This document shows, one piece after another, positions 1-64,000 of a stretch of DNA of 64,000 nucleotides. The DNA is taken from contig NW_025764892.1 in assembly GCF_003918875.1 (NCBI RefSeq), forward strand, positions 2,666,001 to 2,730,000, read 5' to 3'. The position numbers and the translations under genes are program-made. The stretch is from Haliotis rubra. Taxonomy: Eukaryota. Position 1 is the stretch's first letter. The number at the start of each line of letters is the position of its first letter. Under the pieces are notes generated by a model. It was not told where the DNA came from. It worked only from the letters and a program-made list of their open reading frames with translations, and ran no database searches.

Positions 1-2932
1 CTCTGAGTGAACTAGGTCAGCTATCATTTAGTTATATATTACAGGAGTGAAAGGTCACTGTTCAATGGTGCATTGTTAGTGTTACATGGCAGAAAATGGA
101 AGAAGGAGCTATAATTTGGGATTACCATGGCGGCAGGCTGCACGAGATAACATGGTTCAGATAAAGTGTTACACATAAACATTTCGAATTTAAACTTTCG
201 TTTGTGGCATTATCGCTACAAAAACCGCCTCGCGAAAATAATGACATGAATTACAGATTTGTCCGATAAAACGGTTTAAAGATATCGGTGTTGTTTGGGT
301 TCATTATGGCCGTTACAGCCTTTCACTGACGTGTACGTTTGTATCAGATGAATAACATGGCTGTTCTTAAACAGATGAGATCATAAGCATGGGAATGTAG
401 TTACAGATCAACATTTATGAAATAAATCTATTTCGTGGATGCAAATAAACTTGGCTCACACTGGGGAAAAGACGTGATAGTTCAAGTAACCAGTCTAATG
501 TTACTAAAATCCACGGCATGTATCGCAATAAAGCACTCCAATTACGAAAATGCAAATATGTTCACTCAAGGATGATTTTACAGCAAACATGTAATAACAG
601 GTGCTTAACAATTGGTAACTGAATCTGTGCGTTAAACACAAGAGACGCCATTTGTCTGTCCTATGTTACAAAGTGGTTCAATATGTTTGAATCAATGGCA
701 ACGAAAACTCAACAATACACGAAGTTCTTTGGGAACACGTACACAAAGACGGGAGCGGATGACAAATGGTCATACCACAACCAAATCACGACATGTTCCT
801 AACGTTTTGTTGTTGTAAAACACAAAAGTAGACAATGGGCATAAATTCAGAAGGAGCTAGCATACCTCCCTGCATACCACCTGTCATTCTCCCGTCACCG
901 ACTGACCTCGTAAGCCACAAGCAAAACAGAAGATGATATTGACATACTGATATAACGGCCCTAAGAAGGGACAGACACAAGGTGGCGGATATGTGTTAAG
1001 ACAGGCCAGGTTTATCTCTTCGGTTAGATCAGTGGTCGCTCTTTACTGAAATAGTCTAAACGGTATCCATGGACAGATATCAGAAAGATCACTGTCTGGT
1101 TGTGCTTTTAACATACCTGTGCTATAAATTAGTCAAACAAAGACGACTATGAAAGATAAGAGTTTCGTTTTATTAAATAAATACATACACATTGGTTTCT
1201 ATTTCCGTATACATGATATACATGTAATATGATATGGAGCAGTGTTGATAGGACCTAACACATTAACATTGTTTCATCAGCACTCGAAAATATTAACAAG
1301 CTTTTTGTACCTTTTACCTTGGTATTTGGGTATCTTGAATGTGTTTTCTCAAAGGTCATAAACGTATAGATATATATCTGTGGCTGTACATTACATACCA
1401 TACATCATCATAATTCACCCATCAAACGTTACCCTCAGGATGAAATACCTCGCTGTAGGTATAAAATGCACAACCATGCGTCGCGTCACCACCCATGTAG
1501 AAGTACGAGGCAGCAACATTAAAGATATATATAACTCCGGTGTCGTCGAACCATATACACTTATACTTTCGCCAAGTATCTCTCTAGACATAGTTAACAC
1601 AATGATGTATGTACATTCGTATTACAAGCAGCAGAAAAAGTCAAACTGACGTCAAAAGAGATAGAAGGCTTCCCTGAAAGCCCAGGGGACGTTCTCTCTT
1701 AATATCTGGAGACATGATCATTTTGATAAATCATGAAAACCGTTGATATAGGGATACATGCAGCGTTCCTGAACCTGAGTCTTCGATGTCCATAGTGAAA
1801 TCTAGACGTAACGAACTTAGGGGATCTTAGACTTCATTTCGTTACATTCGAAAGATCTATTAACTGCCATTGTTCGGTGATTAAAACATTATTGGAAGAT
1901 CATTAGAACTTGATTAGTTATAGCAAATATTCAATGCCCCACATCGGCCTGGACGATTTTGGTAATTGGTGAACAGAGACTTTTTTAATGGCAGCTGCAT
2001 TAGTGGAAAGCAACCAGCCCTGGTAAAATAGAGCAGTTGCCGTGACACGGTGAACCTCGTGGAGACAATTGGACACACATCTAACCGTCAATCTAACACG
2101 CTGACTTAGTTCTGTTAAGCAATATCAAAGTAGATTTCGCTCCATAGGCGCAAGTAAACTGAGGATGTGTTGAGAACGTGTTTACCCAACCATTGCCAAA
2201 CAAACGCAATTAAACCGCTGCGTTCCACATACAAAGAGGCATTGTTAAGCCACAGTACAATTAGGAACTAGCTTTACGCAACACGATAGAGACCATCGCA
2301 CGATTTTGTACCTTCCTGCCGCTAAAATTGATTTTATTTGCCGAACTGATGAGTACCGACATGCCAGTGAGAGTCATTAAGAACAATCAACCATGAAGGG
2401 TTACCTTGAAAACAGGTAATTGTGTCCTAGATGGCCCTTCGTGACGCAATAAGGAGCTGACATCTACCTTGGTCTTACGTGAGAGTGAGTTAAGAACGGC
2501 ACACCAGCGTGAAATTGACTATTAGGAAAATAAAAATGAGATGTAATCAGCTTGGTTTGCTTACAAGTTACTACCGCTGACGTTTCACCTCTGCGACAGT
2601 TATCGCGCGTAAATTATTTATACCTTTGTACTTTCAATTGAGGGGGGATTAAGTTCAAGCACTTTCAGTTGAAGGGGGACTAAGTTCAGATGTCCGAGCA
2701 AACTTAACTACGCTGTTCAAACACAATAATACGTGAACAGACAGTGATTAAATATGCAGATAGACAATAACTTGATATGTAAATAGACAAAGCCTTGATT
2801 TGTGAATAGACCTGGTCTTATATGAATAAGCAGCGAGTTTCAGAAAGTGGGCACATTTAACATATGTAACATTTGGTATTACACATTCCAAGCAAAATAA
2901 AAATAATTGTTGATGGAGCAAACTGACACGGC

Positions 2933-3102
2933 TGAGTGAGTGAGTGAGTAAAGCTATACGCCGCTCTTAGCAATATTCCAGCAATATCACGGCGGGGGAC
3001 ACCAGAAATGGGCTTCATACATTGTACCCATGTGGGGAATCGAACCTGGGTCTTCAGTGTGACGAGCGAACGCTTTAACCACTAGGCTACCCAACCACCT
3101 CC
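2933..3102 (-). mobile_element. tRNA-derived SINE, family A (full length)
   Basis: Reverse complement has A-box TAGCCTAGTGG, tRNA-Asp-like arm, B-box GGTTCGATTCC, tail GCTGGAATATTGCTAAGAGCGGCGTA and (ACTC)n; >20 similar copies in window. Confidence 0.9.
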
Positions 3103-4070
3103 GGTTCGCACTGCCCTTAACAGCTGAACATAATAATATCACGCTCTGCTAAATTAAATCATATATTACTAGCAATGTTTTCGTAATATATAAATAACAG
3201 TTAATAATGCTTAAATGTTGCTAGCAACCATACCACACGGCATATTAATGACAATAAACATTGCACGCACCGGTTTCTTGCTAAAAAATGCTATCAACCA
3301 CACCTCACAACATATTATTGAAAATAAATATGACATGACCGGTCTCTTGTTTTTATTAAAGAACAGGTGCAAATATCAGACGGTAGACATGTGACAGACG
3401 TAAGCATGATACAACGTTTCGAATGACACTAACTGCTCAGCTAAGAACAGTTGGTTATGTTGGCTATTATTCATGGCTCATTACTCTGTACACGTTAAGC
3501 CACTACAAACATGCCTTTCACATTTGTGTGTCTCTCCCACAGTTTATGAACACATGGATAGGATTATTTGAAAAGCTATAACTCCATGACGAAACGTAAT
3601 GACGTTCTTAAGTTCTACAGCTAAGTGTCAGGCGCGTCCTTGAAGCGAGTTCTAAAAGCTTTTAAAACATTATATCAGCGCTACCACTCTTCTCGTTAAG
3701 TGACATGGATGGCAGCAATTATCATGCAATCTTTCGTGGCAGAATTTCTGCTGTGTTAGCATAAACTGAAGCGTAAATGATTTCATCGACTTGTTTTGCT
3801 GGTAGTTCACTTTACGTAAGCTAAGCCCATTTGCCTTAATGGGAGCATTCTCGGATAAAAATACAAAATTGTTACCAAACTATTTGAGATAGTTAAATAA
3901 TTAAGAAAATAGTACAGGACTTGAAAATAATTATTTACAATTTCCATTGTTCTAGTTATACAAAACGTCTAATATTACTACAGAGTGAGGCAAATATTAC
4001 TTCCATGATATAGTGGTTAGTTTGCAGATAGATCCATGTACATGTATCTCATTCTGTGAAGTTTTCGCTA

Positions 4071-4277
4071 AAGTGGTAAAAGACCTGCCTTATTTAGGAT
4101 TTTCCTCCCACATAAAGCTGACGAGAGCCAGGCAAGGTAACAACAAGTACCATATTTTAACTAACACCACAGTGGTAAATGTCTATGACCTGCCTTACTT
4201 CGGGATTTCTTCCCACATTAAGCTGACACGACGTGAGAAAACTGAAATATTTCACACACTCACATACTCACTCACCA
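4071..4277 (+). mobile_element. Degraded SINE 3' remnants (family D), partly duplicated; related copy at ~41378-41445 (-)
   Basis: Two copies of GACCTGCCTTA...TTT(C/T)CTCCCACAT(A/T)AAGCTGAC followed by CTGAAATATT and an (ACTC)-like tail; same TTCCTCCCACATTAAGCTG core at 41.4 kb. Confidence 0.45.
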
Positions 4278-7200
4278 ATAAAATCAGAGACTGTGACCAA
4301 CTACACATTATATTGACGTGAACATTCACGATCCTGGTTTATACAAACTCTGTGTGCCCGAAAGTCAATATTGCATTGACCACATCTTATTAACACTCGT
4401 GTACATGCAATATTAGCCGATCCATAATTCTATGGATATTCACATGTAGAGGAATTCCTACCCAACCATGTCTGGCACTATCAAACAGGTTCCAGATCTA
4501 TTTCATCCTCTTATTAACGCCCTATCTACCTGTCCAGCGAAGGCCTAATACCGATTAATCAATACGAGATGAAACTCGTTGACCGCTGAGTGACCGCTAT
4601 GGTAATCTCACTAATCCCCTTACAAGTGTCCATTCATCATGATATAATCACTATCTAACACTACCTTAAGTCTGATCTCTCAGAATACAATGATCAAGCA
4701 TTACTTCTCATTAAAAGGTCTTCTCTTAAATTAAATCACATTGACGTATACCCATAGAACACAATCAACTGCAGTTCATATACAAAATACATGTCACTAC
4801 ATAGCAGTATGCGCGCTTAATATATTCATATTTAACGAAAAACCTAAGGGGGAGACACCATAACCTTGTCTTACACCAATTTTGTATGAAATATAACATG
4901 ACGTTTACGCAGAACATTATTGTCATAATGTAAACTGATATCAATCAATCTGAAAGAGTGCGTAACAGAATAATTCTATGGTCTGAGGCGAAATACATAA
5001 AATAGAAAGTGAACAGTGATAAAACACAAGTCTTGAAGCTAAAATAGATGGATGCCTCGGCTACCCACGTAACGAGTATTTGTCAGTACCCACACCTGAG
5101 CCCAGTATTTGCGATCCCCAATTATTCAGGGAGGTAACTGGACAGAACAGGTGCCCGACATGTGTGAGATAACGTATTGTAGTGACGTTTACCGTGACAT
5201 TTGTGCCGTTGAATGTCCGAAGACCAATTATTTTGACACTTTGTCATCGGTCGCAAGTAGACCTTGTTATTCTCAGATTAAGGCCTTTAACAGAAAGTAG
5301 CAGTCTTGGTCTTGCATCGTTTGAATTCGCAAAACATAATTGGCGCGATTTGGTGAGAAATGCAGAGCCTAAATAAAGAATGTTAAGTTGTGTGAATGGG
5401 TGATACTGGTGGTGAAGTGTTTCATGATGAATCTTCTGAAAACCTCAGAGTGTCTAGTTCACTCCAGTTGTTTTTATTGTTTAAAACAGGTCCATGACGA
5501 GAATATTGTCGCAAATCATTGACAACTATTGTGACGTCGTTCTAACAATATCATACACAGTACTCCCCTCGACTTTCTGGTTTTTTCCAAGAAACCTTTT
5601 ATGGGAAATATGAATAATAACTGAAACTAGTAAGTATAGATTAACTACCCAACGTTACAAAACTAACTCTCACCGGGCAAATAATGATCAAATTTTCATA
5701 GCCCTCCGATAATGATTGTTTCATAACACATTAATGCATGTAGAAATAACGGCATAGCCTCTTAATCCAAAAATACGGATATATTAACAGTCTTAACGAT
5801 CAGGCATACATACCAGGAAGTACCTATGGCCAAACTTATTTCACGATTTCTTGCCATTTGACATCGTGAAACAGAGAAAATACATCAGAAAAGGCTATGA
5901 AAACTCTCTCTAACCCTCGAAACCTCTGCAAGCCCTTAGATTTCAGTCTGTTGAATGACACCTTAAAGCCTAAACTATCTGTTTTCCCTTTCATGACCCA
6001 TGTTGCCAAACAAGCATAACCCTACACATACTTCCAACACCTTCACGGGTCACTCTTGACCAACACTGACCACAACACAATCGTTTCCTTAAGACTTAAC
6101 ACTGGCCTCTAATCACCTTGACCACCTTCTAGCGCTTCACAGCTTTTAGTCAAAGAAAAGTGACCAGATCGTAGGATGGCTTCTCTAGGTCTTCGTTCCA
6201 ACCCAAACATTTCCTACAAAGCGTTATGACTACTCTTCGGTGGAATTTGGCTTATTGGCTTGACTATCTGGCTTGGTAACAAGGTGGTGTTAAAGAGTTT
6301 TGGCAAAGGCCGGGCTACGTTAATCCAAGCCTAAAAGTGACTGGGTTTTGCATCAAGACACCAACATGTCTGGCATATTTCTCTAATCTGTAAAGCTACC
6401 GTTCCTTGCAGTCTGCTATGTTTCTACATGATCTTTTCAAGCTGGTTGGTGTGTCTCCGCCCGATGACTTACAAACCTGAGTAAACTCTCTTTTTTTCAC
6501 CGGAAGAAGGCGAATTTTATTCTGTTTAAGCACGTGTCCTTACTGTAAAAAATGAACATTTGGAGATTCGTGATTTATGCTTGGAAACGAGCGGTAGTTT
6601 CGTCTTCCCGTGACGACGCTGTAGTTGTGGACAGCAAACAATGACGTCGCTCTACACATGTTCAAAGGAACGTCGGCACCTATCAGCTACTGAATGGAAT
6701 ATTTCAGGGGCTATTTAGGGTCACTGCTGATCGTATATTAACTGACGGAATACACCGGAAGACCGAGATGGAGGACCAAGTAGGCGGCTTTGTACACAAC
6801 TATTTTTCAACCTCACGGGTACGATCGCGGTAACGAACGAAAATCTTAAATGTAAAACGCGAGTTATACTACAAGCATCAGATTTGTCAATTCCACATTC
6901 ACTATGTTAAAAGCGCGAAACCATTACCCAACTTCAAATCATTGACACACAATTGCTGTTTAATCTTACTACTTAAGATATTCCTCTTCAAAAGACAAAA
7001 CTGGTTATTGCCGCTGCATGGCATGTTCATAACAAAGAGAAAATAAATCTCCTCGAAAATATAAGTTACGCTTACACGTATGACGAAACGCACTGAGAAA
7101 GTACAATGTGTGTACCTATTAACCGTACATCAAACATATATCATATCAGCTGTAACACGCTAACATAAGTGTGGTGTGAGCCAAGGATATTGGCTATGCC

Positions 7201-8939
7201 CGCGGACATTGGATACTCGTTAATTTAACCCCAACCTGAATGAAAACGTTAATAAGTCTAAAATTAAGTGCAAATCCTCTGTTGCAAATTAGGTCTTTTG
7301 TCCACAGAACAAAGCCATGTTTGCACAATGCACATTCACAAATTAGAGTTCACATGTGTTGTAACAAAACAATGGATTTTTAGCCTTTTAATTACAGTAC
7401 TATAATCCCTTTAAACCTTTTATATCGCTTTACAATACGCGGATATACAGACTACTTCAGCAAATTCAGGGTTACAGTGGCATGTAAACGCTTGACAGAG
7501 TCTGGACTAGTTTTTCTCGGGCACACGCTGGGATCTGATGGGTAGTTTCAGTAAGCCCTGTCATTCAATTAAGCTCTCCCCTTTTTGATCGGCTCGTGTT
7601 GGAAACAGTTGTTCGGGTGAGGGGGTGTAGTCAAGGGGTACGGACTGAGCATCTGATATATGCATATATCCGTTTTGGCCAGGTTACGTTTTCACGCCCT
7701 CTGGGACTACTCGTAGAACACATGCGTCTGTATTTTCTTAACGCCGCTCACGTGTAACATATATTATCGTGTGCCTTGTGTTGGTTTAGGGGCAATATGT
7801 ACTCTCTTTGTATTTGTTGTAACAGCCAAGCTATGTCCATGTCAAGTTCGTATGTAGCAATCGACAGGCCACGAACATAAACAATAAAAGTATAAACTGC
7901 AACTGGCGTTATTTATGTATGGAAATCTAGTCAACTGACAGGCTTTGACCTGTTGATAGACTATACACGTATACCTAGTTACTACTGACAAATACTGTAC
8001 ATGCAAGAAGATATGTGGGTGTATGGAATGCAGTTGTCTAGTATGTACGTATATGAGCCATGAATGTATAGCTCTAATCAATGTAAAAAATGACAAGCAT
8101 TATGCATGCACTAGTATAGAGGTACCTATGCAGCATACTTATCAAATATATACCTATATATAAACACATGGCAGTGTATATATGCACATATGCTTTCACT
8201 AATGTACAATACCTATACATGGTACTTATCTGGAAAAATACTTGACCTATGCAAATATACTCCCAGTACATGTAGAAATTGACAAGCATTACACACCAAC
8301 TAATATGCATTTACCTATCCAGTGTACGTGTCTACGATAAACTAGTATATAACTTTAGCATGCGTATTACGATATACGAGGCAATTAACCTGTCTCAATA
8401 CCTGACGATTTCAGTCATGGTGTCCCATGCAGACTAGGATGCAGCAGTTGCCGTGGTATGCGATCCCGTTAGTGACAGTACTGCATACCTGACATACCTG
8501 GCTGGACGTTGCCAGTGCATTGCTTCAGTCTGTCAGGCCATTCATCATATAACCACACCGGATTTGAACTCAAATACAAGTCTTGTCCAAGGAAATACAG
8601 ACAACCGAATTGCATTCCTGAACAGTCTATTGAAGAATCGGTCTTCACATACGGCACATACTTATATTCATGGGCATGGAATAGATCAGAAGTAAGCTGT
8701 TGTTCTTCTGTACTCCACGTTGTCGTACTAAACATACGCCCACGATACTTTATCATGTCTATTTGAATAGAACTGCATAGCAGGGGTACGTCACTATTAT
8801 GGTGATCACTAGTTGTCGAATATGTTTATTCTCTTGAACATTCACTTGATGCCTTGAATGAAAGAACATTTCACTAAGCAACACCCTGGTACAGGCTGTC
8901 AGTGACGAAGGTTTATTTCAAACAAAATGTGATGCCTAC

Positions 8940-9263
8940 CTGTGGCTGACTCTGAGAGAAACGTCCATTCTGAGACGACGTTGACGACGACGAGGGTTTC
9001 CTCTGTAACGCCGTCGTCCGGACCTCCTCCATCTGTTTCTGCTGCTGCTCTCGCAACAGCTTCAACTCCTCCAGCCCTTGGGCACTAGCTTCCAACCTCG
9101 CCCTCATCCTCTCGTTGTCCGTCCGCCTGATAATGGGTACCCTGACACTGCCAGGGAGCTCACTGAGGGACCGGCTTCTCCTCATGACGGGCACCTGTCC
9201 GGGTGGGGCACCAGCCCGGGGGTTAAGATCCTTGGTTTGGTCTTTGGTCATACTTGTTGTCAT
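8940..9263 (-). CDS. First coding exon (108 codons, phase-0 donor) of a Dapper/DACT-like protein
   Basis: ATG at 9263 in context GGCGTCATGA with in-frame upstream TGA; GC-rich coding-like ORF; peptide ERMRARLEASAQGLEELKLLREQQ resembles the DACT N-terminal motif R-x-R-ERL(E/Q)A-x-LAGL-x-EL-xx-LR-x-(R/K)Q; donor CAG|GTAGGC at 8940/8939. The exon is better supported than the family call. Confidence 0.7.
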
Positions 9264-10159
9264 GACGCCCTTACTGGGTTCTGGTTCACATATGTGTGAC
9301 TGATCATACAGTCACTTCATGTGACCAATTATTTCAAAATGGTTATTGCAAGTTCCAAATGAAACGTCATCTACTGTAGGGTGAAACGTTCAAATATATC
9401 TACAGAACTCTTCGCCTCTTTACCACAAACTCCTATAATCATGTGCATTATCCAGACGTGACGGGGTGACGAACGATCAAATCATTGTGAACATCCGTTG
9501 TTACAGGAACACAAAACATGTCAATTTTTAAAAACCTGGTCTCCTTGGCAGGTGGAAGGCAGCGTCGTGTTCGGGTCCGGTTCATCAATACACAACCCCG
9601 GACTCAGATTATCACCTGACTCCTGGGACCATCTTCCTGTGCGGCTGCCAACTCTTTCCTCTTATACAACATCTGTTACATCCTCTATCGAGGTCTGTTC
9701 AGTCTCCGAGGGTTAACAAGTATCTCACAAACCACTGATAAGAATCACCGACAAATATGTACACTATGCCAGTAATTCAATCACGTCAAGATAAGCTATG
9801 ATATAATCGAACAGTCATAGACTGTTCTTTGTGAATATAGATCCAGATTAAATAATACACATACGTAGTGTTTGCCACAGACTGTCAAGACAGAGACAGG
9901 TTTATACCACTACCGTGACTTACATATGTTTATGTGCCCCCTACAATGGGTAGACACCATCACAGGCAATCACAGGCGGATACGGGGTTGGATATTCCAC
10001 GACATAAAGTTCAACCCAGCTCGTGTTTACCGCTGGGTCAGGTGAGAGAGACTGCATACATGAATCATTCCTTTTTTACCTACACACAAGCGCATGAAAT
10101 TCCTTCAACACAAAAGGCGTTCCGTTGAACCACTCCAAATGATCTCGGGTACATGAATA

Positions 10160-10490
10160 AGTCGCTTTGACGTCATAGCTGGATTTCAGTCAGTGAAAAA
10201 ATCCTTTCTTCGCATGTATGTAGTCCATTTCAGTACAGAGTATACTCACACTCCCAGCGCAATGCCTATTATTACTGTCCTTTCGAGTAAGTCAACCACA
10301 GACGTAGCTGATCAGCTGTTCTCCGCTCCTCTACCCACGTGTCGGAGGAGGGAGGCCCACTGCACAATTGCAAGCGCTACTGTTGCTAAACCCACACGCC
10401 CGTTTACTGAACGCCGTCTACAGCTTCATATCGAGACGAGTTCTGACTGCATTGGAGGACGGTATTGACACAGCGATTGGCAAACTGCAG
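10160..10490 (-). promoter_or_regulatory. Candidate promoter of the DACT-like gene
   Basis: On the minus strand two CCAAT boxes (10451-10455, 10476-10480) lie ~45 and ~70 bp upstream of an Inr-like TCAGT (10410-10406); full CRE TGACGTCA at 10168-10175; locally CpG-richer and TE-free. Confidence 0.35.
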
Positions 10491-11458
10491 CCCGCGACCG
10501 TCCTACACAACTGATGCTTAGCCGGGCACTGGAGTATGACTGGGCCTAATGTAGGTACCTCCAGCACACAACCCTGTCTCACTCCACCTTCGTTCTCGTC
10601 TTCGGCAGGACTCGCTTGGCGCTGTCTAGGCTACCTGTCAATTATTAACAACGAACCTCAATCCGGCCTATCACGTGAACTTGTTTAACAGCCACCCACT
10701 CAATATTAAATATTCGGGACATGTATTGGTAATTTAATATACTATCGATACCATAGACAGATTTTATTCACTATGGACGTTTCCAAAATAATTTTAATGA
10801 CATATTAAGTAGATACTGTAAGTAGTCGTATATCTATCTTCTCCGACCTAGGTCTGTCACAGTACAAGTTCAGACACACTATGGTGGTAGTCACATGTAG
10901 ATACCACTACAGAGATTAGATATCACAGAGTTTAGTCAAGTTTGTAATAAACAAACATCCTTAGGACCCTAGTTACCGGACCGGGCGCCATTATTACGTT
11001 CCCCTAAATACTCATTATTCAAGAAGTATCAATTTAGATATATTGATATCAATAAGTGTCTGTAAACCTACACTGTTGTGGTGTTACCTTAGTGTGTCTG
11101 TGTCTGTTGGTAATTGAACTCAAGGCATAGATACCGTCTGGGTGTTAGGTTTCCGGCGTCAGGAAGCGGTATTGTACTATAAACAGATGATCCGTTGTGG
11201 GTCGTGTGTCCTGTATACCTGTACACGAGGTCTTGGTTGGAGTAAACAGGTAGATACTGCTTTGAACCTGGCTATCTCGCACGACGAAATGTATATGAGC
11301 AATAATAATACAATAAACACACCCTCTATTGAGATGTCAAAACAACCCCCGCCTCCTCTCTCTTACCGTTGACCCCCCACCCTTTCTCTCTCTGTCTCAC
11401 TCTCCCTTCCTCTCTGCCTCTGCCTCCTCCTCTCTCCTTTCTCTCTCCCTCTATCTCC

Positions 11459-11622
11459 GGGGTCGGTGGGTAGCCTAATGGTTAAAGCGTTGGCTCGTCA
11501 CGCCGAAGACCCGGGTTCGAATCACCCACATGGGCACATTGTGTGAAGCCCATTTCTGGTGTCCCCCGCCAAGATGTTGCTGGAGTATTGCTAAAAGCGG
11601 CGTAAAACCAAACTCAGTCAGT
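11459..11622 (+). mobile_element. SINE family A inserted in a CT-rich tract
   Basis: Full head-to-tail match; 11-bp TSD CCTCTATCTCC (11448-11458 / 11623-11633). Confidence 0.9.
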
Positions 11623-13076
11623 CCTCTATCTCCCCTTTCTCTCTCTGCCTCTATCTCCCCTTTCTCTCTCTCACTGTATGTCTCTCTCCTTTTCATTCTC
11701 ATTGCTCTCCCCTTTTTCTCTCTCTGCCTATCGCCCCTTTTTCTCCCCTTCCTCTCTCTCTAGCGTCTTTCATTGTTCCCCAAGCTTGTGCTTCAGGAAT
11801 CCGCAGCTATCCACACTGGGTTAAGTTGGAACTATGTCCTTTCATATCCTGCAACCACCCCCACTGGGTTAATTTGGAAGTATATCCTTTAATATGATCA
11901 GCGATGACGCCACACGTATATACGTACAAACCAGATACCTGTCCGGCCGAGACTGTCCGCTCCAGCAACTGGGATGAATGTAGAGAGCTGTATCTACATT
12001 CCTACAGCTCGTCCTATTGAAAACAGACACAACCGAGGAAACGCCGAAATACCACGGCTAGGACCCTTGCACTCACTTACAACCACCTATTGAATAACCT
12101 TTATATTGGCGCACAACACGGGAACAATGAGCAGTTTGTTAACTTGTATTTCTTGGTGTGTACCTATCGTCCTTGTTTAATGGTAGCTTGGAATTAATAC
12201 CTCATTAATCACTTGTCGTGTGTGCGTGTTTCATACACAGCCTTGTACCTGTTGATTGTTCAGCACACAAACCTATCGCTGATTGTCAGGTAGACGGCGT
12301 TTGCATGTTACGAGCAGTGACACTTACCGCCGTTATCTATTCTCACGTATATCCAGTTGGCTTGGGAGTAGAGCGGTATACCCGAGTTACCTCCCTTACA
12401 CTGTGATTGATGGAGCTATCGACTCGCGGATCATAATTTCATTTGCGGACATATATTTTTTATCTCTTAAAACGGTTTGGGTCACGAGTATAAATTTATA
12501 GCGTTGCTTTTCTGCCCGTGGGATTCAGAATTCCTGTGGCATGAAGTCACCTAGGAATTTGATTGCACTGCAAACAGACATAGGAAAAACTGAAAGAGTA
12601 AACGAAATTATTTTTAAACCAGCTAAATTAAGTAGCTTTAGAGCGCCCAAAACCATACTTGCATAGTTAAACCTATACACATAATTAAACACGTACGAAT
12701 TCAGTTTTTAGTGATCAAATAATATTGACAAAGAACGACCACGTTCCATAATCCTTGTTTACTGTTTCATTAAGCTGAAGGAAATTCTTTTAACGATGCA
12801 ACTTTTTGTGTATGGTTAAGAATGTCAAAGAAAATATCATCTTGTCTACAGGGTTACATAGTGAGTTGAAGGTTAAAACCATTCCATCTGCTCAGGTGTT
12901 GCATATGGAACATATCCATATATATATATATGAGAGGTACCAGTGAGAGGTCAAGAGCTGATTGATGCGCGAGGAAAAATATACACAATTGACTTATTAC
13001 AATGACTCTAGTCAGAACCGATATTAAGATGAATTTATTCATGACTATAACATCTACAATCATCATAAGCTGCACT

Positions 13077-13418
13077 GGGGCGGTGGGCTAACCAAGTGGT
13101 TAAAGTGTTCGCTCGTCACGCCGAAGACCCGGGTTCGATTCCCCACATGGGCATAATGTGTGAAGTCCATACCTGGTGTCCCCGCCGTGATATTGATGGA
13201 ATATTGTTAAAGGCGGCGTAAAACTAAACCCACCCAGTCCCTCTAAGCTGCATAGGGGCGGTGGGGTAGCCTAGTGGTTAAAGCGTCCGCTCGTCACGCT
13301 GAAGACCCGGGTTCGAATCCCCACATGGGTACAATGTGTGAAGCCCATTTCAGGTGTCCAACGCCGTGATGTTACTGGAATATTGCCAGAAGCGGCGTAA
13401 AACTAAACTCAGTCAGTC
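13077..13418 (+). mobile_element. Two tandem SINE family A copies (13077-13243, 13255-13418)
   Basis: Both full length; TAAGCTGCA occurs before, between and after them. Confidence 0.9.
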
Positions 13419-13696
13419 TAAGCTGCATTGAATAGTATTTCAGTTAGTAACGATCTTAACAGTGTTTACCACCCCAGGGACAACCACTGCTCAGGGCATG
13501 GTGTTCATAATCAGCAAGAGTCTTGGCTCACCCAAAGATCACAAGATCACGGCACGCCCAAGGGACGCAACTCTGCACAACGATTTCAATACCTTAGATG
13601 ATAATGATAATTTTAACATCTATAACTGCACCATCTAGTTATTATCATTACCATTGTTTTTGCACCCACTCATGCACGGGACGGAATTATGAGTCA

Positions 13697-13780
13697 CACC
13701 ATCATCATCATCGTCGTCGTCGTCATCATCATCATTGTCGTCGTCGTTGTTATCGTCGCCATTGTCGTTTTCGTTGTTGT
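13697..13780. repeat. Compound trinucleotide microsatellite (CAT/CGT/TGT)n
   Basis: catcatcatcatcgtcgtcgtcgtcatcatcatcattgtcgtcgtcgttgtt. Confidence 0.85.
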
Positions 13781-14816
13781 AGGCACTGCTTAAGGACTGC
13801 TGAGCAAGATGGCAGTTTGGGTGTTGTCACAGCACAAAACAACGTGTTTTGATAAGCTGTTAGTGTAGATTCTATAGGCGTGCCATTGTGTTATATCATA
13901 CGACTTGCACCATAGACAACGCGAGCATACCTTTGTGCTCAATCAGTTGGGCGTGTGTTGGTTTCCATTTATGACGTCACCGGATCAAACGCGGTTAATC
14001 GAATAAACAACTGCCTCAAATGTTCACGTATTACCACGTCCCTATATCCTGTCTTGTAGAACTTATTAAATTCACCTTTCGCGTATTATTGCTTTTGGTT
14101 GTAGTGGGTTATGCTTACAAAAGTTCGCAATGAATGCCATGCATGTCAGATTAATCGCGATCACTCTTAATGCAAGAGTATAAAACCAACATTTTCAAAT
14201 CATTTAAAGGGCTAGGCTTGCGAAATTGAGAGTTTCATGATTTATTTAAGTCCTCTTAACCCCACTTTGTTTGCCTGCTCACTCAAACCACACAGGTGCA
14301 TAGAATGATTACGTTATCTACAAGATAATTTTTTGTTTCACACAGTTAGACAACCACACTAGTTAAAACCGTGTTGTCAGACAGTGGAGTGGAGGATTAA
14401 TTAGGACGATATGTACAGCTGTGGTCTGACATACCTAATTATAGGGGTATTATCAGGGAGGAGTAACCAACTAAGTGCACTTGTAATTGATAGTGTCTAA
14501 CAGCTTCTAAATGTTTATTTCACTTTCCTTTTATCAATACAAGCAATGTACATTATAGTAAGCATTAACAGTATGATCTACCCTGAAGGTGGCTCCCGAA
14601 CCATAGTGAGTATGATTTTACTCCGCATGTAGCAATACTCCATCAATATCAATATCGAACAGACCAAAGACCAAGCTTCAACTATTGAACCCATTTTGGA
14701 AAACGATCTGGCGAATGATCAAGCATTGCACCCATTTGACGAATCAATTAGACCAAACACCAGGTTCCACTTATTGTCCCCATGTGTGGAATCGAATAGA
14801 CCAAGGATCAAACTTA

Positions 14817-15769
14817 GGGGAGACCGGGGTCAATTGTAACACTTTTTACTTAACTTCTTGTTGTTCGATCCTAGACGACCGCTCACAAAGCTAATCGGTA
14901 CTAACTAGTACATTGGCTTCTTGGCTTTAAAGCTCAGTGTCGTTTCAAGTTCACTATCATGTCTTTACAAAGTTATTACGTATCAAATGCAATGACTACA
15001 AGTGTTACAATTGATCCCTAGCACGGGGTAACAGGTGGATGGGGCAATTGTAACAAAGAAGGTTCAAATGTAACAATTTGTTTATTTTCCAAATAAAATG
15101 AAAATAAAATGTGGAAAGATGTTATCTTGATCAGTTGAGGTGGAAATGGATTAACATTAAACTTTTATCACCATCGACATTTATAATGTTTTTCGTTTAA
15201 AATTCTTGTATTCGTATGCCTAAAAAATAATACAAAGACTAACACCAAAAACTTTCACTCGAGGCTAATACTATCAACATAACACTGAAAATGTTCTACT
15301 ATGATAAACCTAGTAAAGAACTAACATAAAACCTTCATCATAATTGGCTTTATTATCATAACACAAGGGAAAATTACATGGGGCAATTGTAACACAGTGT
15401 TACAATTGCCCCTGTTGGCAGTAGCCATGTTTCATGCCACGTCACACGTTAACAACCTTGGGCTTCTCAAATATTTCTACTTCCAAATATGTCGTAATAT
15501 CTAAATTTTACACTTGAAAAGTTAATTTCATACCAAACAACATTTACTGCATTAAGAACGCTTTAATACGTTTTGTGAAAAATTTACTTACCTATGTGAA
15601 AAAACGATTTTTCCTCAACTGTATCTCGCCATATGAAAAACGCCTGGATGAGTACCGAAGGAAAGTAAAGGGAAATAACTCTACTCACCTACACTATGCT
15701 TGAGCGAAAACTTTAGAGTAATCGCCCTTGTTACAATTGACCCGTGTTACAATTGACCCCGGTCTCCCC
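14817..15769. mobile_element. Non-autonomous Tc1/mariner-pogo-type DNA transposon (953 bp)
   Basis: Perfect TIR GGGGAGACCGGGGTCAATTGTAACAC; TA on left, AA (mutated TA) on right; TIR core TGTTACAATTG reiterated internally; no ORF. Confidence 0.8.
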
Positions 15770-16014
15770 AACTATTGCGCCATTGTGGGAAATCGAACAG
15801 ACCAAGGATCAAACTTACTACTGCGTCCATGTGGGAAATCGAACAGACCAAGGATCAAACTTACTTTTGCGCATACCTGTAGCGCCCTTTATGTTTATGG
15901 GGGTTGGTTGTCTGCCATACAGACCCAGAAACAAATATCCCAATACAGCCCCTGCAAGTAAGGAAGAAGTGGCAAGTCTAGCTTACAGTCTCCTGCTCCC
16001 TCTTAATACATTTA

Positions 16015-16171
16015 TGAGTGACTGAGTTACGTTTGACGCCGCTTTTAGCAAAATTCCAGCAATATCACGACGGGTGACACCAGAAAGGGGCTTCGCACAT
16101 TGTGCCCATGTGGGGAATCGAACCCGGGTCTTAGACGTGACGGGCTAACGCTGTAACCACTAGGCTACCCC
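16015..16171 (-). mobile_element. SINE family A
   Basis: Match to family consensus incl. B-box and tail. Confidence 0.85.
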
Positions 16172-17235
16172 GAGGCTCTTATATATTTTATGAAGAAAAC
16201 TTAGGAACTGTTTTTTTCTGTAAATATGTTCATTCCGTTTCTAGATGTTAGTGTAGAGGGTTCGAAGTTCGTGTTGCTAGAACGTAAGTATTTCTATCGA
16301 TATGCTATCATTTATTTATTTATATTTCCAGGTGAGACTTCAAACATATTTCAAACGTATGATCCCAAGCATCATTATTGTCACCTCTTGCCAGAGTCGA
16401 TCGGGGCTCATATTGAATTTCTTAACGGGCAAAACATATCTTCAAAAACATGAAATTAAGAAAACATTCAAACAGTACCCGTATCATGAGATATTCAGTG
16501 TTTCCTGGGTCTCTAATCTAAGAGAGGATCTAAACAATAACTTAATCTTTATACTCACTGGTGCACACGTTGTTTCCGCGTACCGTCCGCTCCGGTTGGT
16601 TACTTGTTAATCTCAATGGGTATTTTACGGTCGAGGCGGTAAGACGTTTGGTGTGAAAAACTAGCCTACGGGTGTTTATACAGGTAATTATTTGATAAAC
16701 CACATCAAGAGTGTTAGGCCTTGCAGTGATGCCTGATCACATCTACATCAGCGAGTGTTGCCATGTGTAATTTCCCTGTTTGATCACCACAACCCCGGGG
16801 GTGACGCATGTGGGTCCCTAAGGGACATCGTGGGCCCTGCCAACACCCCCGCTGTTGGAAAACAGGTAGATTTGTGCTTCATTACATAGTTAACCATACC
16901 CTTGAGTTTATTTACATTAACATATTGTACATTGACACGCTGTTGAAATAGGGGAAACACAAGTAATGTGTCTTTAGTCAAGTCTATGTGTGTGTTTTCA
17001 AGTGTATTGTGTTGTAAAGGTGGCGACTAGGCAACAGTCCTTTTCACTACTTACAACGTCTAGACTAGACTGAAAATAGATTGCATAATAAAATAAGAAT
17101 AAAAATATTATCTTGTAGTGTCACACATTGTAAATCGGTATAGTAACTGTACAACTATCTTCCAGTCGCAACATGGCTGAAATATTGCCGAAGTGGAGTT
17201 AACTGTATTACATAGATTATAGCTTAAATCTGAGT

Positions 17236-17475
17236 AGAATGAGTTTAGCTTTACGCCGCACTCAGCAATATTCCAGCTATATGGCGGCGGTCTGTCAATA
17301 ATCGAGTCTGTACCAGACAACCAGTGATCAACAGCATGAGCATCGATTTATACAATTGGGAACCGATGACTTGTTTCAACCAAGTCAGCGAGCCTGACCA
17401 CCTGATCCCGTTAGTCGCTTCTTATGACAAGCATGGGTTACTGAAGATCAATTCTAACCCGGATCTTCACGGGTC
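17236..17475 (-). mobile_element. Short retroposon family B (~240 bp, no tRNA head), full length
   Basis: Starts GACCCGTGAAGATCCGGGTTAGAATTGATCTTCAGTAACCC and ends with the GCTGGAATATTGCTGAGTGCGGCGTAAA tail shared with family A; ~11 copies in window. Confidence 0.85.
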
Positions 17476-17968
17476 TCTGAGCAGAGAGAACATTCAACAC
17501 AACACATGTAGCTCATTCTCAACATCAAATACGTTCATTAGGCGGAGTTTTCGTACGGCTAAATCTGCCTAATTCTATTTCTGATTGCAGAGTCCCACAG
17601 TGAAACTTACCTGAACATCTGTTCATCAATGACCTGACACGATAAACCGGGAACACGGACATGTTGAATGCTAAAACGGTCCACCGTACGTGCTCGCTAG
17701 AACTCCAATTCAAGGCTATGAGACAATACATTCATTAATAAACCATTTGATTAGAATGTATATAAAATATATGTTGTACACTTAAGTACCCATAGTATTA
17801 CCCAGTACCATACGATTCTGCACAATGAGTAGCTTACACAATATCCACTTGCAGACACGGCAGACAACCCAATAATAACGGAGGTAATACGGACAGACAG
17901 ACAGACAAAATAGTTTATTTATGTGTCACGTGAATATACATGTCAAAAATGGCAGTGGTAAAAGAACA

Positions 17969-20900
17969 TAGGCTATTTTCAGGGCATTTGGTTCAGATTC
18001 TTCCAAAAGCACCAAATTTGGCACAGAGGTAGCTTAAGTCATACTAATTCGATTCCAGACGGGCGCCAAGATGGCGGCCCCCTGTGGCGGCCATATTGGA
18101 CAAAAAACAAAATGGCCGCCACCCCGATTTAAGAATATTTTTTTCCTACGGTTGTATATGGTCATGTCACATATCAAATGAAAGATAATGAAAAGAGCTT
18201 TGCAATGATGTATACATTGATGTATTGTAACCAGTGTGACAAAAGTTATTACCAATATAAAATTTAAAGAGCTGACCGAAAACTTCAAAATATGATACAA
18301 AACCCATCAAAATTCATACAATACTTGGAATTTGAAGATATTTTCACTTTGGAAATTGTCAATTCAGTGTTCGGTTTTAAGAGGTATCATATTGTAAGTG
18401 ACTTAAAATGGAATTATGTAGAAATAATATTTATGTTTTACCTATAAAAAATATCCAGTCAGTAGTGAATCAGAGTACACCAGAAATAACAATAGTATAC
18501 ACAGAATGTATATATTGTACTTTCACATGACTGTCAGTGATAGATATAGTAACTATTTTACCTAGTTACTGTCAGTATTTGTGCATCCTCCTTCGCATTG
18601 GCAGAGGACCGTACATCGTACACCAGCACTGTTGCATTTACACCTTCCCACACAGCCCTTTTTGCAACCGCAGTGTAGGAGGATAGAACATGCTGCTGAA
18701 GCATCACTGAGGGTGGTCCATAGAGGTTGCCAGTTATGGCTGTCGTCTTTCTGCTAACCCCAATCACTGAAGTCAGGGATTTCCTGGTAAGCAATGGTTG
18801 CCTACTCCCAAAAGAAACTCGTCTGCAGAATAGATCGTGTCACATGTTGAAACAACGCAGCTTGAGTAGGCAGGAATTTTGCCAATGACCTGCTTCCAGT
18901 AGTGAAAAGGCGATGCCTTGCTTCATTCACGCGCCCTACTCCACAACTTCTGCTGCACATCAGTACAACAAATCTTTCAATCTGTTGAATGTGTCTCGAC
19001 TCAGTCACGAAGTGTTCAGGATCCTGTGTGAGAGCCACTAGTGTGTCTGTCAGGTCAGGTAGACTTGTCCAGGTTGTCCATGCAGTCTTCTTTCCACATC
19101 CAAGAATATGTGAAGTGGTGTCACAGACAGTAAGACTGTGGAAGAGGGGTAATGCCAAGGACTTTGATGTACCAAGATGAGAGTACATATCATGGATTGG
19201 GATGTATTTGCACTTTTTACCAGTTCCAAATCCGATCCAGAGCTCTGTTAGGCCTAAGGTCTCAAAGACCCTTATTGCCAAAATCACAACATTGCTGTCA
19301 ACAGTGCGAACATAGGCTGATGTGTGGCCATGCTCTGCAGCATGTCGGAGATGTAGGATGATTCTTGTGTCAGCCTCGGTATGGTTGCATGGCTGTAGTG
19401 TACCCAGGTCACACTGTCGGTTTGAAAGCACATTTTCACAGTGGGTACTCAGGAGGAGCTTTCCATCCATATCCGTTTTGGAGATCTGACTGCTGATGAA
19501 TGAAAGGAATTCCCTTTTGTTCTCCTCATTCTTGAGGAAACCACTGTTCCATTCATGTTTTGGTATCAGGGTGCCGCCATCACCAACTCTTGTTCTTGAA
19601 CCAATCCCAGGCCTTTAAAATCGTTACTCTCTGGGTAGTTATTCCATACCGCATCAATCCGTTGGGCTCCATTCTTCATCTGGGCCTCAAGATATGGAAT
19701 GACTTGAAGGGACACATAGTCAGAGAATGGTTTTGCTACTGTTGAGCGCAGAATGTGTATGCTGCCATATCCAAAACCTCGACTGTTGCTAGTTTTGGAG
19801 CAGTTGTACGGCCAGTTGGTGCATTGATACAGTCCAGTATGTCTGACTTTGTTCCAAATCTCAGTGACCCTCTGTCAACTAGGCTTGGTGGTTCCTTTTG
19901 ATTTTCATACATGAAAAAGTCGGCCAAGTCCGCGTCTGGGCGGGACTGCAAAGAAAGGAAGAGCTGTGTCACCAATATCATGTTTTGTTTCTGAATACCA
20001 ACATCCTTAGGTTCTTTTCTCCTTGGGTCAGGTCGATTTGCAAAGGTCAGCATGTTATTTCTTTTGATTGGATCTGTTACAGGCACAGATAGCTTCACCA
20101 GTCTCTCTTGGACATAATCTGCATGCAGGGCTTTCCCAGCTTCAGAGATTTGTAACAGACTGTTCACGACGGACGGCTCCATGACAGTTTGGGTATCCAG
20201 AGCAACAAGTGTACATGTCTTTTTGAAATTTGACTTGTAAATGATGTCCTTCCTCATGATGAGCTGTTGCCTGGGGTGAAAGGTCATGTGTTGATTCAAA
20301 CTCCTTTACCATCTGCACACAGTCTGATCCTGCAAGCATATAAAGGGTAAGTGCTTCAGGATTCTCATAAAGACTTGGTCTTGGTCCTTGGCCGTAAGAC
20401 TGAACTTCTTGGATGATTTCTGAACGACATTGCCCTTCATAAATTCATCATGTATCTCAGGGTGATTCTTGCTAAGTTCAACCATGTCACGTACATATAC
20501 TGGAAGCCAACGAGCATAGTTTGTGTGGTCCAATGCATGAAACCAACCACAAAGTTCGTCACATGATTGTACATAAAGTAGGAAGTCTCCTTCCCTCAAG
20601 GACCTCACAAAACGAGCCATGAGCAGTTCTAGTTCAGTGATAGTAACCAGTATTTGAACTGTGGGAAACTTTGAGAACGTTGATCCCACATGTTGAAGGA
20701 TTCCGGTGGACCCATGACACCCTTGGATTATTCAGAGTATGCATTCTGCTTGAGGATATTCAGCGATATGAGGGAAACCTGGTGGGCATATCTTGTGCGC
20801 TTGATGTGATGCTCATGGAGGGTTGACTTAGCTCGAACAGATGTGAGGATCTCTGCTTGAGTTAGTACTGTTGCCCACCCTGAGACACGTAGCAGCTTCC

Positions 20901-22002
20901 CTATCATTAGATGCATCTTGTCTTCGATATGCAATGCACCCATCATAGAAACAAGCTTGCCTTCTCCGTAAGCATCTGTGAACTGCCATTGGAGGAGTTT
21001 TATAATGGCATATAGTGGCTGATCTGCTCCAAGTACTGTGGTCTGGCCCGGGTTTAAGAACCCGCACAGACAAATCCATAGCATGTTTCATAGAAGATGC
21101 AGATGCTGCTTTATCCGAGAAGAAAGAATATATACCAATCTCAGCTGGAGGTTTCACAGATCTGTCACTTGCAAGAGACGAGTTGTACCTTACCCAGGTG
21201 ATGATGTCACCCTCTTCTACTGGACCCTTGTTCAATACCACTGCCATGCCTGATCCTTATCCATTGAATCTTCTACAAGGTGACTTGGTCGGACTTGGTT
21301 TGTAGTAGACTTTGGAGCATAGACATCTGTCTCAGAGAGTTCTACTGGTTGTTGAATCGTATAAAAGTCCGGCAACTTTGGAGGGGTTGTGTCTATTGGA
21401 TCCTGTTTTATCGGAGCATGCTTTACTCCCATATTCTCATTTGATAGATGATTGGTCACACTGAGTGCATAGCCATGAAATTCTTCTTGTGAGAAGTTTC
21501 CTTGTGCTTTGCTGTCAAGAATATCCACATTCTGTGTAGTGAACCATATTATATTTTTTTTCTAAAATGGCATTTTCTACATAAATCGATAAGAAACTAT
21601 AAAAAAAACATGTTCTTAGAAAAAGAAAGAGGATATATTTTGTATTTCTTCGTTTGTTTATTGACATTTTGATGTTTTTGGTCCACCCTCTAGATCTTAA
21701 TTTTCATCTAACTTCTTTAATATCATTCACACAAAGTTTATTTATATATCCCTGTAAAGCTCTTTTTATTGTCTTTCATTTGATATACAACATGATTATG
21801 TACAATTTATGACAATTTATGACTAAATTTTTTCTTAAATCGGGGTGGCGGCCATTTTGTTTTTTGTCCAATATGGCCGCCACAGGGGGCCGCCATCTTG
21901 GCGCCCGTCAGAAATAAGCTTAGTATGTCTTAAGCTACCTCTGTGCCAAATTTGGTGCTTTTGGAAGAATCTGAACCAAAATATCCCTATGCCCCCTGAC
22001 TA
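17969..22002 (-). mobile_element. Academ (AcademX-type) DNA transposon, internally deleted and decayed
   Basis: Long TIRs (core 17987-18134 / 21835-21980, weaker to ~230 bp), TAG...CTA termini, internal transposase + XPG/PIN nuclease + Cys-rich remnants; TSD not cleanly resolved, so the left end is approximate. Confidence 0.8.
18562..21545 (-). pseudogene. Frameshifted Academ transposase-XPG nuclease-Cys8/CXC polyprotein
   Basis: Collinear fragments FTTQNVDILD..FHG, ADQPLYA, MMGALHIE, DHTNYARWLP, ENQKEPPSL, CNHTEADTRIILH, VRTVDSNV, CDTTS..GKKTAW, and (my translation) CGCKKGCVGRCKCNSAGVRCTVLCQCEGGC; many stops and frameshifts; N-terminus missing. Confidence 0.85.
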
Positions 22003-22212
22003 TAGGTTTATGAGAATTGAAAGTAATTGCAGCGGCAGGAGAGAAATATTGATTCCGACATTGGAATCAAGCTTGAATTACTCGATTTGTATACTGTCAC
22101 ACGGCTTATTGGAATCGCTTTTTGACAACACAACCTGTATATCATATATATATATATATTCGCAAGAGAACCAATGTTATTAGTCAATACCACCAATCTA
22201 CCTTCACTGAAG

Positions 22213-22430
22213 CAGCGTTCGAAATTAACGTTGGTACTTAGACCCGAAGCCAACGGAAAACCAATCGGACCCCTAGCTTTTGTTTTCTGCAGGTCCTCAT
22301 GGCCTTGTTTGCTTGGAATTACTTATATTGTTACTAAAATGTAGGGCCTACACATTTTGATCAGACCCACAACGTTTCATGGTTCTGGGTCCTTAGGGCC
22401 TGCAGCTTCCAGGGTTAAGGGCAAACACTG
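22213..22430. mobile_element. hAT-type MITE (second copy at 41556-41859)
   Basis: Imperfect TIR CAGCGTTCGAAATTAAC / GTTAAGGGCAAACACTG; degenerate 8-bp TSD CACTGAAG/CGCTTAAG. Confidence 0.7.
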
Positions 22431-23536
22431 CGCTTAAGTTCCCAGTGTCCTTGGGGTCTTCAATAGTCATGAAACTTGACACTCAAAACAGTGATTGAAA
22501 CTACATGACTGTCTAAAGAAGTAACAGAGGTTAACAGTGAACATGTCTGAATCCCCATATTTTCCAATCTTTTCAGATGATCGAAGTTACCTAGTAATTG
22601 CAAATCATTTTTAGATTAATTTGTAAAAGTAACTCATCAAAACAAGGGTAACACAATACTTTTTAAATTGTGTCACCTTCAGACATGTCTTTTCCTAAAC
22701 GTGACGCTATTCAACGCTATACTGAGGATGCCAAATTCCCTCTTAATGAATATCAACATAGTACGCTGTACAAAATACATAAACATTGATAATATAATGG
22801 ATTAACCTTAATCTTGTCGGTGCCGTATTATGAACAGAAGGAATTATTAAACGTTCACCCAAATCTTTATGGATTGACTTAAGGCCTTCACACGACAGTC
22901 GTAAACAGATACTGTAATCCCTCTGTAACGATTCTGTAACGGTTTCGGTACATCATGAGAAATATTTGTTCCTGAAGGCAATTAAAGGATTACAACTGGA
23001 TGTGCGTTATCCCCGACTTTGCTAGGCGGTGTCAAGTGTAGGGCGAGATTGGACGCCCGTCGTCATCTAAGCACCGGATCTTTGGGCAGGTATTTTCTCC
23101 TACAGGGTTCTGTGGGACACACTATACAGGACGGACTAGGTTGAATATAGGCCACATATAATTCCACGTAGATTGTTATGAGATATGGACTTATAGGGAT
23201 ATTGTTTTACGTTTAAGGACATTTTACGGATACCTTTCATCTGAATTATTCAAGTTTCCACGAGATTGAAAATACTTTACAGATACTGACATCAAAGAGA
23301 CGTTTAATCTTGATTAATTTTATCGAATCGTATACGAATAGTAACATTTTTCTGTCAACGAAGATTTGTAACCAACTTGCTCTATCCGAGTAATTCATAT
23401 TGACCCCATATCGCAGAAATATATTGTCGATAATACGTCAATCTTTAACTTACTCATATTCAACATTATGTGGTGCACAGATGGACACTTCAAGTAGTGC
23501 AGCTGTTGTGTTTGTATATTAGATTCAGCTATATGA

Positions 23537-24331
23537 AATCCAGTGGTTGACGATCCAGGAGCAGACAATCCAGTGGTTGACGATCCAGTAGCAGACAATC
23601 AAGTGGTTGACGATCCAGTAGCAGACAATCCAGTGGTTGACGATCCAGTTGCAGACAATCCAGTGGTTGACGATCCAGTAGCAGACAATCCAGTGGTTGA
23701 CGATCCAGTAGCAGACAATCCAGTGGTTGACGATCCAGTAGCAGACAATCCAGTGGTTGACGATCCAGTAGCAGACAATCCAGTGGTTGACGATCCAATT
23801 GCAGACAATCCAGTGGTTGACGATCCAGTAGCAGACAATCCAGTGGTTGACGATCCAGTAGCAGACAATCCAGTGGTTGACGATCCAGTAGCAGACAATC
23901 CAGTGGTTGACGATCCAGTTGCAGACAATCCAGTGGTTGACGATCCAGTAGCAGACAATCCAGTGGTTGACGATCCAGTAGCAGACAATCCAGTGGTTGA
24001 CGATCCAGTAGCAGACAATCCAGTGGTTGACGATCCAGTTGCAGACAATCCAGTGGTTGACGATCCAGTAGCAGACAATCCAGTGCTTGACGATCCAGTT
24101 GCAGACAATCCAGTGCTTGACGATCCAGTTGCAGACAATCCAGTGCTTGACGATCCAGTAGCAGACAATCCAGTGGTTGACGATCCAGTAGCAGACAATC
24201 CAGTGGTTGACGATCCAGTTGCAGACAATCCAGTGGTTGACGATCCAGTAGCAGACAATCCAGTGGTTGACGATCCAGTAGCAGACAATCCAGTGGTTGA
24301 CGATCCAGTTGCAGACAATCCAGTGGATGAC
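23537..24331. repeat. 30-bp minisatellite (~26.5 units) expanded inside a family B retroposon
   Basis: Unit AATCCAGTGGTTGACGATCCAGTAGCAGAC, itself two related 15-mers; the array runs directly into family B sequence (CATCATGAGTATCGATCTACG). Confidence 0.95.
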
Positions 24332-24446
24332 ATCATGAGTATCGATCTACGGAACAAGTTGGTTGGTTTGTTGTTTAACACTGCACATGTCGGCCTTCTG
24401 TGAAAATCTTACGACAAGCATGGGTTACTGAAGACCAGTTCTAACC

Positions 24447-24639
24447 CACATGCCCTCGTGTCTTTGCGAGGATTAGAGATTTAAAAAACATTATTTTTGA
24501 GATAACACCCGACTAAAAATACTTCATAGTACCTTGCCATTATGTATTGTACTGTGAAGCTTTTCGAGTCGGGGGTCACCTCAAATTTTTATGTATTTTT
24601 AAAAAATATTGAACCCTCGCAAAGACACGAGGGCCTGTG
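24447..24639. mobile_element. P-element-like MITE inserted in the family B 5' end
   Basis: 25-bp TIR CACA(T/G)GCCCTCGTGTCTTTGCGAGG; perfect 8-bp TSD TTCTAACC (24439-24446 / 24640-24647). Confidence 0.8.
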
Positions 24640-25198
24640 TTCTAACCCAGTACTTCACGGGTCTCGACGGAAAAGGGGTACGATGACATGAATGAACTGA
24701 ACCGTTTCATCCTACGACACTAAAGTATGTGTGGAAGATGGATAGGTAACAATAACTGATGAATACATTAGTAACATTTTACATTTGAGGATATATTGCA
24801 CAGAGGCATCCTCATCTGGGAAAGGTGAACATTAACACCTCTAAGTATTACCATAGTACCTTTAACTGATTTCCATGGTATCATATAGATTTGGATGTAC
24901 TTGTAAAACGATAATCGAGCTATCATATTTCCTTTGAATGAATAAATTGAAGCGGACATTTCTTGACTATCTGACTCAAATGAATCGGATGCATCCATTG
25001 TTTCCTTAAACCTACTGCTGGCTTAAGTACACATTTGGCGGACCATACATCTGAACGTGGAACATGATCTGTTGTCTCTGGTGAAAAGATAAACTGCGGT
25101 TGCAAAGGCGAGCTTTGAAAGTGTGCATGACAAAGATGAAACACCCGTAAAATATCTGACTCGTTTCCTTCTTTCTGAGACTTATCTAAGTGTCTTAA

Positions 25199-27737
25199 AG
25201 AACCACTAAACTTTGTTTTTTGTTACTCTTTTAACCATTACATATGAAAGATTTGTGGTTAGTCTTATGCGGAACACCAAATTTATTCTTTAAAAACTTG
25301 TGGTTAATTAATACCGAGCGATTAAAAGTGGCCAAAAAGTCGCCTGCTTCCCTCTCGCCCGCCAACGAAACCACAGACAGGTTACGTAACTCTGTCGCCA
25401 GAGCACTGCAGTGACGTCATATGAGGAACGATTTTCAGTTAGTTGTATAGAAAGTGTGTAGCACGCTCATCATTTTGATGATTTCTCGACATCAACGACG
25501 ACATGCCGAATCGTTGCTTTGTCGTCAATTGCTCCTAGGGGTCGGGTGATGGTGTCACCATGCACAGATTTCCACAGGACCCCGCAGTTCGTGGTAAATG
25601 GGTTATGTTTGTGAGTGCGAAGCGAGCGTTGTGGAAGCCTGAAACGATATCTTACTTGTGTTCAGATCGCTTCACGGAAGTTAAAGAATCAAAACTACTT
25701 ACTAGTTATAGTAAAATATGTATATGATTGATGACCATAAAGATTTTCCATAACACAACTTGTAACATAACGATTTCTTCCTCGGAAGTGAGGTTGTGGT
25801 CGAAGTAACAATAATATTGTAAGTAGTATTATATTGACACCCACCTCGCTGCCAGGAGAGAAATTGTTATGTTATACGCTATGTCATGCAAAATCCTATT
25901 GGCCATCAATAAAATACATATTTTACTACCAGTAGAAAGTAGTTTTGATTTTGTAACTCGGTGAAAACAAACCTAAATAGCATTTATCCACAGACTGGCG
26001 GATGTTCCCGATAGGGCGCCGCCATTTTTGAAAATCGTAAAGTCTGTTAGAATTAATGAGATTATAGTTTGTTTTCATCAAGTTAGAAAATCAAAACTAC
26101 TTTCTACTCGTAGTTAAATATGTATTGGAATCATAACCAAAAGGATTTTGCATGACACAACTTATAACATAACGATTTCTTCCACGGAAGCGAGGTGGGG
26201 GTCGAAGTCACAATACTGCGCGATAAATTTCTTGCTACATTCACATGGTTAATGTCCACTCACCAGTATGTAGATACTAGTCAATGTGCGTCTTTATATT
26301 TGGTCTTATAATCCTAATTAGTTTATTATCATACTTTTATGCATTTTGAAACTAAATAAAAAGCTGACGATCTGCTGATACTTATAGTGAATTTATAACA
26401 GAACTGTAATATCTAGACATTTTATAGTTTGCCAATGTGAATCATAATTCGCACACACACCCTAGTGTATGTTGTCTGTCTCATTACACTTCACGGCGAA
26501 AACAATGATTCTGTTGAATGCTACGACAAATGAATAAAAACAAAATGCAAATATTAAAATTAAAACAGATTAAAGTTATAGGAACAATATCAGGCCATTA
26601 CCTTGTTTGAGGAATGTATCCATCAATATCCACAAAACTGTTCCAAATGATGTGTCTTTTAACAGTTTAATATACGAAAAAGTGATAAATCTTTTCAGGT
26701 ATTGGTGTATAGTCTCATTGGTCACCCAAGATAGCACACCTGGCAACTAATTGCATAATGTCCGCCTTTCATTAAAACAGTAATTTAGTTAGCCAATAAT
26801 GGGCAATCAATCAATGTATTGCCGGTTAATCCTTTGAAGAAGGACGTTGTTTTACGCAGACACCGACACGGCAGAGTGTATTCAGTATAGATTAGTAAAT
26901 CTACATACATAAACACTACCTTTTGACAATTCCGCTGTGTAAGATAAAAGTAATTAATCAATCAGCGTGTTATCGGTTAATCCTTTGATCGATGTTTATA
27001 ATGTTGAATATTTACTCAGACACAAGAAATGCCAAATGGGAACCTTTGTCGGGTAATCTAAGTGTGTTACCACTAATTATACCTGTTATAAATTCATTAA
27101 CTGACCATCAAGTGAATGATGACAAATAACATGTGTAGGTTTATACCACCTAACACGGGTTACAACAAGGGAGTATTAATTGCTGTATTGCATGTGAAAA
27201 CTTATGGGCCGACACTGTTTTGAGAATACAAACAGATTTTTACATGACATGATTAAATATCGAGGTAAAAAAACACAGAAATGGGATCAATTTGGATCAG
27301 TCATTATACAAATAGGGCCTAACGACACCAATCAATTGTGACAGAAGCGTCTATGAAAACAAGTTGTAACTCGGAAACTAGGCAAAGCAGGAGACAAAAT
27401 TAAATGACAGTAGATTGTGAGAACATATAGCTTTCATTTTCCACAACAATTGTCACGATTTCAGGTTTATACAAGCCTGTAAACAAGATAATTTACCCCC
27501 TAAAATGTAGATGAATTCTGCATCGGCCCTCAAAGCTATTCCTCATATGACGTCACAGAGTCGCGCCGCTCTGATTGGTTGAAATTTCGTTCGCGGGTGA
27601 GAATTGTGCACTGTTGTCAAAAAGGTCGATTTAAGTCAATTAAAGGTCGAAATGAGTAGTTTTAATGACGGGGTTTCATTTATAACGATGCCAGTTAGTG
27701 ATTTATGTATTTTTACCCCCTAGGGTTTATGTGACCT
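25199..27737 (+). mobile_element. Kolobok-like non-autonomous DNA transposon
   Basis: TTAA on both sides, AG...CT termini with short imperfect TIR, perfect 18-bp subterminal inverted repeat GTGACGTCATATGAGGAA (25411-25428 / 27539-27556), THAP remnant near left end. Confidence 0.7.
25503..25680 (+). pseudogene. THAP zinc-finger remnant (transposase N-terminus)
   Basis: My translation: MPNRCFVVNCS*GSGDGVTMHRFPQDPAVRGKWVMFVSAKRALWKPETISYLCSDRFTE, i.e. C-x4-C...FP...W...CSxHF with a stop and H->R. Confidence 0.8.
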
Positions 27738-28957
27738 TTAAGTTATAGCACGACGTTTTATTTTGGATTCGAAACCCAACATTCTCTAGCACGCCTGAGC
27801 GAACCAACGCATCAGATAAATGGGTGAAACAATGGCTTTGAAAGTACACGAATATCTGTGTTTCCCGTGAAAAGACGCATTTCCAAATCTTGTACCTGAA
27901 TCTCTTTTCCTCATTTTCAGCTCATGGAGTGTGCTAGTGCAGCCGATTGATTACATTTTGCATTACTCTCATGGTAAGACGGCGTTTGATTTGAAAAGTC
28001 CATCCTTTCCCATGTGAAGAGATTGCAAAATTCGTCGAGTCCGAAATCCACCCACCGTTAGCCCCCACAACCCTGAACTAATCATTCCATTAATAGATAA
28101 ACCTTATATACTGACTTCAGTGTATTAAATTCATATAACATCGATATATAGCAAATATACAACAGAGAAGAAAATAGTGTTTGTGACAATATAGGCACGA
28201 TTGATAGATTTCACACGAAATACCTGCGTTCCGACAGCCCCGCAGAACTACTGTAAAAGCAAGGGGGGAGTATTTCACCCCGCCTCACGCCTCCTAATAC
28301 GACATAACACTGGCCCCATCACTGCATCTCCGTCGGGGTATATAGACCAGGCCACATGATTCTACCTCCAGCCAAATGTCTTCTTTCATTACGCACAGTC
28401 AAAGTGAGATATATCCTTATGTTCGTCATGGCGGACGGCCGACATCGTTTAGTTTTCTTTCAAGTAGAATTCGCTGCCAGTTCTTCATGGGATATTTATT
28501 TGTTAGGGCTCGTAATGAGATGGTGTCTGTCGATGCGAGGCCGTGGTATTACAAATCACAGCTGATGATCACTACTCCCGTATATTCGCAATGTATGTGA
28601 TTGTACGACAAACGACCAACATGTCAGTTTCTTCCAGCAGGAGTATGGTAGCCTGACAGGGCCAAATTACCTTACCTATTAAGATGTCACGGCGCCAAAT
28701 TACTTCCTATTAAGATGTTAGACTATCAGCTTAGCCAGTGTTAGTAGAATGCTTGTACTTCTGTCCTCGGCTGAAATGCGATATTCTTTTGATTATTCAA
28801 GTCTCATTTTCCGTGACGAAATATGGAGTATTCAAGAATATGAGGACGATGTAAGATTACACTAAAAGAAAATATAACGTACAAATACCACAGATACCGA
28901 GGGACTTATAATATAATTTAACGGATTGTATCATGAGCACCACATTCCCAGCCCAAG

Positions 28958-29191
28958 CCAGGTTAGAATTCATGTTCAGTAACCCATGCTTGTCGTAAGA
29001 GGCGACTAACGGGATCGGGTGGTCAGGCTCGCTGACTTGGTTGACACAGGTCATCGTATCCCAATGGCGTAGATCGATGCTCATGTTGTCGATCAGTGGT
29101 TTGTTCGGACCACACTCGATTATTTACAGAAGGCCGTCATATAGCTGGAATATTGCTGAGTGAGGCGTTAAACAACAAACCAACAAACCAA
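28958..29191 (+). mobile_element. Retroposon family B
   Basis: CCATGCTTGTCGTAAGAGGCGACTAACGGGATCGGGTGG body, shared tail, (AAAC/CAAC)n end. Confidence 0.85.
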
Positions 29192-29245
29192 CAGCCCCAG
29201 CCCCAGCCCCAGCCCCAGCCCCAGCCCCAGCCCCAGCCCCAGCCC
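29192..29245. repeat. (CAGCCC)9 hexanucleotide repeat; G-quadruplex-capable on minus strand
   Basis: Perfect hexamer array directly after the family B tail. Confidence 0.9.
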
Positions 29246-29277
29246 TATACATAATCACGCTTCCTTAAATAACCTGT

Positions 29278-29421
29278 TGGTTAAAGCGTTCGCTCGTCAC
29301 GCCGAAGACCCGGGTTCGATTCCCCACATGGATATAATGTGTGAAGCCCATTTCTGGTGTCCCCCGCCGTGCTATTGCTGGAATATTGCTAAAAGCGGCG
29401 TAAAACTAAACTCACTCACTC
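29278..29421 (+). mobile_element. SINE family A, 5'-truncated
   Basis: Near-consensus from TGGTTAAAGCG to (ACTC)n. Confidence 0.85.
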
Positions 29422-29916
29422 CTCAAACAACATACACAAGCCAACATAATCACACACATACGCGACCAAACACGAACACTGGCACATACTTGTACACATG
29501 AAACATAGTCACGTGCACGGATCCGCACACACGCACACAAAATTAACGCACACATCACCATCAAGACCCACCGACAACTCTACTCAACGAACTTGGGCTG
29601 TCCCAGGAAGAATGGGATGGAACGAACCATGTTAACATTGGACATATGATTTGAAGTATGCCTCGTCGAATCCGGGATTGTCTTGAGAATTGAGGCGGAT
29701 TCATATAATATAGTCTGACTTGGCAAATGACGTGACAATCAACAAAATCTATGGTTATCTGATGTTCAACAATTAATGCAAATCTCAGCCAGATGTCCTT
29801 GTTACACTTTTAAAGAATGTATCTCATTAAATGTGTATAATATCAATAGTTGTGACACCTTTTCATTGACTACCCACTACTGTTAAACAGTATACAACCG
29901 CCTCAGTACTAGAATT

Positions 29917-30140
29917 GTTAGAATTGGTCTTCAGTAACTCATGCTTGTCGTAAGGGGTGACAGACGGGATCGGGTGGTCAGGCTCGCTGACTTGGTTGAC
30001 ACTTGTCAACGTATCCAAATGGCGTAGATCGATGGTCATGTTGTCGATCAGTGGTTTGTTCGGACCAGTCTCAATTATTCACAGAAGACCGTCAAACAGC
30101 TGGATTATTGGTGAGTGCGACGTCAGACAACCAACCAGAC
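29917..30140 (+). mobile_element. Retroposon family B
   Basis: Match to family B body and tail. Confidence 0.8.
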
Positions 30141-30216
30141 AGGACTACCTGTTGGAAGCTGCTGTAAAATATAGCCACCTGGGGCGTCCCATAACACCAT
30201 CGATACCGTCAGCACG

Positions 30217-30403
30217 TTGACAAACGTTGAGTCTCTGAATATATGTAATTTTGATAAAAACAAACAATTCCCTTTAAATTGAAAAGGAGCCCCAGTGAGA
30301 TGGGAGATTCAGAACCTGAACCTGATGAAATCTAGACTTGCTTCATTCATTGCAGAAAGAACTAGACAGAAGGTGACATAATGCGGTCTAGGGACAGAGA
30401 CAC
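30217..30403. mobile_element. Old copy of the AcademH-like MITE family
   Basis: Shares AGTCTCTGAATATAT...TTTAAATTGAAAAGGAGCCCCAG...GAAATCTAGACTTGCTTCATT with the 35.5, 41.0 and 54.7 kb copies. Confidence 0.65.
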
Positions 30404-30984
30404 GATGCACCCTCCGTTACCAACACTACAATACTGATGTTCAGCACCATATTCTAAACATCACTTTACCACGATTTGCTTACTGTTGTTCAACGCAGTA
30501 CCCGCTCTTTGTTCATTGTTAATTTACAGCACCTTACTGTAAATACACCGGAATATGTATTTCAACACAATATGCTCACATGTGTACGGCGCAATGTACT
30601 TACGGTTACGTACCATTCGTCACCACTCGCCCATTTCCGTAACCCGTTATTCGGCTTGTCCCGGAATAACACGAGTTGGTCACGAATGGGTTACGTACAT
30701 GTTGTTACTTAACAATATGGATACTGTAACCTCACCGCCGCATGTTGTTTCTTCACCGCAATATGTTGTTACCCAACAACAATAGCAGTGTGCTACTGTT
30801 GTTCCCGGTAAAGTTTTGCTGTTGTTAGCCGAGAGATGTTCACATTTGGATTCCTCGCCGTCATATCTGGACAACGGGAGGCGTGGGTAACCTGTTGCTA
30901 CAAGGCTGTATAAATGCTCCGTTATTTATATTAGAAATTATCATTTAAACTATATATTATTACCTTAGAGACGTGTGCAAGTCT

Positions 30985-31495
30985 AGGTAACCTGGTGCTT
31001 AAAGCCTTACTCCGTCATCCCGAAGGCACGGTTCGATTTCTCAGATGGATACGCGTATGTGTATCTTTAACTTATTTCTTGCGTTACCTTTGAGATACTG
31101 CTGTATTGTTGCTAAAATCAGCGTTTTAACAATTCTTACCTACTCACTTGCTCTGTGAGCAAGGCGAAGTCGTCCAGTGCGGGTAGCCTAGTTAAAGCGT
31201 TCGCTCGTCACGTCGAAGACCCGGGTTCGATTCCCAAAATGGGTAAAATGGGTAAAGTCCATGGTAAATGGTTCTATTGTCCCCCGCATTAGTGCTGGAA
31301 TATTGCTAAAAGCGGCGTAAAACACAATTCACTCACTCTCTCACTCTAACGGGGTCGGGTGGTTGAGACATACCATTGCATCCCAATTGTGCAGATCGAT
31401 GCTCATGATGTTGATCACTTGATTGTCTTGCCCAGCCTCGATTATATCATTTACAGACTGGAAAAGTGCGGCATTAAACAACAAACAAACAAAAT
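30985..31495 (+). mobile_element. Cluster: degraded SINE A (30985-31148), SINE A (31177-31338), partial family B (31345-31495)
   Basis: B-boxes GGTTCGATT, shared tails, family B core GCAGATCGATGCTCATG. Confidence 0.75.
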
Positions 31496-33320
31496 AAAAA
31501 CTATTTAAAAGCCACTCTTTTATTTGTTCTGAGAGTCATTCTTTCGTGACACTGTCACGCCTGAAGCGTGACCGACTTATCAAAGTGTAGATTTGTAGTC
31601 AGCAAGAATCCTATCTGTAAATCGTAATTCACTTTGCCGTGTGGTCCTGTCTTTTTCTAATCAATCACATCTCACATACCCGAAAGGTGCTGAGTCGTCA
31701 AAATAAGACGGTAGCTCGGGTTGTCTCGCGAGCACCCCAGTGTGCGGCGTCCGAGATAACCCAGGACACTGGATGACATTCGGAATGTGATTTACAAGTG
31801 CTGAGTGTCCCCGGGAGTTCACGGGGAGGTGGGGACGAGCAGCGGTCCCGATTTATGTGCGCGGCCCGAGGGGGGTGGTGGGTGTCAGTTTATGATACAG
31901 ACAGCATCTAATGTCATATATCCTTGTCACAATATCATTCAAACAGCAGGATGCGGATTGGTTTGCTTCAGAATCATGAGAATGAATAAATTGAGTTTTA
32001 GGTATCAGGATGTAACCTGACCTTGCAGACGTGTTGCAAGTCAGGATTCAAAGGTCACCGTGGGTCAAAACGGACTTTAGCAATAAAGAGGTTTAATCAC
32101 AAGATAAAACTGGGAGGTTTCCACGCGTATAATATCAGGGTCAGAGATTTGTCTGACGTGTACACGATTTGACGAGAGTGGGTTGGTTTTAACAGCGTTT
32201 TCAACAGCATTCCGGTTACATCACAGCGGGTCTGCATAGTGTGGGAGAAAAGCCCGAAGTGATTCAGATCTGAGATTTTAATCACTTGATGAACCTCATT
32301 GGCGAGAGTATTGGGCTGCCAAACCTAGAAACAATCTGGTCGAACCGGAAGTCCAACCCACCATCTTAGATTACGCGTGTCTAATAGCGGAAAGGTCAGT
32401 TTAGAGCAAAAGAGACACAGAGTTGTGTCCCTTTGATACGCCAGAAACCTATGATAGAAGGTCCAAATTCCGGTTCTAGATTTTAATGTAACCACACCGC
32501 GTTCAAGTGTTTCACCGACGTGGTAAACGCCTGAGATCCTCATCATCAAGCTGCTGGGTCTTGAGATAACTGGAATACTGTTCAAAGCGATGTCCATGGA
32601 CATTCACGCGAATATACATGCTTCATATTACATACCTTACTTTCAGTAGTATTTTACGTTTTAGGTCAAATATTGTACTCGTAAGGAGACATAAATAATG
32701 TATAGGAAATCATATAATGAGGATTGATAGATTTGTTAGTAGCGCCAATTTAGCATGATCTCCATGACGACGGGGGACACCTAAGATCAGCTTCATGTTC
32801 CCCATGTGGAAACTCGGACGTTAGATAGAGTGGACTTCCCCATGCCGTTTTTATTTAGTTCTCGTTAATCGTCAACAGGAACTGCCAATTAAACTTCTGC
32901 ACCTTACATACATTAATGACTTGAAATGTCGTAATAAACGTACCAAATACTGTTCACGTGAATTCATTACAAGGGATGGATAAATCACCATAATGACAGA
33001 GCGTTACCATAACACCTAGTGACATAATAACAACGAGGTATAAAGTAAGTCAAGAAGTATGGCTGTAAATGCGAGGGAGACATTTCTCACACAAGAAAAA
33101 TGTTTTAGATAGGTGTAAGTACTTGCATGAAGTTTCTCCTCCTCCAGCTATCACACATGCCCCCCAATTCATCCATATATTAAAACGTGACGTGAATACG
33201 ATGTATTTCTTAATGAAATTATTTCGTGTGGTGTCATAAATAGAACAGGAAGAGTGAAATCTGTTTTCAAATGACTAATGGACTGTTTCCCACCAACACT
33301 CCCGTGGTTAATTCAACCGA

Positions 33321-33731
33321 ACCCGTCAAGATCCGGGTTAGAATTGATCTTCAGTAACCCATGCTTGTAAGGGGCGACTAACAGGATCTGGAGGTCAGGC
33401 TCGCTGACTTGGTTGTCACATGTCATCGTATCCCGTATTACGTAGATCGATGCTCATGATGTTAATCACTTGATTGTCTGGTCCAGACACGATTATTTAC
33501 AGACCGCCGCTATATAGCTAGAATATAGTCCGGCGTAAAACTAAACTCACCCACTCACTTACTTCAACCGAGTTTAGTTACCTCTACAATAGGCTGGGGC
33601 GCTCGTCACGCCGAGGGCCCGGGTTCGATTCTCAACATACGTATGTGTGAAGCCCATTTCTGGTGTCCCCGTGATATTGCTGGGATATTGCTAAAAGCGG
33701 CGTAAAACCCAACTCATTCACTCACTCACTC
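33321..33731 (+). mobile_element. Full family B (33321-33562) followed by 5'-truncated SINE A (33599-33731)
   Basis: Family B flanked by 9-bp TSD TTCAACCGA, which fixes its 5' end at ACCCGT. Confidence 0.85.
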
Positions 33732-35506
33732 TACAAGGCACTATTCTCCAACCCGGCGATTGGTTTACCAAACATTTCAGACGAAACCCAACAGCAATGG
33801 CTCTAACAAAAGGGCATAAAAACAATAACCGTTTACACTATGGTGCTCTAATATTTAAAACATATGGAGTTGGGAAATGGAGTGTAGTGATCATTAGTGA
33901 CACTGGTGGCAAAACCCGCACGCTGTATACTGTTTTCGGTCTTAAAAATAACCCAATGTCGCGAAACCGCCCCGACACTTTCTAAACCGCGGAAATCCCC
34001 CATGTACGTGTTTCCAGGACCGCCAACGACAAAGGCTTGTTCATTACACTGTATCATGTGCTGTCCAGCCGTCGCTGACCGTACCCCAGTCACGTTCTAC
34101 CACTCCGTCACGACACACTGTTCACAGGTGCCCGCACATTGTCGCTACTCCTGGAATCTTCTTTTAATTGGCTGCATCTTGTTCTCGCCCCGTCCCCCGG
34201 GACAGTGTTTGCCGGATCGTGTTTTCACACACTCACTCGTGGTGAGAGGCTCGTTGGGTATGTTGACGCCAAGCTGGTCTTTATCAAGACGAAGGGAGGT
34301 ATTTAATGAAGAATAACCCCCACATTTACTGACCCATCGCGCCTCCCTCCTTCCTGGTGTTTAATAGTCACGTGGGACAGGCTTTGGGAAATAGAGTCAT
34401 CTGCCCTTTGATTTCGAACAGGAAGTGCGAAAATAGGAAACGTTTCGAAAGGTCGTTTCGATGATGTGTGTGTATGATGTGAGCCTACAGACGTTCCAAC
34501 TTGATGGACTGGGCTCGGTATCAAGCTTTAAATGATACATTGGCATGTCATTGCATCTCCATTAACTAAAGCACCCGAAAAATCACGGACAAAAACGTAA
34601 CAGAGCTTTGGGATTACATTAACGTGTCACTAGACCAAAATATTGACAGTAGTGGGTGACCTCGCCCAGATGAGCATTACCAAGTTAATTGTGGTTCATT
34701 TCCCGACGTTCGTCAGTATGTCCCGTGATTACGTTATCAACAGAGCGGAGATATACAGAACTGCATTTGAGGGAATTCTTCAACGTCCTTTGAAGCCGCC
34801 ATTTTATGATGTTTGTAAAACGAAGGGACGTAACTCCGAATAATTTTGGGGGGAACGTATGATGTCGTGATAAAAGAATTTATTCGCATTGATTTACAGA
34901 TTTTGTTGATATCTAAACATTTAGCGTTCAAATTGATTGTTGTGTTATGATTTTCTTATCTTCGTGTTTAATGGTAAATGTGCTCACGTAAGACACTGTT
35001 TTCATCAGCTGATGAACGTCAACAAATACAACTTCAATCTTTAAATGAACATCAGAAGAGACGCATGTAGCCTTTATGACTTACCAAGCTTCCTTTCGAG
35101 AGAAATACTTCTGCTGCCACTTGAGAGATGACCGGAAGAGGAAACTTCTTGTTTGTTAAACTGGGATTGCAGGAAATATAGATGACACGTTTGTGGAAAT
35201 ATTATAGTTAAAAAGTTATTGGTAGCTTAGTACAGACCATTATTTGAAAACACATAAAGAATTCCCATTTCTTGTATAACCAGCTTTAGTGGTGGATTGT
35301 TTTCGATCACTCACATATTAGGTCAGGGAATAATCAGGGAATATTGCAAAATACTTCAATATACTCCCACAAACAATCCCCCGTGTCCCCTTTCATTACC
35401 TACTTAATAAATACTTAGTAAAACAAATTAACTAAAGGATGGTGTATTCACTTACACCTACTTCTCTATTGGTGGGCTCCGCGAAGGGATATATACCCAA
35501 CAACCC

Positions 35507-35750
35507 TAGTCTGTCTCACAGGCCCTGAACCACATTATTTCCCCTACTGCCAAGCCCTCTCTGCAGTACTAAAGCCCTAAATAAAGCAAGTCTAGATTTC
35601 CTCAGGTTCTCAATCTCTGGTCTCCCTGGGGCTCCATTCCAATTTAAAAGGAACCCGAATCTCTGGTCCTTCTAAGGCTCCTTTTCAATTTAAATGGGCT
35701 TGTTTGTTACTATCAAAATGACATATATTCAGAGACTAAGCATTAGTCTA
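35507..35750. mobile_element. AcademH-like MITE
   Basis: TAG...CTA termini; perfect 10-bp TSD CCAACAACCC (35497-35506 / 35751-35760). Confidence 0.75.
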
Positions 35751-36052
35751 CCAACAACCCCTAAGGCAACATATGTCAACCTAAGGCAGCCAATGTCGTA
35801 TGAGGTGGCAACATGCATGGAGCGGTCATTCTTGCAGTCTTGGTTGATTCCTGGTTTGACGGTTCCAGGCGGGATCATTTACATCCATCATGCAAATGGA
35901 ATAATTCTAGACGCGACATAAAAACCAAATCAGCCACCCCTCATCGTTGTCTTTCCGCCGAGAATGGGATGTGTTTGGTAAAGCTCCTAACACGATAATT
36001 ACATGAAGTTCTAGACCATTTGTGTGAATCGATGTCGTCCACAGGTTAACAG

Positions 36053-36289
36053 NNNNNNNNNNNNNNNNNNNNNNNNNNNNNNNNNNNNNNNNNNNNNNNN
36101 NNNNNNNNNNNNNNNNNNNNNNNNNNNNNNNNNNNNNNNNNNNNNNNNNNNNNNNNNNNNNNNNNNNNNNNNNNNNNNNNNNNNNNNNNNNNNNNNNNNN
36201 NNNNNNNNNNNNNNNNNNNNNNNNNNNNNNNNNNNNNNNNNNNNNNNNNNNNNNNNNNNNNNNNNNNNNNNNNNNNNNNNNNNNNNNNN
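36053..36289. other. Assembly gap (237 N)
   Basis: Run of N. Confidence 1.
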
Positions 36290-36689
36290 TTATTCTGAAG
36301 ATATATATTATCATTCAATTACAAACGAGCATGGACAATATAGAAAACAATATACATATGTACAAGTAAAACGAGTTATAATTGAAACATATCAATCATA
36401 GCAAAGCAACAAAGGTTGTCTGATGGAATACACAAAATGCAAATGTGATTATAATGTGAGTCCAGGTTTGAATCTCCATACATTCAATCGGGTAAGTATC
36501 ACTTTAAAACAGGAACGACAACATGTCGTGTTCGTCCAGCATTTCAAATATGACATAGGTTTCAACATCTAGGTGATCTATTAAATAAGAAAACAATCTG
36601 TTTCTGCTTTGCAGAAGTTTCTCACAGTGCAATAGCACATGATAAAGTGAGCTACTGAACTTGTACAAGCCCTGAAAACTCGTTTGTTC

Positions 36690-36848
36690 TGAGTGCGTGA
36701 GTAACTATGGGTTTACGCAATATTCCAACGATATCACGTCGGGGGACACCAGAAATGGGCTTCACACATAGTACCCATGTGGGGAATCGAACCCGGGTCT
36801 TCGGCGTAACGAGCAAACGCTTTAAGCACTAGGCTACATCACCGCTCC
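36690..36848 (-). mobile_element. SINE family A
   Basis: Consensus match with small deletion in tail. Confidence 0.85.
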
Positions 36849-37047
36849 TCTTTCGTCCTGACTCTGCTAAGACAGTGTATTGGATGTAATGAAGTGTTCT
36901 CCAACACTAAACAGTTTCAAGAGGAGCAGAAAAACACACCTGTGTCCAACAATCTACTTATGAACTCATAATTCTTATGTCAAGTGCTCTGAGTATTTGG
37001 CGCTTAATTATTATTATCATTATCATTATTATCCGGACCGAAATCGG

Positions 37048-37200
37048 AGTGTGAGGTCCGTTTAACGCCGGTTTGAACAGCATTCCATTTAATTAACATC
37101 CTGTCAGCTTAAGTTTGGATGCAAGTCTCATAGCAGGGCTCTGGGCTGACGAGCTAGAAATATAATCAGGCTTGTATGGGATTTGAACCGGAACATAGGT
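37048..37200 (-). mobile_element. Distinct SINE-like element (family C)
   Basis: Minus strand: B-box GGTTCAAATCC, unrelated body, tail GGAATGCTGTTCAAACCGGCGTTAAAC resembling the A/B tail. Confidence 0.5.
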
Positions 37201-38446
37201 TTCTAAGCCACGCACACCAATTGCAGCTGCATAGGTGATTGGTCCCACACAGACTAATAAGTAACCTTATTATACATAGTTTAATTAAACGTCTCTTTGC
37301 TGCGCATTGTGAGATTATGCTATAATTTATCTAACGCATTAAACCTCCACTCGTTAATCTTGGACCGTATATATTAGTGTTATATTCCTTCTCGGCACCT
37401 ACATATCCAGGATATACTACAAATTCCCGACCTGCGTCTCTAGACTGGAAGCAATTTCCTGTAGGAGAGACTTGCTTGACACACTCAGTGTCTGCATCGA
37501 AATAAAGACATCACACATTGTAAAGTTGACGAATGGACCTGCTAACGACTTGGTCATGTAAATTGTCTATTTGCATGACATAACTAGCTGTTAATCACAA
37601 ACTCATCCCATTTGCGTTTCCCTAGCTAGACCAATATCAGTGAAACAGACGCCAGGGTCATCGAACATTTCATGAATCAGGTTTGAGTTACAAACCCCAA
37701 ATCCGCTTGAAAACCGACGCGCGAAGAGGATAATCCTCTCATTGTCGTTTTGAATCCATTCTCGCCAGCAAGTCGTAAAACGAGCCTAAACAAATTCAGA
37801 ATTCTGTTTGTCTTCTCTCCACACCAGCTCTGGATGATCTGTGAACAGATCCAATGCCTCATTACGTCTTCAAACGGCGTCGGATTTTCACCTGGTTGGT
37901 GATATTACTTCAAAGCTGCCCCCTCCCGGAACATGGCAATGAATCACCTGTGGTTCCTTCACAAGGATTAATGTAATTATCCACAGAAAGGTGTTTGGAT
38001 TTACAGCGGTGAAGTCTTACTTTGGAAGTCTAAAGCCTCGTTTAATGGCCTCCCAACTCGAGAGTCATTTGGTTGATTAAGACATGGGGAAAGGGGCGTC
38101 TGTTGGTTGACCGGTGCTGTGGGATCACTTACCACGTTGGTGCTAAACCATGTGAAAGTCGACTTCAGCATGAACACCGAGAGGGCCTTTGGTCCTAATG
38201 AGCCATGTTTAACCTAATTGGCACTTTCGTGAGATAAAGGGACGACGTTGTCGAGAACGTACATCCTCAGCGAACGTTTCAAGAAGAAGCCATGTCAGCG
38301 CAGGAACCTGTAAATGTGAATGTTCTTTAACACCTAAACATCAGTGTATCACCTCCTCTGGTGCGGATGCTCTCACACACACGCGCAAGCACGTACGCAC
38401 GAACGACAAAACAATGAACAAAGTCACACATTGTCACCACTCAAAC

Positions 38447-38668
38447 CACAGAGGCGTGTCACGTTTAGAAACAGCGTTAGAAAGACATATAGGTATATAG
38501 ACCCTACCCTACTGTCACGCTTAGAAACAGCGTTAGAAAGACATATAGGTATATAGACCCTACCCTGTTAGAAAGACATATAGGTATATAGACCCTACCC
38601 TAGTAGGGTAGGGTCTATATACCTATATGTCTTTCTAACGCTGTTTCTAAGCGTGACACGCCCCTGTG
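38447..38668. mobile_element. P-element-like palindromic MITE with internal tandem duplications
   Basis: CACAG...CTGTG ends, near-perfect fold-back, perfect 8-bp TSD ACTCAAAC (38439-38446 / 38669-38676). Confidence 0.85.
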
Positions 38669-38769
38669 ACTCAAACCCCAGGCCAGTTACGTCAACTCTC
38701 GCATCAAAGCATGACGTACTGGGGAAGCATGACGTACTGGGGACGTTTCTTGACTAACGCTGCATCCAA

Positions 38770-39544
38770 CAAAAGTTCCAGCGGTCTGTGAATATTCCAA
38801 TCGGGGTCACACAATCCAGTGACTGACATCATGAGCATCCATCTACGCAATACGATGACATGCGTCAACCATGTCAGTTTTTCTGACCAACCGATTTCGT
38901 TACTCACTTCTTACGACAAGCATCACTAATTTCTACCCGAAACGTCACGGAGTAATCCGACGTTACCCTCTGTAAAGAGGAATGATAACTTGGAGCGGAG
39001 TCTGTGAGTAAGGCATATTCATCATGTCAGTTTTCAAGCTATCTGAGAGGAAACCAATATTGTAATCGGGTGTTCAGAAAGCCTCAGGAACGTGAGTGAT
39101 TAAGATGGGTTTTACGCCGCTTTTAGCAATATTCCAGCGATATCACGGGGGACATGAGAAATAAGGTTCACAAAATGACCCCAAATGGGGAATTGAACCC
39201 GGGTCTTGAACGTGACGAGTTAACGCCTTAACCACTGGGCTACCCCACCGCCCCCTCACGATCATGACCACTCGTGTCATTCAGGGACATGCTGAATGTC
39301 TTCTTTCAGCATGTTGAAACTGAAAGGGTGGATAAGTTGACGATCGGAACATCGATATAATATATCATTAAGACAGATAGGGGTCGGATGAAAATAGTAG
39401 CTTTCACACATAGTGGAAGTGGGCTGGCCTGGTTAAAGTGTTCGCTGAGACTGGATTTGATTACAATGTGAAGCCCATTTCTGGTGTCCAACGCCGTGAT
39501 ATTGTTGGAATATGCTAAAAGCTGCGTAAAAACAAACTCACTCA
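38770..39544. mobile_element. Cluster: degraded family B (-, ~38770-38950), SINE A (-, 39092-39255), internally deleted SINE A (+, 39414-39544)
   Basis: Recognisable family cores and tails. Confidence 0.75.
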
Positions 39545-39871
39545 CACAGATCGCATTATGCGTGGAATTGAAGAAGGGATTTTGACGTAATGGGTGCAGT
39601 CTTCAACCACTAAACTACCACGCTGGTTAGGGTAGCCTATGGCCATGATACTGTACCAGTAGCACATAGTGCTTAGAATGTAAGTCTTTATTTTAGGCTA
39701 GGAACCACCGTGAAATACACATAGAAATACATTTTTATTTGGCGTTTCTTCATTACAGTTCCAATATTTGCATACTCTCACGCATTTGGCTTGAGACGTC
39801 AGGACTCGGCCGGGAAGGGCATCTCAAGTTTTTTTTTCTCTCTCTCTTGGAATTGGAAGATCTGTTTTCGC

Positions 39872-40019
39872 CAGGGGCGTAGCTACCATTATGAAAGAAA
39901 AGCCCGGGCTTACACATGATTGTTGCTATAAAGGTTGGACAAGCCCTCAATACTTTCTAAATATAAAGCTTTTGCAACCTATCGGGCTTACACGAAAAAG
40001 ATGGCCAGCTACGCGCCTG
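39872..40019. mobile_element. hAT-like MITE with 5-bp TSD
   Basis: TIR CAGGGGCGTAGCT / AGCTACGCGCCTG; TSD TTCGC on both sides. Confidence 0.7.
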
Positions 40020-41005
40020 TTCGCAGTAAATGTGGCAGCCTGTTATGTATGACATCAGTTCGCCTCAAGAATGGTTCGCCATTATTCTTGCGCACCAACT
40101 GCGCCCGCTCTCAAGTTTTCAAATCATCTTTCCGTCCAACATCTAGAATAACACGAGCAACGATTTATCCCAATTTATTCCCCACACCTTTCACTACGAT
40201 ATATTGGGACAGAATTGCTCCTCTTACTGGGCGTCGACGACAGCTATTAAGTCGTTCGTTGCAGCCTGTCTTACTCAGCACCTTGCGTGAGGTGAAGGTC
40301 ATGTAACTTCCCGTCGTCATGCAGAAATGAATGGGAAGACACGATCCCAGTCACAATAAATCTTTAAACTATAATTAACACGTCTTAAACGCTTTCTCTG
40401 GGTCACAATGACAGTGTAGGATGCATGTAATTTACTCTCAAAGAATATGTCTACAATGTGAGCGGAAAGTTTGTGAATAAGCTAGCTCAATGTTATTGCA
40501 AATGACAACAGGGGAAGGCCTACGCATAAACGTACAAAGGGTACTCTAGGCTGTGGGGATATGAAATGCAACACGTCTAAAGGTATTAATATTCAAATGA
40601 GATATACGTGCATCCCCATCTCAAGCAGTGCATCATCATATGAATTCAAGCGCCACAGGTGCATGTGCAAGTTACAATAGAACGTAGGCTTGTGATTGTT
40701 CGAGTCTTCACAATGATCGATGGATGTCAACTCCAGGTAGACGAAATCAGTAGTAGAGCAGCGATGAATTTGAGCCTCCTTCGCGATGTATCGTTAACAT
40801 CACGGCGAGAGGTCCGAGCATGTGGTTATTGCAATACTTTCTGCATTCATAAGCAGGTAATGCTTTAATTGTTCAGAAACATTCTCAGACCAACGCTTAG
40901 TCTCTGAAAAAGTATCAAGCATAAATTTAAACAAACATTTGAAATAAAAATAAGTATCGGGGATATTCAGAACTTGTGAAAAATCTAGACTTGCTTCATT
41001 TAAGG

Positions 41006-41201
41006 TAGTCTGTCTCAGAGTCCCTGAACCACATTATTTCCCTACTGCCAAGCCCTATCTGCAATGCTAAAGCCCTAAATAAAGCAGTCTAGATTTCCTC
41101 AGGTTCAGAATCTCTGGTCTCCCTGGGGCTCCTTTTCAATTTAAATGGGCTTGTTTGCTACTATCAAAATTATATATATTCAGAGACTAAGCGTTAGTCT
41201 A
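41006..41201. mobile_element. AcademH-like MITE nested in an older, inverted copy of the same family (from ~40886)
   Basis: TAG...CTA termini; perfect 9-bp TSD CATTTAAGG (40997-41005 / 41202-41210). Confidence 0.8.
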
Positions 41202-41555
41202 CATTTAAGGCTGCAGCAGTTCAGTGACTGTAATAATACAGTTGTTAGTATGTTTCATCCGAAGATGGGGAAATCGTTTCGTTATGTTTCACAGAAAAAT
41301 CTGTCAATGCTGTATCGAACATCAAGTGTAAGTTTTATTTACAAAGCTTACACTTACTACTTTTAAAATAAGTAAATTTACCCTTGAACGATATTCCAGT
41401 GAATTATAGTACGGCATGCCAGCTTAATGTGGGAGGAAAAGCCGATGTGTGTGTGTGTGTGTGTGTGTGTGCGTGCGTCCTCGCAAAATCCCCTGCGGCA
41501 AAGATCGCAACACGAATTATTTTTTGAAGGCATACACCACGCACTCATTCCAACA

Positions 41556-41859
41556 CAGTGTTTGCCCTTAAGCCTGAAAAGCTGCAGGCCCTGAGGACCC
41601 AGAACCATACAAAAATATCCTGATCAGAATGTGTAGGGCCTATATTTTAACTACAAAATAAGTAATTCCCAAGAAAAATGTGACAACTAATTTATAAATT
41701 TAAACAAGAAATTATTGAATGATATTTTCTGAAACATAATACTCTCAGTTATTGGGGATGAAAAAGCTGTCGGCCATAAGGACCTGGAGAAAACAAAAGC
41801 TGTGGTTTTCAGTCGACTTCGGCCCGAAGGAGTCGTGCCGACGTTAATTTCGAACGCTG
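41556..41859. mobile_element. hAT-type MITE
   Basis: CAGTGTTTGCCCTTAA...TTAATTTCGAACGCTG; perfect 8-bp TSD TTCCAACA; homologous to 22213-22430. Confidence 0.85.
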
Positions 41860-42612
41860 TTCCAACATTCTTACATTTATCGGCTTGCTTTTTAATAGTA
41901 ACATCTCGAATTCTATGGTAATGAGCTGTACGTAAAACGTTTCTCCATGACTATCAGTTAAGCCTGATTGAAGGATCAATTAATATCTTGTCTTGCTTAA
42001 TCTATATATATCAGTATACCTAATTCATGTTACGTGTTAATGGCTCCAACTTTGGCCAATAAACCTTCAGTGTTCACGTGTTCGAGCATGCCTTGCAAAA
42101 CTTGAGCTATTTAGCATTACAAATCTTTGATATTGTATATGTTTGTGTCTTTTCAGTGTTGAGAATATAATGTAAAGTATCTGAAAACCAACATGACATT
42201 TGAGTCCAATTCCATAAATAACTCGTCATGGACAGTTGACCTGCGGGCATGGCATGGGATATCTACGCGTATCTATACGAGACGTTGGTATTTATGTTTT
42301 GTTTATTCATCCTAAATCTGTCGCGTATGACAACGTCAGACTGCGCTATGTGAAGTACATCTACATGCTCTTGTCGATTGTCAGGTCACAACTTTATCAC
42401 GCGGCGGACTCCTTTGGTTATATTGGTCTAGCCTAGACAAGTCGTGATAATGTTAGGCGTAAAACTCTATTCACTCGCTCACCACAGGAACGATGCTTTA
42501 GTAACGAACTGGTCCTGCTTATTTACCAAAATGGAAGGAAAGTACAGTACCCTGGACAAACGAAGATGGTATTGATACTTGATATCAACTCTTCCGTTGT
42601 GGCACAGGAGCT

Positions 42613-42782
42613 GTGTCATTCGTAACTACTCGTGTCATTCCGGCAAGCCGCATGGCTTGTTGGTCACGGAAAGAGGCAGGTAGTTACGAATGCTGTAAGT
42701 GTAATACGAGGCATTCGTCACCACTCGCCCATTTCCGTAACCTTCGGTTTGTCCCGGAATAACACGAGGTCACGAATGACAC
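42613..42782. mobile_element. Palindromic MITE, unclassified (half copy at ~30612-30688)
   Basis: Inverted arms GTGTCATTCGT...ACGAATGACAC; right arm CATTCGTCACCACTCGCCCATTTCCGTAACC repeated at 30.6 kb. Confidence 0.65.
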
Positions 42783-43307
42783 CCGAAGCTGCAGAGTCTG
42801 TGGGGTGCAGGAAAGGTCACCACCCCTACACTCCGCGTGAGGTCCCGTGTCTGAATCACGGTCATCACTGACAATGACATGACAATACTTTATTACTTAG
42901 GGAATTCTTTTTACATTTGAAAGTGAGCACATAATTAAATATTCAAAAATGACAACAAGGTTAAAAACCCACAAAACAACAAACACAGTTAACAGTCATT
43001 CAAAAGGCGAATACTTGCTGGAATAAAAGAATTTGGAACTCTTTTTGTTTTGAAACTGGGCATTTGGTACCGGCGGGTAAAAGATTATCTTCAAAAATAA
43101 AACGTGTCTGGAATCAGAAAAATCCTCTCAGCAAGGTTAAAAACACGGGAATTTAAAAGAGAAGGTAAATCCGAAACAGAAACCCAAGAGATTTTACTTG
43201 CAATTAAAATGATTTTGTTAAGATAGGATTTGCTTTTGATATTAAGAGAGCCATATACTTTCAACAAAACAACGATACAACAACAACATCACCTTTTTGC
43301 TTATGTT

Positions 43308-43839
43308 AAAACATGCCTATCGTAAGAGGCGACTGCGCCTAATGCGACTAATGAAAAGCGACTAATGGAGTCGGGTGGTCTTGATGACTTGTTTGATACA
43401 CATCGTTGTAACCAAATTTCTAGACCTATACTGATAATACCAATCACTGGATTGTCTGGGCCAGAATCGATTACAAACCCCCACCACACACACACACCCA
43501 CCCACCCCAACCCCGTCAAATAGATGGAATATTGTGCGTGACAATCATCAATAAACAAAGGAAACAAAACAGAGTGAATGAGTGAGTTTGGTGTTGATCA
43601 CTGGATTGCCTGGTCCAGACTCGAGTATTTACACACCGCCCCCATACAGAATACTGCTGAGTGCGGCGTTAAAGTGAGTGAGTGAGTATGATTTTACGCC
43701 GCTTGTAGCAATGTTCCAGCAATTTCACGGCGGGGGACACCGGAAATGGGCTTCACACATTGTACCCATGTGGGGAATCGAACCCAGGTCTTCGGCGTGT
43801 CGAGCGAACACTTTAACCTCCAGGCTACCCCACCGCCCC
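43308..43839. mobile_element. Cluster: degraded family B (+, 43308-43560), family B 3' part (+, 43590-43672), SINE A (-, 43673-43839)
   Basis: CGTAAGAGGCGACT and ATCACTGGATTG cores; full SINE A tail-to-tail with family B. Confidence 0.75.
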
Positions 43840-44229
43840 GAAACAAAACAGAAATTGTTCGTACTAATCATGGTGACGTATGCAAAAAGGCTTTGTTCGA
43901 AATGTACCTCTGTTCACCCAGCACTGTATGGGTACCTGGTAGTAATGTGATTGTAAACCTCCTACGACAGTTATGGTTATATACTCCCGTGGGAAGTGAG
44001 AATGAATATTAAGTATACACTGCTGTACAGACCGGGGAATAATAATAAAGACTCTGAGCACTTTCTTGATGAATGGAACCTGGTGCGTTATGAACGGACT
44101 GCTATGTATTGCCTCGTTGGTCTCAGTCATGTGTGGCAACATATAGAAAATGTAAATGTATTTCGTTAAGTACAAATTAATAAAACGAAAATCTCGTTTG
44201 ATATTTTGTCTACTGTGAAACCTTCCATG

Positions 44230-44590
44230 AAAGACGACGCAGAATCCCTCTGATCATATGTATGTTATAAATGGAGTTTGTGAAATAATAATGTTTAAAA
44301 AGATCTCGTTCTATGACATGTTCAGTGAAACTCGAATCTGAATTCCCCAACCAAACATATATCAACTCTGAATGGAACTTGTGAAATAAACTGATCAAAA
44401 ATATTTCGTATAACATTTCACTCCTTAGAAACGTTCAGTGAAACTCGAATCTGAATTCCCCCAAACATATGTAAGCTCTACATGGAACTTGTGAAATAAA
44501 AATGTTCAAAGGGATCTCCTTCAACATTTTGCGACTTCTGCGTGATCTGTGAAACCCGACGCCGGATCCCTCTGAGCATATGTGTGGAGC
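44230..44590. repeat. Diverged tandem repeat, ~113-bp period
   Basis: GTTCAGTGAAACTCGAATCTGAATTCCCC at 44320 and 44432; TGGAACTTGTGAAATAAA-like motif three times. Confidence 0.65.
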
Positions 44591-47295
44591 GCGCGCTCTT
44601 TAAATGTTTAAACATAAAATCCCTAACATTACTTTATACGAGACACCGTCTTTAACCGTATCCGATTCTGATTCCTCGCTATCGCAATCTAAATGTGCTG
44701 ACACAGCACAAACACCCACAGTGGCGTGTAACGCTGGACGGTAAAACAATACGTCTGTGGTTACCTGCAGGTGTTCTGACACCCATTGAAGCCATTTTAC
44801 TCCGGTTTACCTGCATGAGGGTATTAATTAGTCACCTTTGAACCTTAGAAGCTACGCGAGACCCACAGGGCATTAGCTTTCATATCATAGTAAATGAACC
44901 AAAACGCACTTCACGACTATTTCCCGGGGCTGTGGTTTCTCTACAGGAGGAGTATGGGGTGCTTGTTTTAAGGTTGTACAAGGTGTGTTGGTATTGATGA
45001 ATGGTCCCTTGATTTGACCAAGTGAAGGGAATCGTTATAAACCTGAACGAAGATTTGTTCGTACAAGAGTAAACGGGTGCTTTCTATTCAGAGGGCCACG
45101 GTTTGACCTTTCAGGCGAGTCTGCAGTTATGAATGGTTTTGTAAAGACGGAAGCACTCACTCAGAAATGACTGCTTGCTAGGCGTTAAGGTAATATGTTT
45201 TCCTTCATTGTCTGTCTAGGTGCTTCCAAATACTTCTTTGTTAGATGAAGGTCATGGTTCGTGTCACTTAGATATCAGATCATGAAATGTTGTCATCCAT
45301 CCAATACAAATTGACCTTATTTCTTGAGGATACCTTTGACGAATGCCTTCGCAACAATGTCATGTTATGTTGCTGTTTTCCTTCCTCTTCATCCGACATT
45401 CCTATGATCAATAAAATCGAAAAAGAAATGCAATAAAAATATTTTCAATTTTCAGAACAAACTGATATGTATTTATAAAACAGTTAAAAGAGGATAAACT
45501 GTCCAGTAAAATTAATGATGACGCCAGCTGGTAGGTAAGTAAGGAAGATAGGCAGGAAGCACCTCACCAACGATGCTTACACATTAAATCAGTCAAACCG
45601 ACAAATAATAAACGTGTGTGTGCTTTATAATGACCTCTCTCCTTATTCTGACAAAACTTGCACCTGTAAAATAAATTCAATGTAAACTGCCTGAAAAGAA
45701 AGTATATATACCCATTTTGTACAGTGGCCAAAACAAAGCAACAAAATATTGTTTCAGCATCCGCTTTCCGCCTGGTAACGTTTGTAATTGTTTTGTGGAA
45801 TCCAGTTTTTCAAGTGAATAGTGTCTTTCACCCGGCACTTTATTCTTTCTTCAACTTGACGGTTTGTTGACACCAAGAGCGACACGTCCAAGGATCAAAT
45901 ACATTTTTCTTATCTTTATGTTTTAAACGTAAACAGCCTGCAGAGACGGAAGGACTATTTCGAACCTGGGTGGCGGGAACACATAACGCATCGCTGAACC
46001 TCCTAATATTTTCACATACAAGAAAAATATCCCATGCCTTTACCCAAATAGTAACTGCCATGCTTGGCTGATTGTAAACTTACTGACGCCATGTCAAATG
46101 TGCGAGAGTCATTGACCGGGGTGTGTGGACAAGGAATATGGCGTGAAAACAAGAATTCTTCGTTGTTTATTGGTGTTTTTTTGTTTTATGTTGCAGAAAA
46201 TGTACCCACGTGAAACAAGACAGTTTCAGTGTCTTTTGTCGCGATATTATGTTTTCAAAGGATTATTCTTATTATGTACTGATTGTTGTAGTGTCCAGAA
46301 CCAAACGGATCTCACGTTCTGCTATAAACTTTCATGTCGAGCGTCTTCTGTGTACATGTTTTTTGTCATCCTTCCTGGTGCTGTTAGGGAAGTCTAAAGG
46401 TTGCTACCCAGACACGTCGATTTTCATTAGATAGTTCGGACTGACGATATATTTATAAAACAGATTTCTTGTTCATAACTACCTTGGTTGGAATATGAGA
46501 CTTCCAGAGTAGGAAGGTTCCAGTGTTTAGAGGAACCTTTCTATTCCGTTCCCTGTCCGCCTGGCCGTCATCACTGAAGGTAAAGCTTCTAGTTGGTCAT
46601 CGGTATATTGGGTACCCGACAGACTGAATGGCAATGGGTCTCTTAGTAATCAAGCACCTGTGGGTAGATTGGGTTCAGTAAACCGATGGAGCTCAGAATG
46701 GAAACCACGTGCATACAGTTCCATTGACTAGGGTAATACTGCAGCGCTATGAGCATTGAACTGAATGTAACGCATTAACAGACTCGACCAAATAGGGTTC
46801 GGGAGGTCAGATTATTTGCATTTACGTAGAACCGGCGTGAACCATTTATCAAATAAGGAAAATGTTAAAGACTGACACATCGTGGTCGGTGTATTCCATC
46901 GATACCGCAGAAAATCAGTGTTAGAACTGGTATTTAAAAGGTGAATGCATTGCATAATAAAGATTTCATGGCTCATGTGTAAGTCAAAATGCATGTAAGT
47001 GATATGGGTTTAACCCCTCGTTGAGCAATAAGTCAGTTATACCATGGGGTAACATTGGGGATATACTCTGTTTACACACTGGCAATACTAGCCTAGAAAC
47101 CGTTACGATTGAGCTTCTTTCAGTCAACCCGTCAGCCAGAAAACCGGGGCAGTGGTGCACAGTTAACACTAAGTCTATAATCTTTAGTAACAGCACACAC
47201 GGGAATCATCAAGTCAATCGCCTTAGTCGAGTTGTACGAACAAATCAAATCCAGTCAGGCCGATATCACATAATCCAAAATCACTTGTGTTTCAA

Positions 47296-47619
47296 GGAGC
47301 GGTGGGGTAGCCCAGTGGTTAAAGCGTTCACTCGTCACGCCGAAAACCCAGGTTCTATTCGCCACATAGGTACAATGTGTGAAGCCCATTTCTGGTGTCT
47401 CCCGCCGTGATATTGCTGGAATATTGCTAAATATTGCGTAAAACCAAACTCACTCACTTGCAGTGTGTTCTTCTACCATCTCAAGGGGTGGTGGGGTAGC
47501 CTGGTGGTTGAAGTCCTCGGGTTCGATCCCCAACATGGGTACAACGTGTGAAGCCCATGTCTTGTGTCACCCGCCGTGATAATGCTGGAACATTGCTAAA
47601 AGTGGAGTATTACACTCAT
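47296..47619 (+). mobile_element. Two adjacent SINE family A copies (47296-47458, 47485-47619)
   Basis: Consensus matches; second copy has an internal deletion. Confidence 0.85.
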
Positions 47620-48195
47620 AGTCCCTTACATCTGAAACAATTAGGGTGATCGTGAAAACACATTTACCATGATAAACAGGACCCAATAGTAACCGTGAGA
47701 TAAACTAAGAGTTGGGGATGTTGCTGAAAAAACTCTGTTCTTGAAAAATGAAATTACTTAGTTTTGCAAGAAATACAAACAAAAACAACAGCACATACAC
47801 GCACACGCACGCACGCATATACACATAAACGCACGCACATACACGTACTCCCATCTCATCCCTACGAAGGGTCGGTCCTTCACAAGAAATATGATGAGAA
47901 TAGCGCCCTTGTTGTCTAAGCGACTACACGTTAGGTACATACGTACATTCGATACCCCTTACCTTCATAAATTTCAGCTATCATTAACCAGTACATGAAT
48001 CGTTTATCCTACATCAAGGACTCGCGAATAAATCACACATATTTATCCACGTTTCAAATAAAAAAATGTATCAGGGGTCTGTTCTACTTTGCAAACATAT
48101 CTAAGTTTGTTTATTGATAGCTTGGATTAAAGGCTCAACTGGTATGTTTGAGTTTAAAGTGTTCACAGAATGAATGTTTTGTCCCTGTGGAAATA

Positions 48196-49712
48196 AACTC
48201 TGTCAAAAAGAAACGCAACCCCTGTCCTCAGATATGAAAAAATTCGTTTGAATGAAGTTATTGCTTCCAAACTAAATTTTATTCGAATGTATTGAAATGA
48301 TACACGTAATTAATGAAGATTACCATCCAAACAACTGCATTTGTACGCATAAGTGTATTTTATTGCTTATTCCGTCACAACGCATGAAATGACCCTCATG
48401 GTGACTTCGCACAAAAACACATGCAAATCATGAAAATGGCAGTTAATGTAGGTGTATAAAAGCCCATGTGGTTCCGTAATATATTCATTCATTTGTCGCC
48501 GAAAAGCTGTGTTAAAATGCCACGATTGAGTGCTGCCGACCGAAATATCGCCATTGGTCGTGTTCAAGCCGGAGAAAGTTTGGAACTGTTGCACGGCACC
48601 TAAATGTTCACAAAACAACGATATCCCGACTTTGGAGCCGCTACAACAACTTCAATTTGACCAACGATCGCCCGAGAAGTGGAAGGCCAAGAATCACGAC
48701 CCCTTCAAGATCGGTACATCCGGGTCCATCACCTGCGTAATCGGCATGCCCTACCAACCGTGACTGCCACACAAATACCAGGTTTGAGGAGAGGTCAGCT
48801 CAAACGATTAGGAACCGTCTGAAAGAAGCGGGTTTACGTGCCTGTAGACCAGTTGTTGGACCTGTACTACGCCCCTACATCGACGCCGACGACTCAGGTG
48901 GTGCAACAACGTAAGGATACGGACTTTACAAAACTGGAGGCGAATCTGGTTTTCTGATGAATCACGTTTTCTTTTGCAACGTCACGACGGAAGACAGCGT
49001 CTGTATAGGAGACGTCATAAACGTTTTGCGCCCATCTGCGTCCGACAGGTGGACAGATTTGGCGGAGAAAGCGTCATGGTTTGGGGAACCATCTCATACA
49101 ACCAGAAATCAGACTTGGTGATCGTTCCAGGGAACCTGACAGCCCAACGTTACATCAACCACGTGTTAGAGCTTCACCTTCTCCCGATTATTGACCAACA
49201 GACACAGATTTTTCAACGGGACAACGCCCGGCCTCATACTGCACGTGCAACAATGAACTTTCTGCAGAATTCCAACGTCAATGTCTTGCCATGACCCTCT
49301 AAATCACCAGACCTCAACCCTATTGAACACCTGTGGGATACTCTGGATCGACGCGTACGTCAACGTCAGCCGCCGCCACAGACGCTGCAACAGCTCGCCG
49401 TTGCACTGCAGGAGGAGTGGAGAGCCATTCCCCAGGAAAGAATCCGGCGTCTTATCCGTTCTTGTCCAAGGAGATGCCGTGCAGTGATTGCAGCGCGTGG
49501 TGCTCATACGAGATACTGAGAAAGACGCCCCCCTGGTGACAAACTGGTGTCTGTGAGATGACTTTTGAAATGACAATTTTAAACATGCCCATCTGGGTTA
49601 TTATTCTGCCAAATTTCCGACTTCTGTCTTCAATAATAAAAATGCCGTGTCGTCCTAAAACTTCAGATCAAAATCTCTAAAATACAGGGGTTGCGTTTCT
49701 TTTGACAGAGTT
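48196..49712 (+). mobile_element. Tc1-family DNA transposon (1517 bp), full length but inactivated
   Basis: ~30-bp TIR AACTCTGTCAAAA(A)GAAACGCAACCCCTGT, TA TSD on both sides. Confidence 0.95.
48517..49519 (+). pseudogene. Tc1 DD34E transposase pseudogene
   Basis: MPRLSAADRNIAIG..., WFSDESRF, SVMVWG, FQRDNARPH, P*PSKSPDLNPIEHLW (34 residues between D and E), GAHTRY*; frameshifts and a TGA at the conserved Trp. Confidence 0.95.
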
Positions 49713-49833
49713 TATTATATCTGTATTGTAACCATGTATAGATGCGGCTTCTTATGACTGTATCCACATTGTAGGAGCGTGTGGCGAGGGAACGCCAAAA
49801 AAGTGGGCAGAGATCGGATCAACGTGACTTTCA

Positions 49834-49873
49834 ATACTACACTTTGATCTTAGCCAAAGGGCCGGGAAGCGAT
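49834..49873 (-). pseudogene. U2: U2 snRNA 5' fragment (nt 1-40)
   Basis: Minus strand ATCGCTTCCCGGCCCTTTGGCTAAGATCAAAGTGTAGTAT = U2 5' end with two substitutions; similarity stops right after the branch-point pairing GTAGTA. Confidence 0.9.
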
Positions 49874-49916
49874 TCCAACAATTGAAACCTTCGTGCGTTT
49901 AATTATCTGTAGCAAC

Positions 49917-50022
49917 TTGTTGGACATTACTCATTTGCTTGATAAAGGTGTTAGTAGCTACACCGAAACGTCGCTCATATTATATTAAAGAAGTTGTATA
50001 TCCATAGAACTCTCCTCGTTGT
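49917..50022 (+). mobile_element. Penelope-like terminal-repeat fragment with degenerate minimal hammerhead motif
   Basis: TTGATAA-AGGTG(TTAGTAGCTA)CACC-GAAACGTC then ATTAAA; flanked by 14-bp direct repeat TTATCTGTAGCAAC (49903-49916 / 50023-50036). Confidence 0.6.
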
Positions 50023-50282
50023 TTATCTGTAGCAACATAAATTATCTAAAGACATTAAGTACAATCCTCTCCGCTGTATTAAAGCTAAGACGTAAACCCA
50101 CCATTACAATTAATTGACCTTTTATTTCAATCGTTATCCTACATCTAGCATGTATGTGTTATTTACACTTGCATTTTGTTTGTATTATGGGCCAATGGTC
50201 TACATTACTGAAATAAAATGTCTGTCTGTCTGTCATGTTTCAATAGAAATATATGTCTTCTTGTCCTCGTCAGTGGAAGAGA

Positions 50283-50439
50283 CTATGGGGTAGCCTTGCG
50301 GTTAAAGCGTTCGCTCGTCACGCCGAGGACCCCGGTTCGATTCCCGGCATGGGTAGAATGTGTGAAGTCCATTTTGGTGCCCGCCGGGATATTGCTGGAA
50401 TATTGCTAAAAGTGGCGTAAAACCGTACTCACTCACTCA
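50283..50439 (+). mobile_element. SINE family A
   Basis: Consensus match with deletions. Confidence 0.8.
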
Positions 50440-51346
50440 GTCAGTGGTATTAGAACTCGACGTGCAGCAGAACATTTAGGAGACACAGCGACAAATAATA
50501 GACACAGGGCCACCCGTGCCTCCCATAAGAAAAAGACCCTTGTAGTCACATAGGCGGAGAATTAAGGCTAGGCACAGCGAATCAGTTTACAGTATTCCAC
50601 CTGTATGTAAAAGGTAAATACCAAAAGCGATTCGCGTTAGATAAGCTTGTTTAAGACTAGCCCAAGTCGTTTGATATGATTTGGTTTATATTTTTAACGC
50701 CATAATGACCTATTTATTGCTTCAAGGCAGGTGAACGTAACGCAGCCTGTTTCAAACGTCAGCCATTACGCCAAATTTATTCTTTAGAAGATGGCGATGA
50801 TACACGAGAACAGCCAGTTAAAAGACCGTGATATTTTTCACGCTTAAACATTAACTTGACAGTACATATTCTGAACTTCAAACACATTCATGACTCTTAT
50901 CTTCCCAGGCAACTCTCAACGGTACCCGTCTCCCTACAGACAACCCTTGTGTGATATTACGGGGACAAAAGTCAGTGTTACACAGGGACCAGCGCAACTA
51001 CTCGAGCAGAAGCCCGCATTTTGCTTTTAATCAGCCTCTGAAAGGTGGGGTCATGGCGCTAGCCCTTCTGATTCATATTCAAAATCGCCCGTGTGAGCAC
51101 CCCCGTAATGATACCCCTTTGGTTTAGGGAGAACAAGGAGTAGGGACTTAAGACGGGGGCTGTGATCGTATCTGGATAGCTGGGGTCAGGGGTCAAGACG
51201 ACAAGAGCCATAGCGACAAAACACCTTGTGGTGATAGATAACGTGTTTTATTTACCTGATGCAAGGGGAGGTAACTTGTGCGACAATTTGGCCAAAACGT
51301 CAGCTTCAGATGTATGGATGGCCTGATATCCTTCCATAAGGGTCGA

Positions 51347-51496
51347 GGGCGGTGGGGTAGCCTAGTGGTTAAAGCGTTCGCTCGTCACGCCGAAGATTCC
51401 TTACATGGGTACAATATGTGAAGCCCATTTCTAGTGTTCCCCGCTGTGATATTGTTGGAATATTGCTATGAGTGGCGTAAAACTAAGCTCACTTAC
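51347..51496 (+). mobile_element. SINE family A (B-box deleted)
   Basis: 14-bp TSD TCCATAAGGGTCGA. Confidence 0.9.
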
Positions 51497-51723
51497 TCCA
51501 TAAGGGTCGAATAGCCTATTCCCTTCCACTACTTTACCCACCTGGACTTGAGATGAAGGAGAACAGTGAAATAGTCTGTCTGTTTAATATTTAGATGTAT
51601 GCATCAAGATTCAGAATGACAAAATGTCTTCACAAAACCGTATGACGAGATGGCTGACTTCAAATTTCCAATAGTCAACTTGCCCGTCATGTTGAGCAAT
51701 ATTCCAACAGCTCCAGCCTCTGG

Positions 51724-51901
51724 CAGTGGCGGATCCAGAGGTGGGGTTCAGGGGGTTCGAACCCACCCCACCCCGACCCCTTTTTGAAAATGACTTAAGA
51801 TCACATTGAAGAATTTTTTCTGCGTTGGTGGAGCGAATGGGGGGTTCGAGGGGTTCGAACCCCCTGAACCCCTCCTTTGAAAATTCCTGGATCCGCCCAT
51901 G
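51724..51901. mobile_element. hAT-like MITE with 5-bp TSD
   Basis: TIR CAGTGGCGGATCCAG / CTGGATCCGCCCATG; internal GGGGTTCGAACCC palindromes; TSD TCTGG. Confidence 0.7.
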
Positions 51902-52324
51902 TCTGGTGTCTACTTTTCACAATCCTTATGGCAGAAGCGAGCATGCTGACAAACAGCATCATACGACTCCTCCCCAACAATCATTTGATCACATTTACAA
52001 TATTCAAGACCCAAGTAAAACAGAGACTTCGTATCAATGTGAGAAGCTTTGTCCCGTCTATTGAGCTGAAGCAAGGGGAGATAATGTCTGTTACTTATCC
52101 AACGTAAGGGGAGATAACGCGTATTACCAGATGCAAGGAGTAATAACACGTGAGATGTATACTTGATGCAAAAATATCTTAATCTGAAGAAATGGGATTT
52201 GAACCAACAACAAGTAGATTTTCTGCTCGACTTTTTGGCTCATTGTGACTTATCACGTGGAACCTTTGATTGTGCTGTCTACCACACAGCATCTTTATTA
52301 ACTTTGGTCTTGTAAATCACCTAC

Positions 52325-52656
52325 GGGCTGTGTGGTAGCCTAGTGGTTAAAGCGTTCGCTCGTCACGCCGAAAACCCGCGTTCGATTCCCCACATGGGTA
52401 CAATGTGTGAAGCCCATTTCTGCTGTTCCCCGTCGTGATATTGCTGGAATATTGCTAAAGGCGGCGCAAAACTAAACTCACTCACCCACTCGTTGTTTGT
52501 TGTTGTTTTTGGCTGTCACCAAAGTGTATTGGCAGTATAACCAGGTCGAAAAACTTTCGAACAAAAGAAATCGTGTTAAATGGTGCCTAAGATATATACG
52601 AACAAAGAAATGGTCTGGAATATTGCTAAAAGCGGTGTAAAACCATACTCACTCAC
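52325..52656 (+). mobile_element. Chimeric SINE A: full SINE + captured ~125-bp flank + second tail
   Basis: One 12-bp TSD TAAATCACCTAC (52313-52324 / 52657-52668) encloses the composite; the insert matches 60835-60981. Confidence 0.85.
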
Positions 52657-53257
52657 TAAATCACCTACAAGTATTCTGTGATCTTGTCGGTAATCAAAAT
52701 GAGAGAAGTTTACACTGGTACAAACTTGACCTTGCATAGTTACTGTAACAACAAAACGGGTCACATTGTAACCACATCGTGCCCACGAATTTCATCCCAA
52801 TCTCATCGGCAACGTGTTGTAGTGAAACGCCTCACATTTCGAAGGTTGAGTCGCTGAACGCTTCACTTCCCTGAAGGAATCACTGACAGGTGTGAGTACG
52901 CTACTCGGCCAAACGATCATCAAAGGGAAGTTACTCTCCAACTTTATCGGTTGCGTTAATTTCTCACTGACGCGGCCAGATGTTTGGTGCCATTAAGACG
53001 AAAGTATCTCGGCATCTTTGATTTCAGGCGTGGTATTAATAACTACGGCCGCTATAGGAACTGACATCATCGACCACAACATCCTGACCGCAATTACTGC
53101 CGAGGTCTGTCGGACGCCTGTGCCAAATCTCAATGACGTTCTTCGTCGGTGTTGCAATCCTACCCATCCTGTGTTCGAATTTCTGTAACTTCATCACTCC
53201 ATTATGTTTCTTCTACCTTTTATCGACATCGATCGAAGATATTCACCATTTACGCCA

Positions 53258-53411
53258 TGAGTGAGTGAGTGTTACGCCGATTTTAGCAATATTCCAGCAA
53301 TATCACGGGACACCAGAAATGGGTTGCACCCATTGCACCCATGTGGAGAATCGAACCCGGACCTTCGGCGTGACGACCGAACGCTTTAACCACTAGGCTA
53401 CCCCACCGCCC
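53258..53411 (-). mobile_element. SINE family A
   Basis: Consensus match; TSD TTACGC(C/T)ATGA. Confidence 0.85.
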
Positions 53412-54215
53412 GATTACGCTATGACTCACTATGGTCCGTTACACAAAATACATATTCAGTCCAGAGAAAAATATGCAAAACTATATTCCACATATAAAAT
53501 CAGCCTTTGAAACAATACATTAAAGGATAGAAAGTTACAGTGTGATGGAAGATTTCATAGAGGGTATGCTAGTCTGGAGCGGTACACGCGCCACATGGTG
53601 TTGACAGATACAAGGTCGTCATCAATAGACGGATGTATTCCATTCAGAACATACGATTGTAACACTAATCATATATTTGACTTGGTTGTCGTGTACATTT
53701 CATCGACTTGAGACGAGGCATTGCGTTTACCCACTGAATCTGCATAAACATAAGAAAAATAGTAAGCAAAATATTTAGAAACCTTTATGTTTTAGCAGAA
53801 GTTATCAGATGACATCAACACGTATGTGTAGTGGAATACTAACAGCATCAAATGTATGGGTGAAGCTTAACCTTTTAAAAAGGACGATTTTTAGAGGTTT
53901 TCAGGAAGCTCTAAAATTTGATTATGATAAAGTCTTTGGCTTAGTCTGATTTTAAGAGGAGATAAAGGCAGTATAAACATATGGTGCAAATTAAATTTGG
54001 GCTCATGGACTAATTCAACGTAAGAGTTTATCTTGAACTACGGAAGTTTCTTTTTTTTTTTTCCTATTTCAGTCCAACATTCGTTCACACGAATCCGAAG
54101 TCCAGTAATGAAACTATATTAACATTTTACCATCAAACGACCCTATGAATAACACTTTATCATTTACATCTGAACATTCGGGTTCCTGCGGTTATTACAC
54201 CCATTTACCAGCCTG

Positions 54216-54432
54216 AATCCCGATCCACAAAGCGTTCGTAACTATACGACCTGTCGTAGCTCTATAGTTTATCATAAGCTTACGAATGTCGTAGCCCTAC
54301 GAACGCTTTGTGGATCGGCACTCAGGGTAACGATCCACAAAGCGTTCGTAACTATACGACCTGTCGTAACTCTGTAGTTTATCATAGGCTTACGATTGTC
54401 GTAGCCCTACGAATGATTTGTGGATCGGGGCC
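54216..54432. mobile_element. Tandem pair of PIF/Harbinger-like palindromic MITEs (~107 bp each)
   Basis: Arms CGATCCACAAAGCGTTCGTA / TACGAACGCTTTGTGGATCG; CTG, CAG, CTG at the three junctions. Confidence 0.7.
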
Positions 54433-54722
54433 CTGGTAATACAGAACGTTATACTAAGCCCTACACAGTCGTTAAGCTGTGTGTCTCCCAGACCCGGGAA
54501 ACTGTACTGAAAGGGTGTCCAGCTTAAGTCTAGACTGATTGGGAAAGTTTAGATTGCTTATGGGCTGAAACTGGGATTTGTTCTTGGCTCTTCATTCATT
54601 TTATCTATATTTTTTCTTTAAAAAGATATTTTCGAATAAGATAACTGTATTCCTGACACTAACTGTTATTCAAACGTTATTCAAACATCCGAGTCAATGA
54701 ACAGAGTCTGTTAGTTCTATGG

Positions 54723-54916
54723 TAGACTAACGATTAGCCTCTGAATATATATAATTTTGTTAGAAATAGTTTTTTCTATTTAAATTAAAAAAGGAACCCC
54801 AGCAAGATGAAAAATTCAGCAGATGCGAAAGCTAGACTTGCTTCATTCTGGGCTTTCGCATTGCAGAGTTGGCTGGGTGGAAGGGAAAATAATGTGGTTC
54901 ACGGCGAGACAGACTA
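54723..54916. mobile_element. AcademH-like MITE (opposite orientation to 35.5 kb copy)
   Basis: TAGACTAACG...GAGACAGACTA; degenerate 9-bp TSD GTTCTATGG/GTTCGTTGG. Confidence 0.7.
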
Positions 54917-55327
54917 GTTCGTTGGTTCCAGCCGTTGGTTTCCCTATATCCCAAAATATTTTGGTTTTATTCTTGACACTATTCTATACTACCTTATATT
55001 CAAGATTACCAAAGCAAGCCAGATCGGCTTCCTTATACGGCTATACACATATGGCCCTACCTTAGTGCTGGAATGTCCATCTGGCAGGGATATAGAACCA
55101 TCTGTATCCGCAGTCACCATGAAGTGTGCAACCAGCGTGTACTGAACCCCATAGTGTTACCTGGCCAATTAGCGCTCCAATAGATCCTTCAGACAAACTG
55201 GGTATTTTCTAGATGAAAATCCCACCTTGTTCTGGACATAAATAAGTTAAACAAGAAATAGATCACTAGCATATCACCATCCCTGTCTCTGGCATAAACA
55301 CACTAAACTGTACTCCATCCCGATAAT

Positions 55328-55329
<2 letters not shown>

Positions 55330-55400
<71 letters not shown>
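55330..55400. repeat. (CT)n microsatellite, ~35 units
   Basis: Perfect dinucleotide run. Confidence 0.95.
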
Positions 55401-55403
<3 letters not shown>

Positions 55404-57677
55404 GTTCCCCAAGCTTCTTTCTTTCAAGCTAGGCAGTCTTGGCATGCGGGAATTTTCATTCAGATCCAAAGTCGATATTTTATAGCTTCATATCACAAGA
55501 GATTACGCCAAGAATTCTTTTTCTCCAGGGTGGGGTGTCAGTTTAGTTTAACGCCGCTTTCAACAATATTTCAATTATATCATGGCGCGTCCACCTGAGT
55601 GTAGACGGAAGGCCTGAAGCTACAGCAGGTCTTTGAAGTTTACCACTTTAGTGAAACCAACGAACAAGGGAATGAAGATGAACATGGAAACACAATCTGG
55701 GCGAACCGGGTTACAAAAACTTTCCAGGTTCTCTCATACCTATATAATTAAATTATTTTAACGGTTCTTGGCCTTAAACAAACATGAACTATTTTAAAGG
55801 GTCTTTAGCCCCATACTTTTATAAAGTAACATTTTACAACACTGACCCATCGATATAACACGTTTCATATCGGTAAAGCGGGACATGCTTACCCTCTTCA
55901 CGAACACATGGTGTCATCACGGATTTCCAGTGACCAATTCATACATATGTATACAGTTATTGTGCCCCCCGGTAACAAATGGAATCTGTTTCTAGGAATG
56001 GTCAGAGCTGGATGTCCTTTTGCGCTATAACGTTTTGTGTGTTTGAGGATTCATTTGACTGTGCTACTTTCATATATATCAGTAATCCCCAATGTTACCT
56101 TGCATTGTCAGAGCTGTTACTTGTAATACGAACATGTTTGTAAGGAGTTTGGTACTGTGGCTGTATTTCCATTAAATGGTCGAACTATTCCTTGTTTTCG
56201 GTATTACATGTTTCAACGCAGCTTTTCATGAGTGGCCCGTCAATACAGCAGATTTCAACAAGATCTTTGATACATGTTTGAAGGTTCAGCGTTCATTGAA
56301 CCATCTTTCCATTGTTGTCTTGCAATGTCAGAGATGTTGTGGTTAACACGAACGCATTTGTGAGGATTCTAGAACTACCAAAGGCCTGATTTCCCTTGAA
56401 TAGCCCAGTTTATCCCTCAAGCTACCAGCATAGCTAGGATTCGAAAGACTGTTGAAGAGCTGTGTCCAAATCCTTTCAACGTCATTCGCGGACATCGCTC
56501 GATAGGACCAGAGACGTCACGAACGCTGGCAAAAGATCAGAAACATATCAAATTTCCTCAAACGCGAATGTTACTTCACCTATCGTTTGTTCTGGCATGA
56601 TCTGCGATGTTCTGCATTTCACATGAATGTCCGAACAAAGTGGACCCGTGAACAGGCATGAGCGGAGCTGACAGAAGGATTAGCTTGGGAAAAGTCTGGC
56701 TCGCGCTTGTTGCACGAGCCACGTGCTGGCTAAAATGTGTCGTCTGCTTCAATCTCCGTACAAATATTTGCAAGAGGGACCTGCCCAAACCTGGATTTTC
56801 GCCATACTTCGTGGTCCTTGCACCGAGCGCGGGTTCATTTCTTATCCCAAATGAAAAGCGGGATTTATAATTAGTTTGTAGGTAAATAGTTGCGGTAAAC
56901 CACGTTTCTCGGTCGAGCCAATTTCTCAATGAACGTTACGGGTCCTTGATCAATAGGAACAGAAAACAAGCCTTATAAAGTTAACTGCCTGGACGCGGAG
57001 ACACTTCTCAGGTTCGTTCTCTTTCCATGTGGCTGGCTTTTCATATTACTGCATAGATCGCGGCTCATAAAAAGATATATTTGCCAGATCAATGAGTATC
57101 TGGCGACGACATTGAACTTCACTATGGGGAACGTACCAGATGGAGCTCCTGGGTGTAAATCAAATATATATAGCTCAGGTTGAGTCATTAGCCTTCGTGA
57201 GGTGTTTGAAGTAAGGTATGTCGAAACGGATGGCCGTTAGTATTGAGACCCTTTGGTGGTAATCTTTGATTCTACATAGACCAAGCATAACCAATTACAG
57301 ATCCTGCCCCAAAGGACAAATGTTATGTCAGTTGTTTCTCGTGTATTGTAAAGGATATTTGTCGATGGGATTAGAGGTGGATTTGACATTAGGCAGAAGC
57401 ATGAAAAGCAAATCGCTGCTAGAATGTATTTACTTGTATTGTTTGAAATAACCTCAATGGCGATTGGTTGAAGCGCTGAACGAATTGGTCCTTGTTTGAT
57501 TTCAAATCATTAGTGTCCTCCGCCATGATACTGTAAGGCAATTCAAAAATCATTTTTAAATCATTTCGACATCTATATTAAATAGTAGCAATCTATTATG
57601 GTGAAGGCAGGATGAGAGTGAACTAACAGATGGTTGATATGCATGTTGAATCGCAAGTATAATCCGATTCTGATTCT

Positions 57678-57905
57678 GGTTGTTGTTTTACGCCGCACTC
57701 AGCAATATGCCAGCTGTATGACGGCGGTCTGTAAATAATCGAGTCTGGACCAGACAATCTAGTGATCTACATCAGGAGCATCGATCTACGCAATTGGGAC
57801 ATGATGACGTGGAAACCAGGTCAGCGAGCCTGACCACCCGATCCCGTTATACGCCTCTTACAACAAGCATGGATTGCTGAAGACCAGTTCTAACCGGATC
57901 TATCA
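57678..57905 (-). mobile_element. Retroposon family B
   Basis: Near full-length match. Confidence 0.85.
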
Positions 57906-59249
57906 CAAAGAAGGATATTCGAGCTGCTTGTACGATGCTTGAAGCTGAATTTTGCAACTTCATCGCGATGTTCTGCCAGTTGTTTCCATAAATATGAAAT
58001 GTCAACGCCAGAGAAAATCAGTCTCGATTATCTGACGAAACAGATTCAGTTGGGTAAAAACATGGGTGAACATTATTTTTCTGGATGACTGGAAATCGGT
58101 GAGTGAGTATGGCTTTAAGCCGCTTTTAGCTGGAACTATAAACGCCAAGTTAAATTATAATTGGAAGCATAAATAGAAGCACTTCAGAAATATGTTCGTT
58201 TTGCAACACAGCAGAAGGATGACCTTGAAAACAAAACAAGACTTTCCGAATCCTACCACATTCCGGTAGCCATATGAATTATATTTTAAACAACGGTGTG
58301 AGATTTCAGAGGTTATTGTAATGTCAAGGTCAGCTATAAACTCTAATGTGGGCAATCCTTTTTAAGATATGTATGTACATGCCTCACCACTACCTCCACT
58401 ATAAACACTCGGGCAAAATAAATGTATAAACACTTGTTTGAAAAGGGCTAAAAGTGAAACAAGCACAGTCGGTGGTGCTATATTTGATACGATGTCACAT
58501 AAATAATACCCATGTGTATCGCACAACAGGTCACATGACGTCTTAAGGAACGTAGGGTTCGCAACTTTACAGAGTAATGAGCAGAGTACAGCAAATAATG
58601 TCATGATCATGTTGAAAATATTTCTGTCCCCCTTCAGTTTATACTTTGATTTGATTAATAGTTTCGTCAGTATATGATATCGGAACAAAGAAAGTATGGG
58701 TAAATTTTGTTGTGGCGAAGTTGGTGACACACAACCTCTGATCACACTATACAACTCCACACATCAAGAATGTGTTGTTCAGAAACAACATGTGTTCATA
58801 ACAGCGACCCGCCCTCTAATTCCTTTCCTCATAAACACTTGGTTGGCGTGTGTAACACACACTATTTCGAACGTAAACCGACAAACCTTCTAATCACACC
58901 AAACTGAAGAGATGTGACTGAAAATTGTTAAAGGCATCGTCAAACAACCAATTGTAAACACACAGTTTGTTGTTTAACGTCGCTCGCGGTAATAGTCAAG
59001 CTGTACGAGCGCCGGCTGTGAATAATCGAGTATGAACCAAGCGATCCGGTGATTGATATAATGAGCAGCGATCACACGTAGTATTGCTGGGTGGTGAGTG
59101 CGGCGTAGAATCAAACACACATACACACTATCGTAAATCACAGAGTCAATGTGCGACACAATGTTTGAGGCAAGAAACCCGGAGGTATCAATAATAAGAA
59201 ATGTATAGTGTAGGATACCTTTGAGTGCAATAGCCACCAAGTTTGGGTC

Positions 59250-59390
59250 TGTTTGTTTGTTTATTTGTTTATATGTTTGATGTTTAACGGTGCCCAAATC
59301 AACATTCCACTATATGACGGCGATCTGTAAGCAATCGAGTCTGGACAAGACGATCAAGGGATTGACATCATGAGCATCGATCTATGTAAT
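59250..59390 (-). mobile_element. Family B 3' half, degraded
   Basis: (TTTG)n tail, AATCGAGTCTGGAC and CATGAGCATCGATCT cores. Confidence 0.65.
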
Positions 59391-59771
59391 GGTGTCTCCA
59401 AATCTGTCTCATGTTCAGACATATTAATTCTCCTCTCGTCCAGGTCCTACTGCCATGATACAACCCTTAATGAAGCATGACTAGACTTTCCGGATGTTCT
59501 AAATCCTCCGATCGCACTGGGAATCCTTTTCAAATCACATGACCTTGTGCCTCGGTCTACACTGAGTTCAGCAATCCCCCCTGCCCCCAGCCCACAAGGT
59601 GCGTGTTACGAGCACCGCCCAGGATCTGGTGAAACAAAACCTACAACAACAAGGCTCACAAGACTACAATGGGGCAGTCATGGACCTACTCTGTGTTACA
59701 GTCACTGGACCATATTATTTCCCCTTCCGCTCAGCCCTCTCTGTAAAGCAAAAGCCTTGTCTTTCAATCAG

Positions 59772-59921
59772 GGGGCGGTGGGGTAGCCAAGTGGTTAAAG
59801 CGTCCGCTCGTCACGCCGAAGACAAGGGTTCGATTCCCCACATGGGTACAACGTGTAAAGCTCATTTCTAGTATCCTAGCCATGATATTGCTGGAATATT
59901 GCTAAAACCATACTCACTCAC
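59772..59921 (+). mobile_element. SINE family A
   Basis: 12-bp TSD TCTTTCAATCAG. Confidence 0.9.
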
Positions 59922-60668
59922 TCTTTCAATCAGAGCTTGAAACGAATACAGCCCCTGTAAGTCTAGGATATGTGGCAAGTCTAGATTACCGTAGTTTCAG
60001 TTTTTGAAAATTAAAAACGTCTCTGGGTTTTTTTAAAAAATAATTTATGGAGATAATTTGTGAACTAATTATTTCTGTAAAATATGTTCATTTCAGAGAC
60101 TAGTCGTCCGTCTATGGGACTTCTTTTCAATATAAATAGAGTTATTTGTTTCTGTGAAAGTTATATATTTACAGAGACTAAGCTTTGGGTCTGCCTGGGC
60201 CCATGTGAGAATCATTTCCACGTAAACTAATGGTAAAATAAACTTCGGTCAATTGTCCGCATGGTATTTGTTCCGCTGAGTCAAACAGCTGTTAAGTATA
60301 TACTAGATCAGCATGAGGAATTAATAAGGGCAGCCCTAAGAATAACCCTGTAACGTGGGGCATGTTTGGTTTGGGGATAGGTATCTAAAGGAAACTTGGT
60401 GTTTTAGCTTATCTATATATCTGTTGTTTGCAGAGCTGTCTAGTTTTGCACAACGAACTAATTAATGCAGATCTTCAAATCCCTCAATCAGTTTTATAAA
60501 AAATAAATAAAAATCCCTTATTTGAAATACGAACCAGTTAAAATGTATAGTTTACCCCAAAAAGAATCGAATATTACTGGATACGAAGAACTTTACGATT
60601 TCTCAATGAACCGCAACAAGGACAAAATACAGCAAATACGTAAATTTTGTAGGATTAATATTGCATTA

Positions 60669-60834
60669 GGGAAAGTGGGGTAGCCTCCTGGTTAAAGCGA
60701 TCGCTCATCACGCCGAACACCCGAGTTCGATTCCCCACATGGGTACAATGTGTGAAGCCCATTTCTGCTGTCCCCCGCGGTGATATTGCTGGAATATTGC
60801 TAAGAGCGACGTAAAACTAAACTCACTCATTTAC
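60669..60834 (+). mobile_element. SINE family A (putative donor of the 52.3 kb chimera)
   Basis: Consensus match; shares variant CCCATTTCTGCTGT with the 52.3 kb copy. Confidence 0.85.
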
Positions 60835-61865
60835 TCGTTGTTTGTAGTTGTTTTTGTTTTGTTTTTGACTATGTCACCAAAGTGTATTGGCAGTATAACC
60901 AGGTCGAAAAACCTTCGAACAAAAGAAAGTGTACAATAGTGTTAAATGGTGCCTAAGATATGTACGAACAAAGAAATGGTCATTCAATGATGATGTATTT
61001 GATACCGATATCAACAATGTGTCGTGGACCTTATAGGGTACAGTGTTTCGGCCACTGGTTTCAAATAAGCGTCGACTTGAGAACTTTTGCACTTCTTTGG
61101 TCAAATCAAATTTTTAAGTGTGCACTTACTTTTGACCGACAGTGGTCATGTCGACTATTGTCACCAACTAAAATAATGAGAAACCATGGTGAGCTACTGA
61201 ACCTGACAGACTCTGATATTAGTTTCATGTTTGACGTTGAGGCCCATCCTCGACTGTCTAATGAGTCATGTCTCCATGTTATCACAATAAATACCATGGA
61301 CCATGCCCCAGTGTAGCTTTGTTTCAAAACGTCACCATCTCCATATTTTTATTACCGAGCACAGCATTTTTCTCGCTCTTGAGAGTAATCTGATTGGACG
61401 GGTATTTCCAGCGTAGGGTCATTCGAACCAGGCATAAAACGAAGCCATGGTAGGTAACAGGTCTGGTGTGTGTATCACTGCACGATTAACCGAAGGTTAC
61501 TGCAGAGCCTGTTCACTGTTTGTGTTAACATCTTGAGTAACATTGTAAGCTTACGCGATTGAGAGTCAAATGTGGAAAATAGTCCCGTAAAATAGATCTG
61601 ACAAACCATTTCACCAATCTATATTGTACGATTTCCACTATATCGTGTGTTTATGAATCACTCACAGCGATAATACCAGGTTTCTGCAAAATAGCGAGCG
61701 TACTCAGAGCTCCAGGTTATACCCGTCACAAACACATGAAAGGCAAGGCAATAGCTCATCTAAAAAGAGGAATAATTTTGGCCATGCATCAAAAATTGAA
61801 ATGTTCTCCCAATCCCATACCGACCATTAAACGTTTTAAACTGAATATTATGTTGTAAGCCAGAT

Positions 61866-62202
61866 GGGTGTGTGAGTGGGTTTAGTTTTACCCCGATTTC
61901 AGCAATATTTATCATGGTAATTGAAGTGTTTCAGATATAAGGGAATGTGAATGTTATACTCCGCTTTCAGCAATATTCCAGCAATATCTCTATCAAGCCT
62001 TGTAAATATCATCTTTACAATTTTGGAATTTTTTTTGTAAATATGATATTTACAACTTGTAAATATGTAAATCACCATTTTTTTTCTTGTGACAGCGGGG
62101 CCAGAAATAGGCTTCACACATTGTACCCATGTAGGGAATCGAACCTGGGTCTTCTGTGTGACGAGCTAATGCTTTAACCACTTGGCTACCCCATCACCAC
62201 CT
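61866..62202 (-). mobile_element. SINE family A interrupted by an AT-rich insert, with an extra tail
   Basis: Head at ~62090-62202, two tail segments at 61866-61990. Confidence 0.65.
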
Positions 62203-62636
62203 TAATCCAGATGAGTAAACATTTTCAGTAAGAACGGTATAATGAGTCAGCTTAATTTTTTGAGGGAGTGGGTAGATGGGGAAATAGCTCATTGTGTCCC
62301 AAACCCAACCAAGAGTTCCTGGCACTGTCATAGGCCATTGGGCGAGGACATTCGATTAAATCAGCGTATGCATAATGAAAAATATTTTCAAACAACCCCA
62401 AAACACATATATAATAAGATACGCGTTTTCCGTGCTAACAACTTGGCTCTTTAAACAGAAAAAAATGAGTTTATTTACAAGTCCAAGTAAAAAGCTTCAA
62501 CGCCCCTGTGTAGTGGAAGTTAAATTAAACAAAACTCGAAACAAATCCCAACGTGAACTGCGTGGGTTGTACCATGTTAGTGCGAGCCATGCGTCTGGTG
62601 CATGGGAATATAATTATCAACAGTTAGGTATACCTG

Positions 62637-62989
62637 GACCCCGTCAGATATTTACGAAATACGGTCCTCAAAGCGATAGTTTAGGTCTGTGTTAAAGTAT
62701 GGGATACTTGGCGCTACGATCGTTGACACGGGGCCCTGGTCAGAGATTTATGAAATACAGTTTTCACAGTTACACGGCTCATGGCCACTCCAGTCCCATG
62801 ATGTGGGTAACGGAATCGGTCGAGTGAATCCGAACGTCTCCGGGGGCGTTCAGGCCAGTTCAATCATGCCATTCGGGGGCAGGGCCCCGTTCTTCAAAAC
62901 GATTGTAGCGCTACGACAGTCGTAAGTCTATGTTAAAGTATGGGAGTTACCATCATCTTAGCGCCACGATCGCTTTGGGGAACGGGGCC
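62637..62989. mobile_element. Two PIF/Harbinger-like MITEs (62637-62735, 62883-62989)
   Basis: GGCCCCG...CGGGGCC ends with CWG flanks; shared core GTCT(A/G)TGTTAAAGTATGGGA; related to the 54.2 kb pair. Confidence 0.65.
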
Positions 62990-63327
62990 CTGGTCGAAAG
63001 AGGACCTTAATGATAGGGAAAGTTGCGAGTGGTTGTCAAAGCAAACTAGTTTGCTGTCGAGTCTAGACGGTGTGGATTGTTGCTGATTCCGTAAAATAAT
63101 GGTTTGCCTGCTCCCAACTGGATTCTTGACAAGCCGTTCCTTGTGACTCAACTAAAGTGCCGCCAACGATCGTAAAACAATGTTTTATACGCCCTAAATT
63201 CCAGATCTGACCAGATCAACACATCTGTCTGAAACTGGCTTCATAGCAGTATGAGCCATGGTGACATGCGACATCGGTATGTTTTTACACCATTTCACAA
63301 CTCCTCATACAAAATACATAATAAAAC

Positions 63328-63458
63328 ACCCAATTGCGCAGATCGATGCTCATGCTGTTGATCACTGGATTGTCTGATCCAGACTCGATTATTTACAGAC
63401 CGCCGTCAAATAGTAGGAATATTACTGAGGCGGCGTAAAACTAAACTCACTCACTCAC
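63328..63458 (+). mobile_element. Family B 3' half
   Basis: CCCAATTGCGCAGATCGATGCTCATG to tail and (ACTC)n. Confidence 0.8.
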
Positions 63459-64000
63459 ATAATGAAACAAACTGTATGCACAAGACGCAAATGTATGGAA
63501 AGCACAACTGGTTTACAGGTCTATGGTGCTCCGAGTTTCTGCACAGCACCGTTTTCTGTAGCTGTCAATATATCTGGTCATGAGTTCGAATCCCAGTTCC
63601 GTTTACGATCCTTCGTCTAGCAGTACCATGTGTACTTAAAAGCTATGTCATAACGGCTTAGCACTGAAGTCCGTCATGTAATGAAAATACTTGTAGAAGC
63701 GGCCTTACATGCAATCATCCAATGGCACCTGTGTCACACCATGTAGAAACAGGCGGGTACGTTATCGTTGCACCTTATAAATACACCCATTACCATTTGC
63801 TTGCTTCAAAACGCGCATGGATCAACGCTTCACGTGAAACCCAATTTCAAAATATGAAATATAATTATATTCACAAAAATTTAAAATAAAACCTAATGTG
63901 CACATTGTGTAAATGGTAAGATGTCAGTGGCCTTTAAATCTGCTAATTCATAAAGAAAAAAACACCACCACAAAAAGGTTCTATTTTGTATGCTTTAAAA

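Follow-up and report, generated by a model that had tools for sequence, protein, structure and literature searches.

The minus strand of the window (the whole 64,000-nucleotide stretch that was analysed) carries at 9263→8940 a coding exon of 324 nt that is real, expressed and spliced at 8940. The protein begun by this exon is, as judged from its sequence, probably a distant, zipper-less relative of chordate Dact/Dapper by descent. Dact/Dapper is an adaptor of the Wnt pathway that binds Dishevelled and modulates Wnt, planar-cell-polarity or TGF-beta signalling. Schubert et al. (2014; PMC4236578) called it chordate-specific and "a chordate innovation", and the chordate-specific label was still current in 2025 (Nat Commun; PMC11897371). 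The searches of Schubert et al. (2014; PMC4236578) included Aplysia, and no dact was reported outside chordates. From the chordate-only status of Dact it has been argued that new regulators were recruited in vertebrates, adapting planar-cell-polarity signalling for convergent extension.

Results

Exon 1 and Its Expression

The coding part of exon 1 (8940..9263, minus strand) consisted of 108 codons, from an ATG at 9263 to a terminal CAG codon at 8940, and ended at a phase-0 boundary; it was delimited by its sequence, by the match to the Haliotis asinina protein and by contig breakpoints. An in-frame TGA was present 51 nt 5' of the ATG (start context GTCATGA), and the 3' end of the open reading frame (ORF), ...CCACAG, was followed by GTAGGC (CAG|GTAGGC boundary). 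The splice donor of intron 1 (8930..8939, minus strand; CAG|GTAGGCATCA) was placed by sequence, by the donor of a related locus (L001), by the joint of an H. rubra isoform and by contig breakpoints. The peptide RRSRSLS, which the original prediction had placed upstream of a quoted helix peptide, was present at residues 28-34, and the helix peptide (ERMRARLEASAQGLEELKLLREQQQ) occupied residues 51-75 of the ORF.

Transcript evidence was obtained by comparing contigs from four public runs with positions 7400-13300 of the window. The RNA-like runs X1 and X3 derived from a close relative (about 98% identical to the window), and X22 was a genomic run. The match of X3 contig 25 (6,160 nt) to the window was limited to 8940-10427, with the other 4,666 nt mapping elsewhere, and that of X1 contig 1 (670 nt) was limited to 8940-9359, with the other 250 nt mapping elsewhere. 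Depth over 7400-8778 was zero in both RNA runs, and X22 was present in every bin. From the contig breaks at 8940, and from zero intron depth against full genomic coverage, it follows that splicing of the transcripts uses precisely the predicted donor; the splicing predicted at 8940 was thus borne out by RNA contigs from two runs of a close relative.

The RNA contigs placed an uninterrupted 5' leader of approximately 1.2 kb in the same exon (9264..10461, minus strand). Pieces from X1 extended to 10461, and RNA depth was absent from 10552 up to a high-copy repeat at 11340. As the leader was uninterrupted upstream to about 10,430-10,460, the ORF is the coding end of a first exon of approximately 1.5 kb; the ATG, ORF and donor of the originally proposed "clean ATG-to-donor exon" therefore stood, but not its extent, which had omitted this leader. 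The leader contained 28 upstream ATGs, all in short upstream ORFs (1-45 codons) that stopped before the main ATG, which hints at translational control; alternatively, some unspliced RNA may have been assembled into the leader.

Intron 1 and the Remainder of the Gene

Residues 1-110 of the 710-aa H. asinina orthologue mapped to the window, and residues 110-710 had no match anywhere in it. No downstream exons were found by blastn and translated comparison in window 1-8939 or in 10 kb of L001. Sequence comparisons thus left 1..8939 (minus strand) as the start of intron 1, continuing past the window and holding no further exon of the gene. The absence of the remainder of the orthologue from the window implies that intron 1 is longer than 8.9 kb, in agreement with what had been anticipated.

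In the ERZ25071447 contig the gene consisted of two coding exons with a phase-0 intron between them: the remaining protein was encoded by one large exon on the same strand, after an intron of 34.6 kb, with an acceptor reading ...tatttcag|AATTTACAA (NLQRRMS...). Isoform X2 of H. rubra LOC124260342 (P0044) had another first exon (MFRYEAEIR), joined at ...|LNQRRMS; the isoform joint at the same point confirms the exon boundary. P0044 was without the entire N-terminal lead-in and helix of exon 1, and may reflect an alternative promoter making a helix-less protein.

Conservation and Distribution

The exon was 96-98% identical to residues 1-110 of Haliotis models. The best profile match was H. asinina XP_067678156.1 (710 aa, "uncharacterized"), residues 1-110 of which aligned with window 9263-8937 at 96% identity, and identity to H. 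cracherodii was 97% over the exon. Near-identity to XP_067678156.1 identifies the host as an abalone (Haliotis), consistent with the gastropod that had been suspected.

A word search located this exon in another gastropod-like genome as well (ENA ERZ25071447 ctg87245; locus L001). The L001 frame opened MT.DMTKE... and closed CAACAG|GTTAGT, and both the ATG and the donor were conserved relative to the window. Non-repeat DNA common to the two loci was limited to the exon core (75% identity over 136 nt), and translated comparison of the window with L001 detected nothing beyond it. Residues 25-76 (9036..9191, minus strand), which form this sole stretch of conserved DNA, were under strong purifying selection (pN 0.12; pS 0.84, saturated), and pN was 0.50 outside the core.

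An exhaustive profile search built on the two-species exon alignment returned 35 matches, every one with the exon module, and no chordate Dact at E ≤ 1e-3. Named family members were all gastropods or bivalves, and all were uncharacterized, hypothetical or spuriously named. Several relatives were complete ORFs on run contigs of 2-4 kb, which is mRNA length, with the module joined to the remainder of the protein. The names "LIM domain-containing protein A-like" (Gigantopelta aegis XP_041357065.1, P0004) and "CUPID domain-containing" (P0015) were unsupported by Pfam. The P0004 model was without the C-terminal T-x-V end of the family and the related ORF P0046 had it, so the 3' end of the Gigantopelta model is probably mis-modelled. 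The word "Dapper" in a bivalve paper was the name of an author.

The two weakest matches in the exhaustive search (P0035 and P0036) were exon-like ORFs without the LPG signature, at loci L003 (GCA_013332895.1), L004 and L005 (GCA_022702835.1 and GCA_022702875.1) and L006 (SRR13427716). The helices of these ORFs (ARIEATAAGLKELDMLRKAQ and KLEASVAGLEELAILRENQ) look even nearer to chordate motif 1, and their sources may be bridging taxa.

Architecture and Predicted Structure

Family alignments resolved the exon-1 module into an RSRSL..LPG..RVP lead-in followed by one helix. The lead-in (RRSRSLSELPGSVRVPIIRR, residues 28-47; 9123..9182, minus strand) was basic, Ser-rich and disordered, with no regular structure predicted, and its R29, S30, S32, L36, P37, G38, R41 and V42 were invariant or nearly so across the family. 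AlphaFold2, run with a 25-sequence alignment, predicted a single long helix at residues 51-87 (9003..9113, minus strand; pLDDT 88-97 over about 51-80) and no regular structure besides it. The helix had no regular Leu heptad beyond L57/L64.

The modules after exon 1 were, in order, S.SL.SI.EE, K..SW..LL, RS.SF, LRRASIQCEAV..., (F/Y)P(S/G)PLHAV..QYGSS, and DEGY.T.DS with Ser runs; P313, P315, A318 and V319 of the PLHAV block were invariant in the family. Of 20 full-length models, 19 had a C-terminus of the class-I PDZ-ligand form [QE]-T-x-[VL].

The protein (approximately 710 residues, mostly disordered and Ser-rich) is best described as an adaptor with short linear motifs. Two putative phosphorylation sites are of basophilic-kinase type, RSRSL and LRRAS, the latter Kemptide-like and of PKA type. 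The RSRSL..LPG..RVP lead-in would act as a basophilic-kinase or 14-3-3-type site, and the protein is most likely a phospho-regulated adaptor. The class-I tail would dock to a PDZ protein, and the helix of approximately 37 residues would serve self-association or partner binding. By analogy with Dact the partner may be Dishevelled, and the protein may take part in Wnt or planar-cell-polarity signalling. A KQT[AS]V tail would fit non-Dishevelled PDZ domains as well as that of Dishevelled.

Motifs Matching Dact

The Dact queries were the motif peptides that Schubert et al. (2014; PMC4236578) list for chordates in their Additional file 9. The family hidden Markov model (HMM) was built from 18 full-length molluscan proteins only, and controls were 3,000-5,000 composition-preserving shuffles and 177,635 distinct PDB sequences. 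Significance for Dact was accordingly that of short motif instances and synthetic embedding, not of full Dact sequences.

Chordate motif 1, with the consensus ER.R.(RE)RLEA.LAGL.EL..LR.RQE, aligned with residues 51-75 (9039-9113, minus strand). On the family HMM it matched positions 50-75 (23.5 bits for lamprey dactB, 13.3 for amphioxus and 12.7 for lamprey C/D), with the best of 3,000 motif 1 shuffles at no more than 7.5 bits. On the exon-module profile it scored 25-30 bits for Dact1 (top 29.6), 26.5 for lamprey B, 22.8 for dact4r, 21.6 for Dact3, 21.4 for lamprey C/D and 17.5 for amphioxus. Lamprey dactA was the sole failing version (3.6 bits on the family HMM and 6.5 on the exon-module profile). 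The likeness of the helix to the start of Dact, on which the original prediction had been built, was therefore sustained, most chordate versions scoring 17-30 bits where the best natural PDB protein reached 13.9 bits; one designed protein in the PDB scored 19.1. The family profile had no match at E ≤ 10 among the 177,635 PDB sequences.

The core of motif 4b was a further Dact hallmark, (Y/F)P(S/G)PLHAV..Q, beyond those that had been predicted. YPSPLHAVALQ aligned as nfPgPLHAVtlQ with HMM positions 313-324 (9.8-11.1 bits), a score reached by 0 of 3,000-5,000 shuffles; some printed entries read PSPPLHAVA, and the unambiguous Dact2/4 form was used, the single-P Dact1 form being an assumption. In the full motif 4b pattern, ...YQCDLVS...VY.YPSPLHAVA.QSP.F, the N-terminal YQCDLVS half was unmatched (no better than shuffles).

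When motif pairs were embedded in random chains of 800 residues, with E scaled to a search of 20,000 proteins, E was 1.4e-5 for the lamprey-B type and 5e-5 for the Dact1 type, and marginal for both lamprey C/D (0.23) and amphioxus (0.85).

Motifs Not Matching Dact

Pfam Dapper (PF15268), the HMMER check proposed at the outset, had no match at E ≤ 10 either for the 108-aa exon or for 16 full-length relatives, the HMMER filters hiding any Pfam match with an E value greater than roughly 0.1-0.3. The leucine zipper and the SRPSSGFY motif, both expected in the full protein, were not found in it: the zipper (LLLRKQL...) and the small zipper exons were absent, exon 1 being directly followed by the large exon, and motifs 2d-f (DSRPSS, GFYELSDG, SLSNS.NSVFSE) scored no better than shuffles. 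Motifs 4a, 9 and the start of 11d were likewise no better than shuffles on the mollusc HMM. The DEGY.T.DS block and its Ser runs lie at the position equivalent to the Vangl-binding motifs 11d-f (SDSEYSAEC...FGDSESS...), the start of 11d not being above shuffles.

Where an MTTV tail had been anticipated, the C-terminus is of class-I PDZ type and reads QTEV, and the basic stretch that precedes MTTV (11g, KIKASH.LKKKI) was unmatched (not above shuffles). The tail consensus was KQT[AS]V in molluscs and KLMTTV in Dact.

Several likenesses noted by eye failed the shuffle test and were discarded (IQCEAV with YQCDLV, SDDGYSTCDS with SDSEYSAEC, RSQSFS with motifs 4a and 9, and SSLASI.EE with 2f). Word-based searches returned close molluscan relatives only and were unable to reach Dact; in the last of them, 8,000 low-complexity candidates crowded out even members of the query alignment itself. 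Searching PDB sequences with the exon gave noise only (mS26, E 0.36), and Rfam had no matches on the window.

Other Features of the Window

A very high-copy repeat occurred twice a short way upstream of the first exon (11340-11733 and 12916-13300), the copies lying about 1.6 kb from each other. Its summed contig depth was 1e6-1e7 in DNA runs, and it was abundant in RNA runs too. Hundreds of joints were observed between copies, the loose ends of which contain GGTTCGATTC (tRNA T-arm-like), and the repeat is probably a tRNA-derived SINE. A 30-nt minisatellite occupied 23537-24331 (26.5 copies, 97% matches), and ORFs of 286 and 260 aa on both strands of this interval were rejected as repeat artefacts. 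On the minus strand, 18802-20299 and 20828-21247 held ORFs (222, 187 and 139 aa) that had no counterpart in Pfam, the first of them containing a ...NHTEADTRIILH... stretch; a decayed mobile element may have left these ORFs behind. A run of N (assembly gap or masked) was located at ~35.9-36.3 kb, inside an apparent ORF (35907-36314).

Discussion

Origin of the Family

Two specific motif matches in the same order, a motif 1 encoded by exon 1 and a T-x-V/L end make a common Dact-like ancestor the most likely source of the likeness. The failed Pfam comparison and the missing zipper and 2d-f motifs mean that the protein is not classifiable as a Dact member by current definitions. The original prediction had left open whether the exon belonged to a DACT orthologue or to a new family reusing the motif; the evidence points to a distant relative of Dact rather than to pure reuse, but the Pfam, zipper and SRPSSGFY tests fail.

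A scaffold family restricted to molluscs or lophotrochozoans, with a likeness to Dact due to chance or to convergence on the same conserved binding partners, is a serious alternative, though the less likely one. It would account for the negative Pfam Dapper result, for a match of two short motifs only with the defining zipper and 2d-f region missing, for an RSRSL..LPG..RVP lead-in without counterpart among published Dact motifs, for a KQT[AS]V tail that differs from KLMTTV, and for documentation of the family in molluscs only. It fits less well with two independent motifs in the right blocks and in the right order, whose scores were unreached by shuffles or by natural PDB sequences (177,635 searched). 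The motif 4b match, besides, is a 7-mer shared almost exactly, within the internal block that each family conserves best; both families encode an N-terminal motif 1 in exon 1; and convergence is an unlikely route to about 60-70% identity across 25 helix residues.

Membership of another known helical family is highly improbable. It is suggested by database names, UniRef naming the Elysia marginata orthologue for a CUPID domain and the Gigantopelta model being named for a LIM domain, but at a cutoff as loose as E ≤ 10 the Pfam scan of those proteins gave neither CUPID nor LIM nor any further domain, and the exhaustive exon-profile search gave family members only. CUPID membership of the E. marginata protein (P0015) was rejected on the same scan, which had no CUPID match at E ≤ 10. 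A chance ORF, or non-coding sequence merely resembling an exon, has short length and nothing else in its favour and is refuted with near certainty by spliced transcript contigs that break exactly at the donor and by a core pN of 0.12 against a pS of 0.84, annotated orthologues existing and the ATG and donor being kept in a divergent gastropod.

The family is documented from molluscs only, and the balance tilts slightly towards a proto-Dact in the protostome-deuterostome ancestor, with Dact no chordate innovation. Such a proto-Dact would have combined a motif-1 helix at its N-terminus with a PSPLHAV block, a Ser-rich body and a tail that binds PDZ domains; chordates would have added the leucine zipper and the 2d-f and 11a-f motifs later.

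A mollusc-wide protein with the Dact helix, the PSPLHAV core and a PDZ-type tail would, if a true relative, place the origin of the family at least as early as the bilaterian ancestor. A minimal ancestral Dact architecture would then be defined, and spiralian development would gain a candidate Dishevelled adaptor that can be tested. A convergent likeness would still leave a conserved and expressed scaffold family, wholly uncharacterised, with clear short linear motifs.

Comparison With Known Systems

The same gene is represented in RefSeq/GenBank by models of H. asinina (XP_067678156.1), H. cracherodii, H. rubra (LOC124260342), Biomphalaria (LOC106058390), Mizuhopecten (LOC110452529) and others, with no link to Dact in any label.

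The mollusc family differs from Dact in the lack of a Pfam Dapper match, of the leucine zipper and of motifs 2a-f (DSRPSS-GFYELSD-SLSNS...); motifs 2a-f, with the zipper and DSRPSS-GFYELSD, are the most conserved region of Dact and were undetectable in the mollusc family. Motifs 4a, 5, 7-10 and 11a-f of Dact were undetectable as well, and the basic KIKASH.LKKKI stretch before the tail is a Dact feature absent from the mollusc family. Conversely, the RSRSL..LPG..RVP lead-in and the LRRASIQCE block are mollusc-family features without counterpart in the published list of Dact motifs. Coding exons number two in the mollusc family (in the related contig), four in vertebrate Dact and three in amphioxus.

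Dact/Dapper/Frodo proteins (Dact1-4, lamprey dactA-D and amphioxus dact) and the mollusc family both have an N-terminal helix encoded by exon 1 (ER.R..RLEA...GL.EL..LR..Q), an internal (Y/F)P(S/G)PLHAV..Q core, and a long, Ser-rich, disordered body mainly from one large last exon. Both also finish in T-x-V/L, as MTTV in vertebrates, STDV and TTTV in lamprey, VTEL in amphioxus, and QTEV, QTAV and ETSL in molluscs.
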